IMG/VR virus record: IMGVR_UViG_3300036761_003779
Coordinates: 1 to 64,000 of that record
DNA length: 64,000 nt
Direction: 5' to 3' (one strand)
Source of the DNA: a virus
Shown: positions 1 through 64,000 of the stretch, one piece after another
How positions within the stretch are numbered: the first letter of the stretch is position 1
How the letters are laid out: each line of letters opens with the position of its first letter
The notes under the pieces: generated by a model
Database searches by the model: none
The model's input: only the letters and a program-made list of their open reading frames with translations
What the model was told of the DNA's origin: nothing
Translations under genes and position numbers: made by a program

Positions 1-2268
1 CCCGTCCTCGTACATCCCCGCGGTCACGTAGCCCTCATGCCCCGCGATGTCGAACTTGTGCGTCCGGGAGGCCCGCTCCCGCGGGAGCTTCTCCCGCCCC
101 GGCGCCCGGGCAACCGCCGGCGCGACCCACTCCGCCGCCTTCTGCCCATGCCCGTTCTCCGGCCGCTTGACCGGCGCCAGGGGCTGCGCCCGCTTGCAGC
201 CGTCCCGGTAGACCGTGACCGCCTTCAGGCCCGCCTTCCACGCGGTCCGGTAGACGTTGGCCACGTCCTCCGACGTGGCCTCCTCCGGCAGGTTGACCGT
301 CTTCGAGACCGACCCGGAGAGGAACGGCTGGACCGCCGCCACCATCCCGACGTGCCCGCGCCAGGAGATCTGGCGCCCGGCCGCGTCCGCCGCCGCGCAG
401 TCGAAGACCGGCAGATCCTCCGGGAGGACCTCCGAGCCCTCCAGCGTCCCCCTCTCCCGCAGGTGCTTCAGCGTCAGCTCGACCTCCACCCCATCGTACT
501 CCATCCGCCCCAGCGCCGCGCGGATCGAGCCGTTCTCCATGAGCAGCTCACCGCCCCCGGAGAGCTTCTTCCGGGTGAGGAGGGCGAAGCCCGGCTCGAC
601 CCCGGTCGTGTCGCAGTCGAGCATGAAGGAGATCGTCCCCGTGGGCGCCAGGAGCGTCACCTGCGCGTTCCGATATCCAGAGTCCTCCCCATCCCGGAGG
701 GCGTCCGCCCAGGCGGCCCGCGCCGCCTCCAGGGTCTCGAGCCGCGCCAGCCCGGCGTCGATGCCCCGGAGGGCGTCCGCGTGGTTCTGGAGGACCGCCC
801 GCATTGGCCCGGCCTCGTAGCCCTCGAAGGGGTCGCGCGCCCGCGCCAGCCGCGCGCTCTCCCGGTAGGCGACGCCCGTCATCAGGGCGGTGATTGCCGC
901 CGCCTCCGCCCGCCCCGCCGTCGAGTCGTAGGGGAGCCCGGCCGCCATCAGGTAGGCGCCCAGGTTCGCGTACCCGAGCCCGAGCGGTCGGAAGCGCCGG
1001 GAGTTCTCCCCGATCCGCTTCGTGGGGTACTTGGCCCGGTCGACCAGGACCTCCTGCGCGGTGATCGAGACCTCCACCGCCGCGGAGAAGGCCGCCGCGT
1101 CGAGCCCGCCGTCCGCGCGCTGGAACTTCCGGAGGTTGAGGGAGGCGAGGTTGCATGCCGAGTGGTCGAGGAATGCGAACTCCGCGCAGGGGTTCGTGGC
1201 GTTGATGCGCCCCGCTCCCGGGCAAGTGTGCCAGAAGTTGGCCGCGTCGTCGAACTGGAGGCCCGGGTCCCCGCAGGCGTGGGCGGCCGCCACAATCTCG
1301 TCCCAGACCTCCCGCGCCGGCACGGTCCGCAGGACCTCCCCGGAGGAGCGGGCGAGGAGCGGCCAGTCCGCGCCCCGCTCCGCCGCCTCCATGAAGGCGT
1401 CCGTCACCCGGACCGCGTTGTTGGCGTTCTGGTAGCAGACCGAGGCGTCCCCGTCGAGCCCGGCGCCGAAGCCCGCCTCCTCGAGCGCCCGCGCCTTCCG
1501 CTCCTCCGAGACCTTGCAGCGGGCGAAGTCGAGGACGTCCGGGTGGTCCACGTTGAGGATGACGATCTTGGCCGCGCGCCGCGTCTTCCCCCCGCTCTTG
1601 ATGACGCCCGCGAAGGCGTCGTAGCCCCGCATGAAGGAGACCGGCCCGGAGGCGGTCCCGCCGCCGTGGAGCGGCTCCTCCTTCCCCCGGAGCGGGGAGA
1701 GGTTCACGCCCGCGCCGGACCCGCCCTTGAAGATGAGCCCCTCCGTCGTGGCCAGCTCGAGGATGCTCTCCATCGAGTCCTCGACCGCGTTGATGAAGCA
1801 GCCCGAGCACTGCGGCCGCGCCTCGACGCCGACGTTGAACCAGACCGGGGAGTTGAAGGAGAGCCGCTGCGTGAGGAGGAGGAAGACCAGGTCATCCCGG
1901 AAGGCGTCCCGGTGGGCCCGGTCTGGGAGGTAGCCGTCCGCCAGGCCCCAGTCCGCGATGGCGTCGGCCACGCGCGCCACCAGCTGCCGGACCGACCCCT
2001 CCCGCTCCACCGTCCCGAGGCGCCCGCGGAAATACTTGGAGGCGACGACGTTCACCGCCATCTGGCTCCAGCCCTCCGGCGCCTCGACGTCCCGCTGCTC
2101 GAAGAGGACCGCGCCGTCCGCGCCCTCGATCCGCGCCGTCCGAGTTGTCCACGGACCCGCGGCGTCCCAGACGTCCCCGTCCTCCGGGGCAAACCGCCTC
2201 CGGGCCTGGGTCGCTCTCCTCTCCGACTGCGGCGCCTCATCGACAACAACGGACGGGCTGCTCTCCAT
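1..2268 (-). CDS. nrdJ: Class II (adenosylcobalamin-dependent) ribonucleotide reductase, C-terminus runs off the window edge
   Basis: Manual minus-strand translation (absent from the ORF track): ATG at 2268 after GGAGGAG; motifs FNSPVWFN, QCSGCFI, GGSGAG, SGGKTRRAA, TNPCAE, CNLASLNL, GLGYANLG, APTGTISF, SVSKTVN, VTVYRDGCK. Confidence 0.95.
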   Translation of the reverse strand, partial: MESSPSVVVDEAPQSERRATQARRRFAPEDGDVWDAAGPWTTRTARIEGADGAVLFEQRDVEAPEGWSQMAVNVVASKYFRGRLGTVEREGSVRQLVARVADAIADWGLADGYLPDRAHRDAFRDDLVFLLLTQRLSFNSPVWFNVGVEARPQCSGCFINAVEDSMESILELATTEGLIFKGGSGAGVNLSPLRGKEEPLHGGGTASGPVSFMRGYDAFAGVIKSGGKTRRAAKIVILNVDHPDVLDFARCKVSEERKARALEEAGFGAGLDGDASVCYQNANNAVRVTDAFMEAAERGADWPLLARSSGEVLRTVPAREVWDEIVAAAHACGDPGLQFDDAANFWHTCPGAGRINATNPCAEFAFLDHSACNLASLNLRKFQRADGGLDAAAFSAAVEVSITAQEVLVDRAKYPTKRIGENSRRFRPLGLGYANLGAYLMAAGLPYDSTAGRAEAAAITALMTGVAYRESARLARARDPFEGYEAGPMRAVLQNHADALRGIDAGLARLETLEAARAAWADALRDGEDSGYRNAQVTLLAPTGTISFMLDCDTTGVEPGFALLTRKKLSGGGELLMENGSIRAALGRMEYDGVEVELTLKHLRERGTLEGSEVLPEDLPVFDCAAADAAGRQISWRGHVGMVAAVQPFLSGSVSKTVNLPEEATSEDVANVYRTAWKAGLKAVTVYRDGCKRAQPLAPVKRPENGHGQKAAEWVAPAVARAPGREKLPRERASRTHKFDIAGHEGYVTAGMYEDG

Positions 2269-2288
2269 GGAATCTCCTCCCGGGTTTG

Positions 2289-2642
2289 CTAGTACCCCAG
2301 CACGTCCAGGCGCCGGAGGTAGTGAAGGCGGAACGTCTCGAGGGTCTTGTCCGTTGCGGGCCTGCTCTCGATCTCCTCGTACACGAAGCGCGCGACCTCC
2401 CCCGCGATGTGCCTGTCCTCTTTGGCCAGGGCATTGATGAAGGGCGCCACGTCGAGGATCTCCCGGTCCAGGTGAGACCAGTCGATCAGCCGCTTCATCT
2501 CCTCCAGGGGGTAGCGCCGCGCAAAGGACGGGCGCTGCCAGCGCCCGAAGCGCGCCTCGAAGTCCCCGTCCCGCTCCGTGAGTTTCCCCAGCCGCTCCAC
2601 GGCCAGGTCCACGAGCGCGCCCGGGGTCGTCAGCTTTGTCAT
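2289..2642 (-). CDS. Hypothetical protein
   Basis: MTKLTTPG... ORF with phage-like codon use, packed against nrdJ. Confidence 0.65.
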   Translation of the reverse strand: MTKLTTPGALVDLAVERLGKLTERDGDFEARFGRWQRPSFARRYPLEEMKRLIDWSHLDREILDVAPFINALAKEDRHIAGEVARFVYEEIESRPATDKTLETFRLHYLRRLDVLGY

Positions 2643-2644
2643 CT

Positions 2645-2857
2645 CTACTCTCCCGCGCAGGTCTTGCAGACCAGTATCCTGGACTGACCCGGTCCGGCTC
2701 CCGGCGGGATTGTCTGAAGCTCCTGCACCGGGAACTCCCGCCCGCAGCGGAAGCACGCGCACGCGCGCGCCCCGAGGAGCGCGCCCGGTTCCGCGGCCGG
2801 GTCGCTCCTCCTGACGGACGTTTGCCGAACCTGTCTGCCGGAGAGCTGGAGCTTCAA
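2645..2857 (-). CDS. Small zinc-ribbon protein
   Basis: CFRC...CKTC; TTG start; fills the gap between neighbours. Confidence 0.45.
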   Translation of the reverse strand: MKLQLSGRQVRQTSVRRSDPAAEPGALLGARACACFRCGREFPVQELQTIPPGAGPGQSRILVCKTCAGE

Positions 2858-2922
2858 GGGGTCCCTCGCAACGGAGGTTCCAGGCTACCGCCGCCCCCTC
2901 CCCCGCCGCCAGGAAGATGCCT

Positions 2923-3555
2923 TCATTGACCCGGCGGAGGCGGGAGGACGCCCGGCGGGGGGTCCCCCGGGATCCATAGCCGCCGCTCCGCCTTCTGGAC
3001 CTCCGCGATCCGCTCCTTGAGCTTCACGAAGATGGGCCGGATCTGCTCCGGGATCTTCTCAGCCCCCGCCGCCTCGATCGCCGCCAGGACCTCCGCCGCG
3101 CGCTGCGGCTCCTTGGCCTGGAGGAGGAGGGAGATGGCGAGCGTCCCGTCCTGGATCTCGCTTCCCAGTTCCCGGGCGATCTCCCAGAGCCGCTCCCCCG
3201 TCTTCCGCCGCTCCTCCAGGTCGTCCCCCTCCGCCGTCCGCGGCCGCGCCGCCACCTGGTGGAGCCCCTTCCGCTCCACCATCAGGTCCTGCTTCCTCTT
3301 CAGCGCCTCCCGCGCGCCCTCGTCCCAGCCCGGGTGCTTCTTGTCCAGGAAGGTCTCCACGGAGGCCACGAGGAGGGTGGTCGCATTGCTCGCGGTCATG
3401 AGGGAGTTCATCGCCTTGAAGACATTATCCAGGCCATGCTCGACGTGGTTCAGCCTGGCCTCCTGCGTCTTCTGCTTCTCTCGGACCTCCTCCTCGAACG
3501 ACTTCTTCTTCTGGCGCGCGCCCTTGATGGCGCGCAGGCTACCCTTGTCCGGCAT
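2923..3555 (-). CDS. Hypothetical coiled-coil/helical protein
   Basis: GGAGG RBS before MPDKGS; protein-like composition. Confidence 0.75.
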   Translation of the reverse strand: MPDKGSLRAIKGARQKKKSFEEEVREKQKTQEARLNHVEHGLDNVFKAMNSLMTASNATTLLVASVETFLDKKHPGWDEGAREALKRKQDLMVERKGLHQVAARPRTAEGDDLEERRKTGERLWEIARELGSEIQDGTLAISLLLQAKEPQRAAEVLAAIEAAGAEKIPEQIRPIFVKLKERIAEVQKAERRLWIPGDPPPGVLPPPPGQ

Positions 3556-3898
3556 CGTCTTCTCCTCCAATCAGCTTCAGCGCGGCCTCCCCCTCGTTCC
3601 GGAGGACCGCGTGGACCACATGAACGACCAGGCGCCAGAAGGCCCCGGCCTGTTTGTCCCGCGGCAGCTCGAGGTCCGCCTCCGCCTCGAGGAGCGCCTC
3701 GTGCTGCTCCGCGGAGAGGAGCGGCCCGGCCAGCCGGATCCGGTCCGCGGAGACCGGGGAGCGGAGGTCCCGCGTCACCTGGACGCGGAGGTCCCGCGCC
3801 ACCTCCTCCGGGATCTCCGGCCGCTCCCCGGCGGCCCGGTAGACCTCCAGGAGCCATGCCAGGGTCGACTTCCGCACAACCGCGTAGCCGTCGCTCAC
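3539..3898 (-). CDS. Hypothetical protein
   Basis: GTG start overlapping the upstream stop; VSDGYAVVRKSTLAWLL... Confidence 0.65.
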   Translation of the reverse strand: MSDGYAVVRKSTLAWLLEVYRAAGERPEIPEEVARDLRVQVTRDLRSPVSADRIRLAGPLLSAEQHEALLEAEADLELPRDKQAGAFWRLVVHVVHAVLRNEGEAALKLIGGEDDAGQG

Positions 3899-4536
3899 GG
3901 GAGCACCTCCACGTCCTGCCCGAGCCGGTGCGGCGCCCGCCCGTCCGTCAGGTCCGCCAGGATCGAGGCCGCGCGCTCGACCGGGAACGTCCCGACGCCC
4001 GCCGGGACCTCCGTCACCCGCCGCTCCCCGGTCAGCTCCGGGAACCAGGCGCAGTAGACCCCCAGCGCCGGCGGTCGGTGCCAGTAGGCGAGGAGGTCCC
4101 GGAGCCCCCGCACCAGCGCGGCCTCCGGGTGGACGCGGAGCATGCCGATCCGCTCCGGCGTGACCGTCGCCTGGAGGAGCGGCCCCGCCAGGGAGAACCG
4201 CTTCAGCGGCGCCCGGAGGTTCAGCAGCTCGAGGAGGAGCCGGACCCCGCCGACGACGTAGCCCTGGAAGGCGGTCCCCCAGCACGCGCGCTCCCGCTCC
4301 AGCGGGTGGCGCAGCGCCAGGTACGCGACCGCCTCCACGTCCCGGAGGTTCCCCTCCGGGAAGGAGGTCCAGGAGTAGGTGGCGCCCGGGTTCCGCCAGC
4401 GCGCCTCCTCCCCGTCCTCCTCCAGCTCCGCCGTCGAGAGGTCGTCGTGGACCAGGACCGCGTGGTCCCGGGAGAGCAGCTCGTCGACGACGTGTGAGCC
4501 TAGGAAACCAGCACCACCGGTCACAAGTACCTTCAT
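3895..4536 (-). CDS. NAD-dependent epimerase/dehydratase-like (SDR) protein, short and degenerate
   Basis: N-terminal MKVLVTGGAGFLGSHVVDELL...DDLST; only 213 aa and no clear YxxxK. Confidence 0.75.
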   Translation of the reverse strand: MKVLVTGGAGFLGSHVVDELLSRDHAVLVHDDLSTAELEEDGEEARWRNPGATYSWTSFPEGNLRDVEAVAYLALRHPLERERACWGTAFQGYVVGGVRLLLELLNLRAPLKRFSLAGPLLQATVTPERIGMLRVHPEAALVRGLRDLLAYWHRPPALGVYCAWFPELTGERRVTEVPAGVGTFPVERAASILADLTDGRAPHRLGQDVEVLP

Positions 4537-4886
4537 CGCCCCCACCTCCCCTTCTTCCCCGCGCGCCGCTTCGGGCGGAGCAGGATCGACTGGTCCTCCA
4601 CGTCCACGTCGAGGACCTCCATCCACCAGCCCTTGACCGGCCCGACCTCGTCCCCGACGTTGAAGCGCGGCCAGCCGTCCGGGACCACCGCGCCCGGCGG
4701 TGGCTCGGAGTCCGGGACCCGCGCCGCCTCCGCCGCGCGCGCCCGCGCCAGGACCTGCTCGACCGTCTCCTCCGGCCGCGGGTTGACGCGCCCGAGGAGG
4801 ACGTCCCCGACCTTCTTCGACCCCTCCCCGAAGGCCGCCCGCACGTTCTCGGCGACCGCGTGGATCCGCCCGCTGTCCGGGTTCAT
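4533..4886 (-). CDS. Hypothetical protein
   Basis: MNPDSGRIH...; ATGA-type overlaps on both sides. Confidence 0.7.
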   Translation of the reverse strand: MNPDSGRIHAVAENVRAAFGEGSKKVGDVLLGRVNPRPEETVEQVLARARAAEAARVPDSEPPPGAVVPDGWPRFNVGDEVGPVKGWWMEVLDVDVEDQSILLRPKRRAGKKGRWGR

Positions 4887-5221
4887 CGATTCACCCCGTC
4901 CTCCCGCGCCGCGTCGAAGGCCAGGTCCCCGGCCACGTCGCAGGCTTGGCACTCCCCCAGCTCGTTCCCGTGCGGGCACTGCGCGCGCCGGACCAGCGCG
5001 GCCGCCTGGACCTGCGCCGTCTCGTCCCAGGCCAGGGCCACGAACTCCGCGTCCGGCGGCCCGGCCTCGAGCGCGCCGTCCCGGACGCGCCGGAGCGCCT
5101 CCCGGAGCGCCGGCCGCCCGGGCAGGTTCGCCTCCGGCCCCTCGTCCAGCAGCGACTCGTCCACCTCCGTCTCGAAGACCTCCTTGACGCGGTAAACTTT
5201 GACATACACGGAGTCAGCCAC
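4883..5221 (-). CDS. Hypothetical protein with C-terminal Cys/His motif
   Basis: GGAGG RBS plus GTG; CPHGNELGECQAC. Confidence 0.65.
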   Translation of the reverse strand: MADSVYVKVYRVKEVFETEVDESLLDEGPEANLPGRPALREALRRVRDGALEAGPPDAEFVALAWDETAQVQAAALVRRAQCPHGNELGECQACDVAGDLAFDAAREDGVNR

Positions 5222-5684
5222 TTTGAGCCTCCGTTTGTTGAATCTTCCTGAGGTGAGTCCAATGACGTTCCCCGCGCGGCCTCCGCTCCGGGTGCAGCCT
5301 GGAACCACATCGATCTCCCCGCGCAACCCGCTCTGGGTGAGTCCTCGAACCATGCCGCTCCCCACGCGCCGTCCGTCCCTTCTCCTCCCGATCCGCTACA
5401 TTCTCCGCGTGGGTCCCCGGAATCAGGTGCGCCGGGTTGCAGCAGGGCGGGTTGTCACACGTGTGGCGGACCGCCTCCGCATCCGTCGGACCAAAGGTCA
5501 GCTCGTAGGCCACGCGGTGAGCCGTCTCCTGCTTTCGGTTCCTGTAGAACCGCCCATAACCCTTCTTGATCCGGAAGGCCATCCAGGGCCAGCATGCGTC
5601 AGGTCCTCCGGATACATCCACCTTGGACCAGAAGCGTCGGGCGTCCCGCTCTCTGCGTTTGTCTTCCTTCACGTCATGCGCCAT
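5214..5684 (-). CDS. HNH homing endonuclease (free-standing)
   Basis: RFWSKVD..CWPW..GYG..HRVAY..VRHTCDNPPCCNPAHL..N. Confidence 0.9.
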   Translation of the reverse strand: MAHDVKEDKRRERDARRFWSKVDVSGGPDACWPWMAFRIKKGYGRFYRNRKQETAHRVAYELTFGPTDAEAVRHTCDNPPCCNPAHLIPGTHAENVADREEKGRTARGERHGSRTHPERVARGDRCGSRLHPERRPRGERHWTHLRKIQQTEAQSG

Positions 5685-6796
5685 TTCTTCACCTCCTTGT
5701 CCAGCGCGGCCCGCGTCCGGTTCCCGGCGTCCCCGTCCACGACCAGCTCCCGGGACCGCTGGAAGGTCCGGACGGAGGTGGTCAGCGCCTCCGCCGTCTC
5801 CACGTAGTAGCCGAGCCTGCGGAGCGCCTCCCGGACCTCGTCCGGCGTGTCGACCGCGCCCGCGACGCCCGGGTTGAAGTTCTCCAGGTCCTCCTCCGCG
5901 CGGTCCCCCTGACGCTCGGAGATGGCCCGCATCATCCAGGGCTCGTCCGAGTCCTGGAACGGGTCGTCGACGTCGTCCAGCTCCGCCAGCCAGGGGAGGT
6001 CGTCCACGTGCGTCCGGTCGTAGAGGACCGCCTCCCGGATGGCGGCCGCGTCCGGCATGTACACGCAGTCATTCTTCTGCGGGTGGAGGTTGTGGTGGCA
6101 GAGCATCCACTCCGGGCGGAGCTTCCCCGGGTACATGGCGGAGAGGTAGCGGAGGAGGACGATGACCGTGGCCACGCTCCCCCGGCTCCAGGTCTCCCAC
6201 CAGGTCCCCCGGACGTTCGTCACCTCCCCGGTGAACTTCGAGGTCCACCCCTCCGGCCACCAGTAGAAGTCGAGGTCCGCCGGGTCCGCGTCCGCCTGGG
6301 CGCGGAAGGCGTCCATCGACATCCCCTGGACGAGCGCCGGCGGCCGCCCCTTCCGCTTGGGCCACGGCCGGAGGATCCCGGCGTTCCGGACCTCCGTGCC
6401 CGCTAGGAAGCGGTTGACCCAGCCGGCGTGCCAGGACGGCTTGTCCGGCGGGACGACCTGGATCGCCTCCGCCCGGAGGTCCCGGTCCAGCTCGAGCTTC
6501 CGCCGGACCTCCGCGAAGGCCGGGTCCAGCCCGCGGGAGACCACCCAGTTGGAGGAGGCCCGCTGCTCCAGGACGAAGTGCCTGACCGTCCCCGCGAACC
6601 GCGTCCCCGCCGTGAAGTGGAGGACGTGCCCGATGGGCGCACCGTCCCGCCACGCCTCGTAGCAGTTCTTCGAGGGCCAGCGCGGGTGGACCGCCTTCAG
6701 GGTGACGCGGACCAGCTCCGCGGAGTAGACCGCCAGGCGGGCGAAGAAGTCCCGCGCCTCCGCCTGGGTGTAATGTTCCACGATCTTCTTGCTCAT
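5669..6796 (-). CDS. N-acetylmuramoyl-L-alanine amidase-like endolysin with C-terminal peptidoglycan-binding domain
   Basis: VLHFTAG, SSNWVV, WHAG..N...GTE, HHNL..KNDC; C-terminal LRRLGY..VRTFQ..LVVDGDAGNRT. Confidence 0.85.
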   Translation of the reverse strand: MSKKIVEHYTQAEARDFFARLAVYSAELVRVTLKAVHPRWPSKNCYEAWRDGAPIGHVLHFTAGTRFAGTVRHFVLEQRASSNWVVSRGLDPAFAEVRRKLELDRDLRAEAIQVVPPDKPSWHAGWVNRFLAGTEVRNAGILRPWPKRKGRPPALVQGMSMDAFRAQADADPADLDFYWWPEGWTSKFTGEVTNVRGTWWETWSRGSVATVIVLLRYLSAMYPGKLRPEWMLCHHNLHPQKNDCVYMPDAAAIREAVLYDRTHVDDLPWLAELDDVDDPFQDSDEPWMMRAISERQGDRAEEDLENFNPGVAGAVDTPDEVREALRRLGYYVETAEALTTSVRTFQRSRELVVDGDAGNRTRAALDKEVKKWRMT

Positions 6797-7209
6797 TTGT
6801 CTTCTCTCCTCAGGTCCTCGACCACGAAGACGCCCAGGATCAGGAGCGGCGGCCCGGGGTCAATCCAGCGCTCCTTGATGGTCCAGTGCCCCTTCTCCTC
6901 CTGGTTGAGCTTCTCGACGATGACCCGGATCTCCCGGGATGAGAGCCGGATGAAGCCGGGTTCGTGTCCGCGCTGCCGCAGGCGCCGGCGGATCTGGGAC
7001 GTGACGGAGGCCAGGATCCGGTGGAAGCGCCGGACCGGATGCTCCATGAAGCCGAAGCCCGGGCACTTCAGGCAGGACGCGCCGCAGCGCGGGCACCGGC
7101 AGCCGCTCCCGCTCTCCGGCGGGATGGGGACCGCCGGGCAGCGGCATCCGCGTCGGCGGTACAGCCGCTCGTCCCCCCGCATGAGGAGGAAGTCGTCGTC
7201 CACGTCCAT
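6793..7209 (-). CDS. Hypothetical Cys-rich protein
   Basis: CRC..CRCPRC..CLKC; overlaps the amidase start. Confidence 0.55.
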   Translation of the reverse strand: MDVDDDFLLMRGDERLYRRRGCRCPAVPIPPESGSGCRCPRCGASCLKCPGFGFMEHPVRRFHRILASVTSQIRRRLRQRGHEPGFIRLSSREIRVIVEKLNQEEKGHWTIKERWIDPGPPLLILGVFVVEDLRREDK

Positions 7210-7233
7210 CTTGCAGAACAGCGCGCACCTCCG

Positions 7234-7554
7234 TCACTTCCGCGTCCGTCGCCCGAAGCGCCAGAACTTCCGCGCCTCCTCGGTCCCAATGACCCTCCAC
7301 AGGTCCCGCCGGTGAACGACCGCCCGCTCCGCCCCCGCCTCGATGGCGCCGTCCCCGGTCACGTTCCGCGGGTCCACGTCCCGCCCGTCCAGCCTGCTGA
7401 TGACCCAGTACTCACCGAAGAGCGTGAGGAGGGAGCACCCCCTCAGGACCGCGTAGTCGCGCGGGTCCGCCCCCAGGAGCCCCTCCTCCGCCATGGCCAT
7501 GCCGACGATCTCCGCCCTGGACCCCGGCCGCAGCTTCACGTCCTTCAGCTTCAT
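7234..7554 (-). CDS. Hypothetical protein
   Basis: MKLKDVKLRPG...; coupled to the upstream stop. Confidence 0.65.
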   Translation of the reverse strand: MKLKDVKLRPGSRAEIVGMAMAEEGLLGADPRDYAVLRGCSLLTLFGEYWVISRLDGRDVDPRNVTGDGAIEAGAERAVVHRRDLWRVIGTEEARKFWRFGRRTRK

Positions 7555-8531
7555 CTTCTATCCGTGATGAGCGTGGGGGTGGACCCCACCCGCGGGAGGA
7601 AGGCCAGGCGGACGCGGGAGAGCCCCCGCGGCCGACCCAGCCGCTTCCAGAGGGCCCAGGAGAGGTCCGTCACCGCCCGGAAGCGCCAGCCCTGGGGCGG
7701 CCGCGTCCGCGTCCAGATCCGCCAGCGCCCGTCCGGGACCGCGTTCTTGAGTCGCCCGGTGTAGATCCCCCACGGCCCGGCGTCCATGACGCGCGCCACC
7801 ACGCAGCGCCCCGTGGCCTCCGCGCACACCTGGACGCGCCGGCCGCAGCCGAGGCGCCGCCAGTGCCGGTGCGCAATGTGGACCTGCGCCTCCGTGTAGC
7901 GCCCGCCGCACGCCAGCTCCCCCCGGTTCCAGCCGTCCCCCGGCTTATAGACACTTAACCTCCCAACTTGAACTACTAGACCTATATCCTCCGGTAGTGG
8001 TAGACTAAGATCATGAACTACGTAACTATTACGTCTTTTCTTGAGCGAGTATCCACCGGAGAAGGGTGTTGGCTCTGGAATGGCCGAATTATGGCCGGAG
8101 GATACGGAACACTCGGGGGCGGAAAGCGCGGCGTGAGCGTCTACGCTCACCGCATGTCCTACATGCTCTTCATCGGAGAGATTCCCCCGGGTGTCTGTGT
8201 CCTCCATCGATGCGACAACCCACGGTGTGTGAAGCCAACGCACCTTTTCCTCGGGACGCAGGCGGACAACAACCGGGACATGAAGGAGAAAGGCCGCGCC
8301 CGCGGCCCGTACCTCAGAGGAGAATATCACCCAGCGGCCAAACTTCGGGACGAACAAGTCATCGAAATTAGGGCCGCGCACTCCTCCGGGGAGTCCACCC
8401 GACGGTTGGCAGAACTCTACGGTGTACGTAGAAGGCTGATCACCGAGGTTGTAGCCGGACGTACCTATATTCACGCAGCCTCCGAGCGTTAGGAGGAGGA
8501 GCGCCAGGAGGAGGGAGATCAGGGTAGCCAC
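7551..8531 (-). CDS. RlpA-like (double-psi beta-barrel) lipoprotein, putative lytic transglycosylase, with a ~160-aa insert
   Basis: Signal peptide and lipobox LLLLTLGGC; C-terminal SVY..GELACG..AHR..LGCG..VQV..TGRCVVARVMDAGPW..TDLSWA; the middle is the antisense of an HNH gene. Confidence 0.75.
   Translation of the reverse strand: MATLISLLLALLLLTLGGCVNIGTSGYNLGDQPSTYTVEFCQPSGGLPGGVRGPNFDDLFVPKFGRWVIFSSEVRAAGAAFLLHVPVVVRLRPEEKVRWLHTPWVVASMEDTDTRGNLSDEEHVGHAVSVDAHAALSAPECSVSSGHNSAIPEPTPFSGGYSLKKRRNSYVVHDLSLPLPEDIGLVVQVGRLSVYKPGDGWNRGELACGGRYTEAQVHIAHRHWRRLGCGRRVQVCAEATGRCVVARVMDAGPWGIYTGRLKNAVPDGRWRIWTRTRPPQGWRFRAVTDLSWALWKRLGRPRGLSRVRLAFLPRVGSTPTLITDRR
7977..8006 (+). promoter_or_regulatory. 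Putative leaderless sigma70-type promoter for the nested HNH gene
   Basis: TAGACC-18 bp-TAGACT with an extended -10 TG; the -10 sits 6 nt before the ATG at 8013; AT-rich patch. Confidence 0.4.
8013..8492 (+). CDS. HNH homing endonuclease nested antisense in the RlpA-like gene
   Basis: CWLWNG..GYG..YAHRMSY..VLHRCDNPRCVKPTHLFLGT..DN, then GEYHPAAKL and a C-terminal HTH; visibly lower GC than flanks. Confidence 0.92.
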   Translation: MNYVTITSFLERVSTGEGCWLWNGRIMAGGYGTLGGGKRGVSVYAHRMSYMLFIGEIPPGVCVLHRCDNPRCVKPTHLFLGTQADNNRDMKEKGRARGPYLRGEYHPAAKLRDEQVIEIRAAHSSGESTRRLAELYGVRRRLITEVVAGRTYIHAASER

Positions 8532-8725
8532 TTGTCGACCCCGGCGCGGATGTTCTGGAGCGCCGTGGCCATCTTCTCCGTGACCGCCTGGTGCTCCTCG
8601 ATCCAGTCCTTCATCCCCGTGACCTTCTCCAGGACGGACTCCTTGAAGTCCTCCGCCCGCTCCGGCAGGTCGTCCAGGTCGGTCAGGATCTCCTCGGCCA
8701 GGTCCAACGCCTCGTCCGGTTCCAT
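8519..8725 (-). CDS. Hypothetical protein
   Basis: 68-aa acidic helical ORF with GGAGGAG RBS. Confidence 0.75.
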   Translation of the reverse strand: MEPDEALDLAEEILTDLDDLPERAEDFKESVLEKVTGMKDWIEEHQAVTEKMATALQNIRAGVDKWLP

Positions 8726-8726
8726 G

Positions 8727-9089
8727 TCACTCCTCCAGCAGCTTCTTGACGCGAGGCTTCATCTTAACATGCCCCGGCCGCGTTGGTCCTCTGTTAATGC
8801 GCCTTACCTCCCGCGGAGGGAGGAGCGCCCAGCCGCGGAGGTCCAGCTCGTCGACCAGGACCTCCGCCGCGCGGTGGACCGCGTCGCGCCCGGCCACCGG
8901 GTTGTCCCGCTCCACCTCGCTGAAGACCTCCTCGACGTCCTTCCAGGGGATGGCGCGCCGCGCGTCGAACACCACCCTGATCCCCTCCTTGATCCGCCGC
9001 ACGCGCCGCTCCAAGGTCTCGAGCGCCTCCAGCGCCGCCTCCAGGACGTCCTCCCGATCCGCGGCATGCAGGTCGAGCCATCTGGTCAT
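8727..9089 (-). CDS. Hypothetical protein
   Basis: MTRWLDLHAAD...; coupled to the resolvase stop. Confidence 0.7.
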   Translation of the reverse strand: MTRWLDLHAADREDVLEAALEALETLERRVRRIKEGIRVVFDARRAIPWKDVEEVFSEVERDNPVAGRDAVHRAAEVLVDELDLRGWALLPPREVRRINRGPTRPGHVKMKPRVKKLLEE

Positions 9090-9787
9090 GCGGAGGTCTC
9101 CCTCTGCGCAAACGGCGTGGAGAGGATGTTCTCCGGCCGCTGCTTGCTCGTCCGCGTGAAGACTCGCCGCTCCGCCTCCGGGAGGTCCTCCAGCCGGAGG
9201 GTCCCCGCCCGGAGCGCCACCTCGCTCCGGAGCAGCTGCGCAATGACGAAGGCGTCCGCGACGTTCCCGCCGGCGCCCGTGGTCTTCCCGAACTCGAGGA
9301 AGTTGAGGTCCCACCTGTCCCGGCATGCGATGACCACCTCCGCCTTCTCCGCGTTCCCGTTCCCCGTGGCGAACATCTTGACCGCCTGCACGTCGTAGAC
9401 CCTGTAGGGGATCCCCCGGGCCCAGAGGAGGAGGCGGACGACCGCTCCGACCTCCCCGAGGTGATGGGAGTAGGCCATCCGCGCCAGGGCGTAGTCCTCG
9501 AGCGCGGCGTGCGCCGGTGTCCACTCGCTCAGGAAGCCGCCCAGCTGAACGCGAAGGTCCTCGAGCCGCGCCGCGCGCCCGGCCTCGTCCCCCGCCCGCA
9601 CCTCCCGGGGAGGGAGCGCCCCGCGCTCGCGGAGCGCCTTGGCGCCCGACTTCGTGTCCGCCCAGAAGAGGACGCCCAGGAGCTTCCCCGCCGCGTCCAG
9701 CGCGACCGCCGCCGTCCCGGTGGCGGACTGGTCGATCCCGATCACCGCGGCCGCCTCCGCCGCCTTGTACAGCCGCTTCTCAGCCAC
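9086..9787 (-). CDS. RuvC-like Holliday junction resolvase
   Basis: IGIDQSATGTA, ALEDY, VKMFATGNGNAEKAEV, NVADAF. Confidence 0.85.
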   Translation of the reverse strand: MAEKRLYKAAEAAAVIGIDQSATGTAAVALDAAGKLLGVLFWADTKSGAKALRERGALPPREVRAGDEAGRAARLEDLRVQLGGFLSEWTPAHAALEDYALARMAYSHHLGEVGAVVRLLLWARGIPYRVYDVQAVKMFATGNGNAEKAEVVIACRDRWDLNFLEFGKTTGAGGNVADAFVIAQLLRSEVALRAGTLRLEDLPEAERRVFTRTSKQRPENILSTPFAQRETSA

Positions 9788-10625
9788 GCTCCCTCCTGTC
9801 CCGGAGTAGCCGCGATGCGGCCGCCCGGACCTGCGCCGGGTCCCGGTCCACGTACACGCACCGGCGCCCCGCCCGGTCCGCCGCCACGAGCGTGGTCCCG
9901 GTCCCCCCGAAGACGTCGAGGACCAGGCCGCCCTCCGGGCAGCCGGCCCGGACCAGCGCCTCAACGAGGTCCAGGGGCTTCTGCGCGCGGTTCAGGTCCA
10001 CGCCGTCCCCCCGCTTCAGCCGCTCCGACTGGTTGACGACCCCGCGCTCGACCCAGTTCGGGCAAACCGCCGGGACCCACTCCCCGCCCGGGTGGGCCAC
10101 GAAGTAGTTGCGCTGCCGCGGCATCGCGTCGAGGTCGAAGAAGGCGCCCGGCGCCTGCCCCACGGCTAGGAACTCGCAGGCGGAGACGAAGGTCCGCTTC
10201 CGGACGGAGCAGGCCGGATTCGGCTTGCACCAGACGAAGGAGGCCCGGACGTCGAAGGCCGCCTCCCGGAGCCACCGCTTGATCAGGGAGAGCCACCAGT
10301 CCGAGGTCCAGATCCAGGCGTTCCCCGCCGGGAGGTCCCGCGCCGCCCCGACCAGGGAGCGGAGGAGCGCCTCCAGCTCCGGCTCCGGGAGCCGGTCCCA
10401 GGACTCGTTCAGGGCATGGTCCTTGTGCCCGGTCATGTTCCCGATGACCGCGTCGGACGAGACCGCGTAGGGCAGATCCGTGAGGAGGAGCGCCGGCGGC
10501 CCCTCCACGCGGGCGAGGACCTCCCGGAGGAAGTCCGCGTCCGCCGCGTCCCCGCAGGCCACCACGTGCCCCCGCGCGTCCTCCCAGATAAAGCCGGGGA
10601 CGATCTCGACCGCGAGCCGCTTCAC
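9780..10625 (-). CDS. N6-adenine/N4-cytosine DNA methyltransferase (beta class)
   Basis: Catalytic TDLPY precedes QKP..L...VLDVFGGTGTT (SAM-binding). Confidence 0.88.
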   Translation of the reverse strand: MKRLAVEIVPGFIWEDARGHVVACGDAADADFLREVLARVEGPPALLLTDLPYAVSSDAVIGNMTGHKDHALNESWDRLPEPELEALLRSLVGAARDLPAGNAWIWTSDWWLSLIKRWLREAAFDVRASFVWCKPNPACSVRKRTFVSACEFLAVGQAPGAFFDLDAMPRQRNYFVAHPGGEWVPAVCPNWVERGVVNQSERLKRGDGVDLNRAQKPLDLVEALVRAGCPEGGLVLDVFGGTGTTLVAADRAGRRCVYVDRDPAQVRAAASRLLRDRRERG

Positions 10626-11080
10626 CCTCCGACCTCAGGCCATGGACCCGTCCACTGATTCCTCCCAAACCGTTCCGGACACGTCTTCGAGCCATGCCGC
10701 TCCCCCCGCGCCGTTCGTTCCGGTCTGGTCCGCCTTCCGTGACTCTCCCCACGCGCCCGCCTATCCGGTGAAACGGAGTCCCTACCCCGCGCGGTCCGCC
10801 CCTTCGCGTCCCGGTCCGCGACGTTGTCCGCGTTGGTCCCGAGGAAGAGGTGGTCCGGGTTCACGCAGGATGGGTTGTCGCAGCGGTGGAGGATGCATAG
10901 ATCCTCCGGGATCGCCCCGTTGAGTAAAGAGAAGGCCACGCGGTGCGCGCAGTGCCGCCTCCCGGCAACTGTGAAGAGCCCGTAGCCGGAGCGCGTCTTT
11001 ACCCCAAGCCACTCCCAGCACCCGTCCGCCTTCCTCACCTTTGACCAAAATCTCTTCTCTATTGGGACATTCCTACTCAT
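10622..11080 (-). CDS. HNH homing endonuclease (free-standing)
   Basis: RFWSKV..CWEW..GYG..HRVAF..LHRCDNPSCVNPDHL. Confidence 0.9.
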   Translation of the reverse strand: MSRNVPIEKRFWSKVRKADGCWEWLGVKTRSGYGLFTVAGRRHCAHRVAFSLLNGAIPEDLCILHRCDNPSCVNPDHLFLGTNADNVADRDAKGRTARGRDSVSPDRRARGESHGRRTRPERTARGERHGSKTCPERFGRNQWTGPWPEVGG

Positions 11081-13280
11081 TCCAAGCTCCGCTTCTATCC
11101 TCCGCCTCCCAGCGGTGGACCACGACCACGTTCCGGAACTCCCTCCGGACGTCTGCATGAGTTATTAATGATACTTGCCGGATCCCCAGGTCCTCCAGCC
11201 CGCCGAGGAGGAGGGCGTGGAGCGCGGCCCGGTTCGGCTCGTCCAGCGCGCCGTCCGGCTCGTCGACTAGGAGGGACTCGCAGCGGACCCGCCGCCGACT
11301 CCCGGGGAGCGCCGCCAGCCCAAGGCGGACGCCCAGGCTCAGGAGGACCTTCCCGCCGCCGGAGTCCAGCTCCCAGGCGGACTCGTGCTCGCCGTCCAGG
11401 ACCTCGAGCCGCAGCTCGTCCCGCCGCTTCCGCCGCCGCGGCGCCCCGCACAGCCGGCAGAGGTGGGTCCGCTCCGCCTTCTCGAACGGCGTCCCGCAGC
11501 CCACGCAGGCCGGCTCCCAGTCCTTCAGCTCCCGGGTCGGCGCGAACCGGACCCGGAGCGGCGTCCGGAGGACCTCGAGGACCCGGTTCATGTTGGCCTC
11601 CGCCGACCCAAAGGCGTTCTCCAGCTCCCGGCTCGGGATCCCCGCCGCGCCGAAGGCGTAGGCGGCCCAGGCGGTGAGCTCAAGCTCGCGCCGCGCCGCG
11701 CCCCGCCGCCCCTCCAGGTCCGCCCGCTCCGCCGCCGCGCGCTCCAGCCCGGCCGCCTCCGCCCGCGCGTCCGCCGCGACCCGCTCCGCCTCCCGGAGCG
11801 CCTCCCGCGCCTCCCGGAGGGCGTCCGCCGCCCCCGCCAGCGTCCGGGACTCCGGGACCGCCGGGAGGGTCTCGAGCCGCTTCCGCGCCGCGTGGAGCGC
11901 CCGGCCCACCTCCGTCCGCCCCAGCCGACCCCGCTCCACCTCCCCCGCGGCCGCCTCCGCCGCCCGCTTCCGGGCGGTCAGGTCCGCCATCGCCTGCGCC
12001 GGCGTCGCCGCGCCCCGGAGCGCCCGCAGCTCCCGGACCTCCTCCTCCGCGGAGGCCACGTCCGAGCGCGCCATGCCCAGGCGCCAGTCCACCTCGTCGA
12101 TCTCCGTCTCCAGCGCCATCATCCGGCGCCGGTGCCCGAGCCCGTCCACCTTCATCCCGGCCAGGACCGCCTCGTCCCGCGCCACCCGGTCACAGGGCTC
12201 CCGGAGGACGGGGCAGACCCCGGTTCGGCTCTCCACCAGGGCGTTGTACTTTTCCAGTAAGGCTAGACGAGCATGCCCCTCCTCCCGCAGCGCGTCCTCC
12301 GCCCGGTGGAGCGCGGCAAGCGCCTCCTCCGCCGTCCCCCGCATCTCCCCGAGCGCGGCCTCCCGCTCCTCGAGCCGCCGCGCCCGCTCCGCCCGGTCCG
12401 CCGCCGCGCGGTAGGCGGTCTCCGCCTCCGGGACCGCCGCCTCCGCCGCCGCCGCCGCGTCCTCCGCGTCCCGTCGCTCCTGCGCCAGGGCGTTCTCCAG
12501 CCGCCGGACCTCCGCCCCCGCGGCGTCCCGCTCCCGCCGCTTCCCCTCCCGCGCCTCGTCCGCGGCCCTGGCCACCACATGGCGCTGGAGCGCCTCCTCC
12601 GCTTCCAGGCGCGCCGCGTCAAGGGCCAGGTCCGCTCCCCTTGCCCGCTCCCGCATCTCCTCCCCCCGGGCCAGCAGGGCGCCCAGGCGCACCTCCTCCG
12701 CGTCCAGCGCCCGGAGCGTCGCCTGGGCCCGGAGCATCCGCCGCCGCGCCAGGTCGGCCCGGGGCACCCAGCGGTCCGTCCCGAACCAGGGCGCCACCAC
12801 GCGCCGCTTCTCCCCGGCGGTCAGGCGCATGAAGGCGTGGACGTCCCCCTGCGCCGCCGCCATCGTCAGGGCGTACTCCTCCCGGGAGAGCCCCACGACC
12901 TCGTCCCGGACCGCCGCCTCGAGGTCCGCGTCCGAGACGTGGGCGCCGTCGATGGTCCGGATCGGGTCCCCGCCCGCCGTCCGCCCGCGCCGGAGGACCC
13001 AGGAGCGCCCGTCCGAGGACTCGACCTGCGCCTCCGCCCAGGCGTCCTCCTTCCCCCGCGCCAGCCGGTGGGGGAGGTCCTCGACGCGCCCGCCGCGGGT
13101 GGCTCCGAAGAAGACGTACATGGGCACGTCCACCGCCAGCCACGATTTTCCAGCCCGGTTGGAACGGTCGCCCGCGCCCTCGTACTCCCCGACGAAGACC
13201 GTGACGCCCGGGCCCAGCCGGACCTCCCACTCCGCGAGGAATGGTCCCAGGTTGTTGACGGTCAGCCGCGTGAGGATCAC
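11073..13280 (-). CDS. SbcC/Rad50-like SMC ATPase
   Basis: SNRAGKS Walker A, QG Q-loop, long coiled coil, SGGGK signature, LLVDEPDGALD Walker B, ITH. Confidence 0.9.
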   Translation of the reverse strand: MILTRLTVNNLGPFLAEWEVRLGPGVTVFVGEYEGAGDRSNRAGKSWLAVDVPMYVFFGATRGGRVEDLPHRLARGKEDAWAEAQVESSDGRSWVLRRGRTAGGDPIRTIDGAHVSDADLEAAVRDEVVGLSREEYALTMAAAQGDVHAFMRLTAGEKRRVVAPWFGTDRWVPRADLARRRMLRAQATLRALDAEEVRLGALLARGEEMRERARGADLALDAARLEAEEALQRHVVARAADEAREGKRRERDAAGAEVRRLENALAQERRDAEDAAAAAEAAVPEAETAYRAAADRAERARRLEEREAALGEMRGTAEEALAALHRAEDALREEGHARLALLEKYNALVESRTGVCPVLREPCDRVARDEAVLAGMKVDGLGHRRRMMALETEIDEVDWRLGMARSDVASAEEEVRELRALRGAATPAQAMADLTARKRAAEAAAGEVERGRLGRTEVGRALHAARKRLETLPAVPESRTLAGAADALREAREALREAERVAADARAEAAGLERAAAERADLEGRRGAARRELELTAWAAYAFGAAGIPSRELENAFGSAEANMNRVLEVLRTPLRVRFAPTRELKDWEPACVGCGTPFEKAERTHLCRLCGAPRRRKRRDELRLEVLDGEHESAWELDSGGGKVLLSLGVRLGLAALPGSRRRVRCESLLVDEPDGALDEPNRAALHALLLGGLEDLGIRQVSLITHADVRREFRNVVVVHRWEAEDRSGAWNE

Positions 13281-13810
13281 TCCGCGCCCTCCTCCGGGAC
13301 GTGAGCCCAGATCTTCCGCCGCGCAATCAGGCTGACGAGACTGCGGGAGACCCCCAGCGCCTGCGCAATCGCGGTCTTTGACTCTCCCTCGGCAACGCAG
13401 CTCCGGATAACCTGCACGCGGGGAACGTCTATCTTCGCCGCCCCGTTCACGGGTCCACGCGCCAGCCGTTCCGGACGTTGGCGGGTCCAGTGCGCGTCCC
13501 CGCCCACGGAGACGTGCCGCCCACGGTCAAGACAGTCTGCGTTATTCTCCGCCACGGTCCCGGCGAGGAGATGAGCTGGATTGCAGCAGGGAGGGTTGTC
13601 ACAGGAGTGCCTCACCGTTGGCGCCGGGATCTCCCCATACGTTAATTCGTAGGCAACCCGGTGGGCACGCCTCCTCCAAATGAGTCCGTAGCCCTTCTTG
13701 CTCCGGGATCCGGTCCAGGGCCAGCAGGCGTCCGGACCGCCGCTCCGGTCCACCTTCGCCCAGAACCGTGTAGCCCACCTTTCCCTATTCATCCGTTGAC
13801 CTTTTAGCAT
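13277..13810 (-). CDS. HNH homing endonuclease with C-terminal HTH
   Basis: RFWAKVD..CWPW..HRVAY..VRHSCDNPPCCNPAHL; HTH KTAIAQALGVSRSLVS. Confidence 0.9.
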   Translation of the reverse strand: MLKGQRMNRERWATRFWAKVDRSGGPDACWPWTGSRSKKGYGLIWRRRAHRVAYELTYGEIPAPTVRHSCDNPPCCNPAHLLAGTVAENNADCLDRGRHVSVGGDAHWTRQRPERLARGPVNGAAKIDVPRVQVIRSCVAEGESKTAIAQALGVSRSLVSLIARRKIWAHVPEEGAE

Positions 13811-13820
13811 CTTGATATCC

Positions 13821-14231
13821 CTACTCGGTTGCGCCGGCGTCCGCCTCCCGGGCCAGCGCGGCGGCAAAGGCCACGCGCTCCGCCGGCTCCGGCGCCCGGA
13901 CCTCCTCCGCGAAGATGCGGAGGGAGTCCTCCAGGGGCAGCTCCGCCGCGTGCCGCGCGTCCCGGGCGTCCCGCCGCCGGGTCACGTGGACGACCGGCGC
14001 CCGGCAGGAGACCGCGCCGGCGGCCAGGACCGCCGCCCGGATGGCGTCCCGGTCCAGCTCCGCGACCCGCTCCTCCGCGACCCGGAGGACCAGCTTGACG
14101 CTCGCGCCCGCGATCCCCTCCGGGATCCCCAGGCCGGCAAGGCGCCCGTCCCAGTCCTCGCCCAGGTCGAAGGACAGCTCCACGACCGGGGTCACCGGAA
14201 GCGGGATGAACTCCTCGCGGACCTTAGACAC
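13821..14231 (-). CDS. Putative C-terminal part of a split SbcD/Mre11
   Basis: EFIPLP..PVVEL..ASVKLVL..IRAAV..AGA..; resembles the capping/Rad50-binding half missing from 14496-15239. Confidence 0.6.
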   Translation of the reverse strand: MSKVREEFIPLPVTPVVELSFDLGEDWDGRLAGLGIPEGIAGASVKLVLRVAEERVAELDRDAIRAAVLAAGAVSCRAPVVHVTRRRDARDARHAAELPLEDSLRIFAEEVRAPEPAERVAFAAALAREADAGATE

Positions 14232-14496
14232 CGCTGTCCTCCCGGAGCGCCTCAAGCAGCTCGGCGTGCTCCCGCCGGACGTCCGCCTCCACGCGCTTGA
14301 GCGCCTCCGCCAGGGTCTCCCCCGGGTTGACCGTGACCGTGGCGCCGCAGCCGACCTCGAGCATGTCGTACCTTCCGAGGTTCACTTTTCTACTGATCTG
14401 GACCCACGCCCGGTCGTCCTCCCGCGGCGCCCGCGCCCGCTGGACCCCGCTCCCGCCCTCCGGCGGGACCATCCGCTTGACCTTCGGCTCGTCCAT
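14224..14496 (-). CDS. Hypothetical protein inserted between the SbcD halves
   Basis: GGAGG RBS; RKVNLGRYDMLEV motif of small phage proteins. Confidence 0.7.
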   Translation of the reverse strand: MDEPKVKRMVPPEGGSGVQRARAPREDDRAWVQISRKVNLGRYDMLEVGCGATVTVNPGETLAEALKRVEADVRREHAELLEALREDSGV

Positions 14497-15239
14497 CAGA
14501 CCTCCGCGAGGATGGCGCCCTTGGGATCGGCCGCCTCCCCGAAGTCGACGTGGATAGCGGAGCCCACCACCGTCACGTTCCCGACCGCCTGGTGGCGGTG
14601 GATGTGCCCCGCGTAGACCCGGAGGACCCGTGGGTCCGCCAGGAGGACCGCCGGGATCCGGAGTCCAACGTCCCGCTGGGTGACGTCCCACTCGTTCCGC
14701 TTCGCGCCCGGCACCTCCAGGTGCGTGAAGGCCAGGACGCGCCCGCCCGCCCCGGCCTCCGCAAGCGCCGCCTCCGCCGCCTGGTCCATCAGGTCCTGCT
14801 CCGCCGCGCCCCCGAACACGGTCCGCGCCTCCCACGCCGTGACGAACGGGAGGAACAGGAGGACGGACCCCCGCCGGACGGTCCGGGACCACGGCGTCAG
14901 CAGGACCTGCGGGAGCCGCTTGAACCCCATCAGCGGGGAGAGCGCGTTCACCATCCCCCGCGTGGGCTTGTCGTGGTTCCCCGCCAGGACGAAGGCCGCG
15001 CGCCCCTCCTTCCCCGCCGTCCACTCCGCGACCGCCCGGAGGTACTCGAAGGCCGCCTCGTAGGCGTCCGGCCCCGGCCGCGGCGAGTGGAAGAGGTCCC
15101 CCAGGTCCACGTAGACGTCCGGGTCCCGCTCCCCGAGCAGCTCCACGCAACGCGCCAGGACGCGCCGCTGCTCCTCCAGCCGGCTCTCCCCGTCCGAGGA
15201 GAGCCCCAGGTGCTTGTCCCCGGTGACCAGGAGCCTCAT
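14496..15239 (-). CDS. SbcD/Mre11 metallophosphoesterase nuclease domain
   Basis: GDKHLG, LGDLFH, GNHD, FTH, AGHIH, VGS..VDFGE. Confidence 0.9.
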   Translation of the reverse strand: MRLLVTGDKHLGLSSDGESRLEEQRRVLARCVELLGERDPDVYVDLGDLFHSPRPGPDAYEAAFEYLRAVAEWTAGKEGRAAFVLAGNHDKPTRGMVNALSPLMGFKRLPQVLLTPWSRTVRRGSVLLFLPFVTAWEARTVFGGAAEQDLMDQAAEAALAEAGAGGRVLAFTHLEVPGAKRNEWDVTQRDVGLRIPAVLLADPRVLRVYAGHIHRHQAVGNVTVVGSAIHVDFGEAADPKGAILAEV

Positions 15240-15514
15240 CGCTTCTCCCGCAGGTACTCGAGCGCGGCGTCCAGGATCGCCTCCTCCCGCACGTCCAGCT
15301 CCACCTCCCCGGCCCGCACCTCCCGGACCGCTCGGACGTAGGACGCGGTGAGACTTGCCATCCGGAGAAGCGCCCGGTCGTCCTCCGGGAGCGGCTGCGC
15401 CAGGGCGCCCACGAGCGTGGAGAGCAGCGCCTCCGGCGGCACGTCCGGGATCCGGAAGCTCAGCGCCTTGAAGAAGGTCACCAGGCGCTCGTCAGTCGGC
15501 GGCCGCGGTTGCAT
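15236..15514 (-). CDS. Hypothetical protein
   Basis: 92-aa ORF coupled to its neighbours. Confidence 0.65.
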   Translation of the reverse strand: MQPRPPTDERLVTFFKALSFRIPDVPPEALLSTLVGALAQPLPEDDRALLRMASLTASYVRAVREVRAGEVELDVREEAILDAALEYLREKR

Positions 15515-16619
15515 CCAGCTCCTCCGCCAGCGCCGCGTACCTTGGCGCGCCGTCCTCCCCGGGCTCCCGGAGCCAGGTGAGGAACTTGGTCTTGTTCGCG
15601 GCCACCGTCTCCCCGCGGTAGAGGTAGCCGGTCCCGTTCTTGAACTCTACGACGCCCCGGGTGACCGCCTCCTCCCGGACCTCCCGCGCCAGGTCGAGTC
15701 CGATCTCCGTCCCCTTCTCCGTCCCGGTCGCCGAGTAGAAGTAGGCGACCTCCTCCAGGTGCGGCCCCATCGAGTTCTTCTCCACCACCATCTCGTGCTT
15801 CTCCCCCGCGAGCGCGCCCTCCTTCGCGTCCCCCGCCTTGACCCGCGCCGCCGCCGTGACCCGGAGCCGCCAGCCGGAGTCGTACTCGACCGCCCGCCCG
15901 CCCTTCACCGTGTAGGTCTTCTGCCCCGGCATCGCGTCCAGCTTCTGGCTCTCCCGCTGGACGAAGACGAAGGACTCGTCCCGCTCCAGCGTGGGGACCA
16001 GGCGGTCCAGCCAGCGGGAGTTGAGCATCGCCCGGAGCGGGTAGCCCCTGGACTCGACCTTCCCCGCGAGCAGCTCCTCCAGCTCCGTGGAAGGCGTCAG
16101 CCGGTTGATGGAGTCCACCCCGACGACGCAGAACGCCTCCGGCTGGAGGTCCCCCGCCGCCTTGGCCGCCCGGAACTTCCCCCGGAACTCCTCCACCTTC
16201 TCGATGCACTCCTCGTACGTCTTCGGCTTGTAGTAGGCGATCTCCCCCAGGTTCCCGCAGATGGCCCGGAACCACTTGAGGTCCACGGCCCGGCACTCCG
16301 CGTCCACGAAGAGCCCCAGGCCGCCGGTGACCCAGGCCGCGTGGAGCAGCTCCGCGAGCAGGAGGGTCTTCCCGCCCTGGCTCGGCCCGTGGAGAGCCCC
16401 GACCATCCCGCCCGGGATCCCCCCGCACTTCATGGCGCGGTTGAGGGAGGTCAGCCGCGTCCGGAGGAACAGGGGTGGCTTCACGTCCGACCAGAGCTGA
16501 AACCCGTCGATGCCCCCGATGAGCTTCGACAGGCGCTTGCTCCGCGCGCTCACCGGCGGGTCCTTCCCGCGCTCCTCCTCCCCGGAGGGCGGTGCCTCCC
16601 GCTTGACCCTCGTCGCCAT
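15492..16619 (-). CDS. RecA/UvsX-like recombinase
   Basis: GGIPGG..HGPSQGGKT, FVDAE, GVDSI, GGRAVEY, VEKN. Confidence 0.9.
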   Translation of the reverse strand: MATRVKREAPPSGEEERGKDPPVSARSKRLSKLIGGIDGFQLWSDVKPPLFLRTRLTSLNRAMKCGGIPGGMVGALHGPSQGGKTLLLAELLHAAWVTGGLGLFVDAECRAVDLKWFRAICGNLGEIAYYKPKTYEECIEKVEEFRGKFRAAKAAGDLQPEAFCVVGVDSINRLTPSTELEELLAGKVESRGYPLRAMLNSRWLDRLVPTLERDESFVFVQRESQKLDAMPGQKTYTVKGGRAVEYDSGWRLRVTAAARVKAGDAKEGALAGEKHEMVVEKNSMGPHLEEVAYFYSATGTEKGTEIGLDLAREVREEAVTRGVVEFKNGTGYLYRGETVAANKTKFLTWLREPGEDGAPRYAALAEELDATAAAD

Positions 16620-17875
16620 CAGAACGCCTCGTCAGGGTTGGTCACATACTTGGCGCCGCAGTTGGGGTGCGGGCACTTCTCCGCCGTCTGCGGGACCGCC
16701 TCGTGGCACTTCGGGCAGATGTCGTAGGGCTCGTCCGGCCCGGGCTTCCAGCCCAGCTCATTGGCCGGCTCCGCCGCCTTCTTCTCCCGCTTGGCGGTGG
16801 GGGCGGGCTTCCTCTCCGGCTCCTTGACCGCGGGCTTCTCGGCGGGCTTGGGGGCGGGCTCCGGCTCGGGCTCCGGCTCGGGCTCCTCCGCCGCCGGCTC
16901 CTCCTCCGGCTCCTCCATGACCTCGTCGCCCGGGAGCTCCTCGTCCGCCGGGGGCTCCTCCGGCTCCTCCTCCACCTTCTTGGTGCGCGGCGCCGGCGTC
17001 GCCTTCTTCCCCGTCTTCCCCGCGGGCTTCTTGAAGACCTCGTCCGCGTTCTCGATGACGACCTCGATGTCGTCCCGGATCAGCGCCGCCGTCAGGGCGG
17101 ACATCATCTCGTCCGGGTCGGAGAGCTTCAGCTCGTCCTCCAGGTCCGGAGCGTCCCCCTCGAGGAGGGCGTTCAGCTCCTCGTCGTCCCCGGGGGACTC
17201 CTGCACGCGCGCCCGCGCGCTGTACATGTCCGTCCCGCGCTCCGCGTCGTGGAACTCGATGATGAACGGATAGGGCGTGAAGTAGGGGTTGCCCGCCTCC
17301 TCCCCGCTCTCGTCCATCTCGGAGTCGATCTCCTTCCGGATCTCGACCGCCAGAGTCTTGGCCCCGGAGAGGACCTCCACCTTCAGCTTCTCCGGCCGCT
17401 TCCCCTTCCCGTCCCCCACCTTGATGGCGGCGGTGACGAAGTCCGCGTTCGGCTTGAGCGAGCGCCGGTAGTCGTAGCCGTCCAGCCCGAGGATCTCCCC
17501 CTTGCTGAACTCCGTCTTCCCGCGGCCGCTCCCGACGGCGAGGATGACCTCGTCCGGGTCGATGTCCTCCCGCTCCGAGAGGATGGACCGGAGGGTCTGG
17601 AACGGGCACGCCTTCGGGTCCTTCGGGACGTTGTAGGGGAGGGACATGACCTTCTTCTTCCCGGTCTCCTTCCCCTTGTCGTCCTTCTCCGCCAGCTCCC
17701 GCGGGAACCACACGCGGAGCCGGTCGTGAAGCTCGCTCCCCGGGTGGAGGTAGATCTTGGCCTTGGGCTTCCAGTCCATCCGGTCCGCCCCGCGGCCCCG
17801 CGTCTGGGCCACCTCGCGCAGGCGGGCCACCTTGGCCCGCGCCGCCTCCAGCCTCTGCTCCTTGGTCATGCTCAT
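16619..17875 (-). CDS. Putative ssDNA-binding protein with acidic/Pro-rich tail and C-terminal zinc ribbon
   Basis: Position between polymerase/mediator and RecA; very acidic C-terminal half; CPKC..CPHPNCG; function inferred from context. Confidence 0.5.
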   Translation of the reverse strand: MSMTKEQRLEAARAKVARLREVAQTRGRGADRMDWKPKAKIYLHPGSELHDRLRVWFPRELAEKDDKGKETGKKKVMSLPYNVPKDPKACPFQTLRSILSEREDIDPDEVILAVGSGRGKTEFSKGEILGLDGYDYRRSLKPNADFVTAAIKVGDGKGKRPEKLKVEVLSGAKTLAVEIRKEIDSEMDESGEEAGNPYFTPYPFIIEFHDAERGTDMYSARARVQESPGDDEELNALLEGDAPDLEDELKLSDPDEMMSALTAALIRDDIEVVIENADEVFKKPAGKTGKKATPAPRTKKVEEEPEEPPADEELPGDEVMEEPEEEPAAEEPEPEPEPEPAPKPAEKPAVKEPERKPAPTAKREKKAAEPANELGWKPGPDEPYDICPKCHEAVPQTAEKCPHPNCGAKYVTNPDEAF

Positions 17876-18456
17876 GACTCCTTCTCCTTCTGCCCCCTCC
17901 TGGGGAGCATGTTTGGGTCCACGCCGCGGCGCGACATCACCAGGTCGGTCTGCTTCCGCAGGGAGGCGGCCCGGGACTCCCACGCCTCGAACATGTGCTT
18001 CATCAGGTTCTTGGCCCGCTCCAGGTCGATCCGAGCCTTGGCCCAGCGCCGGTACTCCGGGATGTGGGCGGCAACCCAGTTCTCGACCATCTCCTGCGTC
18101 ACCTGCCCGGACTGCCGCCCGTCCCGCTTCGCCTTCTCCAGGGACTCCCGGGCCTGTCCGCTCCACTCCGTGTAGGCCACGCGCCAGTCCAGCTCGAACT
18201 CGTCGAGGTCCTCCGTCGCCACCTGGAGGAGCATCCCCGCGCGCCGGAGGTTGGCGTCCACCTCGTCCAGCGCCCGGTGGATCAGGTCCGGGTTCGTCCG
18301 CCCGTCCCCGATGGTCAGCCCCTTCTCGAGCCGCTCCCAGACCTCCTCCACGTTGACGTTCCGGAGGCGGTCCTTCAGGAAGCCGCAGCGCGCGCCCCGC
18401 GTGGCGTGGGCGTCCAGGCTGGCCGTGGAGCGGAGCATCTTCGTTCGGGCTTCCAT
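17872..18456 (-). CDS. Helical protein, possible UvsY-like recombination mediator
   Basis: Coiled-coil character, VTQEMVENWV motif, location. Confidence 0.45.
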   Translation of the reverse strand: MEARTKMLRSTASLDAHATRGARCGFLKDRLRNVNVEEVWERLEKGLTIGDGRTNPDLIHRALDEVDANLRRAGMLLQVATEDLDEFELDWRVAYTEWSGQARESLEKAKRDGRQSGQVTQEMVENWVAAHIPEYRRWAKARIDLERAKNLMKHMFEAWESRAASLRKQTDLVMSRRGVDPNMLPRRGQKEKES

Positions 18457-18466
18457 CCGTCACCTC

Positions 18467-21337
18467 TCATCTGGCAGTAGACCGGATGCGTGGGCTCCGG
18501 CGCAGCTCCTCGATGTCCTCCGGCCGGAGGAGGGCGCGCGCGTTCTCCCGGATCTGGGCCACCGCCTTGGCGACCCGCTTCGGGTCGAGGAGCCATCGCT
18601 GGTACCGCTCGACCAGCTCCCCCCGCCGGCGCCGCTTCTCGACGAACCACGCCTGCCAGTCCCGCTCCGGGAAGCAGACCTCCAGGATCCGGAGGCTGGC
18701 CGGATAGATCACGCGGTCCCAGTAGTATTCCGCCGCGTACCGGATGCCGCCGGCCGCCTCCTCGAAGTCCTCCCGGGTGACCCCCTGGAGGGTCGGCTTC
18801 GTCCCGGTCACCACGTACTCGATCTTCATCCCCACGTAGTATTCCCGCCCGTGCTCCCGGATCTCGTCCGCCAGCTTCACGTGGAGGGTCTTCGTCTTGT
18901 AGCGTTCCGGGTCCTTCGAGATCCCCTTCGAGATGCAGACCTCGTCCGCGCTCAGCCGCCCCTCCGCGCAGCGGGTGAACTCCGGGGCAACGATGTCCCG
19001 CTCGATCTCATCCCCGCTCAGCCGGTCCATGAGGATGGCGTCGAGGACCCGCTGCTGGAGCCGGCGCGTCATCCCGGAGAAGTCCGACCGCATGACCTCG
19101 AGCCCCTTCACCTCCACGTGGTCCGTGATCGCGCCCTTGTGCGCCAGCATGCGGCCCGCGTACCTCTTCTTGCAGACGAAGAAGATCCGGTCGAAGACGT
19201 CCTCGAACTCCAGCTCGACCATGTTCCACTTCAGGTTGCAGCCGCACCCCTCCAGGATCCGGAAGTAGCGGTCCTGGCAGTAGGCGGCGAACCGCTTGCC
19301 GATGGCGTCCAGCTCCGCGGCCCGCGCCTCCTCCGTCTCCCACTCCCGGTCGGAGGGCGCAAGCTGGATGTAGATGGAGTCCGTGTCCCCGTAAAGCGGC
19401 GAAAAGCCGTTCTCCTTGGCGTACTCCGCCGTCTTGAGGATGAAGGACCGCCCGGAGAGGGTGATGGACTCCGCCAGCTCCGTGTCGTAGTAGCGGCTCC
19501 GCGGGTTCCCCATGTCCCCGTAGAAGCTCAGGCCCAGCCGCTTGAAGGAATAGGCCAGGCGGTAGTACAGGAGGTACATGTCGTCCTGGGTGGTCCCGGT
19601 CACCTTCAGCCGCTCGTGCTGGAGGTCCGTGTACTTCTTCCGCCGCTCCAGCGTCTTGACGAACATCTGGGAGATGTACCCCTCCCGGTCGAGCCGGAAG
19701 GTCGAGCCGCCCTTCGTCTCCCCGGAGTCCACCACGACCTCCGGGCAGCGGCACAGCTCCCCGGGCGCGTAGCTCCCCCGCTCCTCCTCCTTGACGATGG
19801 TCTCCGGGCTGATGTTGAAGGCCCGGACCATCGACGGGTACAGGCTCTTGAAGTCGAAGGCCGCCACGTTCCGGTGCATCCCGACGACGGGTGGGAAGAC
19901 GTAGGCGCCCTCGTAGGGCTCCGGGCGGCCCGGGCTCCAGTACCGGGTGATGAAGTGGTGCCCCTCCTTGAAGCCCTTCTTCAGGAGGAGCTGGTCGATC
20001 TTGGTCGAGATGTTCCAGTCGTTCGGGAAGCCGTTGGCCACGCGGCAGAAGATCTGCTCGATGGCCACGAAGCCCGTGAACGCCTCCAGCTTCCGGAGGA
20101 TCTTGGCGTCGTAGCGGTTGTACTCCTCGAGCAGCTCCGGGTCGTGCCGGTAGAGGTTGATGAACTTCGGGACCACCCCCGGGTGGCGCTCCCGAAAGGG
20201 CTTGCGCCAGTCGATCTTCCGCATCTTGAGGACCTTGTCCCCAATGGAGCCCAGCCCGAAGGACACCGCGTCCGCGCCGGCCCGGATGTAGTGGCGCTTG
20301 AAGACCGGGAGCGGGTCCGCGAAGAGGTGCTTCCGCCAGTCGATCTGGATCCGGTGTTTCCGCATCCGGTAGATGATGACCGGGAAGTCGAACCCAAAGC
20401 CGTTCCAGGCGGCGATGACGTCGTACTTCTCCACGCAGAGCCGCTTCCACTCGAGGAGCATCTCCCGCTCCGCCTCGTCCGTCTCCGCCCGGAGGCGGAG
20501 GAAGCCGCAGTCCTCCGGGTCCTGCTCGAAGTGGTCCCCCTCCCAGGCGATGGACAGGATCCGGTTCTGCTCCTTCCGGTCGAAGCCGCCCACGGAGTCG
20601 TCCGTCTCGATGTCGAAGAAGCCCATGCGGTAGTGCGCCTGGACGTGGAGGTCGTAGTCCGTCAGGAACCGCTGCTTGGGGGTGAGGTCCGCCTCCAGCG
20701 GCTCGAGCCCCTTCCGGCGGCACCACTCGACGGTCTCATGAATAGGCGTCCACCGCTCCCGGTCCTGCGGGAAGCGGACGGCGTGCGGCCGCTCCCCCAG
20801 GACGTAGGGCGCCATCCACATCGCCCCGGCCTCCGGGTCCCCCACCCGGCGGAAGCAGGCGTCGTGGTCGATCTTGGGGTACTTGTAGGGCACGTACACG
20901 CGGACGAAGCGGTCCGGGAAGTCCGGGTCCGGGACCACCCGCTTGGCGTGGTTCCGGCAGAGCCAGGCCCACTTCTCCGCCGGCACGCGCTCGTAGTCCG
21001 CCCGGCTCAGGAAGAAGTACCACTCGAACGGGTGGACCTCCTTGACCCGCTTCCCCGTCGCCGGGTCCCGGGACATGAGGACGATGTCCTCCCCCTCCGA
21101 CCAGCCGTGGTAATACTCCCGGTCGTTGAAGAAGCGGGCGTCCTTCATCTCGTCGAAGTCCGCGGCGTCCCGGAGGTCCACCACGTCCCGCTTGTCGTGG
21201 ACCTGCTCCGCGTCGATCTGTTGGGCGTAGAAGGCCCGCTGCGCGACCTTCTTCTTCCCGTCGAAGTCGCCGACCAGCCCCTGGCTGTCCGCGTCGCTCA
21301 GGAGCGAAGCGCCCGCCCGGAAAGCGCCGCCCGCCAC
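18467..21337 (-). CDS. Family B DNA polymerase
   Basis: Exonuclease FFDIET, AWNGFGFDFP, YNRYD; polymerase FDFKSLYPS, K..GLSFYG, YGDTDS, KKRY, KGLE; start position approximate. Confidence 0.95.
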   Translation of the reverse strand: MAGGAFRAGASLLSDADSQGLVGDFDGKKKVAQRAFYAQQIDAEQVHDKRDVVDLRDAADFDEMKDARFFNDREYYHGWSEGEDIVLMSRDPATGKRVKEVHPFEWYFFLSRADYERVPAEKWAWLCRNHAKRVVPDPDFPDRFVRVYVPYKYPKIDHDACFRRVGDPEAGAMWMAPYVLGERPHAVRFPQDRERWTPIHETVEWCRRKGLEPLEADLTPKQRFLTDYDLHVQAHYRMGFFDIETDDSVGGFDRKEQNRILSIAWEGDHFEQDPEDCGFLRLRAETDEAEREMLLEWKRLCVEKYDVIAAWNGFGFDFPVIIYRMRKHRIQIDWRKHLFADPLPVFKRHYIRAGADAVSFGLGSIGDKVLKMRKIDWRKPFRERHPGVVPKFINLYRHDPELLEEYNRYDAKILRKLEAFTGFVAIEQIFCRVANGFPNDWNISTKIDQLLLKKGFKEGHHFITRYWSPGRPEPYEGAYVFPPVVGMHRNVAAFDFKSLYPSMVRAFNISPETIVKEEERGSYAPGELCRCPEVVVDSGETKGGSTFRLDREGYISQMFVKTLERRKKYTDLQHERLKVTGTTQDDMYLLYYRLAYSFKRLGLSFYGDMGNPRSRYYDTELAESITLSGRSFILKTAEYAKENGFSPLYGDTDSIYIQLAPSDREWETEEARAAELDAIGKRFAAYCQDRYFRILEGCGCNLKWNMVELEFEDVFDRIFFVCKKRYAGRMLAHKGAITDHVEVKGLEVMRSDFSGMTRRLQQRVLDAILMDRLSGDEIERDIVAPEFTRCAEGRLSADEVCISKGISKDPERYKTKTLHVKLADEIREHGREYYVGMKIEYVVTGTKPTLQGVTREDFEEAAGGIRYAAEYYWDRVIYPASLRILEVCFPERDWQAWFVEKRRRRGELVERYQRWLLDPKRVAKAVAQIRENARALLRPEDIEELRRSPRIRSTAR

Positions 21338-21888
21338 CGCGCCGCCTCCGCCTCCCGCGCCGTCCACCGCCGGAGAGTCGCCACCGGGTGCCGGAGGAGG
21401 ACCGCCTCCGCCAGCGTCCCGTCCACCCTCCTCTTCGCCCCGAAGCTGCTTAACCCGAGGTGGGCGCCAGCCGCCCGTCCGAGGACCAGGATGATCCTCA
21501 GGCTCGTCAAGGAGGTCATCTCCAAGGTCAGGTGGGTCCTCGCGCATGCGTCAACCTCCGCCGGAGTCGGGCCCCGGTTCCCTGGAGTAGCGCATTTGAG
21601 CGCATTCGTGGAGTAGACCGCGGAGAGGTCCAGGCCGGAGAGCCGCGCCAGCTCCCAGAAGGCCCGCTCCGCGCCCTGAAGTTTTGGTGGAACTTTCCCA
21701 TACCGCTGGAACACCGCCAGGTATGGGATGACAAAGGCGCCCTTCACGCCGTCCGCCGCCCGGACCGCCGGGTTGATCCCGACCACCGCGACCTCCGCGT
21801 CCCCCGGCCCGAACCCCACGCATCGCGGGAGGCCGGAGGAACCCAGCGGGCACGCCCGGCAGTCCGCGGTCTCCCGCCGGAGGATCAC
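21298..21888 (-). CDS. Uracil-DNA glycosylase superfamily protein (family 4-like, Fe-S Cys)
   Basis: CRACPL, VVGINP, YSTNALKC..NRGP..E...C, LVLGR, LRHP. Confidence 0.85.
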   Translation of the reverse strand: MILRRETADCRACPLGSSGLPRCVGFGPGDAEVAVVGINPAVRAADGVKGAFVIPYLAVFQRYGKVPPKLQGAERAFWELARLSGLDLSAVYSTNALKCATPGNRGPTPAEVDACARTHLTLEMTSLTSLRIILVLGRAAGAHLGLSSFGAKRRVDGTLAEAVLLRHPVATLRRWTAREAEAARWRAALSGRALRS

Positions 21889-22418
21889 GGCTCCTCGAGG
21901 TGCAGGCTCCCGATGAGGAGGGTCAGGCGGGTCTCCCGGTAGGTGACCGCCTCTGACATCCCCACGACGCTCCACGCCACCCAGAGGTGGTTCAGGACGT
22001 CCAGCGGGAGGAGCGGGACCGCCCGCTCGCTCCGCATGAACCCCAGGACGTGGAGGGCGTCCTTGCGGCCGCGGAGGACCTGGATCGCGGACGGGCACTT
22101 CGGGGGCGGGAGGACGGAGACCATCCGCCGGGAGGTCCGCTCCTCCCCCGGGAAGCGCAGGCGGAGGGCGCGCGAGTGCGCCCGGTAGTCCTCCGCCTCC
22201 GCGTCCCAGTGCTCGAGGAGCGCCGGGTCCATCTTCCTCACCAGCCCCCGCGCCGCGTCCTCCCCGTCCAGGAGCCGCTCCGTCGAGAGCCGGAGGACCG
22301 CGCCGGCCGCCTCCCGCCAGTTCCGCCCGTCGACGCGGACCAGCGCCCCCGTCTGCCGGACCTCCTCGACCGCGCGCTCGACCGCGCGCTCGATCTGCTC
22401 CGCCAGCTCCGCGCTCAT
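21885..22418 (-). CDS. Short thymidylate-synthase-fold protein, dCMP-modifying type
   Basis: SRR..PPKCPSAIQVL..FMRS..D..IGSLHL aligns by eye to T4 dCMP hydroxymethylase motifs. Confidence 0.7.
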   Translation of the reverse strand: MSAELAEQIERAVERAVEEVRQTGALVRVDGRNWREAAGAVLRLSTERLLDGEDAARGLVRKMDPALLEHWDAEAEDYRAHSRALRLRFPGEERTSRRMVSVLPPPKCPSAIQVLRGRKDALHVLGFMRSERAVPLLPLDVLNHLWVAWSVVGMSEAVTYRETRLTLLIGSLHLEEP

Positions 22419-23428
22419 CTCTGCCGCCCCTCCCAGCCGGGGAACGCCTCCGCCAGCTTGTCCGCAAAGCGCCACTCGTGGTTCGCCTCGACGCCCCCGC
22501 CCTCCCGGATGTCCATCCACTCGAACTTGAGCGCCGTTCGGAGGTCCGGCTCCGTCATCCTCCCGACGCCCAGGACCTCCTGGAGCCGGTCGAGGTCCTC
22601 CGGCGCGTGGACAAAGTCCCCCTTGTAGTCGAGGTCGGCGCGCCACTCCGGGTCGAGGTCCACGCCCGTCACCTCCTCCACCATCCGCACGATCTCCCCG
22701 TACTGGAGCCAGAGCCCGGAGGCCACCGGGATCTTCCCGGAGAGCCGCTTCTCCGCCGCGTGGGTGATGACCTCCGCGATGAACTCGTGCGGCGTCACCT
22801 CCTTCACCTTCAGCGGGTCGAGCGGGAGGAACGGCCGGCGGTCGTAGACCCCGGCCGCGCACTTGAGGAGGTCCGCCACGCAGGAGTTCCCGTCCCGCAT
22901 CCCGCCGAAGCCAAAGGACGGGTAGACCTGGAGGAGGTGGTCCTGGACCCCACGCTCCCGGAAGGTCGACTCCATCAGGAGGCGCCCGGCCAGCTTGGTC
23001 ATCCCGTAGCGGGTGAGCGGGTTCGCCGGCGTCCGGTTCACCTCGATGGGGCGGTCCAGCCCGTAGGCGGCCGGCTCCATCTCCGCGGCGGTGGCAAGTA
23101 GGACCGTGTAGACCCCGCGCCGGGAGAGGACGTCCGCCAGCGCCTGGACCGCGGACACGTTGCAGCTCCAGGCGTCCTCCGCGTGCGCCTCGCAGCGGGT
23201 CGTCCCCACGAGCGCGCCGGAGTGGAAGAAGGCGTCCGGCCGCTCCGCGTCGAGCCAGGCCAGGTAGACCGGGCTCCGGAAGTCCGGCTCCTCCGCCCCG
23301 GTGGACGGGCTGACCCAGCGCGGGACCTCCTGCGCCGGCGGGGAGACCCGGACGTGCCCCGCCGTCTTCAGGTACTCGTCCAGGACGGACGCCAGCATCC
23401 CGCTGTCACCAGTGAGTGCGTACCTCAT
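22415..23428 (-). CDS. NAD(P)-dependent NDP-sugar epimerase/reductase (extended SDR, RmlD-like)
   Basis: LTGDSGMLA, HSGA, NV, YGMTK catalytic motif. Confidence 0.85.
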   Translation of the reverse strand: MRYALTGDSGMLASVLDEYLKTAGHVRVSPPAQEVPRWVSPSTGAEEPDFRSPVYLAWLDAERPDAFFHSGALVGTTRCEAHAEDAWSCNVSAVQALADVLSRRGVYTVLLATAAEMEPAAYGLDRPIEVNRTPANPLTRYGMTKLAGRLLMESTFRERGVQDHLLQVYPSFGFGGMRDGNSCVADLLKCAAGVYDRRPFLPLDPLKVKEVTPHEFIAEVITHAAEKRLSGKIPVASGLWLQYGEIVRMVEEVTGVDLDPEWRADLDYKGDFVHAPEDLDRLQEVLGVGRMTEPDLRTALKFEWMDIREGGGVEANHEWRFADKLAEAFPGWEGRQR

Positions 23429-23924
23429 GTATGACCTCCTCCTCGCTTCGGTTCGTGTCGATGACGTGGACCTCCCCGCCCAGGTCCCGGTACAGCCGCG
23501 CCGCCTCCCGGAAGGCGTCCAGCTGCTCCCGGAGCCGCCGCGGGGGGCGTCCGCCGCGCCGCGTCGCGCGCGCCTCGAGGACCTCCGCCGGCGCCTCGAG
23601 GACAAAGACCCGGGCGTCCCCCGCCGCCCGGGCCACCTCCCGGACAAAGTCCCAGGGGACCGGGCGGCCGCGGAGCCCGTCGTACACCACGTTCGAGAGG
23701 ACCCAGCGGTCCACGATCGCGCGGAGGAACGGGGCGAGGGCGGCCACCGTCAGCGCGTGTTGCGCGCCGTGGACCTGGAGGTCCCGAGACGTCAGCGGGT
23801 GGAGCCAGGTCAGCTCCCCGTGCCGGCCCGGATCATCGAAGACCGGGAGGTCGTAGAGCGAGGCCAGCGACTTAGCCAGCGTGGACTTGCCCACGCAATT
23901 GGCGCCCTCGAGGACGCGGATCAC
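23406..23924 (-). CDS. dNMP (thymidylate-kinase-like) kinase
   Basis: LEGANCVGKST P-loop, IVDRW..S..VY. Confidence 0.85.
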   Translation of the reverse strand: MIRVLEGANCVGKSTLAKSLASLYDLPVFDDPGRHGELTWLHPLTSRDLQVHGAQHALTVAALAPFLRAIVDRWVLSNVVYDGLRGRPVPWDFVREVARAAGDARVFVLEAPAEVLEARATRRGGRPPRRLREQLDAFREAARLYRDLGGEVHVIDTNRSEEEVIHEVRTHW

Positions 23925-25087
23925 GGCCGCCTCGACGCGGACCAGTCCGCGGAGAGGTCCCGCGGCTCCCGCTCCTCCCCGGACGGTCCGGCGGAGAAGC
24001 CGCCCGTGGGGTCCGCGGCGTCCCCGGCCATCACGGTGAAGAGGTCCGCCTCCTCCGCGCTCCCCGGCTCGTAGCCGAAGAGGAAGCGATCCCGGGCGGA
24101 AAGCGGCCAGCCCTCCGGGCGGTCCTCCCCGGCGTCCGGGATCCGGACGCCCAGCTGCGCGGCGATGGTCGCCCGGTCCGAGCAGCTCTCGTTGAAGTCC
24201 GCCACGCTGTAGTCCAGGTCCGGCGCCCCCGGCGCGGAGCGGACCCGGTTCCGGCCGCAGCTCCGGAACAGGCACCCGAACGCCTCCGACATCGTGTGCG
24301 CCTTGTGATAGCCGCACGCCCCGGAGAAGTCGCAGCCCGGGCGGAGGTGCATCCCGAGGAGCGGGAAGGCGTCCCACTTCAGGAGCCGGTCCCGGAGGAG
24401 CCAGGCCACCGCCACGGTGTCCTCCGCCTCGGAGAAGGTCATCCGCCGGGCGCACATCCCCTTCAGCGCCATGAAGTTGATGCTCAGGGAGAAGCGGTGG
24501 ACCACGGAGATCGGGAGCGCCGTCCGCGCCTCCTGCCAGCTCCCCTTCCCCGCCTCCACGATCTCCCGGTAGACGTCCTTGGCGTGACGCGCCAGGGAGA
24601 CCAGGCCCGCGAGCTTCCGCTCGTCCCGGAAGGACGCCTCGTGGAAGCGGAACGGGATGTCCAGGTGGTTATTGTCCCGCGTCCCCATCGACGCGAAGAC
24701 CACGCCGAGCCGCGCCCGAGCGATCTGCTCGAAGGACCACCGGGAGAGGTTCTCCACGGAGAAGGTGAACTGGGGCGCCTCCATCGCCAGGGGGAGCGCC
24801 TGACCGCGGAGGACCGCGCGGACGACCGCCTCCCGCGCCTCCGGGGAGGCGTCCTCCCAGCGCTGCCGCATCGAGGTCCGCCAGGTCCCCCAGGTCGACG
24901 TGGCCATGCAGTACATGGCCCGGTAGGGGTTCCGCGAGGCGTCGAGGAGGTCCACGCGGATCCCCTCCACGCCCCGGTAGAAGCGGGTGTCGAACTCCGG
25001 GGAGGCGGAGGGCGCCGTCCCCATCAGCTCCCGGAGCTTCCGCAACTCCTCCACGCGCTCCGCGCCCGTCTTGACATCCGTGCTCAT
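23921..25087 (-). CDS. Divergent ThyX-like flavin-dependent enzyme
   Basis: E..QFTF.V..LSR...QIARAR, QEARTALP, N..AL...CARR; the canonical RHRx7S motif is altered. Confidence 0.75.
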   Translation of the reverse strand: MSTDVKTGAERVEELRKLRELMGTAPSASPEFDTRFYRGVEGIRVDLLDASRNPYRAMYCMATSTWGTWRTSMRQRWEDASPEAREAVVRAVLRGQALPLAMEAPQFTFSVENLSRWSFEQIARARLGVVFASMGTRDNNHLDIPFRFHEASFRDERKLAGLVSLARHAKDVYREIVEAGKGSWQEARTALPISVVHRFSLSINFMALKGMCARRMTFSEAEDTVAVAWLLRDRLLKWDAFPLLGMHLRPGCDFSGACGYHKAHTMSEAFGCLFRSCGRNRVRSAPGAPDLDYSVADFNESCSDRATIAAQLGVRIPDAGEDRPEGWPLSARDRFLFGYEPGSAEEADLFTVMAGDAADPTGGFSAGPSGEEREPRDLSADWSASRRP

Positions 25088-26064
25088 CTCGTCCTCCTCT
25101 CCCGGGCGATCCGGAGGACCGCCTCAAGCGCCCGCGCCGGGTCCGCCGCGCGGTGGGCCCCGGCGACCTCTCGCCCCGCGTTCAGCTCGTTCTCGACCAG
25201 GACCACGGGCACGCCCGCGGAGACCACCTCCGCCGCAATGACCGGGTCGTCCTCCAGCATCGCCAGGAGCCCGGGGAACCGCTCCACGATCCGCCGGTGC
25301 TTCTCCCGGTCGAAGAGGACCGCCTCGTGCCGGAGCCCGTTGGCGTCGAGCCACTCCAGGGTGTCCGCGTAGATCCGGCTGAAGCGCCAGTAAGGCCGCG
25401 CGGAGAGGAGGACCACGTTCAGCCCCTCCGCCCGGAGCCCGTCGAGGAGCGCCTTCGCGCCCGCCCGGACGCGCTGCTCCCGCTTCGCGCCGCTCTCCCG
25501 GTAGCGGTCCTTGAGCTCAAGGTAGCGCCGCGCCCCCAGCTCCCCCCGGAGCGCGGAGAGGAAGGGCACGTCCCCGCGCCGCTCGAAGGAGAACTCCGGA
25601 ACGGTCTGGCAGACCCACTCGCAGAACACGGCCGGGTAGTCCGAGAGGACCCCGTCGATGTCGACGGCCACGACCCGCTCCGACCCGGGCGGGATGGCCC
25701 GGAGGCGCTGCTCCATCCCGTAGCGGTACTCGACCACCTGGGTCTTCCGCTCGAACTCCTCCTCGATCTCCTCCGCGGAGAAGTCCCAGACGTTGGCCAG
25801 CCCGAGGAGGAACTTGAGGCAGTCGATCCACTCCTCCAGCACGTTCGTCCGGATCACCGGGTCCGGGCTCTGGCGGTGCATCTTCCAGGAGGTCTCCCCC
25901 AGCAGCTCGTGAAGCTCCCCCTCCACGTGGAGGACGAACTCCTTGGACCAGTGGATCCGGTCCGTCGGGGAGAGCGCCCGGACGTCCCCCAGGCCGCGGT
26001 CTGCGAAGAAGCGCCGGTTGAACTCCATCTGCCTCGCCAGGAGGTCCCTGAACGCCTCAGACAT
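25084..26064 (-). CDS. MazG/dimeric dUTPase-dCTPase domain fused to a HAD nucleotidase
   Basis: E..ELL..SWK.H..EEWID..KF; C-terminal VDIDGVL, SARP, EDD. Confidence 0.85.
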   Translation of the reverse strand: MSEAFRDLLARQMEFNRRFFADRGLGDVRALSPTDRIHWSKEFVLHVEGELHELLGETSWKMHRQSPDPVIRTNVLEEWIDCLKFLLGLANVWDFSAEEIEEEFERKTQVVEYRYGMEQRLRAIPPGSERVVAVDIDGVLSDYPAVFCEWVCQTVPEFSFERRGDVPFLSALRGELGARRYLELKDRYRESGAKREQRVRAGAKALLDGLRAEGLNVVLLSARPYWRFSRIYADTLEWLDANGLRHEAVLFDREKHRRIVERFPGLLAMLEDDPVIAAEVVSAGVPVVLVENELNAGREVAGAHRAADPARALEAVLRIARERRTR

Positions 26065-26959
26065 GGGACACCAGGTCCCGGAGCGCCTCCTCCGCCACGT
26101 CGTGGAGCCGGATCCGGTGGTCCCAGCGGGCCATCCTCCCCATGTGCCGGACCAGCCCGCCGGACTCCTCCGCCGGCCGCGGCTCCCCGAGGACCTGGAG
26201 GAGGGCGTCCCGGACGACCCAGGAGCCGTTCACCACCTCGGGGAACCAGGGCGGGGTGTCCCCGTTGAACTCGTAGGCGAAGGTCCCGCCGGGGAGGATC
26301 GTGACCCGGTCAAACGGGATGCGCGGGTCCGTCACGTAGACCCAGCGGAGGCCGGCGTCCCGCGCCACCCGGAGGGCGTCCGCCCAGGCCATCCCCTCCG
26401 CAAAGGACTTCCTCCCGATGCACCAGGTCCCCTCCCGCCGGAGGAGCCCGTCGAAGGCCGGCGCCGGGAGGGTGTTCACCAGCAGGCCGGTCTCGTACAG
26501 CTCGTCCCCCGCCTCGACGCGCACGCGCCCCGTGGCGGGCTCGGGTCGGACGAACGAGACCTTACCCAGCCAGACGCGCACGCGCGCCTCCAGGGCTGCG
26601 CAGAGGGCATCGACGGTGGTACGGAAGCACGTCAGGAGCCCGGGCGCCCCGGAGGAGACCGCGGAGGAGGGCGCCGCCGCCGGCCGCCCGCTCCGGCGGA
26701 GGTACTCCGCCCGCTCACCCGGCGTGACGTCCTGCGTCACCCCCCGGGGACCCCAGAAGCCGAACCGGACCTCCTCCGTGTCCGCCGGGAGGCCGAGGTC
26801 CCGGAGGACCGCGGCCATGCCCGGGGAGGACCAGAGGTGGCTCGGGGCCAGGCGCCGCGTCTCCGCGTCCCCGCCCGGCCGCTCCCCCAGGCAGGGCGCC
26901 CGGAGGAGGTGGGCGCAGAGGAGGCCGACCGGCCCCGCCCCAATCACGAGAGCGTCCAT
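26057..26959 (-). CDS. FAD-dependent oxidoreductase, UDP-galactopyranose-mutase/HemY-like
   Basis: VIGAGPVGL, LVNTLP, WVYV.DP.IPF.RVT, GRMARWDH. Confidence 0.7.
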   Translation of the reverse strand: MDALVIGAGPVGLLCAHLLRAPCLGERPGGDAETRRLAPSHLWSSPGMAAVLRDLGLPADTEEVRFGFWGPRGVTQDVTPGERAEYLRRSGRPAAAPSSAVSSGAPGLLTCFRTTVDALCAALEARVRVWLGKVSFVRPEPATGRVRVEAGDELYETGLLVNTLPAPAFDGLLRREGTWCIGRKSFAEGMAWADALRVARDAGLRWVYVTDPRIPFDRVTILPGGTFAYEFNGDTPPWFPEVVNGSWVVRDALLQVLGEPRPAEESGGLVRHMGRMARWDHRIRLHDVAEEALRDLVSHV

Positions 26960-26971
26960 GTCTCCCCTCCT

Positions 26972-28369
26972 CTACTTGCTCTTGGACTTGGGGGGCTTCT
27001 TCCCGTACCGCTTGAAGACCGCCTCGGACATCCGGAGCGCCTCCTTGGCGACGTCCCCGCGGTAGATGTAGTTGTCCCGCCCGTAGTGGCGCCGCTTCCG
27101 CTCCTCCGGCGGGTAGAAGTCGCAGCCCTCCGCCAGGTCCTTCCCGAAGAAGCCGTCCTCCACGCAGAAGCAGACCCGGAAGCCCCGGAGCATGACGCTG
27201 ATGCGGCGGACGTGGTCGACGTCCCAGTACGAGGTGAACTGTTTGCTCACCGACTTGGTCCAGCCGTCCGGCATCTTCTCCGTGAGGACCTCGTTCAGCT
27301 TCTGCGCCTCGATCCCGTGGACGTCCGCCCCCCGCGCGGAGGCGGTCCGCCGGCGGGTCTCCGCCGCCTCGACCTCCTTGAGGAGGACGTCCTTCGTCTT
27401 CCGCGTGTTGTTGGCCGTGATGGCGATACCCAGCGACTTCGCCCTCGCCTGGATCTCCTCGAGCTTCATCTCCGGGTCCTCCTCTCCTTCGTCGTCCGAG
27501 ATTGCGGCGCCGCACGCCCAGCAGCGCTTCATGTCCCCGTCGATGGGCGCGTTGCAGCGCCCGCACACGTAGTCCAGCTCGCGCTCTCCGAGCTTCCCCA
27601 TCACCTCCTCGTAGGCCCCCCGGACCGTCCGCTCCGTCACGTCGACGTCGAGGACCTCCTTGGCCGACTCGCGGAGGGTCTGCAGGGAGAGGACTTTCCA
27701 CCGGGGTCCCTTCTCCGGGACCACTGCCGTCGCGTTCTCCATCAGTACCTCCTTCAGCTCATCACTAGACGAGATGAGGTCCCTCATGCGCCGCGCCGCG
27801 GAGGGGACCCGAAGCGCCCGGTTGCCAACAAGCGCCGGCGCGGGCAGCTCCCCGCTGAGGAGCTGAACGAGCAGCGCCAGCGCCTCCCCGGAGATCCGCG
27901 CCTCCGCCCGCCGGAGGAGGTCGGAGAGGATGAGCCGCTCCTCCTGCCCCTCGTCCGCCTGCTCCGGAAGCTCCTCGACCACGATCTCCTCCGGCCGGAG
28001 GAGGCGCCGCGCCGCCCGCCGCATCGCCATCCGGGCGGAGATCTCCACGAAGGTCTCGATGCCGACCAGCTCCACCTCCCCGCGGACGCGGTGGACCTCC
28101 CGGGCGTGCGCCCGGAGGTCCCGCCGGTCGAGGAACGTCCGGCCGCAGACCGGACAGAAGTGGAGGAACCGCCGCGCGCTCCGGGAGAGGGAGAGGAGCC
28201 CCTCCACCCGGAGGTCGTCCAGGTCCGCGGTCGGGGCAAGGTTCGTGAAGCGGTTGAGCGCCTCGAGCCCCGCCCGGCGGAGCCACGGTTCGTACTCATG
28301 GGCAACCAGATTGAAGTTGAAATCCGTTGGGTTGGCACGATACTGGAGCAGCGCGGACTCTCTCCTCAT
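26972..28369 (-). CDS. Sigma70-like protein with an inserted C2H2 zinc finger and a C-terminal zinc-ribbon region
   Basis: DLDDLRVEGLLSL..ARRF / IETFVEISARMAMRR resemble sigma region 2; CPVC..H...VH; CGRC..CWAC. Confidence 0.55.
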   Translation of the reverse strand: MRRESALLQYRANPTDFNFNLVAHEYEPWLRRAGLEALNRFTNLAPTADLDDLRVEGLLSLSRSARRFLHFCPVCGRTFLDRRDLRAHAREVHRVRGEVELVGIETFVEISARMAMRRAARRLLRPEEIVVEELPEQADEGQEERLILSDLLRRAEARISGEALALLVQLLSGELPAPALVGNRALRVPSAARRMRDLISSSDELKEVLMENATAVVPEKGPRWKVLSLQTLRESAKEVLDVDVTERTVRGAYEEVMGKLGERELDYVCGRCNAPIDGDMKRCWACGAAISDDEGEEDPEMKLEEIQARAKSLGIAITANNTRKTKDVLLKEVEAAETRRRTASARGADVHGIEAQKLNEVLTEKMPDGWTKSVSKQFTSYWDVDHVRRISVMLRGFRVCFCVEDGFFGKDLAEGCDFYPPEERKRRHYGRDNYIYRGDVAKEALRMSEAVFKRYGKKPPKSKSK

Positions 28370-28404
28370 GCGGCCTCCGGGGGGTGGGACGGGATAGGAT
28401 CTGG

Positions 28405-28433
28405 ACCCTAGCCGCATTCTTTCTCTGTGTAAA
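28405..28433 (-). promoter_or_regulatory. Sigma70-like promoter with a conserved spacer box
   Basis: TTTACA-17 bp-TAGGGT; spacer contains GAGAAAGAAT. Confidence 0.55.
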
Positions 28434-28452
28434 GGGTAAAGTTGGAACATGC

Positions 28453-29175
28453 TCAAACCGTTATCTTTTCGCTCGTCGCAAGCACGCTCCGGACCGACGA
28501 CCCGTACCAGGCCGCGCCCGCCTTCGGGGGGACCCCGCGGGCGTTCAGCATGTCCGCGATCTTGTGGGAGGAGATCCCGTCCGCCCGCGCCGCCCGCATC
28601 TCCTCGAGGACCGCCGCCTCCGCCGGGTCCGGGAGCAGCCGGTCCCCCTCCCGCCGGAAGCCGAAGGGCGTCCGCCCGAAGACCCGGCCGGTCGCCCGGC
28701 AGCGCGCCGTCGCGTCCCGGCAGCGGGCGGAGATCATCTCCCGCTCCATCTCCGCCATGGCGGCGAGGATGGTCATCGTGAACCGCCCGTGCGGCGTCGA
28801 CGTGTCCATCTGCTCCCGGACGGAGACGAAGCCGCGCCCGGCCCGGGCCAGGTCGGAGACCACGGTCAGGAAGTCGAGGGTGGAGCGGCTCAGCCGGTCG
28901 ATGGCGTAGACGATCAGGGCGTCCGCCTCCCCATCCAGGACCGCCTCGAGCGCCCGGCGGAGCGCCGGCCGCTCCAGGTTCTTCCCGGAGAGCCCGGCGT
29001 CCACCTCGACGCGGAGGAGGTCCGCGTCCGTCAGCGCCGCGTAGGCGCGGAGCTTCTCCTGCTGATCCCCGAGAGAGACCCCGCCGCGCGCCTGCTCCTC
29101 CGTCGACACCCGGGCGTAGCCGATCAGGCGGGTCCGCCCCTCCGGGCGGAGCATCTTCGTCCGTGGCCGCGCCAT
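28453..29175 (-). CDS. Serine recombinase (resolvase domain plus short recombinase domain)
   Basis: IGYARVSTEEQ, DAGLSG...RPAL, DRLSR, E.ER..IS.R, PFGF. Confidence 0.92.
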   Translation of the reverse strand: MARPRTKMLRPEGRTRLIGYARVSTEEQARGGVSLGDQQEKLRAYAALTDADLLRVEVDAGLSGKNLERPALRRALEAVLDGEADALIVYAIDRLSRSTLDFLTVVSDLARAGRGFVSVREQMDTSTPHGRFTMTILAAMAEMEREMISARCRDATARCRATGRVFGRTPFGFRREGDRLLPDPAEAAVLEEMRAARADGISSHKIADMLNARGVPPKAGAAWYGSSVRSVLATSEKITV

Positions 29176-29402
29176 CAGAGCACCTCCAGGACCGCGAAGA
29201 GGGGGACCTTGACGGAGAGCCGGCCGGTCGCGCAGGCGTTGACCGCGTTCGCGGCGAACCAGGCCAGGCGCTCCGCGTCGACCACCAGGACGCGGAGGGT
29301 CACGCGGTTGACCTTCTGGATCTGGCAGCGGCCCCAGAAGTTCACCAGGATCTCCGCCCCCGTCTTGAGCGCCTTCAGCTCCTCCACCGTCGGCTTCGCC
29401 AT
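29175..29402 (-). CDS. Hypothetical small protein
   Basis: AAGGAG RBS; directly downstream of a promoter. Confidence 0.7.
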   Translation of the reverse strand: MAKPTVEELKALKTGAEILVNFWGRCQIQKVNRVTLRVLVVDAERLAWFAANAVNACATGRLSVKVPLFAVLEVL

Positions 29403-29426
29403 GTTGTTCTCCTTGTTCACCCTTAC

Positions 29427-29454
29427 ATCTTAGCTTCGAGAAAGAATCTGTACA
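29427..29454 (-). promoter_or_regulatory. Sigma70-like promoter with a conserved spacer box
   Basis: TGTACA-16 bp-TAAGAT; near-copy at 31021-31048. Confidence 0.65.
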
Positions 29455-29460
29455 GGGGTA

Positions 29461-29496
29461 AAATGAGGGGGAGGCGTTTTTTTTCGCCTCCCCCTC
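29461..29496 (-). terminator. Intrinsic terminator after the UvrD helicase
   Basis: Perfect 12-bp stem GAGGGGGAGGCG/CGCCTCCCCCTC, 8-nt loop, followed by ATTTT on the minus strand. Confidence 0.7.
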
Positions 29497-29508
29497 CCGG
29501 CCTCCCGG

Positions 29509-30978
29509 TCAGCGGACGTAGACCAGCTCGGCCCGCGCGCGGGTGATGGCAACGTACAGGCAGTTGCTCTCCTGCCCGCCCTCCCGGAAGGAGTCCCGGA
29601 GGAGCCACACGCGGTCCCGCTCGAGCCCCTTGGCGCGGTGGGCGGTGGAGAGGGTCACGCGGGAGGCGTCGTCCGTGTCCGAGAACAGCTCCTCCAGGCG
29701 GGTCTTCAGCTCCGCCGTGGTCTCCGCCTCCGGGGCCAGGGCGCGGAGGCAGGCGCAGCGGTCCGAGAGCGCCTCGATCAGGCTCATCTCCGCGTCCGCG
29801 GAGATGAGCTTCTCGCGCTCCCGGTCCTCGTACGCCTCGAGCCAGTCCATCAGGTCCGCCGTGGTGGCGCACTTCGACTTCTCGACCATCCCGAGGATCT
29901 GGCCGAGGACGTCCCGCCCCTGGATGGCGGCCGGGATCCGGTTCCGGAGGAGGTCGAGGCAGATGGGGAGGAGCGGCGCGTTGGCGCGGCAGATGACGAA
30001 GTCGCCGCGGCGGACCTCCGCCAGCATCTTGGCGGCGGTCGAGTCCCGGACAATCCCGACCGGGTTCGAGGCGTCCGCCTCGTAGTCCGGGACCAGGCGC
30101 TTGGCCTCCGCGACGATGGAGGTCCCGCAGCGGTAGGTGCGGGGGAGGAGGAGGGTCCGGGCGTTCAGCTCGGAGACCATCCGGCCGAGGAAGCCGGAGT
30201 CCGCCGCGCGCCAGCCGTAAATGGCCTGGCGGTCGTCGCCGACGGCGATGAGCTGTCCGCCCCGCCTCACGCTCTTGCGGGCCAGCTCGAGCTGGGAGGG
30301 GTTCATGTCCTGCGCCTCGTCCACCACCACCAGGTCGTGCTGCCAGGGGGTGAGGCCGAAGTGGTGGGGGAACCAGAGCTGGTCGTCGAAGTCCACCTTC
30401 GAGCGGTCCGCGGCGGAGACCTCCATGGCCCGGGCGGCGAGCCGCGCGAGCGCCTCGATCTCCGCGTCCTCGTCCGCCACCCCGTAGCGGCGCCCCAGCT
30501 CCTCGATGGCGGCGAGGTCCGCGGGGTCCGTCAGGGTGATCTTGGCCAGCGTCGCCAGGCGCTGGACCTTCCCCTCCGGGCTGATGACCTTCTCCGCGGC
30601 CGCCGCCAGCTGCCGGCACGCCTCCCACGCCGCGTCCCGCCCCTTCTTGGCGTCGACCTCGATCCCCTTCCCCCACGCCTTCTTCACGGTGGCCAGGCCG
30701 ACGGAGTTCAGGGTCTTGGCGGAGGCGGTCTTCCAGTCCAGCCCGGCCTCCTGCAGCCGCTGGTCCAGCTCCTTGGCGTTCTTCACGTTGAAGGCGCAGG
30801 TGAGGACCTTCCGGGAGGCGTTCTTCCGGCAGTACCGGATGACCGCCTCGATGACCGTGGTGGTCTTGCCCGTCCCCGCGCGGGCGAGGATGACGAGGTC
30901 CCGGCGGACCGCGTGGATGGTCTCGACCGCCGTGAAAATGGCCTCCTGGTAGGTGCTCCAGCTCTTCGTCGTCTTCAT
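29509..30978 (-). CDS. UvrD/Rep-like SF1 helicase
   Basis: ARAGTGKTT, AFN, VVDEAQD, VGDDRQAIYGWR, TYRC, STAHRAKGLE, YVAITRA. Confidence 0.93.
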   Translation of the reverse strand: MKTTKSWSTYQEAIFTAVETIHAVRRDLVILARAGTGKTTTVIEAVIRYCRKNASRKVLTCAFNVKNAKELDQRLQEAGLDWKTASAKTLNSVGLATVKKAWGKGIEVDAKKGRDAAWEACRQLAAAAEKVISPEGKVQRLATLAKITLTDPADLAAIEELGRRYGVADEDAEIEALARLAARAMEVSAADRSKVDFDDQLWFPHHFGLTPWQHDLVVVDEAQDMNPSQLELARKSVRRGGQLIAVGDDRQAIYGWRAADSGFLGRMVSELNARTLLLPRTYRCGTSIVAEAKRLVPDYEADASNPVGIVRDSTAAKMLAEVRRGDFVICRANAPLLPICLDLLRNRIPAAIQGRDVLGQILGMVEKSKCATTADLMDWLEAYEDREREKLISADAEMSLIEALSDRCACLRALAPEAETTAELKTRLEELFSDTDDASRVTLSTAHRAKGLERDRVWLLRDSFREGGQESNCLYVAITRARAELVYVR

Positions 30979-31020
30979 GGTCGGCTCCTTTTTGGGACTC
31001 CGAGTTGTGCTCACATCCTC

Positions 31021-31048
31021 ATCTTAGCATAGGGAAAGAATCTGTCCA
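31021..31048 (-). promoter_or_regulatory. Sigma70-like promoter with a conserved spacer box
   Basis: TGGACA-16 bp-TAAGAT with extended -10 TG. Confidence 0.65.
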
Positions 31049-31112
31049 TCAGAAAAGCGCAGGTGGAGGCACTTTGTATCCGCCGGCTCGATAGACCTGG
31101 GATGAGGGGAGG

Positions 31113-31340
31113 TTAGGAGCGGCCGCGAATGGGCGTCTCGAGGTAGGACACGGCGTCGGCGGAGAGGATCCACCACCGCCGGCTCACCGGGTCCTGATGA
31201 GCGCGGAGCTTCCCGGCGCGGATGTCGTAGAGGACCGCCACGCGGGAGACCCCCCGGAGGCGCGCCACCTCCGGGATGCTGAAGAAGTTGCGGATCGGGA
31301 CGCGCCGCGCCACCGCCCCGCCTGCCTGCGTTGCCATCAT
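31113..31340 (-). CDS. Excisionase/MerR-like HTH DNA-binding protein
   Basis: SIPEVARLRGVSRVAVLYDIRAGKLRA...RWWI. Confidence 0.75.
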   Translation of the reverse strand: MMATQAGGAVARRVPIRNFFSIPEVARLRGVSRVAVLYDIRAGKLRAHQDPVSRRWWILSADAVSYLETPIRGRS

Positions 31341-32470
31341 CTCACCCTCCTGCTCCGGAACCGGACCGCCAGCCGCTTCCGCTCCTCCGGCGGCCGGAGC
31401 GCCTCGAGGAGCGCCCCCTCGGGGGCGTCCCCCGGGTCCGTCCCCGCCGGGAGCGGCCGGAACTCGACCCGGGCCCAGGGGGACAGGTGCTCCTCTATGG
31501 TACTCCATAGAGTTTTACCACCCTCATCCCCGTCCGCCACGTGGATGACGACCGGGACCCCCCGGAGGCGCCGCGCCTGCTTGGGGTAGATCCGGCCGCC
31601 GAGGACCGCGACAACGTTCCCCGGCGAGACCGGGGAAACGCCCGGCTCCCGGAGGAGGAGCGCCCGGACCCGCTCCGCGTCGAAGATGCCCTCGACCAGC
31701 GCCGCCGGCCGGGAGGCGTCGATCCCGTCCGGCGCCCAGAGGACCCCGGCGTCCTTGACGAAGGGGAGCCCGGGGCAGTAGCGCCCCTTCAGCTTGGACG
31801 GAACTTTGAAGATCGAGCGGACGTACCAGTTGACCGCGCGCCCGCCCTCCCGGATGGGGAACAGGATCCCCGGGACCGTCCGGGCGAGGCAGGCCACGTC
31901 CCCCGCGGCGGAGACCGCCCGGAGGTCCAGCTCCGCGGCCCGGTCCGCGGAGATGCCCCGCCGCTCCAGGTAGGCGAGGAACTCCGGGCGCGCCCCCGCG
32001 ACCGGCCGGTTTGGCGGCCAGGTCAGCTCGCGCCAGTCCGGCGGCCGGACCGCCGCCGCGCGCCGGGAAAGCGCCTCCTCGAGCGCGGCCTCCCCGCTCC
32101 CGTCCTCCCGGACGTACTCCGCCCGGAGCCAGGCAAGCGCGGCCGCGCGCTCCTCCTCCCGCGGCCCGCGGTCCCAGACCTCGCCCCGGCAGCGGGCCAC
32201 GAGATCCGCGAAGTCGAGCCCCTTCAGCGGCCCGCCCGGGTGGCTCCAGCAGTTGAACCAGCCGAGCCGCGCGCGCCCCTCCCCGTCCGTGACGTCCTCC
32301 ACGCAGACGTGGAAGGAGGGGTTGCTCTCCCGGTGCTCCGGGTCCGGGCACTCGAGGTAGGCGTCCGACCCGTTCCGGTAGGCGATGACCATGCCAAGGT
32401 CCGCCAGGACCTCCTCCAGGTCGAGCCGGCGGAGGAGCCGCTGCGTCCGCTGGATGTCCCGCTGGCTCAC
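31337..32470 (-). CDS. DNA primase (CHC2-like Zn finger plus Toprim)
   Basis: CP...H.E.NPSF..FNCWSH; YL..RGI; LVEGIFDA; DGDEGG. Confidence 0.88.
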   Translation of the reverse strand: MSQRDIQRTQRLLRRLDLEEVLADLGMVIAYRNGSDAYLECPDPEHRESNPSFHVCVEDVTDGEGRARLGWFNCWSHPGGPLKGLDFADLVARCRGEVWDRGPREEERAAALAWLRAEYVREDGSGEAALEEALSRRAAAVRPPDWRELTWPPNRPVAGARPEFLAYLERRGISADRAAELDLRAVSAAGDVACLARTVPGILFPIREGGRAVNWYVRSIFKVPSKLKGRYCPGLPFVKDAGVLWAPDGIDASRPAALVEGIFDAERVRALLLREPGVSPVSPGNVVAVLGGRIYPKQARRLRGVPVVIHVADGDEGGKTLWSTIEEHLSPWARVEFRPLPAGTDPGDAPEGALLEALRPPEERKRLAVRFRSRRVR

Positions 32471-34788
32471 TTGCGCCCGTCGAAGTCGGTCGTGTGCGCG
32501 CCGACGCGGCAGATCTTAGGGTCGAAGAGGAAGCCCGCCGTCAGGTTCTGCGGCCCGCGCCGCTGCTTGGCGACCTTGACCTCCATCACGTCCTCGTCCG
32601 CGCTCTCCGGGTCGTAGTATTTCGAGCGGTGGAGGAGGAGGATCAGGTCCCCCACCTCCTCGTAGCCGCCGGAGTTCTTCAGCTCGTCTAGCCGCGGCCG
32701 CGGGTTCCGGGTCCGCTTGATGCGCCGGATCTGCTGGACCACGACTGCGCAGAACTTCCGCCGCTTCCCGAGCTTCTTGAGGCGCCGGAGGGCGTCCGTC
32801 ACCTCCGCGGGTTTGAGCTCACCCTGGAGGAGGTACTCAAAGAGGTCCAGGATGACGACGTCGAAGTCGTCCTCCTCCACGCGCATCTCCAGGTCGTCGA
32901 GGGAGGAGACCTCGTCGTCGAAGGTCACCAGCCCCGAGTCGAGGATCGCCCGGGCGGACCGCTCCATCCGGAAGACCTCCTCGTCCGTCAGCTGGTCCGG
33001 GGTCTTCACCAGCTTCTCCGCCTCCACCTTCGCGTTCGCGCAGAGCATCTGGTCGACGACGGAGGCGGTCCCCGCCTCCACCGGGCAGTTCAGGACGCGC
33101 CGGCCGGCGAGGACCTGCCGGAGCGTCAGATTGGAGCAGAAGGTGCTGTTATGAGTGGGGATCATCCCTTCCCCCGCAAGGTACACCCCATCCGGAGCGT
33201 CTACCTCGATGCAGCGCACCGGGACGCTCTCCACTGGCTCGATCATCTTTACGAAGCGCCGCTGTCTGCGCGGGGAGCGGTACGACTCGAAGTGGTTCTG
33301 CTTCCGCCCCAACTTGAAGAGGTCCCCGCGATCCAGCGAGAACCACATCCGGTAAGAAACGCTCGTCTCCGGGCATCTCCCCTTCACGGCTCGCTCCCCG
33401 GTTCCAACCCGGTAACCGAGGGAGCGAACTAACTGTAGGGCGTCAAGGAAGAGGGCGCGGTTACAGAGGTCCAGTCGAACGGTCCGCCCGTAGTTCTCAA
33501 CGTACCCGTCGGTGTCTAGGAGCCCCGCCAGAAGCTCCCTCCGCTGCAGCTCTGACGCCCTGAGGTAGAGCTGCGGGATGTGTTTGTTCCCCAGGAGCCC
33601 CGCCTCACGCAGCTTCTTCTTCAGCCCAATGACGTTATACGCTCTGAAATTTCTCCTGCTCCAGCTGCTAACCCTCACCTCATACCCGTCCAGCTCCACC
33701 CGCCTGGGGATCTCCGGATCCTCGGAACCAAACCGCCCATCCGCGGCGCCCCCGTCCCCGAGCCATACCCCAAGGGTGTACGGTTCGATCGGAAGCATGA
33801 CTTCCGGCAGGTCCAGCGGCGGGAAAGGTTCCACGGAGTGGTTTAGTCGATCGTCTTGGTTCACCCGGAGCGTCCGCGCAAGCTCTACCGTCGTCCGCAC
33901 CGATCCACTCCCCCCTCCCTTCCGCTCCCGGTCGGTTCGGGTGAGCCAGAGGTGCTCGGCGTCCGCCACGAGCGAGGACCCGTCCGAGAAGACCACCCGG
34001 AAGCATGGCCTCCGAAGGAGGACCTCCCCGACCTTACGCACGGAGCGCCGCCTACCATCCGAACCAAAGACGGTCTCGCCGACGGAGATGGAACCCATCT
34101 CCACCCAACCGGCGGGCGTCGGGATCTTGGTGTCCAGCGCCAGCGCCTTGCCCATCCCCGGGCGCGCCGCCAGGACGACGAGGTCCCCGGGCTTGAGGCC
34201 CGCGTACAGGTGCTCGTCCAGGCCCGTGAAGCGGAGCGGGACGAACCGCGGTGACTTCCCGGACCGGGACTCCTCGAGGTCCGCCATCCACTCCGCGTGG
34301 AGCGCCCTCCCCTTCTTGACCCGCGTCGCGGAGGAGCCGGCGTCCCGGAGCTTCTTGACGATGGAGAGGGCGTGTCCCTGCGCCTCCTCCAGCCCGGCGT
34401 TCGGGTCGTCCATCGAGGCGTAGAGGGAGGCGAAGTCCTCCCCGGCGGAGAACTTGGCCGCGTCGCGGCGGAGCTGGTCCAGGTGAATCGACAGGTTCTC
34501 CGGCGGGAGCGGCTCGAACTGCTCCTCGAGCTTCCGGAGGTAGGCGAGGTCGACCTCCCCGGCCCCCAGCTGAACAACGCTGTCCGCCGCGTAGGAGGCG
34601 CCCCGCTTCCGGAGTTCCCGGAGCGCGGCCGCGATGGCGCGGTGCCGCGGGTGGTTGAACAGCTCCGGCCGGAGGGCGCCCGCCTCCCGCTGGAAGGCCG
34701 CCGGGTCCCGGACGAGGGCGCCGAGGACCACCTGCTCGTTGTCCACGTTCACGTCGATTAGGAGCGTCCCGGAGTCCCGCTTGCTCAC
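32467..34788 (-). CDS. dnaB: DnaB-like replicative helicase containing an intein
   Basis: EQVVLGAL; LAARPGMGK|intein|STF; VILD; QQIRR; PRLDELKNSG..EE.GD..LLLHR; KQRRG. Confidence 0.9.
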   Translation of the reverse strand: MSKRDSGTLLIDVNVDNEQVVLGALVRDPAAFQREAGALRPELFNHPRHRAIAAALRELRKRGASYAADSVVQLGAGEVDLAYLRKLEEQFEPLPPENLSIHLDQLRRDAAKFSAGEDFASLYASMDDPNAGLEEAQGHALSIVKKLRDAGSSATRVKKGRALHAEWMADLEESRSGKSPRFVPLRFTGLDEHLYAGLKPGDLVVLAARPGMGKALALDTKIPTPAGWVEMGSISVGETVFGSDGRRRSVRKVGEVLLRRPCFRVVFSDGSSLVADAEHLWLTRTDRERKGGGSGSVRTTVELARTLRVNQDDRLNHSVEPFPPLDLPEVMLPIEPYTLGVWLGDGGAADGRFGSEDPEIPRRVELDGYEVRVSSWSRRNFRAYNVIGLKKKLREAGLLGNKHIPQLYLRASELQRRELLAGLLDTDGYVENYGRTVRLDLCNRALFLDALQLVRSLGYRVGTGERAVKGRCPETSVSYRMWFSLDRGDLFKLGRKQNHFESYRSPRRQRRFVKMIEPVESVPVRCIEVDAPDGVYLAGEGMIPTHNSTFCSNLTLRQVLAGRRVLNCPVEAGTASVVDQMLCANAKVEAEKLVKTPDQLTDEEVFRMERSARAILDSGLVTFDDEVSSLDDLEMRVEEDDFDVVILDLFEYLLQGELKPAEVTDALRRLKKLGKRRKFCAVVVQQIRRIKRTRNPRPRLDELKNSGGYEEVGDLILLLHRSKYYDPESADEDVMEVKVAKQRRGPQNLTAGFLFDPKICRVGAHTTDFDGRK
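33148..34146 (-). mobile_element. Class 3 intein with LAGLIDADG endonuclease in the DnaB P-loop (333 aa)
   Basis: Starts with Ala (ALALDT); HLW / VRCI / PTHN WCT triad; LGVWLGDG and LAGLLDTDG; +1 Ser. Confidence 0.9.
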
Positions 34789-35435
34789 GCGCCCCTCCTC
34801 GTCCCGCCGGTCAGGGCGGCCACCTCGAAGTAGCGGAGGAAGTCCCGGAAGCGCGGGGAGAGCCCCGGGAGCCGCTTGCCGGAGGCGTCCGCCTCCCCGT
34901 CCACGTTCCCCGTCAGGATGACGGACCGCTCGTCCTCCCAGCGCCGCTCCACGACGGACTCCACGAACTGCTCCTCCCCTCGGTAGCCGGCGACGCGCGC
35001 CACGTCGTCGATCAGGAGGAGGGAGCAGGAGTCGAGCCGGTCCCTGGTGGCGCTCCGACGCTCCTCGTCCTCCCCCTCCTCCTCCCGCCCGGAGAGGGAG
35101 CGGAAGCGGAGGTCCGCGAGCTGCGGCACCCGGATGAAGAGCGGCGAGAAGCCCGGCGGGCAGCGCCCGTCCGACGTGCCCAGGTACGCCTGGAGGAGGA
35201 GCCAGCAGGCGGCCCGGGTCTTCCCGCTCCCGAAGGGTCCGCTCAGGAGGAGGAAGACCGGCTCCGTCAGGAAGCGCCGGGAGCGGAGGGTCTCCCCGAT
35301 CGCGGCGATCTGGTCCAGCGCGGCGAGGTAGTCCCCGGAGGCGCCCGGTCGCATGCCGTCGAGGTCCAGGCGGGCGAACTTCCGCGGGCACGCCGTCCGC
35401 GGGAGGAACTTGCTAAGCTCGACCTCGCTCATCAT
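34785..35435 (-). CDS. DnaC/IstB-like helicase loader ATPase
   Basis: LSGPFGSGKT, LLLIDDV, ILTGN. Confidence 0.85.
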   Translation of the reverse strand: MMSEVELSKFLPRTACPRKFARLDLDGMRPGASGDYLAALDQIAAIGETLRSRRFLTEPVFLLLSGPFGSGKTRAACWLLLQAYLGTSDGRCPPGFSPLFIRVPQLADLRFRSLSGREEEGEDEERRSATRDRLDSCSLLLIDDVARVAGYRGEEQFVESVVERRWEDERSVILTGNVDGEADASGKRLPGLSPRFRDFLRYFEVAALTGGTRRGA

Positions 35436-35439
35436 CCGG

Positions 35440-36678
35440 TCAGACCTCCTCCCCGACGTGGAGCTTCACCTGGCTCAGCGGGATCCCCAGCTTCTCCGCC
35501 TTCCGCCGCCGCTTCTCCTGGATCTCCGCCGCCTTCTTGTCCCAGTGCGCCCGGTCCTCGCCCCAGGCGTCGTTTACCTCGACCGGGGAGGGCGCCTTCC
35601 CGCCTCCCCTGGGTCTATCCAGGGATGCCAGCACGGCCGGGTTCCTCGGGAGGATGTGATACGCAAGACTGACCGGGTGTCCCGCGCCCTCCGCCTTCGC
35701 GAGGATCCCGTCCACCGCGTCCCGCCACCGCTCCCCGGAGGCCCCGAGGTGAAGCTCCGTGTAGTTCCGGCAGGTCCTGGCGACGCGCAGCTCGTAGGCG
35801 GAGTCACACGGGGCGAAGGCCGGGTCCTCCGATCCCCGGGCCTCCCGATAGCGGCAAACCCAATACCCGACCAGGTCCGCGTCCCGCCAGTTGGAGGGGT
35901 TCCTCCGGCGCCAGCCGTTCCACTTCGGGCGGGTGGACGGCTCCGGGCGAATCTTATCCGCGTCCTTTATCCGGGCCAGGAGGGAGCGTTCCTCCTCCCG
36001 GAGCTGCTGGACCTCGAGGGAGCCCCCCTCCAGGTTCAGTCCCCGGAGCTTCTCCCGGACCTCCCGGAGTTGATCCCGGAGGGGCCCGCCTCCCTCGGGA
36101 TGTCCCGGGAGACCCGCGGCGTCCGCGGGTCTTTTATCCGGTTCCCCATTTTCTCCGTGCTTATTTCTTATGGGAGGGTCCAGGTGACCCCCCCGAATGA
36201 GCCCGTCGGGGGGGTCCAGGTGACCCCCCGGATGCGCGTTTTCCGGGGGGGTCAAGGTGACCCCCCCGTTCGCGGGCGGTTCGACCGCGCTCGCCTCGTC
36301 CCCCGGCTCGACGCGGAGGGTGACGCGGCCGCGCTTCAGGTACGCCCTCCCGGCCTCCGCCGCCTGCGTCGGGAGGAAGGTCTCGACGTCCACCACCGTC
36401 GTCCCGCGTCCGTTCCGCCGGTGCGTCCGGTGAGCGTAGCCCTTCCGCTCCAGACCGTCGAGCGCCCGCCGGACGTTCCGGCGGTCCTTCCCGAGCCAGC
36501 TCCCGACGTTCTGCATCGACGGCTGATCCCCGCTCATCTCCACGTTCTCCCGTCCGTGGAAGGCAATGAAGACCAGTTTCTCCGCGTCCGTCAGGTCCGG
36601 GGCGCAGAGGACCGCGCGGCATGCTACGAAGAAGTAGTAAGAATCCTTATTACTTACGTCAATAGTACGCTCAGACAT
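35440..36678 (-). CDS. Phage replication initiator (N-terminal winged HTH)
   Basis: LTDAEKLVF..PSMQ..G.DRRNVRRALDGLERKGY; upstream of DnaC/DnaB; contains iterons. Confidence 0.75.
   Translation of the reverse strand: MSERTIDVSNKDSYYFFVACRAVLCAPDLTDAEKLVFIAFHGRENVEMSGDQPSMQNVGSWLGKDRRNVRRALDGLERKGYAHRTHRRNGRGTTVVDVETFLPTQAAEAGRAYLKRGRVTLRVEPGDEASAVEPPANGGVTLTPPENAHPGGHLDPPDGLIRGGHLDPPIRNKHGENGEPDKRPADAAGLPGHPEGGGPLRDQLREVREKLRGLNLEGGSLEVQQLREEERSLLARIKDADKIRPEPSTRPKWNGWRRRNPSNWRDADLVGYWVCRYREARGSEDPAFAPCDSAYELRVARTCRNYTELHLGASGERWRDAVDGILAKAEGAGHPVSLAYHILPRNPAVLASLDRPRGGGKAPSPVEVNDAWGEDRAHWDKKAAEIQEKRRRKAEKLGIPLSQVKLHVGEEV
36172..36267. repeat. Three iteron-like repeats GGGTC(C/A)AGGTGACCCCCC, putative replication origin
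   Basis: Spacing 36 and 37 bp; quasi-palindromic; adjacent AT-rich tract at 36130-36171. Confidence 0.7.
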
Positions 36679-37096
36679 TGTAGCCCTCCGCCCGGAAGCG
36701 TCTGGTGGCCTCCTCGATGATCTCCCGCCGCGCCAGGGAGTGCGCCGGCGCAATCCGGTGGTCCTCCGGGATCCTCACCCGCAGGTCTACCTTCGTCCCC
36801 CTCTTCTCGTAGGTCCGCCGCACGAACCCACGCTCCACCAGCCGCCGGATCGCCCGAGCGGCGGTCGCTCGGGAGATTCCCAGGATGGAATAGAGGATCC
36901 CCATCCGGAACTCCGGCCCGGCAAGGTAGGAGATCCCGAGGTACACGATGCGCTCCGTTGGGGTCAGCTCGACGTCCAGGAGGATCGGGAGCGGCGCCGG
37001 GACGGACTCGTACTCCCCCGGGTCCGTGACGTCGAACCGACGCGGGGTGACGTCCCCCCGCAGGAGCAGGTCGACGACGGTGAGTTTTTCTCTCAT
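36671..37096 (-). CDS. Winged-HTH protein
   Basis: LTPTERIVY..LGISRATAARAIRRLVERGFV. Confidence 0.7.
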   Translation of the reverse strand: MREKLTVVDLLLRGDVTPRRFDVTDPGEYESVPAPLPILLDVELTPTERIVYLGISYLAGPEFRMGILYSILGISRATAARAIRRLVERGFVRRTYEKRGTKVDLRVRIPEDHRIAPAHSLARREIIEEATRRFRAEGYNV

Positions 37097-37166
37097 CTTG
37101 AACCACCTGTAGAGTTTTGAAACCGGAACCTAGTCCAGTCTTAGACGGATCTGAAGTAGGATGCGC

Positions 37167-39941
37167 TCAGGACAGTCGGCGGAACGGGAGGGCGCGGATC
37201 CGCGCCTGGAAGAACCGCCCCTTGCTCCCCGCCGCGAGTAGCTCCGGGAGGAGCGGCCCGGCGCCCGGGTAGACGTACTCGGCGCCCTTCCTGAACCGGA
37301 CGAGGAGGTCCTCCCCGTCCCGGCGGACCGCCGCGAGGTTCTCGCTCTCGACCGCGACCCAGCCGCCCGCCGCCGACGCCGGCCCGGGCTCAGCCTCCAG
37401 CCCCCGGAGCAGCTCCGGCGTCAGCTCGACCCGCTCCCCGGCCCGCTCCGAGAACCAGGCCCGGTGCGGCGCCTGGACCGCGTTCCGGATGGCCCGGGCG
37501 TGCGACCGGAGCGGCCGGACGAGGCGGTCCCAGAAGTAGAAGTACACGGCGTCGACCTTCCCCTCGTGCCGACGCTTGAGGCGCCCGACCTGCTGCGTGA
37601 ACCGCCCCGGGTTTGCCGCCGCCGGCGTCATGCCGAAGCCGCGGTCGAGCCGCTTCACGTCCATCCCCTCGTCCGCCACCGTCGTCCCGACCGCCACGCG
37701 GAGGGTCCCGTCCTCGAGCCCCTCCGCCGTCCGGTCCTGCTCCTTCGCGTCCCGCCCGCCCATGAGGCGCCCGGCGTGGACGCCCCGCCGCTTCAGCCAC
37801 GCCTGGATCTCGAGGCACATCTCCCGGCGGTCCGCGAGGAGGAGGCACGTCCGCCCGGCGGCGATCTCCGGGAGGAGGTACTCGAGGACCCGCGCGCGCC
37901 GGCGCTCGTCCCGCGTGGCCGCGTCGAGCATCTCCGCGTAGGTGTTCAGCGGCCCCGCAAAGTGGGTCTCCTTCGCCCAGCGGCGGACCGCCGCCGTCCC
38001 CGTCTCCCGCTCCAGCCGCTCGAAGCCGGCCGCCTCCAGCTCCGCCTCCCGGTTCAGGTCGAAGGCGAAGTCCGTCGGGACCACGACCACGTCCACGGGG
38101 ACGATGCGGTTGAAGCGGTCCAGGTCCTCGTCCCGGATCTCGAAGAGGACCCGCGGCCCGCGCGCCGTCCCGCCGCCCCGCTTCGGGACGTACTCGACCC
38201 CGAAGGCGTCGAAGAACAGCGGCTCCTTCTTGTCCCGCCGGTGCGGCGTGGCGGTGGCCGCCAGCCGGTTCCGAGCCGGGAATAAACTGATACATTCCGA
38301 GAACGTAGACGCGGCGCAATGGTGCGCCTCGTCAAGTATCAGCGTCCCCCAGCGGTTCACCCAGCCCGGGTCCGCCTTGACCTTGTTCAGGACGGAGCGG
38401 ATCATCCCGACGATCAGGTCCCCGTCCCGCTTCTCCCGCCCGTAGAGGACACCGATCCGCCGCTCCGGGACGGAGAACCGCGCCGCCGCCTTCCCCACCC
38501 ACTGCCGGAGGATCCGCTCCGTGTGGCAGAGCACCAGCGTCCGCTCCCCGAGGTCCGAGATGGCCTTGAGCAGGATCTCCGTCTTCCCGGAGTTGTGATG
38601 CCAGAGACCTCCGGCCCAGTAGTTCCCAAAGACCGGGACGTTGAAGTCAAAGTACGGCTCCGCCGGGACCGCCCGCGCGGAGAGGACCCGGACGAACTCC
38701 ACTGGACCCGGGTTATAGGTCCCTGTTAAGATGGACCCACCTAGAGGTGACTCGGATGAGAGAACGCCAGATGTGGGACAAAGCGCGCCGTCAGCGAGCC
38801 GCGGAGCTGTACCGCTCCGGACTCCTCCTAGAGGAGGTGGCGTCCGCCCTTGGGACGAGTCGGAACCGCGTCCGGGAGGCGCTCCGAACGCTTGGGGTGG
38901 AGGTTCGCCCGACTGCGTTCCAGAAGGGCGGGCTGACCGGTCGGAGGAACCCGAATTGGAAGAGCGATCGCCGGGTGGATGAGGATGGATACGTCCTCCT
39001 TCGGGTCCCGGGACACCCGGACGCAAAGCCGGGGGGATGGGTACTCGAGCACCGCCTGGTGATGGAGGGTCTTCTTGGGCGCCGCCTGACCGCGGAGGAA
39101 GTGGTCCATCACCGAAACGGAGATCGAGGAGACAACCGTCCGGAGAACCTCCAGCCGTTCGACTCCAATGGAGCGCATCTTGCGCATGAGCTTCGAGGGA
39201 GGACGCCGAACTGGACGGAAGGAGGACGCCAACGGACCCTGGACGGCCTGGAGCGGTGGCGTGGAGAGCTTCATAGATCTCACGGGCGGAGAGGAAATGG
39301 TGGCCGTCCCAGAAGAGGTGTCCCGGCCTGACGCGGAAGGTCCCCACCTCCGTCTCGATCTCCACGAGCTGCGCCGCCTCGAACATCACCGGCGGGAGCG
39401 CCGCGGAGACCACGGGACCGTTCGGTCCCATTGCCCAGACGTGGAAGGGCGCGCCCTCCGCCCAGCGCTGGAGGGCGGTTACATCGCTCCCGTCCGTTGG
39501 GTCTCGAATAACGGTAGATCCGTGGATACAAGCGCACGGGCCGACGAGGATGCCGGCGCGCCGGGCGACGAGCGCCTTGGCCGCGCTCCGCTGGTCCGGC
39601 CCCAGCTCCCACTCCGGCGGGCTCCGGTAGACGAAGGGGAGCGGCCCGGTCCCGCGGACCGTCCGGTCCACGGGCTCGATCTCCGCGCCGACCCGCGCCA
39701 GGAGCCGCTGGAGGACGACCCAGCCGCCGCGCGGGAGGAGGAGGTCCTCCCCCTCGTCCAGCACCAGGCTGAGCTTCCGCGGGGTCTCCCCCGTCCAGAA
39801 GCCCATGTTCGACTTCTTCCAGAACTCCGGGTTGTCCACCTCGAACGCCTCCCGGACCTCCCGGAGGGAGAGCCCGGCGTCCTTGGCCGCGCGCTTGCTC
39901 AGGCGGAGGTGGGCGTCGACGACGACCTTCAGCTTGACCAT
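37167..39941 (-). CDS. SF2 (ResIII/XPB-like) helicase with an intein and a C-terminal KTSC domain
   Basis: GPCA|intein|SGKT, LILDEAHH, ATATP.R, EGMD, QQVGR; KTSC-like VESENL..L.VRF..G..Y.Y..SKGRFF. Confidence 0.88.
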   Translation of the reverse strand: MVKLKVVVDAHLRLSKRAAKDAGLSLREVREAFEVDNPEFWKKSNMGFWTGETPRKLSLVLDEGEDLLLPRGGWVVLQRLLARVGAEIEPVDRTVRGTGPLPFVYRSPPEWELGPDQRSAAKALVARRAGILVGPCACIHGSTVIRDPTDGSDVTALQRWAEGAPFHVWAMGPNGPVVSAALPPVMFEAAQLVEIETEVGTFRVRPGHLFWDGHHFLSAREIYEALHATAPGRPGSVGVLLPSSSASSLEAHAQDALHWSRTAGGSPDGCLLDLRFGDGPLPPRSGGAQEDPPSPGGARVPIPPALRPGVPGPEGGRIHPHPPGDRSSNSGSSDRSARPSGTQSGEPPPQAFGAPPGRGSDSSQGRTPPPLGGVRSGTAPRLADGALCPTSGVLSSESPLGGSILTGTYNPGPVEFVRVLSARAVPAEPYFDFNVPVFGNYWAGGLWHHNSGKTEILLKAISDLGERTLVLCHTERILRQWVGKAAARFSVPERRIGVLYGREKRDGDLIVGMIRSVLNKVKADPGWVNRWGTLILDEAHHCAASTFSECISLFPARNRLAATATPHRRDKKEPLFFDAFGVEYVPKRGGGTARGPRVLFEIRDEDLDRFNRIVPVDVVVVPTDFAFDLNREAELEAAGFERLERETGTAAVRRWAKETHFAGPLNTYAEMLDAATRDERRRARVLEYLLPEIAAGRTCLLLADRREMCLEIQAWLKRRGVHAGRLMGGRDAKEQDRTAEGLEDGTLRVAVGTTVADEGMDVKRLDRGFGMTPAAANPGRFTQQVGRLKRRHEGKVDAVYFYFWDRLVRPLRSHARAIRNAVQAPHRAWFSERAGERVELTPELLRGLEAEPGPASAAGGWVAVESENLAAVRRDGEDLLVRFRKGAEYVYPGAGPLLPELLAAGSKGRFFQARIRALPFRRLS
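38703..38751 (+). promoter_or_regulatory. Putative promoter and RBS for the antisense HNH
   Basis: TGGACC-18 bp-TAAGAT with extended -10 TG; GAGGTG before the ATG at 38756. Confidence 0.45.
38756..39331 (+). CDS. HTH-HNH homing endonuclease encoded antisense within the intein
   Basis: N-terminal HTH; G..NPNWK..DGY..EHRLVME..LGR.L...EVVHHRNGDRGDNRPENL. Confidence 0.92.
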   Translation: MRERQMWDKARRQRAAELYRSGLLLEEVASALGTSRNRVREALRTLGVEVRPTAFQKGGLTGRRNPNWKSDRRVDEDGYVLLRVPGHPDAKPGGWVLEHRLVMEGLLGRRLTAEEVVHHRNGDRGDNRPENLQPFDSNGAHLAHELRGRTPNWTEGGRQRTLDGLERWRGELHRSHGRRGNGGRPRRGVPA

Positions 39942-39972
39942 GCGGGGAGGTAGGCGGGATGAGCCGGTGAGC

Positions 39973-40452
39973 TCAGAACTTCTTGGCCTCGACCTGCTCC
40001 AGGGAGGCCGGCGGGGGCTCCAGCTTCGGGAGCCGCCGCGCCGCGGGCTTCGCCGCCGGCGGGAGCCGCCGGACCGGCGCCTCGAGCCGCTCCCGCATTG
40101 CCGGCGTTATGACGCGCCGCGCGGTCGCCAGCTGGAGGACCGCCTTGGTCAGCTCCGCCTGCCCGCGCGCCACCTCGTCCCGGAGCTTCTCCGTCCGCGC
40201 CTCGCAGGCCCGCGCCACGGCGTCCAGGTCCGCCCGGCTCGCCCGGGCCCACTCCTGGAGCTGGGTCACCTGCTGCGCGGACTCCGAGTTGACGGCCCGG
40301 ACCGTGTCCCGGGAGGCCGCCTGGCGGCCCTGGATGGCCGCGAAGGCGCCCGGGAGCGCGGCCAGGAGGTAGGCCAGGACGTAGGCCAGCGGACGTCCCC
40401 AGCGCTGTCCCGCGCGCTGTAGCGCGGTGGTCTCCTCGGAGGGCTCAGGCAT
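39973..40452 (-). CDS. Membrane-anchored coiled-coil protein
   Basis: N-terminal hydrophobic segment followed by a coiled coil. Confidence 0.65.
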   Translation of the reverse strand: MPEPSEETTALQRAGQRWGRPLAYVLAYLLAALPGAFAAIQGRQAASRDTVRAVNSESAQQVTQLQEWARASRADLDAVARACEARTEKLRDEVARGQAELTKAVLQLATARRVITPAMRERLEAPVRRLPPAAKPAARRLPKLEPPPASLEQVEAKKF

Positions 40453-40846
40453 CCTTCTTCTCCGTTGACGCCAGCAGCGCCGGCGTGATGGCCGGGTAGG
40501 CTTCCCCGGTCCGCTTCCTCCGGAGGTCCGAGACCGCCTCCCGGAGGGTCCCCGCCAGGGTCCGGACCCCCTCGGAGGCCCGGCCCGCCAGGTCCGCGGC
40601 TGCCATGGCCCGGACGTGCCCCCGCCTCGACCGGAGCCCGCGCTGCGCGTTGAGCGCCGCCGCGAGCTGCGCCTCCGTGATCATCCCCCGCCGGACCATC
40701 AGCTCCCCCAGGAGTTCGTCCTGCGACATCCGCTTCTGCTCCTCGAGGACCGCCCGGAGGTCCTCCCGCGTCACCGCCTCCATCTTGACCAGGATCATCC
40801 CGATGGAGAAGACCTCCGTGTTGTCCCGCGGGTCCTGCTTACTCAC
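40445..40846 (-). CDS. Stand-alone MshEN-like (T2SSE_N) protein
   Basis: Tandem IGMILVKMEAVTREDLRAVLEEQ and LGELMVRRGMITEAQLAAALNAQ. Confidence 0.7.
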   Translation of the reverse strand: MSKQDPRDNTEVFSIGMILVKMEAVTREDLRAVLEEQKRMSQDELLGELMVRRGMITEAQLAAALNAQRGLRSRRGHVRAMAAADLAGRASEGVRTLAGTLREAVSDLRRKRTGEAYPAITPALLASTEKKDA

Positions 40847-41064
40847 TTGAAGCTCCTCCGGAGTTCCTCCAGCTCCTTCAGCGTGTTGGTCATCGTTCCG
40901 TGGACCTCCGCGCTCTGTTTGACCTGCGCCGTCGCCAGCTCGTAGAGCTTGTCCGAGAGCTGAACGGACCGCCGCCAGAGCGTGGTAACCGCGAGGAGGA
41001 GGGCAACGCAGAGGATGCCCCAGGGGGCACCGGACTTGAGCAGACTCGAGAAGAGTGCATCCAA
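40843..41064 (-). CDS. Small single-TM holin-like protein (BhlA/UviB-like)
   Basis: 73 aa; GAPWGILCVALLL TM followed by a coiled coil. Confidence 0.6.
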   Translation of the reverse strand: MDALFSSLLKSGAPWGILCVALLLAVTTLWRRSVQLSDKLYELATAQVKQSAEVHGTMTNTLKELEELRRSFK

Positions 41065-41190
41065 TTTCGTCTACCTTGCACCTTACAGGTTTCCCTACAA
41101 GAGTAGCGCTGGATCTTCTGAAGGACCGCAGAATTGAGCGGCGAGGGTGAGGTTACCTAGCCGGAGGTCCGGGGGGTTCTGCGCGGCGCT

Positions 41191-41391
41191 CTAGGAATTG
41201 AGCCTGAACGCTTTGACCGCCCTGGCCCTCAGTTCGGCGATGCAGTTGACGCAGAGGGTCGGGGCGGGGGGCGGTCCGGTCCGAACGCAGGCGTGGCACC
41301 CTTCCTTACCGCACTCGCAGACCCGCTTCTCCAGGGCGGACTCGCTCTGGGTTTTGCAGTTTCCGCACTTGTTGTCAGCCCAATTTGGCAT
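41191..41391 (-). CDS. Small Cys-rich zinc-binding protein
   Basis: Four Cys pairs in 66 aa; GAAAGGA RBS. Confidence 0.6.
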   Translation of the reverse strand: MPNWADNKCGNCKTQSESALEKRVCECGKEGCHACVRTGPPPAPTLCVNCIAELRARAVKAFRLNS

Positions 41392-41441
41392 TGGTCACGT
41401 CCTTTCAGATTGCTCTCCGGGACCGGCTCCCGGTCTCCGGG

Positions 41442-44288
41442 TTACACCACGTTTCTAGCCTGGACCCTCGCGAGGGAGAAGTTGCTGGGGTCGTTCTTGT
41501 CGGCGGCGGCAACCGCCGCCCAGCCACCCAGAACGGCGGCGGCACCGTCGAACGTGAGGTCCCCGATCGCCGTGCCCGTCAGGGTGATCGCGACCCCGGC
41601 GGTCTCCAGGTACACCTGACTCGCGTCCCGGGCGTAGACCCCGGAGAGGGCGTTCAGGCCCGTGATGGCGCCCTCGAAGTAGACGGTCGAGTTGCGGAGG
41701 TACACCCCGTGCGGGCTTCCGGAGAAGTCGCAGTCCTTGAAGGCCGCCGCCCCTCGGCTCATGTACACGCCGGGACTGGGCGGGGTCACCGAACCCCAGG
41801 GGATGAACCCACCGAAGAAGCTGTCGGAGTTCAGGTTGTAGAAGTCGGAGTAGGCGCCGTTGAAGTCCAGCTCCTTGATCCGGGTGCCGAAGCCGGTGAA
41901 GAACCCCGAGTTGTGCGCGGCGTTGAGGGCAGCGTGGTTGAAGAACCCGCCGTCGATGGTGTGGAAGCCGTCGTTCCACTCGTAGAGGGCGTCGAACATG
42001 GCGGTGACGCCGTCTCCACCCGAACTCCCCACGCCCGCCTGGTTGGCCGGGATCGTGACCGACAGGTCCAGCGTCGCGGGGTCGTACACCGTGAAACCCA
42101 GGGTGGTCCCGCCCTTGCAGAGGATGACCCCAAACCTCCAGATGGTGTACAGGTTCCCCAGGACGCAGGCGGACATCACCACGTCGTTCTTCCCTCCGCG
42201 CCCGCACACGTTGAAGGGCGCGAACCCCGTGAACGTGATCCGCTGGAAAAGAACGGTCCCATCCCCCTCCAGGGCGACCAAGTTGCCGAGGTGGTAGCTG
42301 AAGTCGTAGGGAGCGGGTGCCGTGAGGGCGATCTCGGTCGCAGGCTGGACGATGCGGAACGTGGCCCCGGGACCGGGGTCGACCGAGAAGAGTACAGTCG
42401 GGATGACGGTCGTGGCGATGTTGGCCCGGACGGTGCGGAGGTCCCCGAGCGCCGGACCGCTGGTGATCTCCACCATCAGACCCGTGAACTGGTCCACGGG
42501 GAATGTCAAGGTGGAGAGGCCGATCGACGTCAGGCTGTTGATGTCGGAGACCCAGGGGGAGCCGGCGTTGTCGGCAACCACGGTCAGGCCCGCGCCGCCG
42601 TCGACGAGGATGTGGGCGGTGTCGGCAACGTCCCGCTCGAGGGTGTCGTTCCAGGCCCAGTCGAAGCCGGGACCCTCCAGGTTGACGTGGACGTTGTGCC
42701 GGACGTAGTGGGGGATCTTGGCGTAGACCCCCGCCCTCGTCTGCACCGCCGTGGCCGGCGTCAGCCCGTCGTTGGCGTCGTCCCCCGTGACGCTGTTGGC
42801 GTAGAGTACCATGTCGGCGACGGTTGCGCTGTGGAACCCGGGGTCATTCTTCGTGACGTAAGGGTTGGTCGCGGCGGGGGTTCCATAGCTTCCAGCGAGA
42901 GCCGCCTTCTCCCCAGCGGAGGGATCGTTGGGGGTTCCCGTGAACGTCATCGAGCCGGTGCCAGCCACGTACCCCTCGACGTGGCTGTTGCGGAGCGTGA
43001 CGACGCCGTTGTTCGTGTGGGTTCCTCTCACGAAGCTGTCGTAGGCAAGGAGGGTGAGCCCGGCCGGAACCGTCACCGCGCCGGCCGCGCCCCACCGGCA
43101 CGCCTGCGGGGCCACGGTGTAGAGGGAGGTCCCGCCGATGGCGTACGAGACCGCTCCGCTCTGGAACACGCCGTTGGCGAGCAGCGTGCCGTCCTTGCCG
43201 GTCGACGGGATGGGCAGGGTGTCGTTCATCGTGAGGCTGAGCGCGCCCTGGAGCTGCCCGCCCGCGATGTAGGACCAGGCCACGTTCACGAAGGCGATGG
43301 CGCACTCGCTGTACGGGGTGTCCATCGAGAAGTTGTTCACGCAGGTCACGGCCAGCGTGCCGGTCCCCGTGAACTTGCAGTGGTCCCAGAACACGTCGTT
43401 GAACGCGCTCGCGGGTCCGGCTGGGCCGGTGATGACCACTGGCTTGCTGAAGATGAGCCCGCTCACCAGCAGAGCCTTGAGGTTGCTGTTCAGCGCGGCG
43501 GACTGGAGCGCGTTACCGGCGACCGGGTTGATGGACACGTAGCCGTCGGCCTGGAGCTTGAGGTACTGGAGACCGAGGTGCTCGAGGAGCAGGTTCTCCA
43601 CGTAGATGCCGGAGGCGATCTCGATGACGTGGTAGGCCGCCGAGCCCAGCGCGGCGACCGCGTTGATCGCCGCCTGGATGGTCTTGTACGGTCGCTCGGC
43701 GGACCCGTCGGCGGTGTAGACGTCCGCCCGGCTGCCGTCAACGTGGTGCTTGAACTGCTCCGGGAAGATCGTGTCCAGCTTGGTCCGGTACTCGTTCCCG
43801 GTGGCCGGCGTGCCGTAGGTTCCGGCCAACGCTGCTTTCTCCCCCGCGGTTGGGATCGTCGAAATTGCGTCCGCGCCCCCGTCCTCATGGTCGCTCCCGT
43901 GGGTGTCCGGGATCTGCGGGTCCGCCGCCTGCCCGGAGAGCCCCGCGATCGAGATCTCGTCCGCGCCTCCGTCCTCGTGCGTCGAGGCGTGGAGACCGGG
44001 CGCCGGGCCGGAGACGGTCAGGCCCGGCGTGCTGTACTCCGGTTGACCGTCCCACTCGTAGTCGACGCTGGCGGCCTGCGCCTGGAGCGCCGTGAAGTCC
44101 CCGGCCTCGAGCCCCCCGCTGACGCCGTTGATCGGGTCAACGGTCAGACTTGGGCGAAGCTCCGAGGTGACGTTGACCGCCTGCCCGCGCGCCGGTGGCG
44201 CCGCTGAGGCGGGTATCTTCGGTGCGGATGGTTTCCCGCGCGCCAGTGTCACCCGTGAGCCGGTCTTGTTGAAAGCGTACAGTGCCAT
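41442..44288 (-). CDS. Large virion/fibre protein with probable beta-helix domains
   Basis: DGSAERPYKTIQAAIN and GDDANDGLT motifs typical of beta-helix starts; internal repeats. Confidence 0.65.
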   Translation of the reverse strand: MALYAFNKTGSRVTLARGKPSAPKIPASAAPPARGQAVNVTSELRPSLTVDPINGVSGGLEAGDFTALQAQAASVDYEWDGQPEYSTPGLTVSGPAPGLHASTHEDGGADEISIAGLSGQAADPQIPDTHGSDHEDGGADAISTIPTAGEKAALAGTYGTPATGNEYRTKLDTIFPEQFKHHVDGSRADVYTADGSAERPYKTIQAAINAVAALGSAAYHVIEIASGIYVENLLLEHLGLQYLKLQADGYVSINPVAGNALQSAALNSNLKALLVSGLIFSKPVVITGPAGPASAFNDVFWDHCKFTGTGTLAVTCVNNFSMDTPYSECAIAFVNVAWSYIAGGQLQGALSLTMNDTLPIPSTGKDGTLLANGVFQSGAVSYAIGGTSLYTVAPQACRWGAAGAVTVPAGLTLLAYDSFVRGTHTNNGVVTLRNSHVEGYVAGTGSMTFTGTPNDPSAGEKAALAGSYGTPAATNPYVTKNDPGFHSATVADMVLYANSVTGDDANDGLTPATAVQTRAGVYAKIPHYVRHNVHVNLEGPGFDWAWNDTLERDVADTAHILVDGGAGLTVVADNAGSPWVSDINSLTSIGLSTLTFPVDQFTGLMVEITSGPALGDLRTVRANIATTVIPTVLFSVDPGPGATFRIVQPATEIALTAPAPYDFSYHLGNLVALEGDGTVLFQRITFTGFAPFNVCGRGGKNDVVMSACVLGNLYTIWRFGVILCKGGTTLGFTVYDPATLDLSVTIPANQAGVGSSGGDGVTAMFDALYEWNDGFHTIDGGFFNHAALNAAHNSGFFTGFGTRIKELDFNGAYSDFYNLNSDSFFGGFIPWGSVTPPSPGVYMSRGAAAFKDCDFSGSPHGVYLRNSTVYFEGAITGLNALSGVYARDASQVYLETAGVAITLTGTAIGDLTFDGAAAVLGGWAAVAAADKNDPSNFSLARVQARNVV

Positions 44289-44334
44289 TCTCAGCCTCTC
44301 TTTTCTTACGTGCTAGGGGCACGTTTTGCGCTGT

Positions 44335-44592
44335 CTAGGTGAGGTTCCCCATCGCGTCCCGCCAGTCGGTCCCGTCGGACCAGTTGGGAGCGCGGTCGTC
44401 CACGTTCCAGATCGAGGAGCCCGGCGGAACCTTGCTCGCGTCCGGTCGCGTTGCGTTGCTGTACACCCGGGCGTTCAGCTCGTTGAGGAGGCGCGGGAGG
44501 GTAAGCCCGATCGGTCGCGAATTTCCGCCCTCCGTGATGCCCTCCCCGCCGGCGAAATGGTTGTCCCTGAGTGGAAAGTTGAACTCTGGCAT
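44335..44592 (-). CDS. Small virion-associated hypothetical protein
   Basis: GGAGAG RBS; NATRP..WNV..PNWSDGTDWRD motif. Confidence 0.7.
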   Translation of the reverse strand: MPEFNFPLRDNHFAGGEGITEGGNSRPIGLTLPRLLNELNARVYSNATRPDASKVPPGSSIWNVDDRAPNWSDGTDWRDAMGNLT

Positions 44593-44674
44593 GAGGATTC
44601 TCTCCGTTTCTAGTGAACCTTGATGTCACAAGTATAGCCACACCCCCGGAACCGCCATGCTCGTAAATGTATCC

Positions 44675-45166
44675 CTAGCGGACCGCGGCCGCCGTCCCAG
44701 CGCAGATCCCGCCGCCAAGGAGGAGGCCCAGGCCCATCGTTAGGTAGCCGGACTTGTACCAGGGTTCGGAGACAGAGAGCCGCTCCAGGGACCGCTCGTA
44801 GAGCGCGGAGCGCCGGAGGAGGTCCCCCTCCAGGGCGGTCCGCTTCTCCCGCTCCGCGGTAAGCGCCGCGTCCGCCGTCTTCACCGTGGCCGCCGCACGC
44901 GCCGCCGCCTCCCGCTTGGCCGCCTCCAGCTCGAGGGCCAGTCGCGCGGCCCGGGCGTCCAGTTCCGCGAGCGTCCTGGCCAGCGCCGCCGGCGTCAGGA
45001 GGATGCCGGCAAACGGCGCCTTCTCCCCGGCCGCTACCATGGCCCGGCGGAGGTCCTCAGCCGCGGGGGGTGGGGTCGCCCCGCCCGAGGGCTCCGCCCA
45101 GGATCTCGTCCAGCCGGCGGAGCAGAGCGTCAGGATCGCCAGCCATGTCACGGTACTTCTGAGCAT
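44675..45166 (-). CDS. Exported membrane protein, possible spanin partner
   Basis: Signal peptide, coiled coil, C-terminal TM; overlaps the upstream gene out of frame. Confidence 0.55.
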   Translation of the reverse strand: MLRSTVTWLAILTLCSAGWTRSWAEPSGGATPPPAAEDLRRAMVAAGEKAPFAGILLTPAALARTLAELDARAARLALELEAAKREAAARAAATVKTADAALTAEREKRTALEGDLLRRSALYERSLERLSVSEPWYKSGYLTMGLGLLLGGGICAGTAAAVR

Positions 45167-45431
45167 TGTCCGCATCGAGCGCCTCCAGTCTCGTCTTCTT
45201 CCACTCCGCGATGTCACGGATCTCCGCCTCCAGCTCCCGGGCAACCCGCTCCGTCGCCTCCCGCCCCCGCTTCTCCGCGGCCGCCTCCGCCTCCAGGCGG
45301 GTCCGCTCGGAGTCGATCAGGCCGGCGCGGTCCACCGCCGGCGCCGCCTTCTTCCGGAGGAGAAGCCAAAGGCCGAGGAGCACCAGGCCCACGGCCCCGC
45401 CGCCCAGGAGCATCCAGCCCCACCAGGGCAT
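45057..45431 (-). CDS. i-spanin (Rz)-like protein
   Basis: N-terminal TM plus coiled coil; follows a holin-like gene. Confidence 0.55.
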   Translation of the reverse strand: MPWWGWMLLGGGAVGLVLLGLWLLLRKKAAPAVDRAGLIDSERTRLEAEAAAEKRGREATERVARELEAEIRDIAEWKKTRLEALDADNAQKYRDMAGDPDALLRRLDEILGGALGRGDPTPRG

Positions 45432-45432
45432 C

Positions 45433-46134
45433 TCAGCCCTCCTTCTTGGCCGGCGCGGCCGCCGGCTGGGTGGCCGGGAACATCGCCACCTTTTCCGCGA
45501 TGTCACGGATCTCCGCCTCCCGCCCCCGCTTCTCCGCGGCCGCCTCCGCCGCCGGCGTCGCCTTCGGGACCGCCGGCGCGGCGACCGCCATCGCGGACTC
45601 CGCCTCCGGGATCTTGGCCAGGATGAGGGCGCGGAGCTTCTCCTTGGCCTTCTCGGACCCCATCAGCTTGGCGTCCACGCTCCGGATCAGGTCGAAGGCC
45701 CACTCCTCCTTCTGCGCGCCCGTGCTCTTAGGCTTCCCCTCCCCGAGGGCGGTCGACGCCTTCTTCTCCGCGTACAGCGCCGCCTTCCCGGCCAGGCTGT
45801 CTAGAGTCGCCAGGTCCACCTTGATCCCCAGCTTCCGCAGGAGCAGGAACCCGAGCGCGGAGATGACCGGGACGAAGATGGCGAGCGCCGCGATCAGGAG
45901 GTCCACGAGGAGGGACTGCCACCAGCTCTGCTCCCCGGCCGCCTTGGGCGCCTCCGCCGCCGGCGTCGCCTTCGGGACCGCCGGCGCGGCCGCCGGCTGG
46001 GTGGCCGGGATCATCGCCACCTTTCCCTCGACCTTCAGTACCGCCGCCGGCTTGGCATCCGGCGCCGCGTTGGCCGCCGGCGCCGCGGCGATAAGGAGGG
46101 ACAGAATGGTCAGGACTACCAGCTTGCGTCTCAT
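45433..46134 (-). CDS. Holin-like membrane protein with signal peptide
   Basis: AAGGAG RBS; TM segment, then A..AALYAE..GAQK..A resembling LL-H-type holins. Confidence 0.55.
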   Translation of the reverse strand: MRRKLVVLTILSLLIAAAPAANAAPDAKPAAVLKVEGKVAMIPATQPAAAPAVPKATPAAEAPKAAGEQSWWQSLLVDLLIAALAIFVPVISALGFLLLRKLGIKVDLATLDSLAGKAALYAEKKASTALGEGKPKSTGAQKEEWAFDLIRSVDAKLMGSEKAKEKLRALILAKIPEAESAMAVAAPAVPKATPAAEAAAEKRGREAEIRDIAEKVAMFPATQPAAAPAKKEG

Positions 46135-46157
46135 GCGAGTTCTCCTTGTCTGGGGGT

Positions 46158-46391
46158 TCATGTCGACTCCCCGTAGGGCGGGTTGGGGGAGAGGTCTGCC
46201 TCGGCAAACGCCGTCCGGTCCTCCACCAGCCCGCGCCGGTTCTCCGCGTCCTTGACGTACTCGACCGTGACCCCGCGCCGGCACTGCGCGACGATGGTCA
46301 CTGCATGGCCCGTCAAGAGCGGGTCGTCTCCGAGGACTGGGGGGTCCCCGGTCCAGCGCTTCACGTTCACGTCCTTGCTCAGTGCGGCCAT
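46158..46391 (-). CDS. Hypothetical protein
   Basis: GGAGG RBS; MAALSKDV. Confidence 0.65.
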   Translation of the reverse strand: MAALSKDVNVKRWTGDPPVLGDDPLLTGHAVTIVAQCRRGVTVEYVKDAENRRGLVEDRTAFAEADLSPNPPYGEST

Positions 46392-46405
46392 ATGGCCACC
46401 TCCTC

Positions 46406-46693
46406 TCAGGTCACGTCGCCGTTGAAGGCGGTCCACTCCCAGAGCTTCACCCCGCCGCTCCAGCCCGACACGGGCGCGTAGATGGAGATCGGCGGGTCCC
46501 AGGTCAGGTGTTTCCCCGCCTTCTTGAAATGAGCCGGGTGCGCCGGAACGCCCTTCAGCCGGACCTCGTAGTCGTCCGGGAGGTCGTCCTTCACCGTGTG
46601 TTTGACCACCGTCCCGCGCTGCCCATGTCTCGTGGACTTCCCCGGCCCCGCCTCGAGGACCCGGGCGTCCAGCGCCTTCTCCGGCCTTGCCAT
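46406..46693 (-). CDS. Hypothetical protein
   Basis: AAGGAG RBS; MARPEKAL. Confidence 0.7.
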   Translation of the reverse strand: MARPEKALDARVLEAGPGKSTRHGQRGTVVKHTVKDDLPDDYEVRLKGVPAHPAHFKKAGKHLTWDPPISIYAPVSGWSGGVKLWEWTAFNGDVT

Positions 46694-46697
46694 CTGT

Positions 46698-49211
46698 CTA
46701 CTCCTTCGGCCCGGCAACGATGATCTCGTCCCAGACCTCCATGTGGTCTACCTCGAAGCGGCGGACGTTCGTCCCCAGGACGCCGACCTGGCTCACGTGG
46801 AGGAAGGGCTGAACCCGCTTGTCCAGCCAGTCGGAGGCGCCCAGGCCGGCGAGACGGATATTCAGGGCGCTCACGGAGGACATCCCGGTCATCCAGTAGC
46901 TGATCGAGTTGACGGAGGTGTCCACCTCGAAGTAGAACTCCAGCCAGCCGGAGTCGTTGTTCGTGTTCCCGGAGGAGTCGAAGGTGGCCGCCGGTGCGCT
47001 GTTGTCGACCGGCCCGCCGGTTGAGCAGCGGGAGAACAGCTCCCAGTTCGCGCCGACGTTAGCGGTGTCATAGACCCGGAACTGGATGCACTCCGTTGTG
47101 GTCAGGCTGTTGAAGATCCCGAGCCCGTACCAGACGCACTGGTTGACCTGAATGGGGCGCGCCCGGGCGTAGAAGCGGAGCCGGCGGTAAACCGCCCCGG
47201 AGGTCCGGAGGATCCAGCAAGCCGGCCCCTCCCAGGAGAGCCCGTCCCCGGAGGCAATCCCCGCCGTGTCGATGTGGAGGATGTCCCCCTGACCCTGCAT
47301 CCCGGTGCCAAAGATGTTCGTGTCGTTGAAGGAGGACGTCCCGCCGTTCCCCCAGGTTCGCGCCCACCACCGCTCGCTCCCCGGGAGCCCGATGGCCGAC
47401 TCCGCGTAGTCGAAGCGGTCGACGAAGCGGTGGACGTCCGCCATCCGGCCGAAGGGCGTCCAGCGCATGATCTCCGTCCCGCGCTCGTCGAAGAGCCCAA
47501 CCTGCCGGGTGGAGGGCTTCCCGAAGATGGGACCACTCGTCTGCTGCATTGGCTTGACGTTGAGCGCGTACTTGTCCGCCGCGCCCGACCCCTGAACCAG
47601 GGTCCGGAGGTCCAGGCCGCACTTCGTGTGAACCCCGGACTCCGCACCCACCGTCCCGATCCACTGCCCCAGTTGGAGGCGGCCACCCGGGCTCCCGTAG
47701 GCGGGCGCGTCGAAGTCGAGGCTCAGGAGGTCCCGCTGGTCCATCATCCCGGTCGTTGAGCTGATCCGGTTGTTCTTGGCGTTGACTAGCTTCCCGTAGC
47801 CGCGGCTCGGGGCAAGTGTGAGCATCGGCGTGCTGCTCCCGTTCCCGTCGATCCCGGGGAGGAGGAGCCCGAGCCAGTGGAGGATCGTCGAGGGTGCCGC
47901 GGAGGGCAGACCGTTGGAGAAGACCATGCGCGGCTGCATCACGGAAGCGACCTGACCGGTGAGTGCCGGCCAGGCCGGGGTGACTCCCGTCTGGAAGTCC
48001 CGGCATGCGACGGTGTTCGCCCCGACGCTGACGAAGGCGTACACGCCCGCGTAGGCGCCCGTCTTGAGCCAAATGAACTGAACGTCCTTGTCCAGGTACC
48101 AGGCCAACGGGTTGGCGGAGGCGAAGGTGATCGTGTCCCCGGAGATGCTGCAGTTCTCGTTCCGGATCCCCCCGAACTCCTGGCAGAGCAGGAGCGGGAC
48201 GGAGGAGACGTCCCCCATGAGGACCTCCAGGCTGAGCTGGAAGTAGTCGGTGCTGGCGAGCCGGCTGAGTCGGAGCTGCGCATTGTGGAGGTCGTCCGGT
48301 CCGGCGGAATCCGTGTTCATCTCCACCGCGCCGGCGTCCACCTCGATGGCGCGTCCGGAGCCCGCGGAGCCCGTACCGTCGTAGGCCAGGTCGAGGGTCG
48401 GCGGCATGAGGCCTGCCGTCACGTCGATCTGCCCCGCCGTGCTGAAGGCCACCGGCGTCCCGCCGGCACCCACGCCCGTCACCGAGCCGAGGTAGACGTA
48501 GGGATCCGTCACGCTCAGGTCCGTGTTCCTCCGGACCGTCACCCCGGTGGCCGCCGCCGTATAGTCGGTGGCCAGGACGGAGGCGGAGCCGCTCCCCTGC
48601 CCGAGGAGCCCGGTCGTCACGACCACGTTTTGTCCGCCGGTCCACTGCACCGGGAGGTCCCGCTCGATGGCAACGTCCTCCTCCACGGTCTTCGGGGAGT
48701 TCAGCCACACCGTGACCTTCCGGCCGGCGTGGGAGACCCCGGACTCGAAGAGGGCGTCCACCACGAAGCGGAGCGTCCCGGCCACCTCCGTTACGCTGTT
48801 CGGGTTCCCGGAGAGCCCGATCCGGTCCTCCAGCATGTCGTAGTCGAGGAGCCCGGTCCGCGGGTTCCGGTCGATCCCCGTCGGGGTGAGGCAATGCCGC
48901 ACGGCCGCGTAGTAGGTGACCCCCACCGTGTTCTGGAACTGGATCCCCGTCGCGTCCCCGGACGCGAGGGTGAGGATCAGGACGTGCCCCTCCCCGTCGA
49001 GGCACTCGACCGGGAGCGCGTCCACCTTGAACTTGTCCGCCCCGTCCGCGGAGAGGGTGGCGGTCCCGAAGACCCCGCGGCGGCCGCCAACCACCCGGTG
49101 GAGGGTCTCGTACAGCTCCTCTGCCAGGTAGTCAAAGAAGGTGTCCTTGAACCGCGTCTGCGGGAGGTGCCGCTTGTCCGCGAAGTTTGTCCTGAGGTTC
49201 CCGGTTGGCAT
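46698..49211 (-). CDS. Tail fibre/receptor-binding protein
   Basis: 837 aa, Gly/Thr/Ser-rich beta composition, follows the baseplate wedge gene. Confidence 0.6.
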   Translation of the reverse strand: MPTGNLRTNFADKRHLPQTRFKDTFFDYLAEELYETLHRVVGGRRGVFGTATLSADGADKFKVDALPVECLDGEGHVLILTLASGDATGIQFQNTVGVTYYAAVRHCLTPTGIDRNPRTGLLDYDMLEDRIGLSGNPNSVTEVAGTLRFVVDALFESGVSHAGRKVTVWLNSPKTVEEDVAIERDLPVQWTGGQNVVVTTGLLGQGSGSASVLATDYTAAATGVTVRRNTDLSVTDPYVYLGSVTGVGAGGTPVAFSTAGQIDVTAGLMPPTLDLAYDGTGSAGSGRAIEVDAGAVEMNTDSAGPDDLHNAQLRLSRLASTDYFQLSLEVLMGDVSSVPLLLCQEFGGIRNENCSISGDTITFASANPLAWYLDKDVQFIWLKTGAYAGVYAFVSVGANTVACRDFQTGVTPAWPALTGQVASVMQPRMVFSNGLPSAAPSTILHWLGLLLPGIDGNGSSTPMLTLAPSRGYGKLVNAKNNRISSTTGMMDQRDLLSLDFDAPAYGSPGGRLQLGQWIGTVGAESGVHTKCGLDLRTLVQGSGAADKYALNVKPMQQTSGPIFGKPSTRQVGLFDERGTEIMRWTPFGRMADVHRFVDRFDYAESAIGLPGSERWWARTWGNGGTSSFNDTNIFGTGMQGQGDILHIDTAGIASGDGLSWEGPACWILRTSGAVYRRLRFYARARPIQVNQCVWYGLGIFNSLTTTECIQFRVYDTANVGANWELFSRCSTGGPVDNSAPAATFDSSGNTNNDSGWLEFYFEVDTSVNSISYWMTGMSSVSALNIRLAGLGASDWLDKRVQPFLHVSQVGVLGTNVRRFEVDHMEVWDEIIVAGPKE

Positions 49212-49220
49212 GTCTTCTCC

Positions 49221-50756
49221 TTATGACGGCCCGCCGCCCGTCCCGTAGATCCCGATGGACATCTCCGGGCCGATCCGGACGGACTCGAGTGGGTGCCGGA
49301 ACATCTCCACGTAGGTAGCCGTGAGACGCTGGGACGTCCCGGCGGCCAGCTCCAGGCACCCGGAGACCAGAGCGGAGTCCGTGACCTCCCCCAGGTGCTT
49401 CCCGTCCAGCTCCGCCTGGATGAGGTTCCCGCCACCGCTGACCGGGGTCACGTCCACGGCAAAGGTGTAGTTCAGGTCGAAGTGGAAGACCGGGAGCGGG
49501 ACCGTCAGGAGGGAGGTCCGCGCGCCGGCCAGGACCCGATCGACCGTCACGGTGGCGCCGACCCCGCCCGTGGCGGTGAGGCGCAGCGCGTAGAAGTTGG
49601 AGGCGTCCTGGTGGTAAAAGCGGAACTCCCCCCAGCGCCCGACCACGTTCATCCCCAGCCGGAACCGCGCCAGGGCGTAGTAGTTGACCCAGGTCCCGGA
49701 GTTGTCCCGATCCACCCGGATCACGGAGTCCTCGACGCCGCTCAGGAGCTGGACCTCCCCCGCGTCCTGGTCCGAGGTCGCCTCCCCGGAGACAACGGTC
49801 CAGTCGAAGGTCCGCCGGAAGGAGTCCAGGAAGGTCACGTATCGGATGAAGATCCGCTCATTGGCCGAGCGGAGGACCCGGGTCAGGTTCTCGACCAGCT
49901 CCCGGTTCAGGTCCCCGTTGTCCGGGACCCGGAGGTCCGAGCAGTACTCGTCCGGGTCCACGCCCACCCGGTAGCTGTTCTCGAAGAGGGGCTCGCCCCC
50001 GGGCGCCAGGCCCAGTGCGACGGAGGGCGTGCTGACCTTGTTCTCCAGGGTCAGCGGATCCCAGTAGGAGGTGAGCGTGGCCACCACCCCCCGGGTCGTC
50101 AGACAGGTGACGCGGACCCGATGTGGGACCGCTTCCCCGCTCCCCAGGAGCCCGTTCACGCTGAAGTGGATTAGCCCGGGTCCGACCACCGTGACCTCGT
50201 CCGGCGGGATGGAGACCTCCATCCCCGGCGCGTCGATGAGCCACGGGTCCACGTCCGGGATCTCCTCGAAGCCCAGCTCCGCGGAGTCGACCAGGACCCT
50301 GAAGAGGAAGTAGTTGACGATCCGGACCTCCCCCACCATGACCGCCTCGAGGACCTCCTGGAGGCCCGCCTCCGTCCCCTTCCGCTTCCAGGTCCGGACG
50401 GCCATTGCGACGAGCCGCCGCAGCTCCGCCTCCGTGAGGTTCCCGGTGAGGTAGTCCAGGGTGGAGGTCAGGCCGACGAGCCACTTGACGTGCTTCAGCG
50501 CCGCCAGGGTGGTGTGCTCCACGTCGTAGAGGAGACGGAGGGTCTGAACCCGCTCGTACGTGTCCTCGAACTCGCTCTGCGCCGCCGCCAGCCAGCGGAG
50601 GATCAGCTCCCCTCCCTCCGCCTTGTCCGAGTCCCGGAGGGACTGGATGAGCATCATGTAGATGTCGTGCGGGAACGCCTCCGCCTCCATCGTCCGGTAG
50701 GCGATAAAGGAGATCGCGGAGGGGTCGATGGGATTGTTGACAAGGTCGGAGATCAT
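49221..50756 (-). CDS. Baseplate wedge protein (P2 gpI-like) with a C-terminal lectin-like domain
   Basis: L.H..WLVG..ELRRLV..A...WKRKGTEAGL motif. Confidence 0.7.
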   Translation of the reverse strand: MISDLVNNPIDPSAISFIAYRTMEAEAFPHDIYMMLIQSLRDSDKAEGGELILRWLAAAQSEFEDTYERVQTLRLLYDVEHTTLAALKHVKWLVGLTSTLDYLTGNLTEAELRRLVAMAVRTWKRKGTEAGLQEVLEAVMVGEVRIVNYFLFRVLVDSAELGFEEIPDVDPWLIDAPGMEVSIPPDEVTVVGPGLIHFSVNGLLGSGEAVPHRVRVTCLTTRGVVATLTSYWDPLTLENKVSTPSVALGLAPGGEPLFENSYRVGVDPDEYCSDLRVPDNGDLNRELVENLTRVLRSANERIFIRYVTFLDSFRRTFDWTVVSGEATSDQDAGEVQLLSGVEDSVIRVDRDNSGTWVNYYALARFRLGMNVVGRWGEFRFYHQDASNFYALRLTATGGVGATVTVDRVLAGARTSLLTVPLPVFHFDLNYTFAVDVTPVSGGGNLIQAELDGKHLGEVTDSALVSGCLELAAGTSQRLTATYVEMFRHPLESVRIGPEMSIGIYGTGGGPS

Positions 50757-50766
50757 GCGTCCCTCC

Positions 50767-52155
50767 TCACGGCTCCGCCTTGACGGAGAGCTGGTACGAC
50801 GCTCCCAACGTCTGCGGCGTGGTGATCACCTTCACGCGGTCCGGGGCAATCCGCTCCACGATCTCCGCGCGGAGCCCGCCCGAGAAGACGTAGGCGGAGG
50901 GGTTGATGAGGTCCGCGTTGTCCGCCATCTCCCGGTCGAAGGCCACCTCCAGGGTCCGGGAGCTGGTGGCGACGACGGAGGTTACACGCGGGTGGGAGAC
51001 CACCGCCATGTAGTCCGAGAGCGCCCCCGTGATGGAGGCCCCGGTGACCGTCTCGAGGTCCCCGACCACCTCCAGTCGGTACGCCTCACCGTCCGTCGTG
51101 AGCGGGATGATCAGCCGCACCGTCGTGGAGTTGACGACCACCACCGCGGTCGGGTGGAAGACCCCGGCGGGGAGGCCAATGTACAGCGCTGTCAGCTCGT
51201 AGCTAAGTGGGTCCCGGAGGGCGTCCCCGGGCTCCCCGAGCAGCTCCATGGCGTAGGCAAAGTGGAGCGTGATCTCGCTGTCCCCCGTCTGATCCGTGGT
51301 GATAAACCCGGTGACGTTGAAGGTCTGGAAGGAGTAGACCGTCATGCCCGCGTTCGGGATCGGGGAGGCGTTGTCCTGCGCGGTTACGCGGACCCGACAG
51401 AGCATGTCCGGCTCGAACGGGACAACGTGCTCGATCCAGTAGCGGTAGCCGTTCGGGAGCGCGGTCCGCGAGGCCGGGTAGCCCGGCTGCTCCGCGTCGT
51501 TCTGCCAGATCGTCTCCCAGGTCCCGGCGCCGCGGTCCAGCTCGATCTTGGTGGCGTCGACGTTCACGCCCGTCTCATCGTCGACAACCTCCAGGATGAT
51601 GTCCGCGTCCAGGGCGACGATGGCCTGACCCGGATAGGGGTCCTGGTTCTGGAGCACCGGCGGGTCGATGTCCGGGTCGATGTCGATGGACGTGTCCGCC
51701 TGGAAGCCGGCAGCGAGGCCCCAGAACTCGTGGAGCGTCGAGGCGTCCGGGAGGTCCGTCCCGCCGACGGTGGTGAACTCCACCTGCGGCGTCGTCCCGT
51801 CCCCGCCCACGACCACGTGCCCGTAGGTGTCAGTCAGGTGCCGGACGAGGAGGGTATATTCCCGCGGCCGGACCGGGAACTCCTCCGTGACCAGGTCGAC
51901 CGTGGCGGAGTTGACCAGCTCAACCCAGAGGACGTACAGGCGCCGCCCGGTCTCCTTCTCCCGGAGGTGGTAGTTGTCCGGGTTCCCGATGAGGGAGGAG
52001 GCCGGGTCCACGCTCAGCGGCCACTCGAAGGTCACGCGGCAGCGGCAGGAGAGCCCCGTGGCGCTCGCCCCCGTGACCTCCGTCCCAACAGGCTCTATGC
52101 CCTCCGAGAGGGTGAGGACGTCCGCCCCGAAGGAAAAGGCGTTCACGATCCTCAT
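50767..52155 (-). CDS. Ig-like domain virion protein
   Basis: Repeated V.F...M....P..Y / V.L.T..Y.L.V Ig modules. Confidence 0.65.
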   Translation of the reverse strand: MRIVNAFSFGADVLTLSEGIEPVGTEVTGASATGLSCRCRVTFEWPLSVDPASSLIGNPDNYHLREKETGRRLYVLWVELVNSATVDLVTEEFPVRPREYTLLVRHLTDTYGHVVVGGDGTTPQVEFTTVGGTDLPDASTLHEFWGLAAGFQADTSIDIDPDIDPPVLQNQDPYPGQAIVALDADIILEVVDDETGVNVDATKIELDRGAGTWETIWQNDAEQPGYPASRTALPNGYRYWIEHVVPFEPDMLCRVRVTAQDNASPIPNAGMTVYSFQTFNVTGFITTDQTGDSEITLHFAYAMELLGEPGDALRDPLSYELTALYIGLPAGVFHPTAVVVVNSTTVRLIIPLTTDGEAYRLEVVGDLETVTGASITGALSDYMAVVSHPRVTSVVATSSRTLEVAFDREMADNADLINPSAYVFSGGLRAEIVERIAPDRVKVITTPQTLGASYQLSVKAEP

Positions 52156-54593
52156 GAGAGCACCCCCAGCGCGTAGGTGTGCCGCGCGTCCTCGGTCAGA
52201 AGCCCCTCCGCCCAGACCGTGTGCGTGTTCAGGTGGATGACCACGACCCGGTTGACGGCCTGGCCCCAGTCAAGGTTGCAGACCAGGAACTCGTCAGAGC
52301 CGTCCCGCGCGTAGGCGATGGCGGAGACCGCCAGGAAGGGCGGGAGGATGTCGTGGTTGGACCCGGGCTTGTAGACCGGGCAGCCGTACTCGAACGCCCA
52401 CGCCCCGGGCCACTCCGAGACGTAGATCCCGTCGTCCGTGGCCACGTACAGCCGCGTGGGGGAGGGGCGGAGGGCCAGCCGCCACTGGGCCACGTACGAG
52501 GCCGGGTAGTGCGGCCACTCCTTCATGTACTGCGTGGCAAACGGGAAGCCGTCGAAGCCCGCCTCCCAGGCGGTCTTGGGGGCGGAGCGGATCCTCCGCG
52601 TGCTTGTCTCGATCCAGAGGACCTGTCCGGAGGGGTCGAAGGCGCACCACTCCACGCCGTCCTCGTCCACGGAGTAGGTGCTCTCCGGGTTCGGGGCGGC
52701 CGCCAGGAAGTTGCCGGGCTTCGAGCGGAAGATCTCCAGGCCGAGGCCGCCGCCCACCGCCCAGTGAAGGTAGCCCCCGGAGTCCTCCTGGTCGTAGAGC
52801 GCGACGGAGTTGCTCCCGTAGGTCTTCACCGCCCAGTCGTCGTAGTCCCCCTGGTACCCCTTCCCGGCGTTTCGGTGGACCAGCGCCCCGGAGGCGTGCT
52901 GGCTCCCGCAGTAGAAGCCCCCGCAGATCGTCGAGGCCGCCAGCCGGTGAATCCGCGCCCGGTCCAGGCGGAAGTCGATGAGGATGGCCCCACCCTCGAC
53001 CGTCCAGGAGCAGCCCACGCTGTAGGAGATCAGGAGGACCCCGTTGCACCACGCGACCCGGTGGACGTAAGGGCTCGAGCCGTCGTGGAGGAGGTTGTTC
53101 GTCCCCCGGTTGAAGCCCATCCAGAGCTTCTTCGCCGCCGCGTCCATCAGCTCGATGGAGGTGGCGGTTGTCAGCACGGCCAGCTCCGCCGGCATGTCCG
53201 CCAGGAGGCCGCGCTCCGCGCCCGCGACCGCCCCCTCCCGGTACCAGCCGGCCCGGTTGGACGTCAGGCCGGAGTTGATGGCGAAGCTCGAGAACTTCAC
53301 GGAGCCCGTCCGGGAGGCGGACCCATCCATCCCAAGGTGGACGTAGACGTCCCCCTGCAGCGACGCGTGGGTGTAGTTGCTCCCAACCTGGACCCACGTG
53401 GCGCCGCTCCAGCGGTAGCCGGAGAGCGTCCCGGCAACCCGGGTGATCCGCAGCTTCCCGGAGACGTCCGAGGTCGTGAAGGTCCCGAGGGAGACCCAGG
53501 TCCCGGACTGCTCCCGCGCCGCCTCGTAGCGCCCGCCGGAGACGTTCCCGCGCCGCTGGATCTGGAAGTCGTTCGACCCACCGGCGCCGCCCACGTTGGC
53601 GGCAACGAACATGATCGCGGTGATCTCGTCCCCGCTGACCGTGTAGGCGGCGAAGTCGGCCTGGATGTCGAAGTCCCCCGTCAGGAGGACCCACTTCAGG
53701 TCGGAGGTCACGCGCGCGGTCTGGTAGCCCCAGGCCGGCGTCCCAAGGTGCGTGAACGTCAGCTCCCCGTCCGCGGTCAGCGTCGCGGTCCCGTAGGCGT
53801 CCGACCACCCAAGCGGGTCCTCCCCCGGGAAGCGCCACGCCAGCCGGTTCTTCCCGCCCGCCATCGACCCGAAGCCGCCCGGCCCGCACTCCTCCCCGTG
53901 GTCGTAGAAGCGCCCGTTGCGTGCCGCCCCCGTGTGCCCGAGGCCCGGCGTCCCGAACGTCCCCCGCGTCGTGTCGACGAGGATGGCGTCGTAGTGCCAG
54001 GCCGCGTTCGCCGTCTCCCGCCCGTCCGCGTCGTAGATGTCGTCCCCCCAGTCCGAGAGCCCGGAGCCCGGGAGGGACAGCTCCCAGTTGAGGGTGTCCT
54101 CCGCCCCGCCGCGGTCCAGGGCGCCGAGGAGGACGCCCCGGCTCTCCCCCGCGACGGCGTCGTGGAGCAGGATCCGGTCCGCCGGGCGCGTGAACTCGAC
54201 CGCGCCCGCGAAGAGGTGGACCAGCCGGTCCTCCAGGCTCCCCGCCTGCGCGCTCTCGTCCGCCCGGGACATGAGCTGGTCGCCGAGCGTGAGCGGGTCC
54301 GCGCCCCAGAGCCGCGGCTGCCGCGGGTCGAGCCCGGGGTTAAGGAGCGCCGCCGCGTCGAAGGCCCCGGCCCCGGGGTCCGGGCCGCTCGGGGTCCCCG
54401 CCCCGTCGTCACCCGTCACGTCCAGCGGGCTCCGGCTCGCCCGCCCCGGAACGCGCTGGCCCATCCCGGCCGCCTGCCCGCCCACGCCCTCCGCGGCCGC
54501 CGGCCCGCCCGCGTCCGCCTGCTCCCCGGCGTCAAACGCCCCGCCGCCGGGGTAGGAGTTGGTGGGGAAGTTGTCTCGCTCTTGGTCCGCCAT
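52152..54593 (-). CDS. Virion protein (beta-propeller with lectin-like insert), paralogue of 54595-56322
   Basis: 813-aa ORF sharing motifs with its neighbour. Confidence 0.65.
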   Translation of the reverse strand: MADQERDNFPTNSYPGGGAFDAGEQADAGGPAAAEGVGGQAAGMGQRVPGRASRSPLDVTGDDGAGTPSGPDPGAGAFDAAALLNPGLDPRQPRLWGADPLTLGDQLMSRADESAQAGSLEDRLVHLFAGAVEFTRPADRILLHDAVAGESRGVLLGALDRGGAEDTLNWELSLPGSGLSDWGDDIYDADGRETANAAWHYDAILVDTTRGTFGTPGLGHTGAARNGRFYDHGEECGPGGFGSMAGGKNRLAWRFPGEDPLGWSDAYGTATLTADGELTFTHLGTPAWGYQTARVTSDLKWVLLTGDFDIQADFAAYTVSGDEITAIMFVAANVGGAGGSNDFQIQRRGNVSGGRYEAAREQSGTWVSLGTFTTSDVSGKLRITRVAGTLSGYRWSGATWVQVGSNYTHASLQGDVYVHLGMDGSASRTGSVKFSSFAINSGLTSNRAGWYREGAVAGAERGLLADMPAELAVLTTATSIELMDAAAKKLWMGFNRGTNNLLHDGSSPYVHRVAWCNGVLLISYSVGCSWTVEGGAILIDFRLDRARIHRLAASTICGGFYCGSQHASGALVHRNAGKGYQGDYDDWAVKTYGSNSVALYDQEDSGGYLHWAVGGGLGLEIFRSKPGNFLAAAPNPESTYSVDEDGVEWCAFDPSGQVLWIETSTRRIRSAPKTAWEAGFDGFPFATQYMKEWPHYPASYVAQWRLALRPSPTRLYVATDDGIYVSEWPGAWAFEYGCPVYKPGSNHDILPPFLAVSAIAYARDGSDEFLVCNLDWGQAVNRVVVIHLNTHTVWAEGLLTEDARHTYALGVLS

Positions 54594-54594
54594 G

Positions 54595-56322
54595 TCACAC
54601 CACCAGGAAGCCGTGCGCGGTCATCGCGCCCGCCTCCTCCAGGGTTGGGTGCGTCACCGCCCGGATGACCACGTCGTCGTGGCACCGGACCGCGAAGGCG
54701 CCGCCCAGTGGCCAGGAGGAACCGACGAGGTAGTCCGTCTTGAGCGCGCGGAGGAGCTGGATCCGCTGGACCGCCGCGGTCTCCCCCGGGAGGACCTCCC
54801 CGCCGGGCGGGCTCCCAAAGACCCCGCCCCCGCCGCCGCCCGCGATCGTGTAGCAGAGGTCGTACCCAAGGGAGACCCGGTGGACCCGCCAGACCCCGGA
54901 GGCGCCCCCGCAGTACACGTGGTTGGCGCCAACCGCGAGGGAGGTGACCGCCTCCGGAAGCTCCACCGCGGCGGAGATCCGGCCCCGGAGGTCCCCATGC
55001 CCGGCGGTGAGCGGGTCCACGAGGACCCCGCGCCGGTAGTCTAGGCCGGCGCGGATCAGCCGGTTCTGCTGGCTCCACCACATCTCCCCGGACCGCCCGA
55101 AGGCCACCCGCCGGATGTCCCCGACGTTGTAGACGAGGGCGGAGGGATTCTGCCAGTACTGGAACTGACCCGCGTTATTGAGGAACTCGACGACCTCCAG
55201 CCCGTCCTCCCCGACCTGCGCCGCCCAGGCCCGCCGCGGGTCCGCCGGGTCGACGGAGACCGCCAGCGCGTGGACGTCCTCGTTGTTGATCCAGAGGGAG
55301 GGGGAGACCCCCGTGGGCGTCCACGGGTTCCCCGTGTTCCGGTTGACGATGGTCTGCCCGGCGGTCAGCCACCAGTGCCCGTCCGCGCGGATCAGCTGAC
55401 CCGCGTTCTGCCCGGTGGCCTTGAAGTCCACCGCGAACAGGCCGCCGTTCTCCCAGGAGTTGGTCCGCATGCCCGCGTACAGGACCCCGTTGACCATGCA
55501 GACGTCCCGGACGGACTCCACGCCCCGGCCCAGGAAGTGGAACTCCGTGGAGGTCGCACTGTTCCCCAGCCTGAACCGCATCCAGACCGTCAGCGTCCCG
55601 CCGGCGTGGTAGAGGTCCAGGTCGTAGATCACCACCTCCAGCCGGTCGACGATGATCAGGGCCAGGTCCGGGAAGTCGTCCCGGACCCCGCGGTCCTGGG
55701 AGGACGCCTCGGACGCCCAGGGCGCCCAGACCGGCCCCGCGTCCTCCACGCCGTTCGTGTACTTCTTCCCGTTCTGCGCGTAGCCGGAGAAGCCGCCCGC
55801 CGTCGGGGTGTGCCAGGCGTCCTTCGTCGCGTCGTAGACGAAGGCCCGGTACACCCAGTACGTCGTCAGGTGCTGATGCCCGTCCGCGTCGAGGGTCGGG
55901 AGCTGCGCGTTGTACTGCGGGTCCGCCCCCTGCCACCGGCGGTCCCGGTCGAGCGGCGCCGTCACCCCCTGCACGCCGTTCTGGTTCTCGGAGGAGAACC
56001 AGGCCCGCGTCGACAGCTGCAGCTCCACCGTCGGCGCCGCGTCGCTGTACCCCACCCCCGCCGCGCGCGTGCCGTCCGCCTCCGCGGCGTCCGCCTCCGC
56101 GGAGCCCTCCGGGAGCCGGAGGCCCGTAGAGAACTCCGGCTGCGGGCGCCTCGGTCCGCCGGCGTCCAGGAAGCGGTAGGCGTCGCATGCGCCGGCCGCG
56201 GGCTTTGGCCCCACCTCCTCCCCCGCCGGCGCCTCCGCCGGCCCGGGGAGGATCTTCTGGAGGTCCTTCCCGATGTCGAGGAGGAGCCGGTCCTCCAGGG
56301 CTCCTGCGCACGTCCTAGCCAC
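54595..56322 (-). CDS. Virion protein (probable beta-propeller)
   Basis: 575 aa; VRDVCM..GVLYAG and VTSLAV..VYCG blade-like repeats. Confidence 0.65.
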   Translation of the reverse strand: MARTCAGALEDRLLLDIGKDLQKILPGPAEAPAGEEVGPKPAAGACDAYRFLDAGGPRRPQPEFSTGLRLPEGSAEADAAEADGTRAAGVGYSDAAPTVELQLSTRAWFSSENQNGVQGVTAPLDRDRRWQGADPQYNAQLPTLDADGHQHLTTYWVYRAFVYDATKDAWHTPTAGGFSGYAQNGKKYTNGVEDAGPVWAPWASEASSQDRGVRDDFPDLALIIVDRLEVVIYDLDLYHAGGTLTVWMRFRLGNSATSTEFHFLGRGVESVRDVCMVNGVLYAGMRTNSWENGGLFAVDFKATGQNAGQLIRADGHWWLTAGQTIVNRNTGNPWTPTGVSPSLWINNEDVHALAVSVDPADPRRAWAAQVGEDGLEVVEFLNNAGQFQYWQNPSALVYNVGDIRRVAFGRSGEMWWSQQNRLIRAGLDYRRGVLVDPLTAGHGDLRGRISAAVELPEAVTSLAVGANHVYCGGASGVWRVHRVSLGYDLCYTIAGGGGGGVFGSPPGGEVLPGETAAVQRIQLLRALKTDYLVGSSWPLGGAFAVRCHDDVVIRAVTHPTLEEAGAMTAHGFLVV

Positions 56323-56572
56323 CGACTACCTCCGTGAACCCGTCGCTCCAGACCTTCATATCCCCCTCCCCGGAGGAGACGAGCGCGGTCACTGCCGGGA
56401 TCCCCGCCCATGCCGTGGCCGGGTCCGCCTCAAAGACCGCGGAGATCTCGTCCCCCGGGAAGTCCGCCGCCGTGGCGTCCCTCGCCGCCTGCGCCGCCCC
56501 GGCGTCCTCGTGCGGTCCCATGACGCCCCAGCCGTGCTCCCCGGCCCGCTTCCAGCTGTAGAAGTGCTTCAC
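56315..56572 (-). CDS. Hypothetical protein
   Basis: GAGGAGG RBS, GTG start. Confidence 0.65.
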   Translation of the reverse strand: MKHFYSWKRAGEHGWGVMGPHEDAGAAQAARDATAADFPGDEISAVFEADPATAWAGIPAVTALVSSGEGDMKVWSDGFTEVVGG

Positions 56573-56585
56573 GACGCGCCTCCTC

Positions 56586-57230
56586 TCAGATCGTCACCAG
56601 CTTCAGGGTGTACTCGATGAGTAGCACCTGACTGGCCGTCTTGTTGATGATCACCGCCCGCCCCGCGGCGTCCTTGATCCGGACGCGGCAGATACGGGCG
56701 CGGCTCACATACCCTGCCACGGAGTCCGCGTCCGCGGCAAAGTGGATCCCCACGGACCTGATGTCGCTGGAGACCCCCTCCGAGGGGAGGAATAACCACC
56801 GGCTCCGGCACTCCACCGACTCCCGCCCATCCCCGGCCACCGCGATCCGGGTGGTCTCGATCACGTCCTCGACGAACCGCTTGCCCCCACCCCCCGCCGT
56901 CTCCGCCTGGGTGTACATAGTCTCGTAGTAGCCGGTGGCAAGCTCCTCGTACGTGGGCTCGGAGGCGGTCGTCATCAGGGTAACGATCCCGAGTGCCGCG
57001 GCCGCCGTCCCGCCAAGGTCGAAGGGGTCCGTCACGTCCGGACCGCCCATCAGCTGGGAGAAGAGGAAGGCCGCGAAGTTGTCGAAAACCAGGTTCCGCG
57101 CCCGGTATCCCCCCAGGAGCGGGAGCCCGCGGAGGAGGGCGTCCGCCTCCCCCCGCCGGAGCGCCGCGCGGAAGTCCGCGTCCCGGAGTCCCCGGGCGTC
57201 GCGGTGGGTCAGTTCGAAGGTCCCTTGCAT
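56586..57230 (-). CDS. Tail/baseplate structural protein, paralogue B
   Basis: Shares KRF.ED.IE and RWLFLPSEGVSSDIRS with 57242-57877. Confidence 0.75.
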   Translation of the reverse strand: MQGTFELTHRDARGLRDADFRAALRRGEADALLRGLPLLGGYRARNLVFDNFAAFLFSQLMGGPDVTDPFDLGGTAAAALGIVTLMTTASEPTYEELATGYYETMYTQAETAGGGGKRFVEDVIETTRIAVAGDGRESVECRSRWLFLPSEGVSSDIRSVGIHFAADADSVAGYVSRARICRVRIKDAAGRAVIINKTASQVLLIEYTLKLVTI

Positions 57231-57241
57231 GGCCGCCCCTC

Positions 57242-57877
57242 CTACACCGTGACGAGGGTGGCCACGTACTCGACGAGGAGGACGTGACGGTTCGTCTTGT
57301 TGATGATGATGGGGAGCCCCGCCTGGTTCTTCAGCCGGATCCGAGCGAAGCGGTAGGTGTAGGATTCGTAGAGGTAGTCTCCATCCAATCGGAAGTAGAC
57401 GGCCAGGGATCGAATGTCACTCGAGACCCCCTCCGAGGGGAGGAACAGCCACCGCTCCCGGAGGGTGATCTCCTCCCGCCCGTCGGGCGCGCACTGGATC
57501 TGATGCGCCTCAATGTGGTCCTCGATGAACCGCTTCGCACCCGCTCCCGCGGTGTTCGGTTGCGTGGAGGGTCCACCGTAGTACTGCTCCGTCCACTCCG
57601 TGTAGGTTGGCTCCGCGTCCAGGGTGCAGAGGTTGAGGTGCGCGAACGCGGCCGCGGATGAGTTCAACGCAATCTGAGCGTACCCAGCCCCGGACATCAG
57701 GTTGACGAACTGGTAGACGGCGAACCAGTTGAAGATCAGGTTCTCCCCCTCCGCCTTCCGCTCCGTCGGGAGACCCCGGAGGAGGGCGTCCAGCTCCCCC
57801 GCCCGGGCGGCCGCGCGGAAGTCCTCGTCCCGGAGATCCCGCGACGCCTTCAGCTCGAGCTTGAAGTGACCGATCAT
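57242..57877 (-). CDS. Tail/baseplate structural protein, paralogue A
   Basis: Tandem paralogue of 56586-57230; AGGAGG RBS. Confidence 0.75.
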   Translation of the reverse strand: MIGHFKLELKASRDLRDEDFRAAARAGELDALLRGLPTERKAEGENLIFNWFAVYQFVNLMSGAGYAQIALNSSAAAFAHLNLCTLDAEPTYTEWTEQYYGGPSTQPNTAGAGAKRFIEDHIEAHQIQCAPDGREEITLRERWLFLPSEGVSSDIRSLAVYFRLDGDYLYESYTYRFARIRLKNQAGLPIIINKTNRHVLLVEYVATLVTV

Positions 57878-57886
57878 GGCGCCCTC

Positions 57887-60205
57887 CTAAGCCACCGGCA
57901 GGTCGCCGGAGACGTTGACCCGGTAGATGATGGTGAGCGCCTCCAGCGGGAGCTTCCGGACGACCTGGGTCAGGCCCGTCTTCTGCTCCTGGGAAGTGGA
58001 GAGCCCGAGCTTGGCGTTGGCCGTCCCGCCGGCCGCCGTCGACACCTTGTCGAGCTGGCTGTTGTAGCCGGCCACCGTGGCCCGGATCCAGAGGAAGCCG
58101 GCCTGGCTCCGGATCGCCTCCAGCCCGTAGCCCCGGAGCTGCTTGTTCAGGGCGTCCGCGACGGTCTGGACGTCGTTGTTTGCGATGCTCCCGGACGTGA
58201 CCAGGCTCCCGAAGCTGAAGGTCCGCCAGACGCCGACCGGCCCGGGCGTCCCCGGCCCCGTCGGGGCGCCGGAGGTCGCCAGCTTGACCGCGTCGTCCAC
58301 CCCCGCCGTGAAGGTGATCGAGGCCAGCTCCTCCATGATGTAGAACTCCGCCACCTCGACCGCCTTGGAGGTCACGAACGCCTGCCCGGACGTGATCTTG
58401 ATCCCCCGGGTCGCGCGCGGTGAGTTGAACCTGAACTCATAGCCCCGCTCCCCGCCGTCGAAGATCTCCGTGGCCTTCCCAGAGCCGGTGAAGTCCACCT
58501 CCGCGCCCACGTCCGTCCAGTGGAGCGGCTGCGCCGGCTCGAGGAGGTTCGGGTCCCCGCCCACCTTGCTCGCATCCAGGAACTGGATCTTGAAGGTATT
58601 GAGGCAGTTGTCCTTAGGCGTCCCGGGCGGGAGGACGATGCGGACCCCGTGGACGTTCTGGTCCGCGGCCCAGATCCGCGCCAGCTCGTGCGGCCCGGTC
58701 ACGTCTACACTCCGCCACTTCCGCTCCCCGAGGTCCACGACCCCGGTGCTCGCCTCCGCCTCCACGTTCCCGTCGAAGGCGCCGTCCCCGGTGCTCACCG
58801 TCACGACCTGCGCCGCGAAGCCGGCGGTCTCGTTGGAGACCGCCTCCAGGACGAGGACGTCCCAGGAGGTCAGGACGGTGACGATCCGCTTCGCCCCGTT
58901 GTTCCCGGCACCGGAGCCGGAGATGTCCAGCGTTCGCCCCTCGTCCGCGGCGGTGAAGTTCCCGTTCTTCATCCGGACCCGCTTGTCGCTGGCCCAGATC
59001 TGATCCCCGACCGCGGTGGCGACGGACCGCTCCGTCACGTCCTCGTTCGAGGTCTGGTAGTAGCCCGCGCCATGCCCGTCCCCGAGGAGGTCCCCCAGGA
59101 CGTACTTGTAGAGGGAGGTCGACTCGTGGACGTACACCCGGTCGGAGATCCCCTGGAGGAGCGGCGGGAGCCCGATGACGGAGCGGACCCCGACGAGGCT
59201 GTCCGCCTCCCCGTCCCCGCACTGGATCCCGGCGGCCAGGCCGACCGCCTTAATGGGGAGGTTGTCGATGTAGTCGTCCGCGATCTCCAGCGCCGTCCCG
59301 CCGGTCATCCCGGAGACCGTGAGCGTCCCGCCGGTGTGCGTGATGGTCTTCGCCCCGATGGCGCCGCCCGTGTCGTGGGCGAGGGAGACGATCCCGGAGC
59401 CGCCGTTCGAGGCGGTGATGAAGAGCGTCGTAGCCAGGAGGGAGTTGACGACCGCGATGGTCAGGTCCCGCATCTGGTCCGCGGTCTCCGTCCCGGCGAA
59501 GCGGATGGGGACGTGGTTCGCCGGGTCCCCGTCCCACTCCGCCACGGAGGCGTCCGAGTCAAACTCGAACGTGAGCGCGTCGTTGATCCCGTCCGGGAGC
59601 GTGAACGTCGAGCCGTTCAGCCCGCCCGTCGAGCCGGCCGGGACGGTCACGGAGCCCGTGGCGTAGGTGGGCGTGTTGGCCTGCGCGAAGAAGACGTACT
59701 CAATCTCGCGGTAGGGTGCAGTTGTAGGGTACGCGATGGAGTTCCGCTTCATCCCCGGCCCGGTCGTGTCCGAGATCAGGATGGCGCGAACGCCCTTCCC
59801 CGGGAGCGCCGGGTTGACCGGGACCCGCGCATCGTACGCCCCGTCGCTCTCCGCCCACTTCACGCGGGCGTCCCCCGCCTTTGGCGGGATCGCCTCCGGG
59901 TGGTCCGCCGCCATGAAGAAGGCCGGGAACGGGTTGGTCGTCTGAGAGATGACGATGTCCGTGGGCACGTAGGGTCCGCCCGGGTGCCCAATGAGGGCGC
60001 GGTGCATGAAGGCGGAGAGCCCACGCTTCGTGATCTTGTTCTTGCTCCGGAGGTCCTGGAGCGGGTCAACCCGCGGCGACCACTCCCCGTCCGCCCCGTG
60101 GAGGAGAAGGTCCTCCAGCTGCAGCGGCCGCCCAGCGGCGTCAATGCCGCGCTGCCTGATGAACCGGAACGAACCGGAGATCCCAGCGAAGCCCTTGCCC
60201 TTCAT
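57887..60205 (-). CDS. Large tail structural protein with a discoidin/F5-8-like domain
   Basis: AFDGN..W..FKIQ..W..F..P.ATRGIKI..VAEF. Confidence 0.6.
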   Translation of the reverse strand: MKGKGFAGISGSFRFIRQRGIDAAGRPLQLEDLLLHGADGEWSPRVDPLQDLRSKNKITKRGLSAFMHRALIGHPGGPYVPTDIVISQTTNPFPAFFMAADHPEAIPPKAGDARVKWAESDGAYDARVPVNPALPGKGVRAILISDTTGPGMKRNSIAYPTTAPYREIEYVFFAQANTPTYATGSVTVPAGSTGGLNGSTFTLPDGINDALTFEFDSDASVAEWDGDPANHVPIRFAGTETADQMRDLTIAVVNSLLATTLFITASNGGSGIVSLAHDTGGAIGAKTITHTGGTLTVSGMTGGTALEIADDYIDNLPIKAVGLAAGIQCGDGEADSLVGVRSVIGLPPLLQGISDRVYVHESTSLYKYVLGDLLGDGHGAGYYQTSNEDVTERSVATAVGDQIWASDKRVRMKNGNFTAADEGRTLDISGSGAGNNGAKRIVTVLTSWDVLVLEAVSNETAGFAAQVVTVSTGDGAFDGNVEAEASTGVVDLGERKWRSVDVTGPHELARIWAADQNVHGVRIVLPPGTPKDNCLNTFKIQFLDASKVGGDPNLLEPAQPLHWTDVGAEVDFTGSGKATEIFDGGERGYEFRFNSPRATRGIKITSGQAFVTSKAVEVAEFYIMEELASITFTAGVDDAVKLATSGAPTGPGTPGPVGVWRTFSFGSLVTSGSIANNDVQTVADALNKQLRGYGLEAIRSQAGFLWIRATVAGYNSQLDKVSTAAGGTANAKLGLSTSQEQKTGLTQVVRKLPLEALTIIYRVNVSGDLPVA

Positions 60206-60272
60206 CTCTTCCTCCACGCGGACCAGCGGGTCCGCATCTGGCCCACCGCGGCGCGTCCGCGGGGAGCGGTTG

Positions 60273-62723
60273 TTAGGTCGTCGGCGGGACGATGGAGACC
60301 GTCAGGGACCCGCTATCCAGGAAGGGCAGCTCGTCCTCCGACATCTCCACGTCCGCGGCCGGGTCCGTCACGTCCACGTCGAACACGTTCCCGGGGGAGA
60401 TCTGGAAGATCTCGGACTCGATCCGGGAGAGCGGGACTCGACCCCCGAACCGCCACACGAACTGCGCGCCGTCCGAGGTCTTGGCGGTGGGGGAGAGGAG
60501 CGTGGCCAGAGTCGTCTTTACCAGAGACTCCGTGAGCGCCGCATTTGCCTCGATAACCACGGTGATCCCGAGGAGGCGCGGCGTGAAGTTGATGACCGTG
60601 ACCTCCGTGTTGGCCTGACCGACCCCGGTCACCCCGGTGATCGGGTTCCCGTTGAAGTATTCCTCCAGCTCGTCCTTGACGGAGGAGGAGATGGCCACGC
60701 CGTTCGTCCCCACCACGATGAGCTTGATGGTCTTCGGCCCGAAGCCCTCCTCGACCGCCTTGGCGCGCACGACCGGCCGCGTCCCGGCGGAGGAGGTGAA
60801 GGCCAGGGCCAGGGTCTCGTAGTCCTCCGGCGCGACCGCCCGGTTCCCCGTCCGGAGGGAGGCCGGACCCTCCTCCTTCACGAGCGCCAGGGACTCCTCG
60901 GAGGCGCCGTCCGCCTCCCGCCACCCGGAGGCCGGGCGCGGGTTCGTGACGGACTTGACCCAGGAGGAGCCGTCCGAGTTCACGATGATGGTGTCCGCCC
61001 CCACGTTCCCCTCGTCCGTCGCGTTGGAGCGGTACTCGAACCGGATGTTATCCGTCCCGAGCGGCGGGACCTTCCCGTGCGTCCCGTCCCCGAACCGGAC
61101 CGTGAGGACTCCCTGCGCGTTCTGGTCGACGACGAAGTGCCGGTCCTTCGGGCCGGAGGTGACGAGGGAGTCCCCGTCCACGGTCAGGTTGCTCCACTCG
61201 ATCTCCCCGCCGCCCTCGTCCACGAAGACCGCCACCGTGTCCCGGAGGCCCGGGGAGGTGGCTAGGACGAACTCCTGCCCCGGGTTCCCGTCGGAGGAGA
61301 CCAGGGGCTCGCTCTCGACCGTCTCCCCCTGCACCGCGTCCTGGAGGACGTACTGGCTCCCCCCGTCGATCCGGACCCGGTTCAGGACCGGCTCCGTGGG
61401 GGTGGAGACGGAGATCACGCGGTAGCGGAGGAAGAAGCCCTCCACGCTCTGGACCGCGACCGGCTGCCAGTTCTCCCGGAGGGTCTGCGGGAGCGTGAAG
61501 GTCAGGTCCCCGTCCTCCGTCAGGTCCGTCGTCCCGTCGTCCTGTTCCGGGAGCGGGTTCCAGTCCGTCCCCACGGAGTAGTCCTCCGGGTCCACGGAGG
61601 GCGTCCCGGACTGCCCCAGGAAGCCGCTCGACTCGACCAGGTTCTTCCCGCCGGAGAAGTAGGACTTGACCACCTCGTACACGCCCGTCGGGAGGTACGT
61701 CATCCGGATCAGCGCGCCGCTCCGGTCCGGGGTCCCGAGGAGGGAGGTGAGCTCGAACTGGAAGGAGGCGCCGATGTTCACGACGTCGTCCGGGGTCTCG
61801 TCCGAGAGGTCCGGGTCGTAGTATTCCCAGACGCCCGTGATCCCGGCGCCCACCGTCTGGAGGGTCACCCCGAGCTGGTCCCACATCGCGTACAGGGAGC
61901 CGAAGTACAGTTTGTCCCCCGCCTCGACGCTCGCCCAGGGCGTCCAGTAGGGCGCGCCGGAGGTGTTCACGTCCGAGGCGTGGTTTGAGGAGAAGGCCCG
62001 GATGGTCCAGGTGAGGTTGGTCTCCAGGATGAAGAGCGGGTCCTCCCCGCCCAGCGTGGCCGCCAGCCGGACGCGGGAGAGCGCCCCGGTCTGGAGGACC
62101 GCCGCGATGATGAAGGTCCCGTAGTTGCCCAGGGAGGAGTTCCCCAGCTCGACCTCCTTCCCGATATCCGCGGTGGAGACCGCCATCGAGGCGGACTCGA
62201 ACGCGGTCGGGTCCCCGAAGACGGTGACGCCGTCCGTCCCGCCCCGGTCCTTCTCCAGGGCGAAGGCCGCGTCGAGGACGTTCGACGGCCCGACGTACAG
62301 CTCGTCGATGACCTCGAACGGGACTGGTTCGGACTCCTCCGTCCGCTCCGTCTCGAAGAGCGCCGCCGCCTCGAGGACCTGGACCGAGGTGGACGGGACC
62401 TGCGCCAGCTCGATCAGCAGCTCCGCCACGCCCGAGCTGTAGTCCCGCATCTGGAAGTCGATGAGCTTCAGGAGGAGCCGCGCAGAGTCCGCCAGTTTGC
62501 ACGTGGGGAGGAGGTTCTCACAGGCCGCCAGGTCGAGGAGGACGTTGTTCAGGTGTCCGACGAGCGCGAAGGCCCGCTCGAGCTGGATGAAGGGCTCCTC
62601 CGCTACCTCGGAGGAGACCTCCGGCGCGTTCACCCGGTTGAAGATCCGGAGTCGCCGGAGGATCTCTGCATAATAAAACCCCGAAAACTGGAAGTCAGGG
62701 ACGATGATCTTGGTGGTACTCAC
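60273..62723 (-). CDS. Baseplate J / T4 gp6-like wedge protein
   Basis: VRFGDG..GK.PP, GNVGA..I, VTNP..ASG..DGASE, NRAV..EDYE. Confidence 0.9.
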   Translation of the reverse strand: MSTTKIIVPDFQFSGFYYAEILRRLRIFNRVNAPEVSSEVAEEPFIQLERAFALVGHLNNVLLDLAACENLLPTCKLADSARLLLKLIDFQMRDYSSGVAELLIELAQVPSTSVQVLEAAALFETERTEESEPVPFEVIDELYVGPSNVLDAAFALEKDRGGTDGVTVFGDPTAFESASMAVSTADIGKEVELGNSSLGNYGTFIIAAVLQTGALSRVRLAATLGGEDPLFILETNLTWTIRAFSSNHASDVNTSGAPYWTPWASVEAGDKLYFGSLYAMWDQLGVTLQTVGAGITGVWEYYDPDLSDETPDDVVNIGASFQFELTSLLGTPDRSGALIRMTYLPTGVYEVVKSYFSGGKNLVESSGFLGQSGTPSVDPEDYSVGTDWNPLPEQDDGTTDLTEDGDLTFTLPQTLRENWQPVAVQSVEGFFLRYRVISVSTPTEPVLNRVRIDGGSQYVLQDAVQGETVESEPLVSSDGNPGQEFVLATSPGLRDTVAVFVDEGGGEIEWSNLTVDGDSLVTSGPKDRHFVVDQNAQGVLTVRFGDGTHGKVPPLGTDNIRFEYRSNATDEGNVGADTIIVNSDGSSWVKSVTNPRPASGWREADGASEESLALVKEEGPASLRTGNRAVAPEDYETLALAFTSSAGTRPVVRAKAVEEGFGPKTIKLIVVGTNGVAISSSVKDELEEYFNGNPITGVTGVGQANTEVTVINFTPRLLGITVVIEANAALTESLVKTTLATLLSPTAKTSDGAQFVWRFGGRVPLSRIESEIFQISPGNVFDVDVTDPAADVEMSEDELPFLDSGSLTVSIVPPTT

Positions 62724-63157
62724 GCTTCACCTCCCATGGCCCCGGAGTAGTTGACCCGCGGGGAACTCTGGAGGGCGTCTTTCAGGTTGCTCTCGACCTC
62801 CCCCTCCCGGTCCGCCTCCAGGTCGACGTACTTGACGCGGGCGATCAGCTCCTCCCCGGCGTTCTCCATCACGAGCCCATCCTCCGGCGCCAGGCGGGCG
62901 ATCTCCGCCTCCCGGAGCCGGGCGAAGAAGCGGGTGACCTCTCGGCGCGCGCGGACCATGACGGAGGCCGCGTTGACGGAGAAGACGATCTGCTCGGAGA
63001 TGCCGACCTCGACGCCCCCGCCGGTCTGGAACGGGTTGCGGGAGTAGTTGGGCGTCAGCCCCACCCGGATGCACTGCTCCGTGTAGGGCGTCCCCTGGAT
63101 CAGCTGGGCGCCCCCGCGCTTGTTGGTCCGGACCGGCACCGCGAATCCTTTGGCCAT
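62720..63157 (-). CDS. Baseplate wedge subunit (gpW/gp25-like)
   Basis: Size and position between the spike gene and gpJ; KGFAVP. Confidence 0.6.
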   Translation of the reverse strand: MAKGFAVPVRTNKRGGAQLIQGTPYTEQCIRVGLTPNYSRNPFQTGGGVEVGISEQIVFSVNAASVMVRARREVTRFFARLREAEIARLAPEDGLVMENAGEELIARVKYVDLEADREGEVESNLKDALQSSPRVNYSGAMGGEA

Positions 63158-63165
63158 GCTCCTTC

Positions 63166-63915
63166 TTACTCCGTCTTACATTTGGTGGACAACCAAGTGT
63201 TCTTGGCCGCCTTGAAGGCGTTCACCGCGGAGAGGTACGTCCCCGCCGCCGTGGTCGCAGCCGTGACCCCGGAGGACTGCGCCTGCCAGGCCGCCTGCAG
63301 CGCCTCGAAGGCCACCTTGAGCGGTACCAGCGGCCCGGTGCAGGCGGACGCCAGCGCCGTGTACTGCGTCACGTTCGCGTCCGCGCAGGTCTGGCACGTC
63401 CCGAGGTACGTCTGGAGGGCGGTCACCCAGGCCGCCTCCGCGGTCAGGTACGTCTCGAGCTGCATGTTGAAGGTGTCCCCGCGCATCAGCGGGTGAGAGG
63501 CGTCCTCCTCCCCGAGCCGCGTCTTGGCGGAGATGAGGGCCAGGATCCCCTTCTTCCGATCGAAGAGGAGGACCAGCTCCCCCACCTTCATGCCGCCGCG
63601 CTCCGTCGGGTCCGAGGCGAACTCCGTCGGGATGGCGTCCTTGTCCGTGTACTGCGCGCCGGTCCACCGCGCGGAGGTCTCCCCCGCGGACCGCTCCCGC
63701 CCGGACTCGACCTCTACCTCGACGAGGGAGCCCACCTTCGGGACCATATAGAAGCCCTCCCCCTTGCCGGCAAACGGCCAGGAGGCCGGGATCCAGGTCT
63801 CGTCGTCCCCCAGGTTCTGACCCTCCAGCACCGCGTCGACCTGGACCTGGAGGCGCCCGAGCTTCTTGGGGTCCTCATTCTTGAGGACCTTCCCAAAGTG
63901 CTTCTCCGGGATCAT
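63166..63915 (-). CDS. Baseplate spike (gp5/gpV, OB-fold)
   Basis: GKV...DPKKLGRLQVQV..WI..GFYMVPKVGSLVEVE.E.G. Confidence 0.85.
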   Translation of the reverse strand: MIPEKHFGKVLKNEDPKKLGRLQVQVDAVLEGQNLGDDETWIPASWPFAGKGEGFYMVPKVGSLVEVEVESGRERSAGETSARWTGAQYTDKDAIPTEFASDPTERGGMKVGELVLLFDRKKGILALISAKTRLGEEDASHPLMRGDTFNMQLETYLTAEAAWVTALQTYLGTCQTCADANVTQYTALASACTGPLVPLKVAFEALQAAWQAQSSGVTAATTAAGTYLSAVNAFKAAKNTWLSTKCKTE

Positions 63916-64000
63916 GCGTCCGCCTCCTCCTGCTTGGCCCCGGAGATGTTCCGCGGCGTCCCGACGACGGACTTCAGGGCTACCTTGTTGGCGGAGAACT
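63912..64000 (-). CDS. C-terminal fragment of the upstream baseplate hub gene
   Basis: ...FSANKVALKSVVGTPRNISGAKQEEADA*, stop overlapping the spike ATG; identity inferred from position only. Confidence 0.45.
   Translation of the reverse strand, partial: FSANKVALKSVVGTPRNISGAKQEEADA

Follow-up and report, generated by a model that had tools for sequence, protein, structure and literature searches.

A predicted class-1 intein in a phage SF2 helicase with an HTH-HNH gene on its opposite strand

The window analysed here is a stretch of 64,000 nucleotides, comprising positions 1 to 64,000 of IMG/VR virus record IMGVR_UViG_3300036761_003779. On its minus strand, an ORF for an SF2 helicase precursor was identified with an in-frame insertion in its Walker A motif, and a gene of the HTH-HNH homing endonuclease type was found to lie within this insertion on the plus strand. 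The features of the locus are listed below, with the basis of each assignment in brackets where one applies.

37167-39941, minus strand: ORF of the SF2 helicase precursor, 924 aa, with the intein inside it and a KTSC-like domain at its C-terminus
39531-39941, minus strand: N-extein, residues 1-137, ending in GPCA, the first half of Walker A (the intein-free allele P0002 reads GPCASGKT)
38592-39530, minus strand: predicted class-1 intein, 313 aa, running from Cys1 to His312-Asn313 and followed by Ser+1 (empty-site contig and invariant residues)
39255-39530, minus strand: N-terminal splicing lobe of the intein, residues 1-92, with block A Cys1 and block B His71 (AlphaFold2, profile and codon positions)
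38700-39254, minus strand: intein linker, residues 93-277 (approximately 180 residues), read antisense to the HNH gene and free of stops (composition and AlphaFold2)
38592-38699, minus strand: C-terminal splicing lobe of the intein, residues 278-313, with block F Asp295 and block G His312-Asn313 (AlphaFold2, profile and codon positions)
37167-38591, minus strand: C-extein, beginning with SGKT, the second half of Walker A (Pfam and comparison with P0002)
38703-38732, plus strand: promoter-like site, TGGACC, an 18-nt spacer and TGT-TAAGAT as an extended -10 (pattern match only)
38744-38749, plus strand: SD-like GAGGTG, its GAGGT core ending 7 nt 5' of the ATG at 38756 (pattern)
38756-39331, plus strand: HTH-HNH homing endonuclease gene, 191 aa, wholly within the intein (Pfam, PHROG and homologues)
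38780-38890, plus strand: N-terminal HTH DNA-binding module of three helices, HNH residues 9-45 (HTH_23 at E 3e-4; AlphaFold2)
38969-39190, plus strand: HNH nuclease core, residues 72-145, EEVVHHRNGD...DNRPENL...H (HNH_3 at residues 99-132; pLDDT 90-95)
39255-39331, plus strand: unconstrained 3' tail of the HNH gene, lying over the N-lobe of the intein, codons of block B included (codon positions and AlphaFold2)

The helicase ORF was assigned to PHROG 16 (DNA helicase), with Pfam matches to ResIII, DEAD and Helicase_C that begin only from residue 451 and a weak Pfam match to KTSC at residues 866-916. Host genes of such elements are split or truncated by gene callers, and the helicase is here recorded by the source annotation as a 511-aa fragment (P0001) that starts within the intein at residue 414, just before block F. 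The HNH product was not among the protein-database matches listed for the HNH itself.

The point of insertion lies between the fourth and fifth residues of the helicase Walker A (GPCA|SGKT), with the codon of Cys1 at 39528-39530, that of Asn313 at 38592-38594 and Ser+1 directly after. The original prediction of a 313-aa intein with normal ends that splits this motif agrees with the coordinates, with empty-site alleles and with the invariant residues described below. It had also called for a search for intein-free alleles, and these were found. An intein-free helicase allele of 92% identity (P0002) possesses an intact Walker A motif, the intein is absent from locus L018, and a 1919-nt contig of an unrelated metagenome (run X4) joins position 38592 to 39532, with exactly 939 nt skipped. 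Approximately thirty close homologues of the helicase were also found to be without an intein of the window type, and the closest relatives of the window intein were found in SMC-like and AAA genes. No near-identical copy of the window element in a second extein was returned by homologue and intein-region searches, and recent mobility of the window's own copy is putative.

Judged by sequence comparison and structural modelling, the insert is a class-1 intein splitting the Walker A of a phage SF2 helicase. Among 35 inteins of the family, residues C1, H71, D295 and N313 were found to be invariant, with H312 conserved in at least 90%, and 33 of the 35 matched the Pfam model Intein_splicing (PF14890). 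The window's own intein matched no Pfam intein model at E≤0.1 or E≤0.01, and its membership was therefore established via the family profile instead. This profile matched DnaB mini-inteins with E values as low as 6e-27 and also the Mtu RecA mini-intein (E 6.5e-20), with the matches falling in two stretches (profile positions 2-93 and 258-299). Modelling of the intein with AlphaFold2 gave pLDDT values of 93-98 for the N-lobe and 94-98 for the C-lobe, and Foldseek comparison of the model to the Mtu RecA splicing domain gave a TM score of 0.82-0.84 with an rmsd of 2.7-2.9. The linker was modelled at a pLDDT of approximately 40-55 with essentially no secondary structure, and only residues 1-92 and 278-313 are thus predicted to make up the splicing fold, with a disordered middle. 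The sense-frame insert had been described as stop-free, low-complexity junk rich in Pro, Gly and Ser with no folded domain; this description was borne out by the composition of the linker (Gly 18%, Pro 17%, Ser 15%) and its predicted disorder, with the lobes being the parts that match solved mini-inteins. Block B of an intein usually reads T-x-x-H. In the window intein it reads R-P-G-H, making the efficiency of splicing uncertain.

The presence of an intact HTH-HNH gene on the opposite strand, also part of the original prediction, was confirmed by a Pfam match to HNH_3 (PF13392; E 1.3e-8, 34.7 bits, above the curated cut-off of 24.8), by a match to PHROG 20891 at 3e-26 and by the HTH_23 match. 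Its ORF starts with ATG at 38756, with an in-frame GTG at 38747, and it is the sole plus-strand gene amid a block of minus-strand genes. Homologues of the HNH numbered 136 at E≤1e-10, with reported identities of 38-56%. In an alignment of the family that includes the window copy (A1), the catalytic columns H118, H119, N131 and H141 were invariant, while the C-terminal tails displayed no conservation. The AlphaFold2 model of the protein has a mean pLDDT of 82, with helices at residues 9-20, 25-32 and 36-45 (pLDDT 92-97), two strands (116-119 and 132-135) leading into a helix (138-145) as a possible beta-beta-alpha metal finger (pLDDT above 90), and disorder at residues 178-191. Foldseek searching with this model gave nothing significant, the best match being I-HmuI at E 0.18, and a PDB sequence profile matched the HTH part of the protein only.

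Regarding expression, the HNH gene is probably served by an extended -10 promoter of its own, a candidate by its pattern. The GAGGTG and TGGACC-18-TGtTAAGAT sequences that had been claimed for this gene were located as described, with TGGACC at 38703-38708 and TAAGAT, immediately preceded by TGT, at 38727-38732. The promoter-like site sits in codons at the boundary of the intein linker and C-lobe and holds an inverted repeat (GGACC...GGTCC). TAAGAT was also found on the minus strand at 29427 and 31021, upstream of an RBS and ATG, as had been noted earlier, and TGNTAAGAT occurs three times against 0.18 expected. The candidate HNH promoter was not among the sites listed by a generic sigma-70 scan, which also returned no terminator. 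All sequencing runs in which this DNA was found were DNA (contig) runs. SD-like motifs of 5 nt or longer were identified at a candidate HNH start in 50% of the family compared to 11% at control positions.

An identically nested arrangement, with the two frames in the same register, was identified at 74 (67 unique) of approximately 95 loci with close HNH relatives. At these 74 loci, which range in GC content from 0.37 to 0.69, the HNH is spanned by a stop-free ORF on the opposite strand, with recognisable C-terminal intein blocks (F/G) at 68 of them, and the host genes are many different P-loop ATPase genes. A profile of the read-through intein matched 775 protein clusters at E≤1e-30. A search of a set of 5.8 billion proteins with the intein region returned a single read-through protein, the AAA protein P0160, probably because gene callers split such ORFs.

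Antisense stops in the intein frame were found in none of the 67 unique embedded HNH copies; free-standing HNH homologues average 4.2 stops in the corresponding frame, with only 1 of 26 having zero. When the codons of the window HNH were shuffled synonymously, the intein frame remained stop-free in only 1.8% of trials (P 0.018). The same probability was 0.011 for relative L001 and below 2e-4 for four low-GC relatives. At 70% GC, the stop-free frame of the window is only modestly unlikely when taken alone, and the strong case therefore rests on its relatives. A shadow ORF resulting from high GC content was considered as an explanation of the layout and rejected, as position 1 of the HNH codons lies opposite position 1 of the intein codons, which is not the classic high-GC shadow frame, and as the layout persists at 37-51% GC.

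Examination of codon positions across the family showed which of the two readings is under selection in each part of the element. Where the two readings overlap, variability is highest at position 3 of the HNH codons (0.68 versus 0.48 and 0.43). This pattern flips in both splicing lobes, where position 3 of the intein codons is the most variable. Within the linker it is position 2 of the intein codons that varies most, indicating that the amino acid sequence of the linker is not under selection. The coding signature of the intein frame persists to approximately residue 88-100. In L076 and L078, the sole informative close pair among the relatives (the nearest relative of the window HNH being 56% identical), the substitutions comprise 18 synonymous and 6 non-synonymous changes when read in the HNH frame but 2 and 22, respectively, when read in the intein frame. 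Purifying selection on the HNH frame with stop avoidance in the sense frame, which the original prediction had anticipated, is thus evident from the codon positions, from this pair and from the 67 stop-free copies, and selection maintains the layout in dozens of related elements. The prediction was not upheld in its claim that the stretch at block B is truly dual-coding. The HNH 3' tail does physically overlap block B, with His71 at 39318-39320 and the HNH stop at 39329-39331, but codon positions across the family show selection on the intein frame only in this stretch, and the HNH tail is an unconstrained run-on. The HNH and the splicing domain were found to have diverged in parallel (Mantel r 0.48, a value reached in 0 of 2000 permutations).

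These findings make it likely that the insert is a composite selfish element, in which two genes are encoded on opposite strands of the same DNA. The intein would be translated from the minus strand within one continuous helicase precursor. Its linker would have no function at the level of sequence and would merely have to stay free of stops, so that the C-terminal lobe and the C-extein get made. Protein splicing would then cut out the whole insert and restore the P-loop. From the plus strand, an HTH-HNH gene of the free-standing type would be expressed from the linker codons using its own start and SD-like site. The encoded endonuclease most likely introduces a nick or a cut in or close to the Walker A coding sequence of alleles that lack the intein, after which repair would copy in the intein and the HNH gene as a single unit (homing). 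We propose that such elements have spread among unrelated P-loop ATPase genes because their target is the conserved P-loop coding sequence, which may explain their occurrence in helicases, terminases, AAA proteins and SMC-like ATPases. Convergent transcription of the two genes could, as originally suggested, also regulate the helicase. As to origin, the original pairing of a mini-intein with a free-standing-type HNH gained support. A recent, private invasion is less favoured than an old composite moving as a unit, given the identical relative frame everywhere and the co-divergence of the HNH with the splicing domain.

Other explanations of the locus were weighed against this composite element. 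One is a split intein in the manner of a fractured gene, in which two helicase polypeptides, the second initiated near a GTG at residue 414, would be trans-spliced with the HNH lying between the halves. The 511-aa product of the source annotation begins just before block F, as this would require, cases are known of a free-standing endonuclease gene lying between the two halves of a split intein (PMC2677866), and convergent transcription could truncate the sense mRNA. However, the sense frame of the linker has no stops and has been kept so by selection in all 67 unique relatives, down to 37% GC, and such stop avoidance would serve no purpose if translation were to stop once the N-lobe is complete; documented fractured genes, moreover, have an endonuclease on the same strand together with explicit stop and start codons. 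We consider a split intein quite improbable. It is likewise improbable that the locus is a decaying relic, with an HNH no longer expressed or active, an intein that persists by splicing and an open frame that is largely a by-product of 70% GC. The modest shuffling probability in the window, the abundance of long shadow ORFs there and the failure to find a near-identical copy in another extein would fit such decay. Against this, the HNH ORF is full length with every residue that is invariant in the family, it has a start codon and SD-like and promoter-like sites, its position-1-to-position-1 register is not that of a classic high-GC shadow frame, and the HNH frame is under family-wide purifying selection.

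A further alternative is that the insert does not splice and is retained in the mature helicase as an in-frame loop that the protein tolerates and that conceals an endonuclease gene, as in ShiLan. Stop-free HNH insertions that do not splice exist (PMC11855218), the HNH core of ShiLan is approximately 52% identical to that of the window HNH, and loci L128 and L135 carry antisense HNH genes within methylase ORFs from which intein motifs are absent. The window insert, however, has all the catalytic residues of an intein and a confidently modelled HINT fold, and 313 residues interrupting the Walker A loop would leave the helicase unable to bind ATP if they were not removed, making retention exceedingly improbable. 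The composite reading may also be taken further, to an antisense layout that is an adaptive design and not a frozen accident. The mini-intein and HTH-HNH would form a still-mobile unit hopping between P-loop ATPase genes via Walker A DNA, the opposite strand would make the timing and dosage of the nuclease independent of the host gene or, through convergent transcription, link the two, and the element would be a live intermediate in a 'splicing-first' origin of bifunctional inteins. This extension is possible, if doubtful.

Canonical bifunctional inteins such as PI-SceI carry an in-frame LAGLIDADG or HNH domain. The window element shares with them a HINT domain, the location of the nuclease DNA between blocks B/N4 and F and a presumed homing cycle; it differs in that the nuclease is a separate polypeptide, with a proposed transcript of its own from the opposite strand, and in that the in-frame insert is a predicted disordered spacer and not a domain. 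The best matches for its splicing lobes in sequence and structure are the Ssp and Npu DnaB and Mtu RecA P-loop mini-inteins, whose solved forms are engineered or natural and are without a nested gene, unlike the window intein. In the textbook view, mobile inteins originated through capture of a free-standing endonuclease gene by a mini-intein. To our knowledge, direct intermediates of this process are few, namely fractured genes and a small number of inteins with an antisense LAGLIDADG or VSR gene. The window element belongs to a large and diverse family in which the gene that was captured has remained a cistron of its own, on the opposite strand, and selection keeps both readings. It also represents a clean natural case of two-strand coding, with one strand needing only the absence of stops while the other carries a protein, and the point at which one regime gives way to the other can be placed to within approximately ten codons. 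Splicing lobes that, as modelled, tolerate a disordered insert of approximately 180 residues may be of interest to intein engineers.

Inteins with an antisense LAGLIDADG gene have been described in Synechocystis DnaX and a Chloroflexus SpoVR-like protein (Gorbalenya 1998; Gogarten 2002), and actinophage inteins with antisense LAGLIDADG and VSR-like endonucleases in a preprint that gives HNH solely as an in-frame type (Gosselin, Arsenault & Gogarten, bioRxiv 10.1101/2025.01.02.630785). No published description of an antisense HNH version was found. As in the window, an endonuclease on the opposite strand lies between the splicing blocks of these inteins with the extein/intein frame open across it, the proposed origin is a mini-intein invaded by a free-standing endonuclease gene, and intein and nuclease appear to move together. 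The window nuclease differs in being HTH-HNH (HNH_3) and not LAGLIDADG or VSR-like, and its family occupies the Walker A loops of many ATPase types and is common on environmental phage and MAG contigs, not in actinophages, the source of the inteins in the preprint. To this literature, the present analysis adds direct tests of stop avoidance and strand-specific selection. Fractured genes, in which a free-standing GIY-YIG or Vsr-like endonuclease gene separates the halves of a split intein (Dassa et al. 2009, PMC2677866), resemble the window in that an endonuclease gene of the free-standing type, equipped with expression signals of its own, occupies the position where an intein canonically carries its endonuclease, mostly in phages. 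Their host gene is in two ORFs with a co-oriented endonuclease, whereas that of the window is one 924-aa ORF with an antisense endonuclease. In the ShiLan type (Arsenault et al. 2025, PMC11855218), an HNH related to that of the window is hidden in an insert of a phage DNA methylase, likewise encoded in a different reading of DNA that has no stops in the host frame; there, the HNH is on the same strand in another frame and a splicing domain is lacking, while the window has a splicing domain and an antisense HNH.

Other inteins were observed in the course of this analysis. Six homologues of the helicase (P0023, P0030, P0032, P0034, P0036 and P0038) were found to possess a different intein, inserted at a DEAHH|C site. 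P0032, used as a query against viral contigs, gave no match. The middle of this intein is odd, charged and partly conserved (LLQG..DRDRSRR). Within the window, the neighbouring DnaB-like gene was found to contain an in-frame LAGLIDADG intein.

The helicase gene of the window, identified as a DNA helicase by PHROGs, was found to carry a long insertion that is overlapped on the opposite strand by an HNH gene, the features concerned being:

37167-39941, minus strand, helicase precursor ORF (924 aa)
38592-39530, minus strand, insertion in the helicase (residues 138-450, 313 residues)
38756-39331, plus strand, HNH gene (191 aa; HTH_23, E 3e-4; HNH_3, 34.7 bits with a cut-off of 24.8)
38703-38708 and 38727-38732, plus strand, promoter-like site TGGACC-18-TGTTAAGAT, a pattern match (TGGACC, an 18-nt spacer and TGT-TAAGAT, with the -10 hexamer at 38727-38732)

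Pfam domains of the SF2 helicase (ResIII, DEAD and Helicase_C) start only at residue 451 or later. The intein-free homologue P0002 (92% identity) reads uninterrupted as GILVGPCASGKT, whereas the window reads GPCA, 313 further residues and SGKT; the insertion begins with Cys, ends with His-Asn and is followed by Ser. A contig of 1919 nt from run X4, a wastewater metagenome of a separate study, is approximately 92% identical, covers 37393-38592 and resumes at 39532-40216, omitting exactly 939 nt, and the empty site therefore occurs in nature. Thus, the intein-free alleles sought following the original prediction were found, as both a protein and a contig. Identical contigs bearing the intein were present in two more sediment runs. 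The source's gene call for the helicase (P0001) is a 511-aa fragment starting inside the intein (VEFVRV, read as Met) and the HNH ORF was absent from its own database hits, hence both genes seem to have been mis-annotated or missed. In a 73%-identical relative (L018:4001-6063), the helicase is 539 aa without an intein and its KTSC-like C-terminal domain is a separate adjoining ORF, the two forming one fused protein in the window.

The insertion is an intein. Pfam did not recognize the window sequence alone, but an alignment of 35 related inserts showed Cys1, His71 (block B), Asp295 (block F) and Asn313 to be invariant and His312 nearly so, with Intein_splicing matched in 33 of its members. The family profile matched solved mini-inteins of DnaB (E down to 6e-27) and Mtu RecA (E 6.5e-20), with matches confined to profile positions 2-93 and 258-299 and none between. 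AlphaFold2 modelling with this alignment gave pLDDT values of 93-98 at residues 1-92 and 94-98 at residues 278-313, with residues 100-275 at approximately 40-55 and essentially devoid of secondary structure. Foldseek comparison of the model identified the Mtu RecA splicing domain (TM 0.82-0.84) as well as DnaB mini-inteins. Gly, Pro and Ser make up 50% of the linker.

As the window has a GC content of 70% and is full of shadow ORFs, the double reading required a test against chance. The two frames place codon position 1 opposite position 1, an arrangement different from the classic shadow frame of high-GC DNA, and shuffling of synonymous HNH codons left the intein frame of the window copy stop-free in 1.8% of cases. 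The decisive evidence comes from relatives. When used to scan contigs from viruses, metagenomes and genomes, the HNH identified approximately 95 loci with the HNH motif, 74 of which (GC 0.37-0.69) have a stop-free opposite-strand ORF spanning the gene in the same relative frame, 68 of these with recognizable intein C-terminal blocks (F/G). For four members of low GC, each of 5000 synonymous shuffles introduced at least one stop. Across the HNH core of approximately 105 codons, the intein frame had no stops in any of 67 unique embedded copies (those nested in an opposite-strand ORF), while 26 free-standing homologues averaged 4.2 stops, with a single one stop-free.

Selection was then compared by strand. 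When 62 embedded HNH genes were aligned by codon, they showed pairwise differences of 0.48, 0.43 and 0.68 at HNH positions 1, 2 and 3, a pattern characteristic of protein coding in the HNH frame; the excess at position 3 makes the second position of the intein frame the most variable. The pattern is reversed, with intein position 3 most variable, in the last 40 residues of the intein (0.69) and, towards its N terminus, upstream of the HNH stop (0.71). A sliding window placed the switch of coding regime at intein residue ~88-100, and thus the final ~25 codons of the HNH, over block B, follow the intein regime. There the tail of the HNH amounts to a run-on, which reduces the stretch originally described as truly dual-coding to a few codons at most. 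One close pair (L076 and L078, 91% identical) differed in the HNH body by 18 synonymous and 6 non-synonymous changes in the HNH frame, but by 2 and 22, respectively, when read in the intein frame, so that over this body the proposed check of selection on each strand returned constraint on the HNH frame and not on that of the intein.

The HNH is the sole plus-strand gene within a run of minus-strand genes. It matched several PHROG HNH families (top hit 3e-26) and had 136 homologues at E<=1e-10 in a large protein set, with identity of up to 56% and invariant catalytic columns (H118, H119, N131, H141). In its model, a three-helix HTH (9-45) and the nuclease core (72-145) are followed by a C-terminal helix (155-177), and the tail is disordered. 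The promoter and RBS originally proposed for it were recovered as patterns, TGGACC-18-TGT-TAAGAT and a GAGGTG, the GAGGT core of which stops 7 nt short of the ATG, but the former was not listed by a generic promoter scan; both are candidate signals resting on pattern matches. Among family members, an SD-like motif of at least 5 nt precedes a candidate HNH start in 50%, compared to 11% at control positions. The -10-like hexamer TAAGAT is also found at 29427 and 31021, AT-richer intergenic sites that have a longer motif in common and an RBS and ATG downstream; TGNTAAGAT was counted 3 times, with 0.18 occurrences expected. These regions (29380-29440 and 30975-31035, minus strand) share TG(T/G)ACAGATTCTTTC-N7-GCTAAGAT ahead of the SD-like site and ATG and probably represent a single class of phage promoter. 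An inverted repeat, GGACC-N9-GGTCC (38704-38722, plus strand), is situated between the -35 and -10 elements proposed for the HNH and might serve as an operator or form a hairpin limiting HNH expression.

We infer that intein and HNH probably constitute a composite homing element. The helicase precursor would be translated straight through the antisense HNH gene, the intein would splice in cis with the spacer being discarded, and the HNH, expressed from a transcript of its own, would nick or cut P-loop DNA without the intein. A split intein that splices in trans appears improbable, as stop avoidance across the HNH argues against it. A relic in which the HNH is silent is similarly improbable, if by a shade less so, and an insertion persisting as a non-splicing loop is very improbable indeed.

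HNH identity is correlated with that of the splicing domain over 54 members (Mantel r 0.48, a value that none of 2000 permutations attained), and the composite element probably moves as a unit. Nearly all members aligned at the insertion site interrupt GxxxxGK[ST] between its fourth and fifth residues and have Ser, Cys or Thr as the +1 residue. In a few members (L054, L077, L080 and L112), the insertion comes after GK, one step later in Walker A (…GK/C…HHN/T…, slashes marking junctions), which suggests that the P-loop has two homing sites next to each other. Host genes include, besides the window SF2 helicase, other helicases (PHROG 62), an SMC/RecF-like ATPase, AAA and AAA_2 ATPases and terminase large subunits. 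The nearest relatives of the window intein reside in SMC-like and AAA genes (29-36% identity), the intein is missing from approximately 30 close homologues of the helicase, and six homologues without it (P0023, P0030, P0032, P0034, P0036, P0038) carry another of ~340 aa at DEAHH/C (motif II); this distribution indicates horizontal acquisition. The middle of the DEAHH/C intein is charged, lacks a Pfam domain, is partly conserved (LLQG...DRDRSRR) and may likewise hide a nuclease read out of frame or antisense. At the protein level, the read-through intein profile matched 775 cluster representatives at E<=1e-30, for the most part in one match over the full length, and the family is therefore large.

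Antisense LAGLIDADG endonuclease genes in inteins have been described previously (Gorbalenya, 1998; Gogarten, 2002), as have actinophage inteins with antisense LAGLIDADG and VSR-like types (bioRxiv 10.1101/2025.01.02.630785), a survey that gives HNH solely as an in-frame type. The window intein differs from these in that its nuclease is an HNH, and full-text literature searches found no report of an antisense-HNH intein. Two related ideas, those of fractured genes (PMC2677866) and of the ShiLan insertion (PMC11855218), do not fit the window element, which lacks the defining features of each.

An HNH_3 gene of the family also lies antisense, in the same relative frame, within stop-free N6_N4 DNA methylase ORFs of two low-GC contigs (0.32-0.38), at L135:1421-4387 and L128:1982-3706 (both minus strand; HNH at L135:2902-3372, plus strand). 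No intein blocks were seen in these methylase ORFs, and such an arrangement would be the antisense counterpart of the published ShiLan-type insertion. In the window itself, a neighbouring DnaB-like helicase/primase gene (32467-35391, minus strand, 974 aa) carries a second intein of ~350 aa after GMGK of Walker A, with Ala as its first residue (ALALDT...), an end reading ...THN/S and in-frame LAGLIDADG-like motifs (LGVWLGDGG, LLDTDGYV); adjacent replication genes of this phage thus bear a canonical and a non-canonical P-loop intein.
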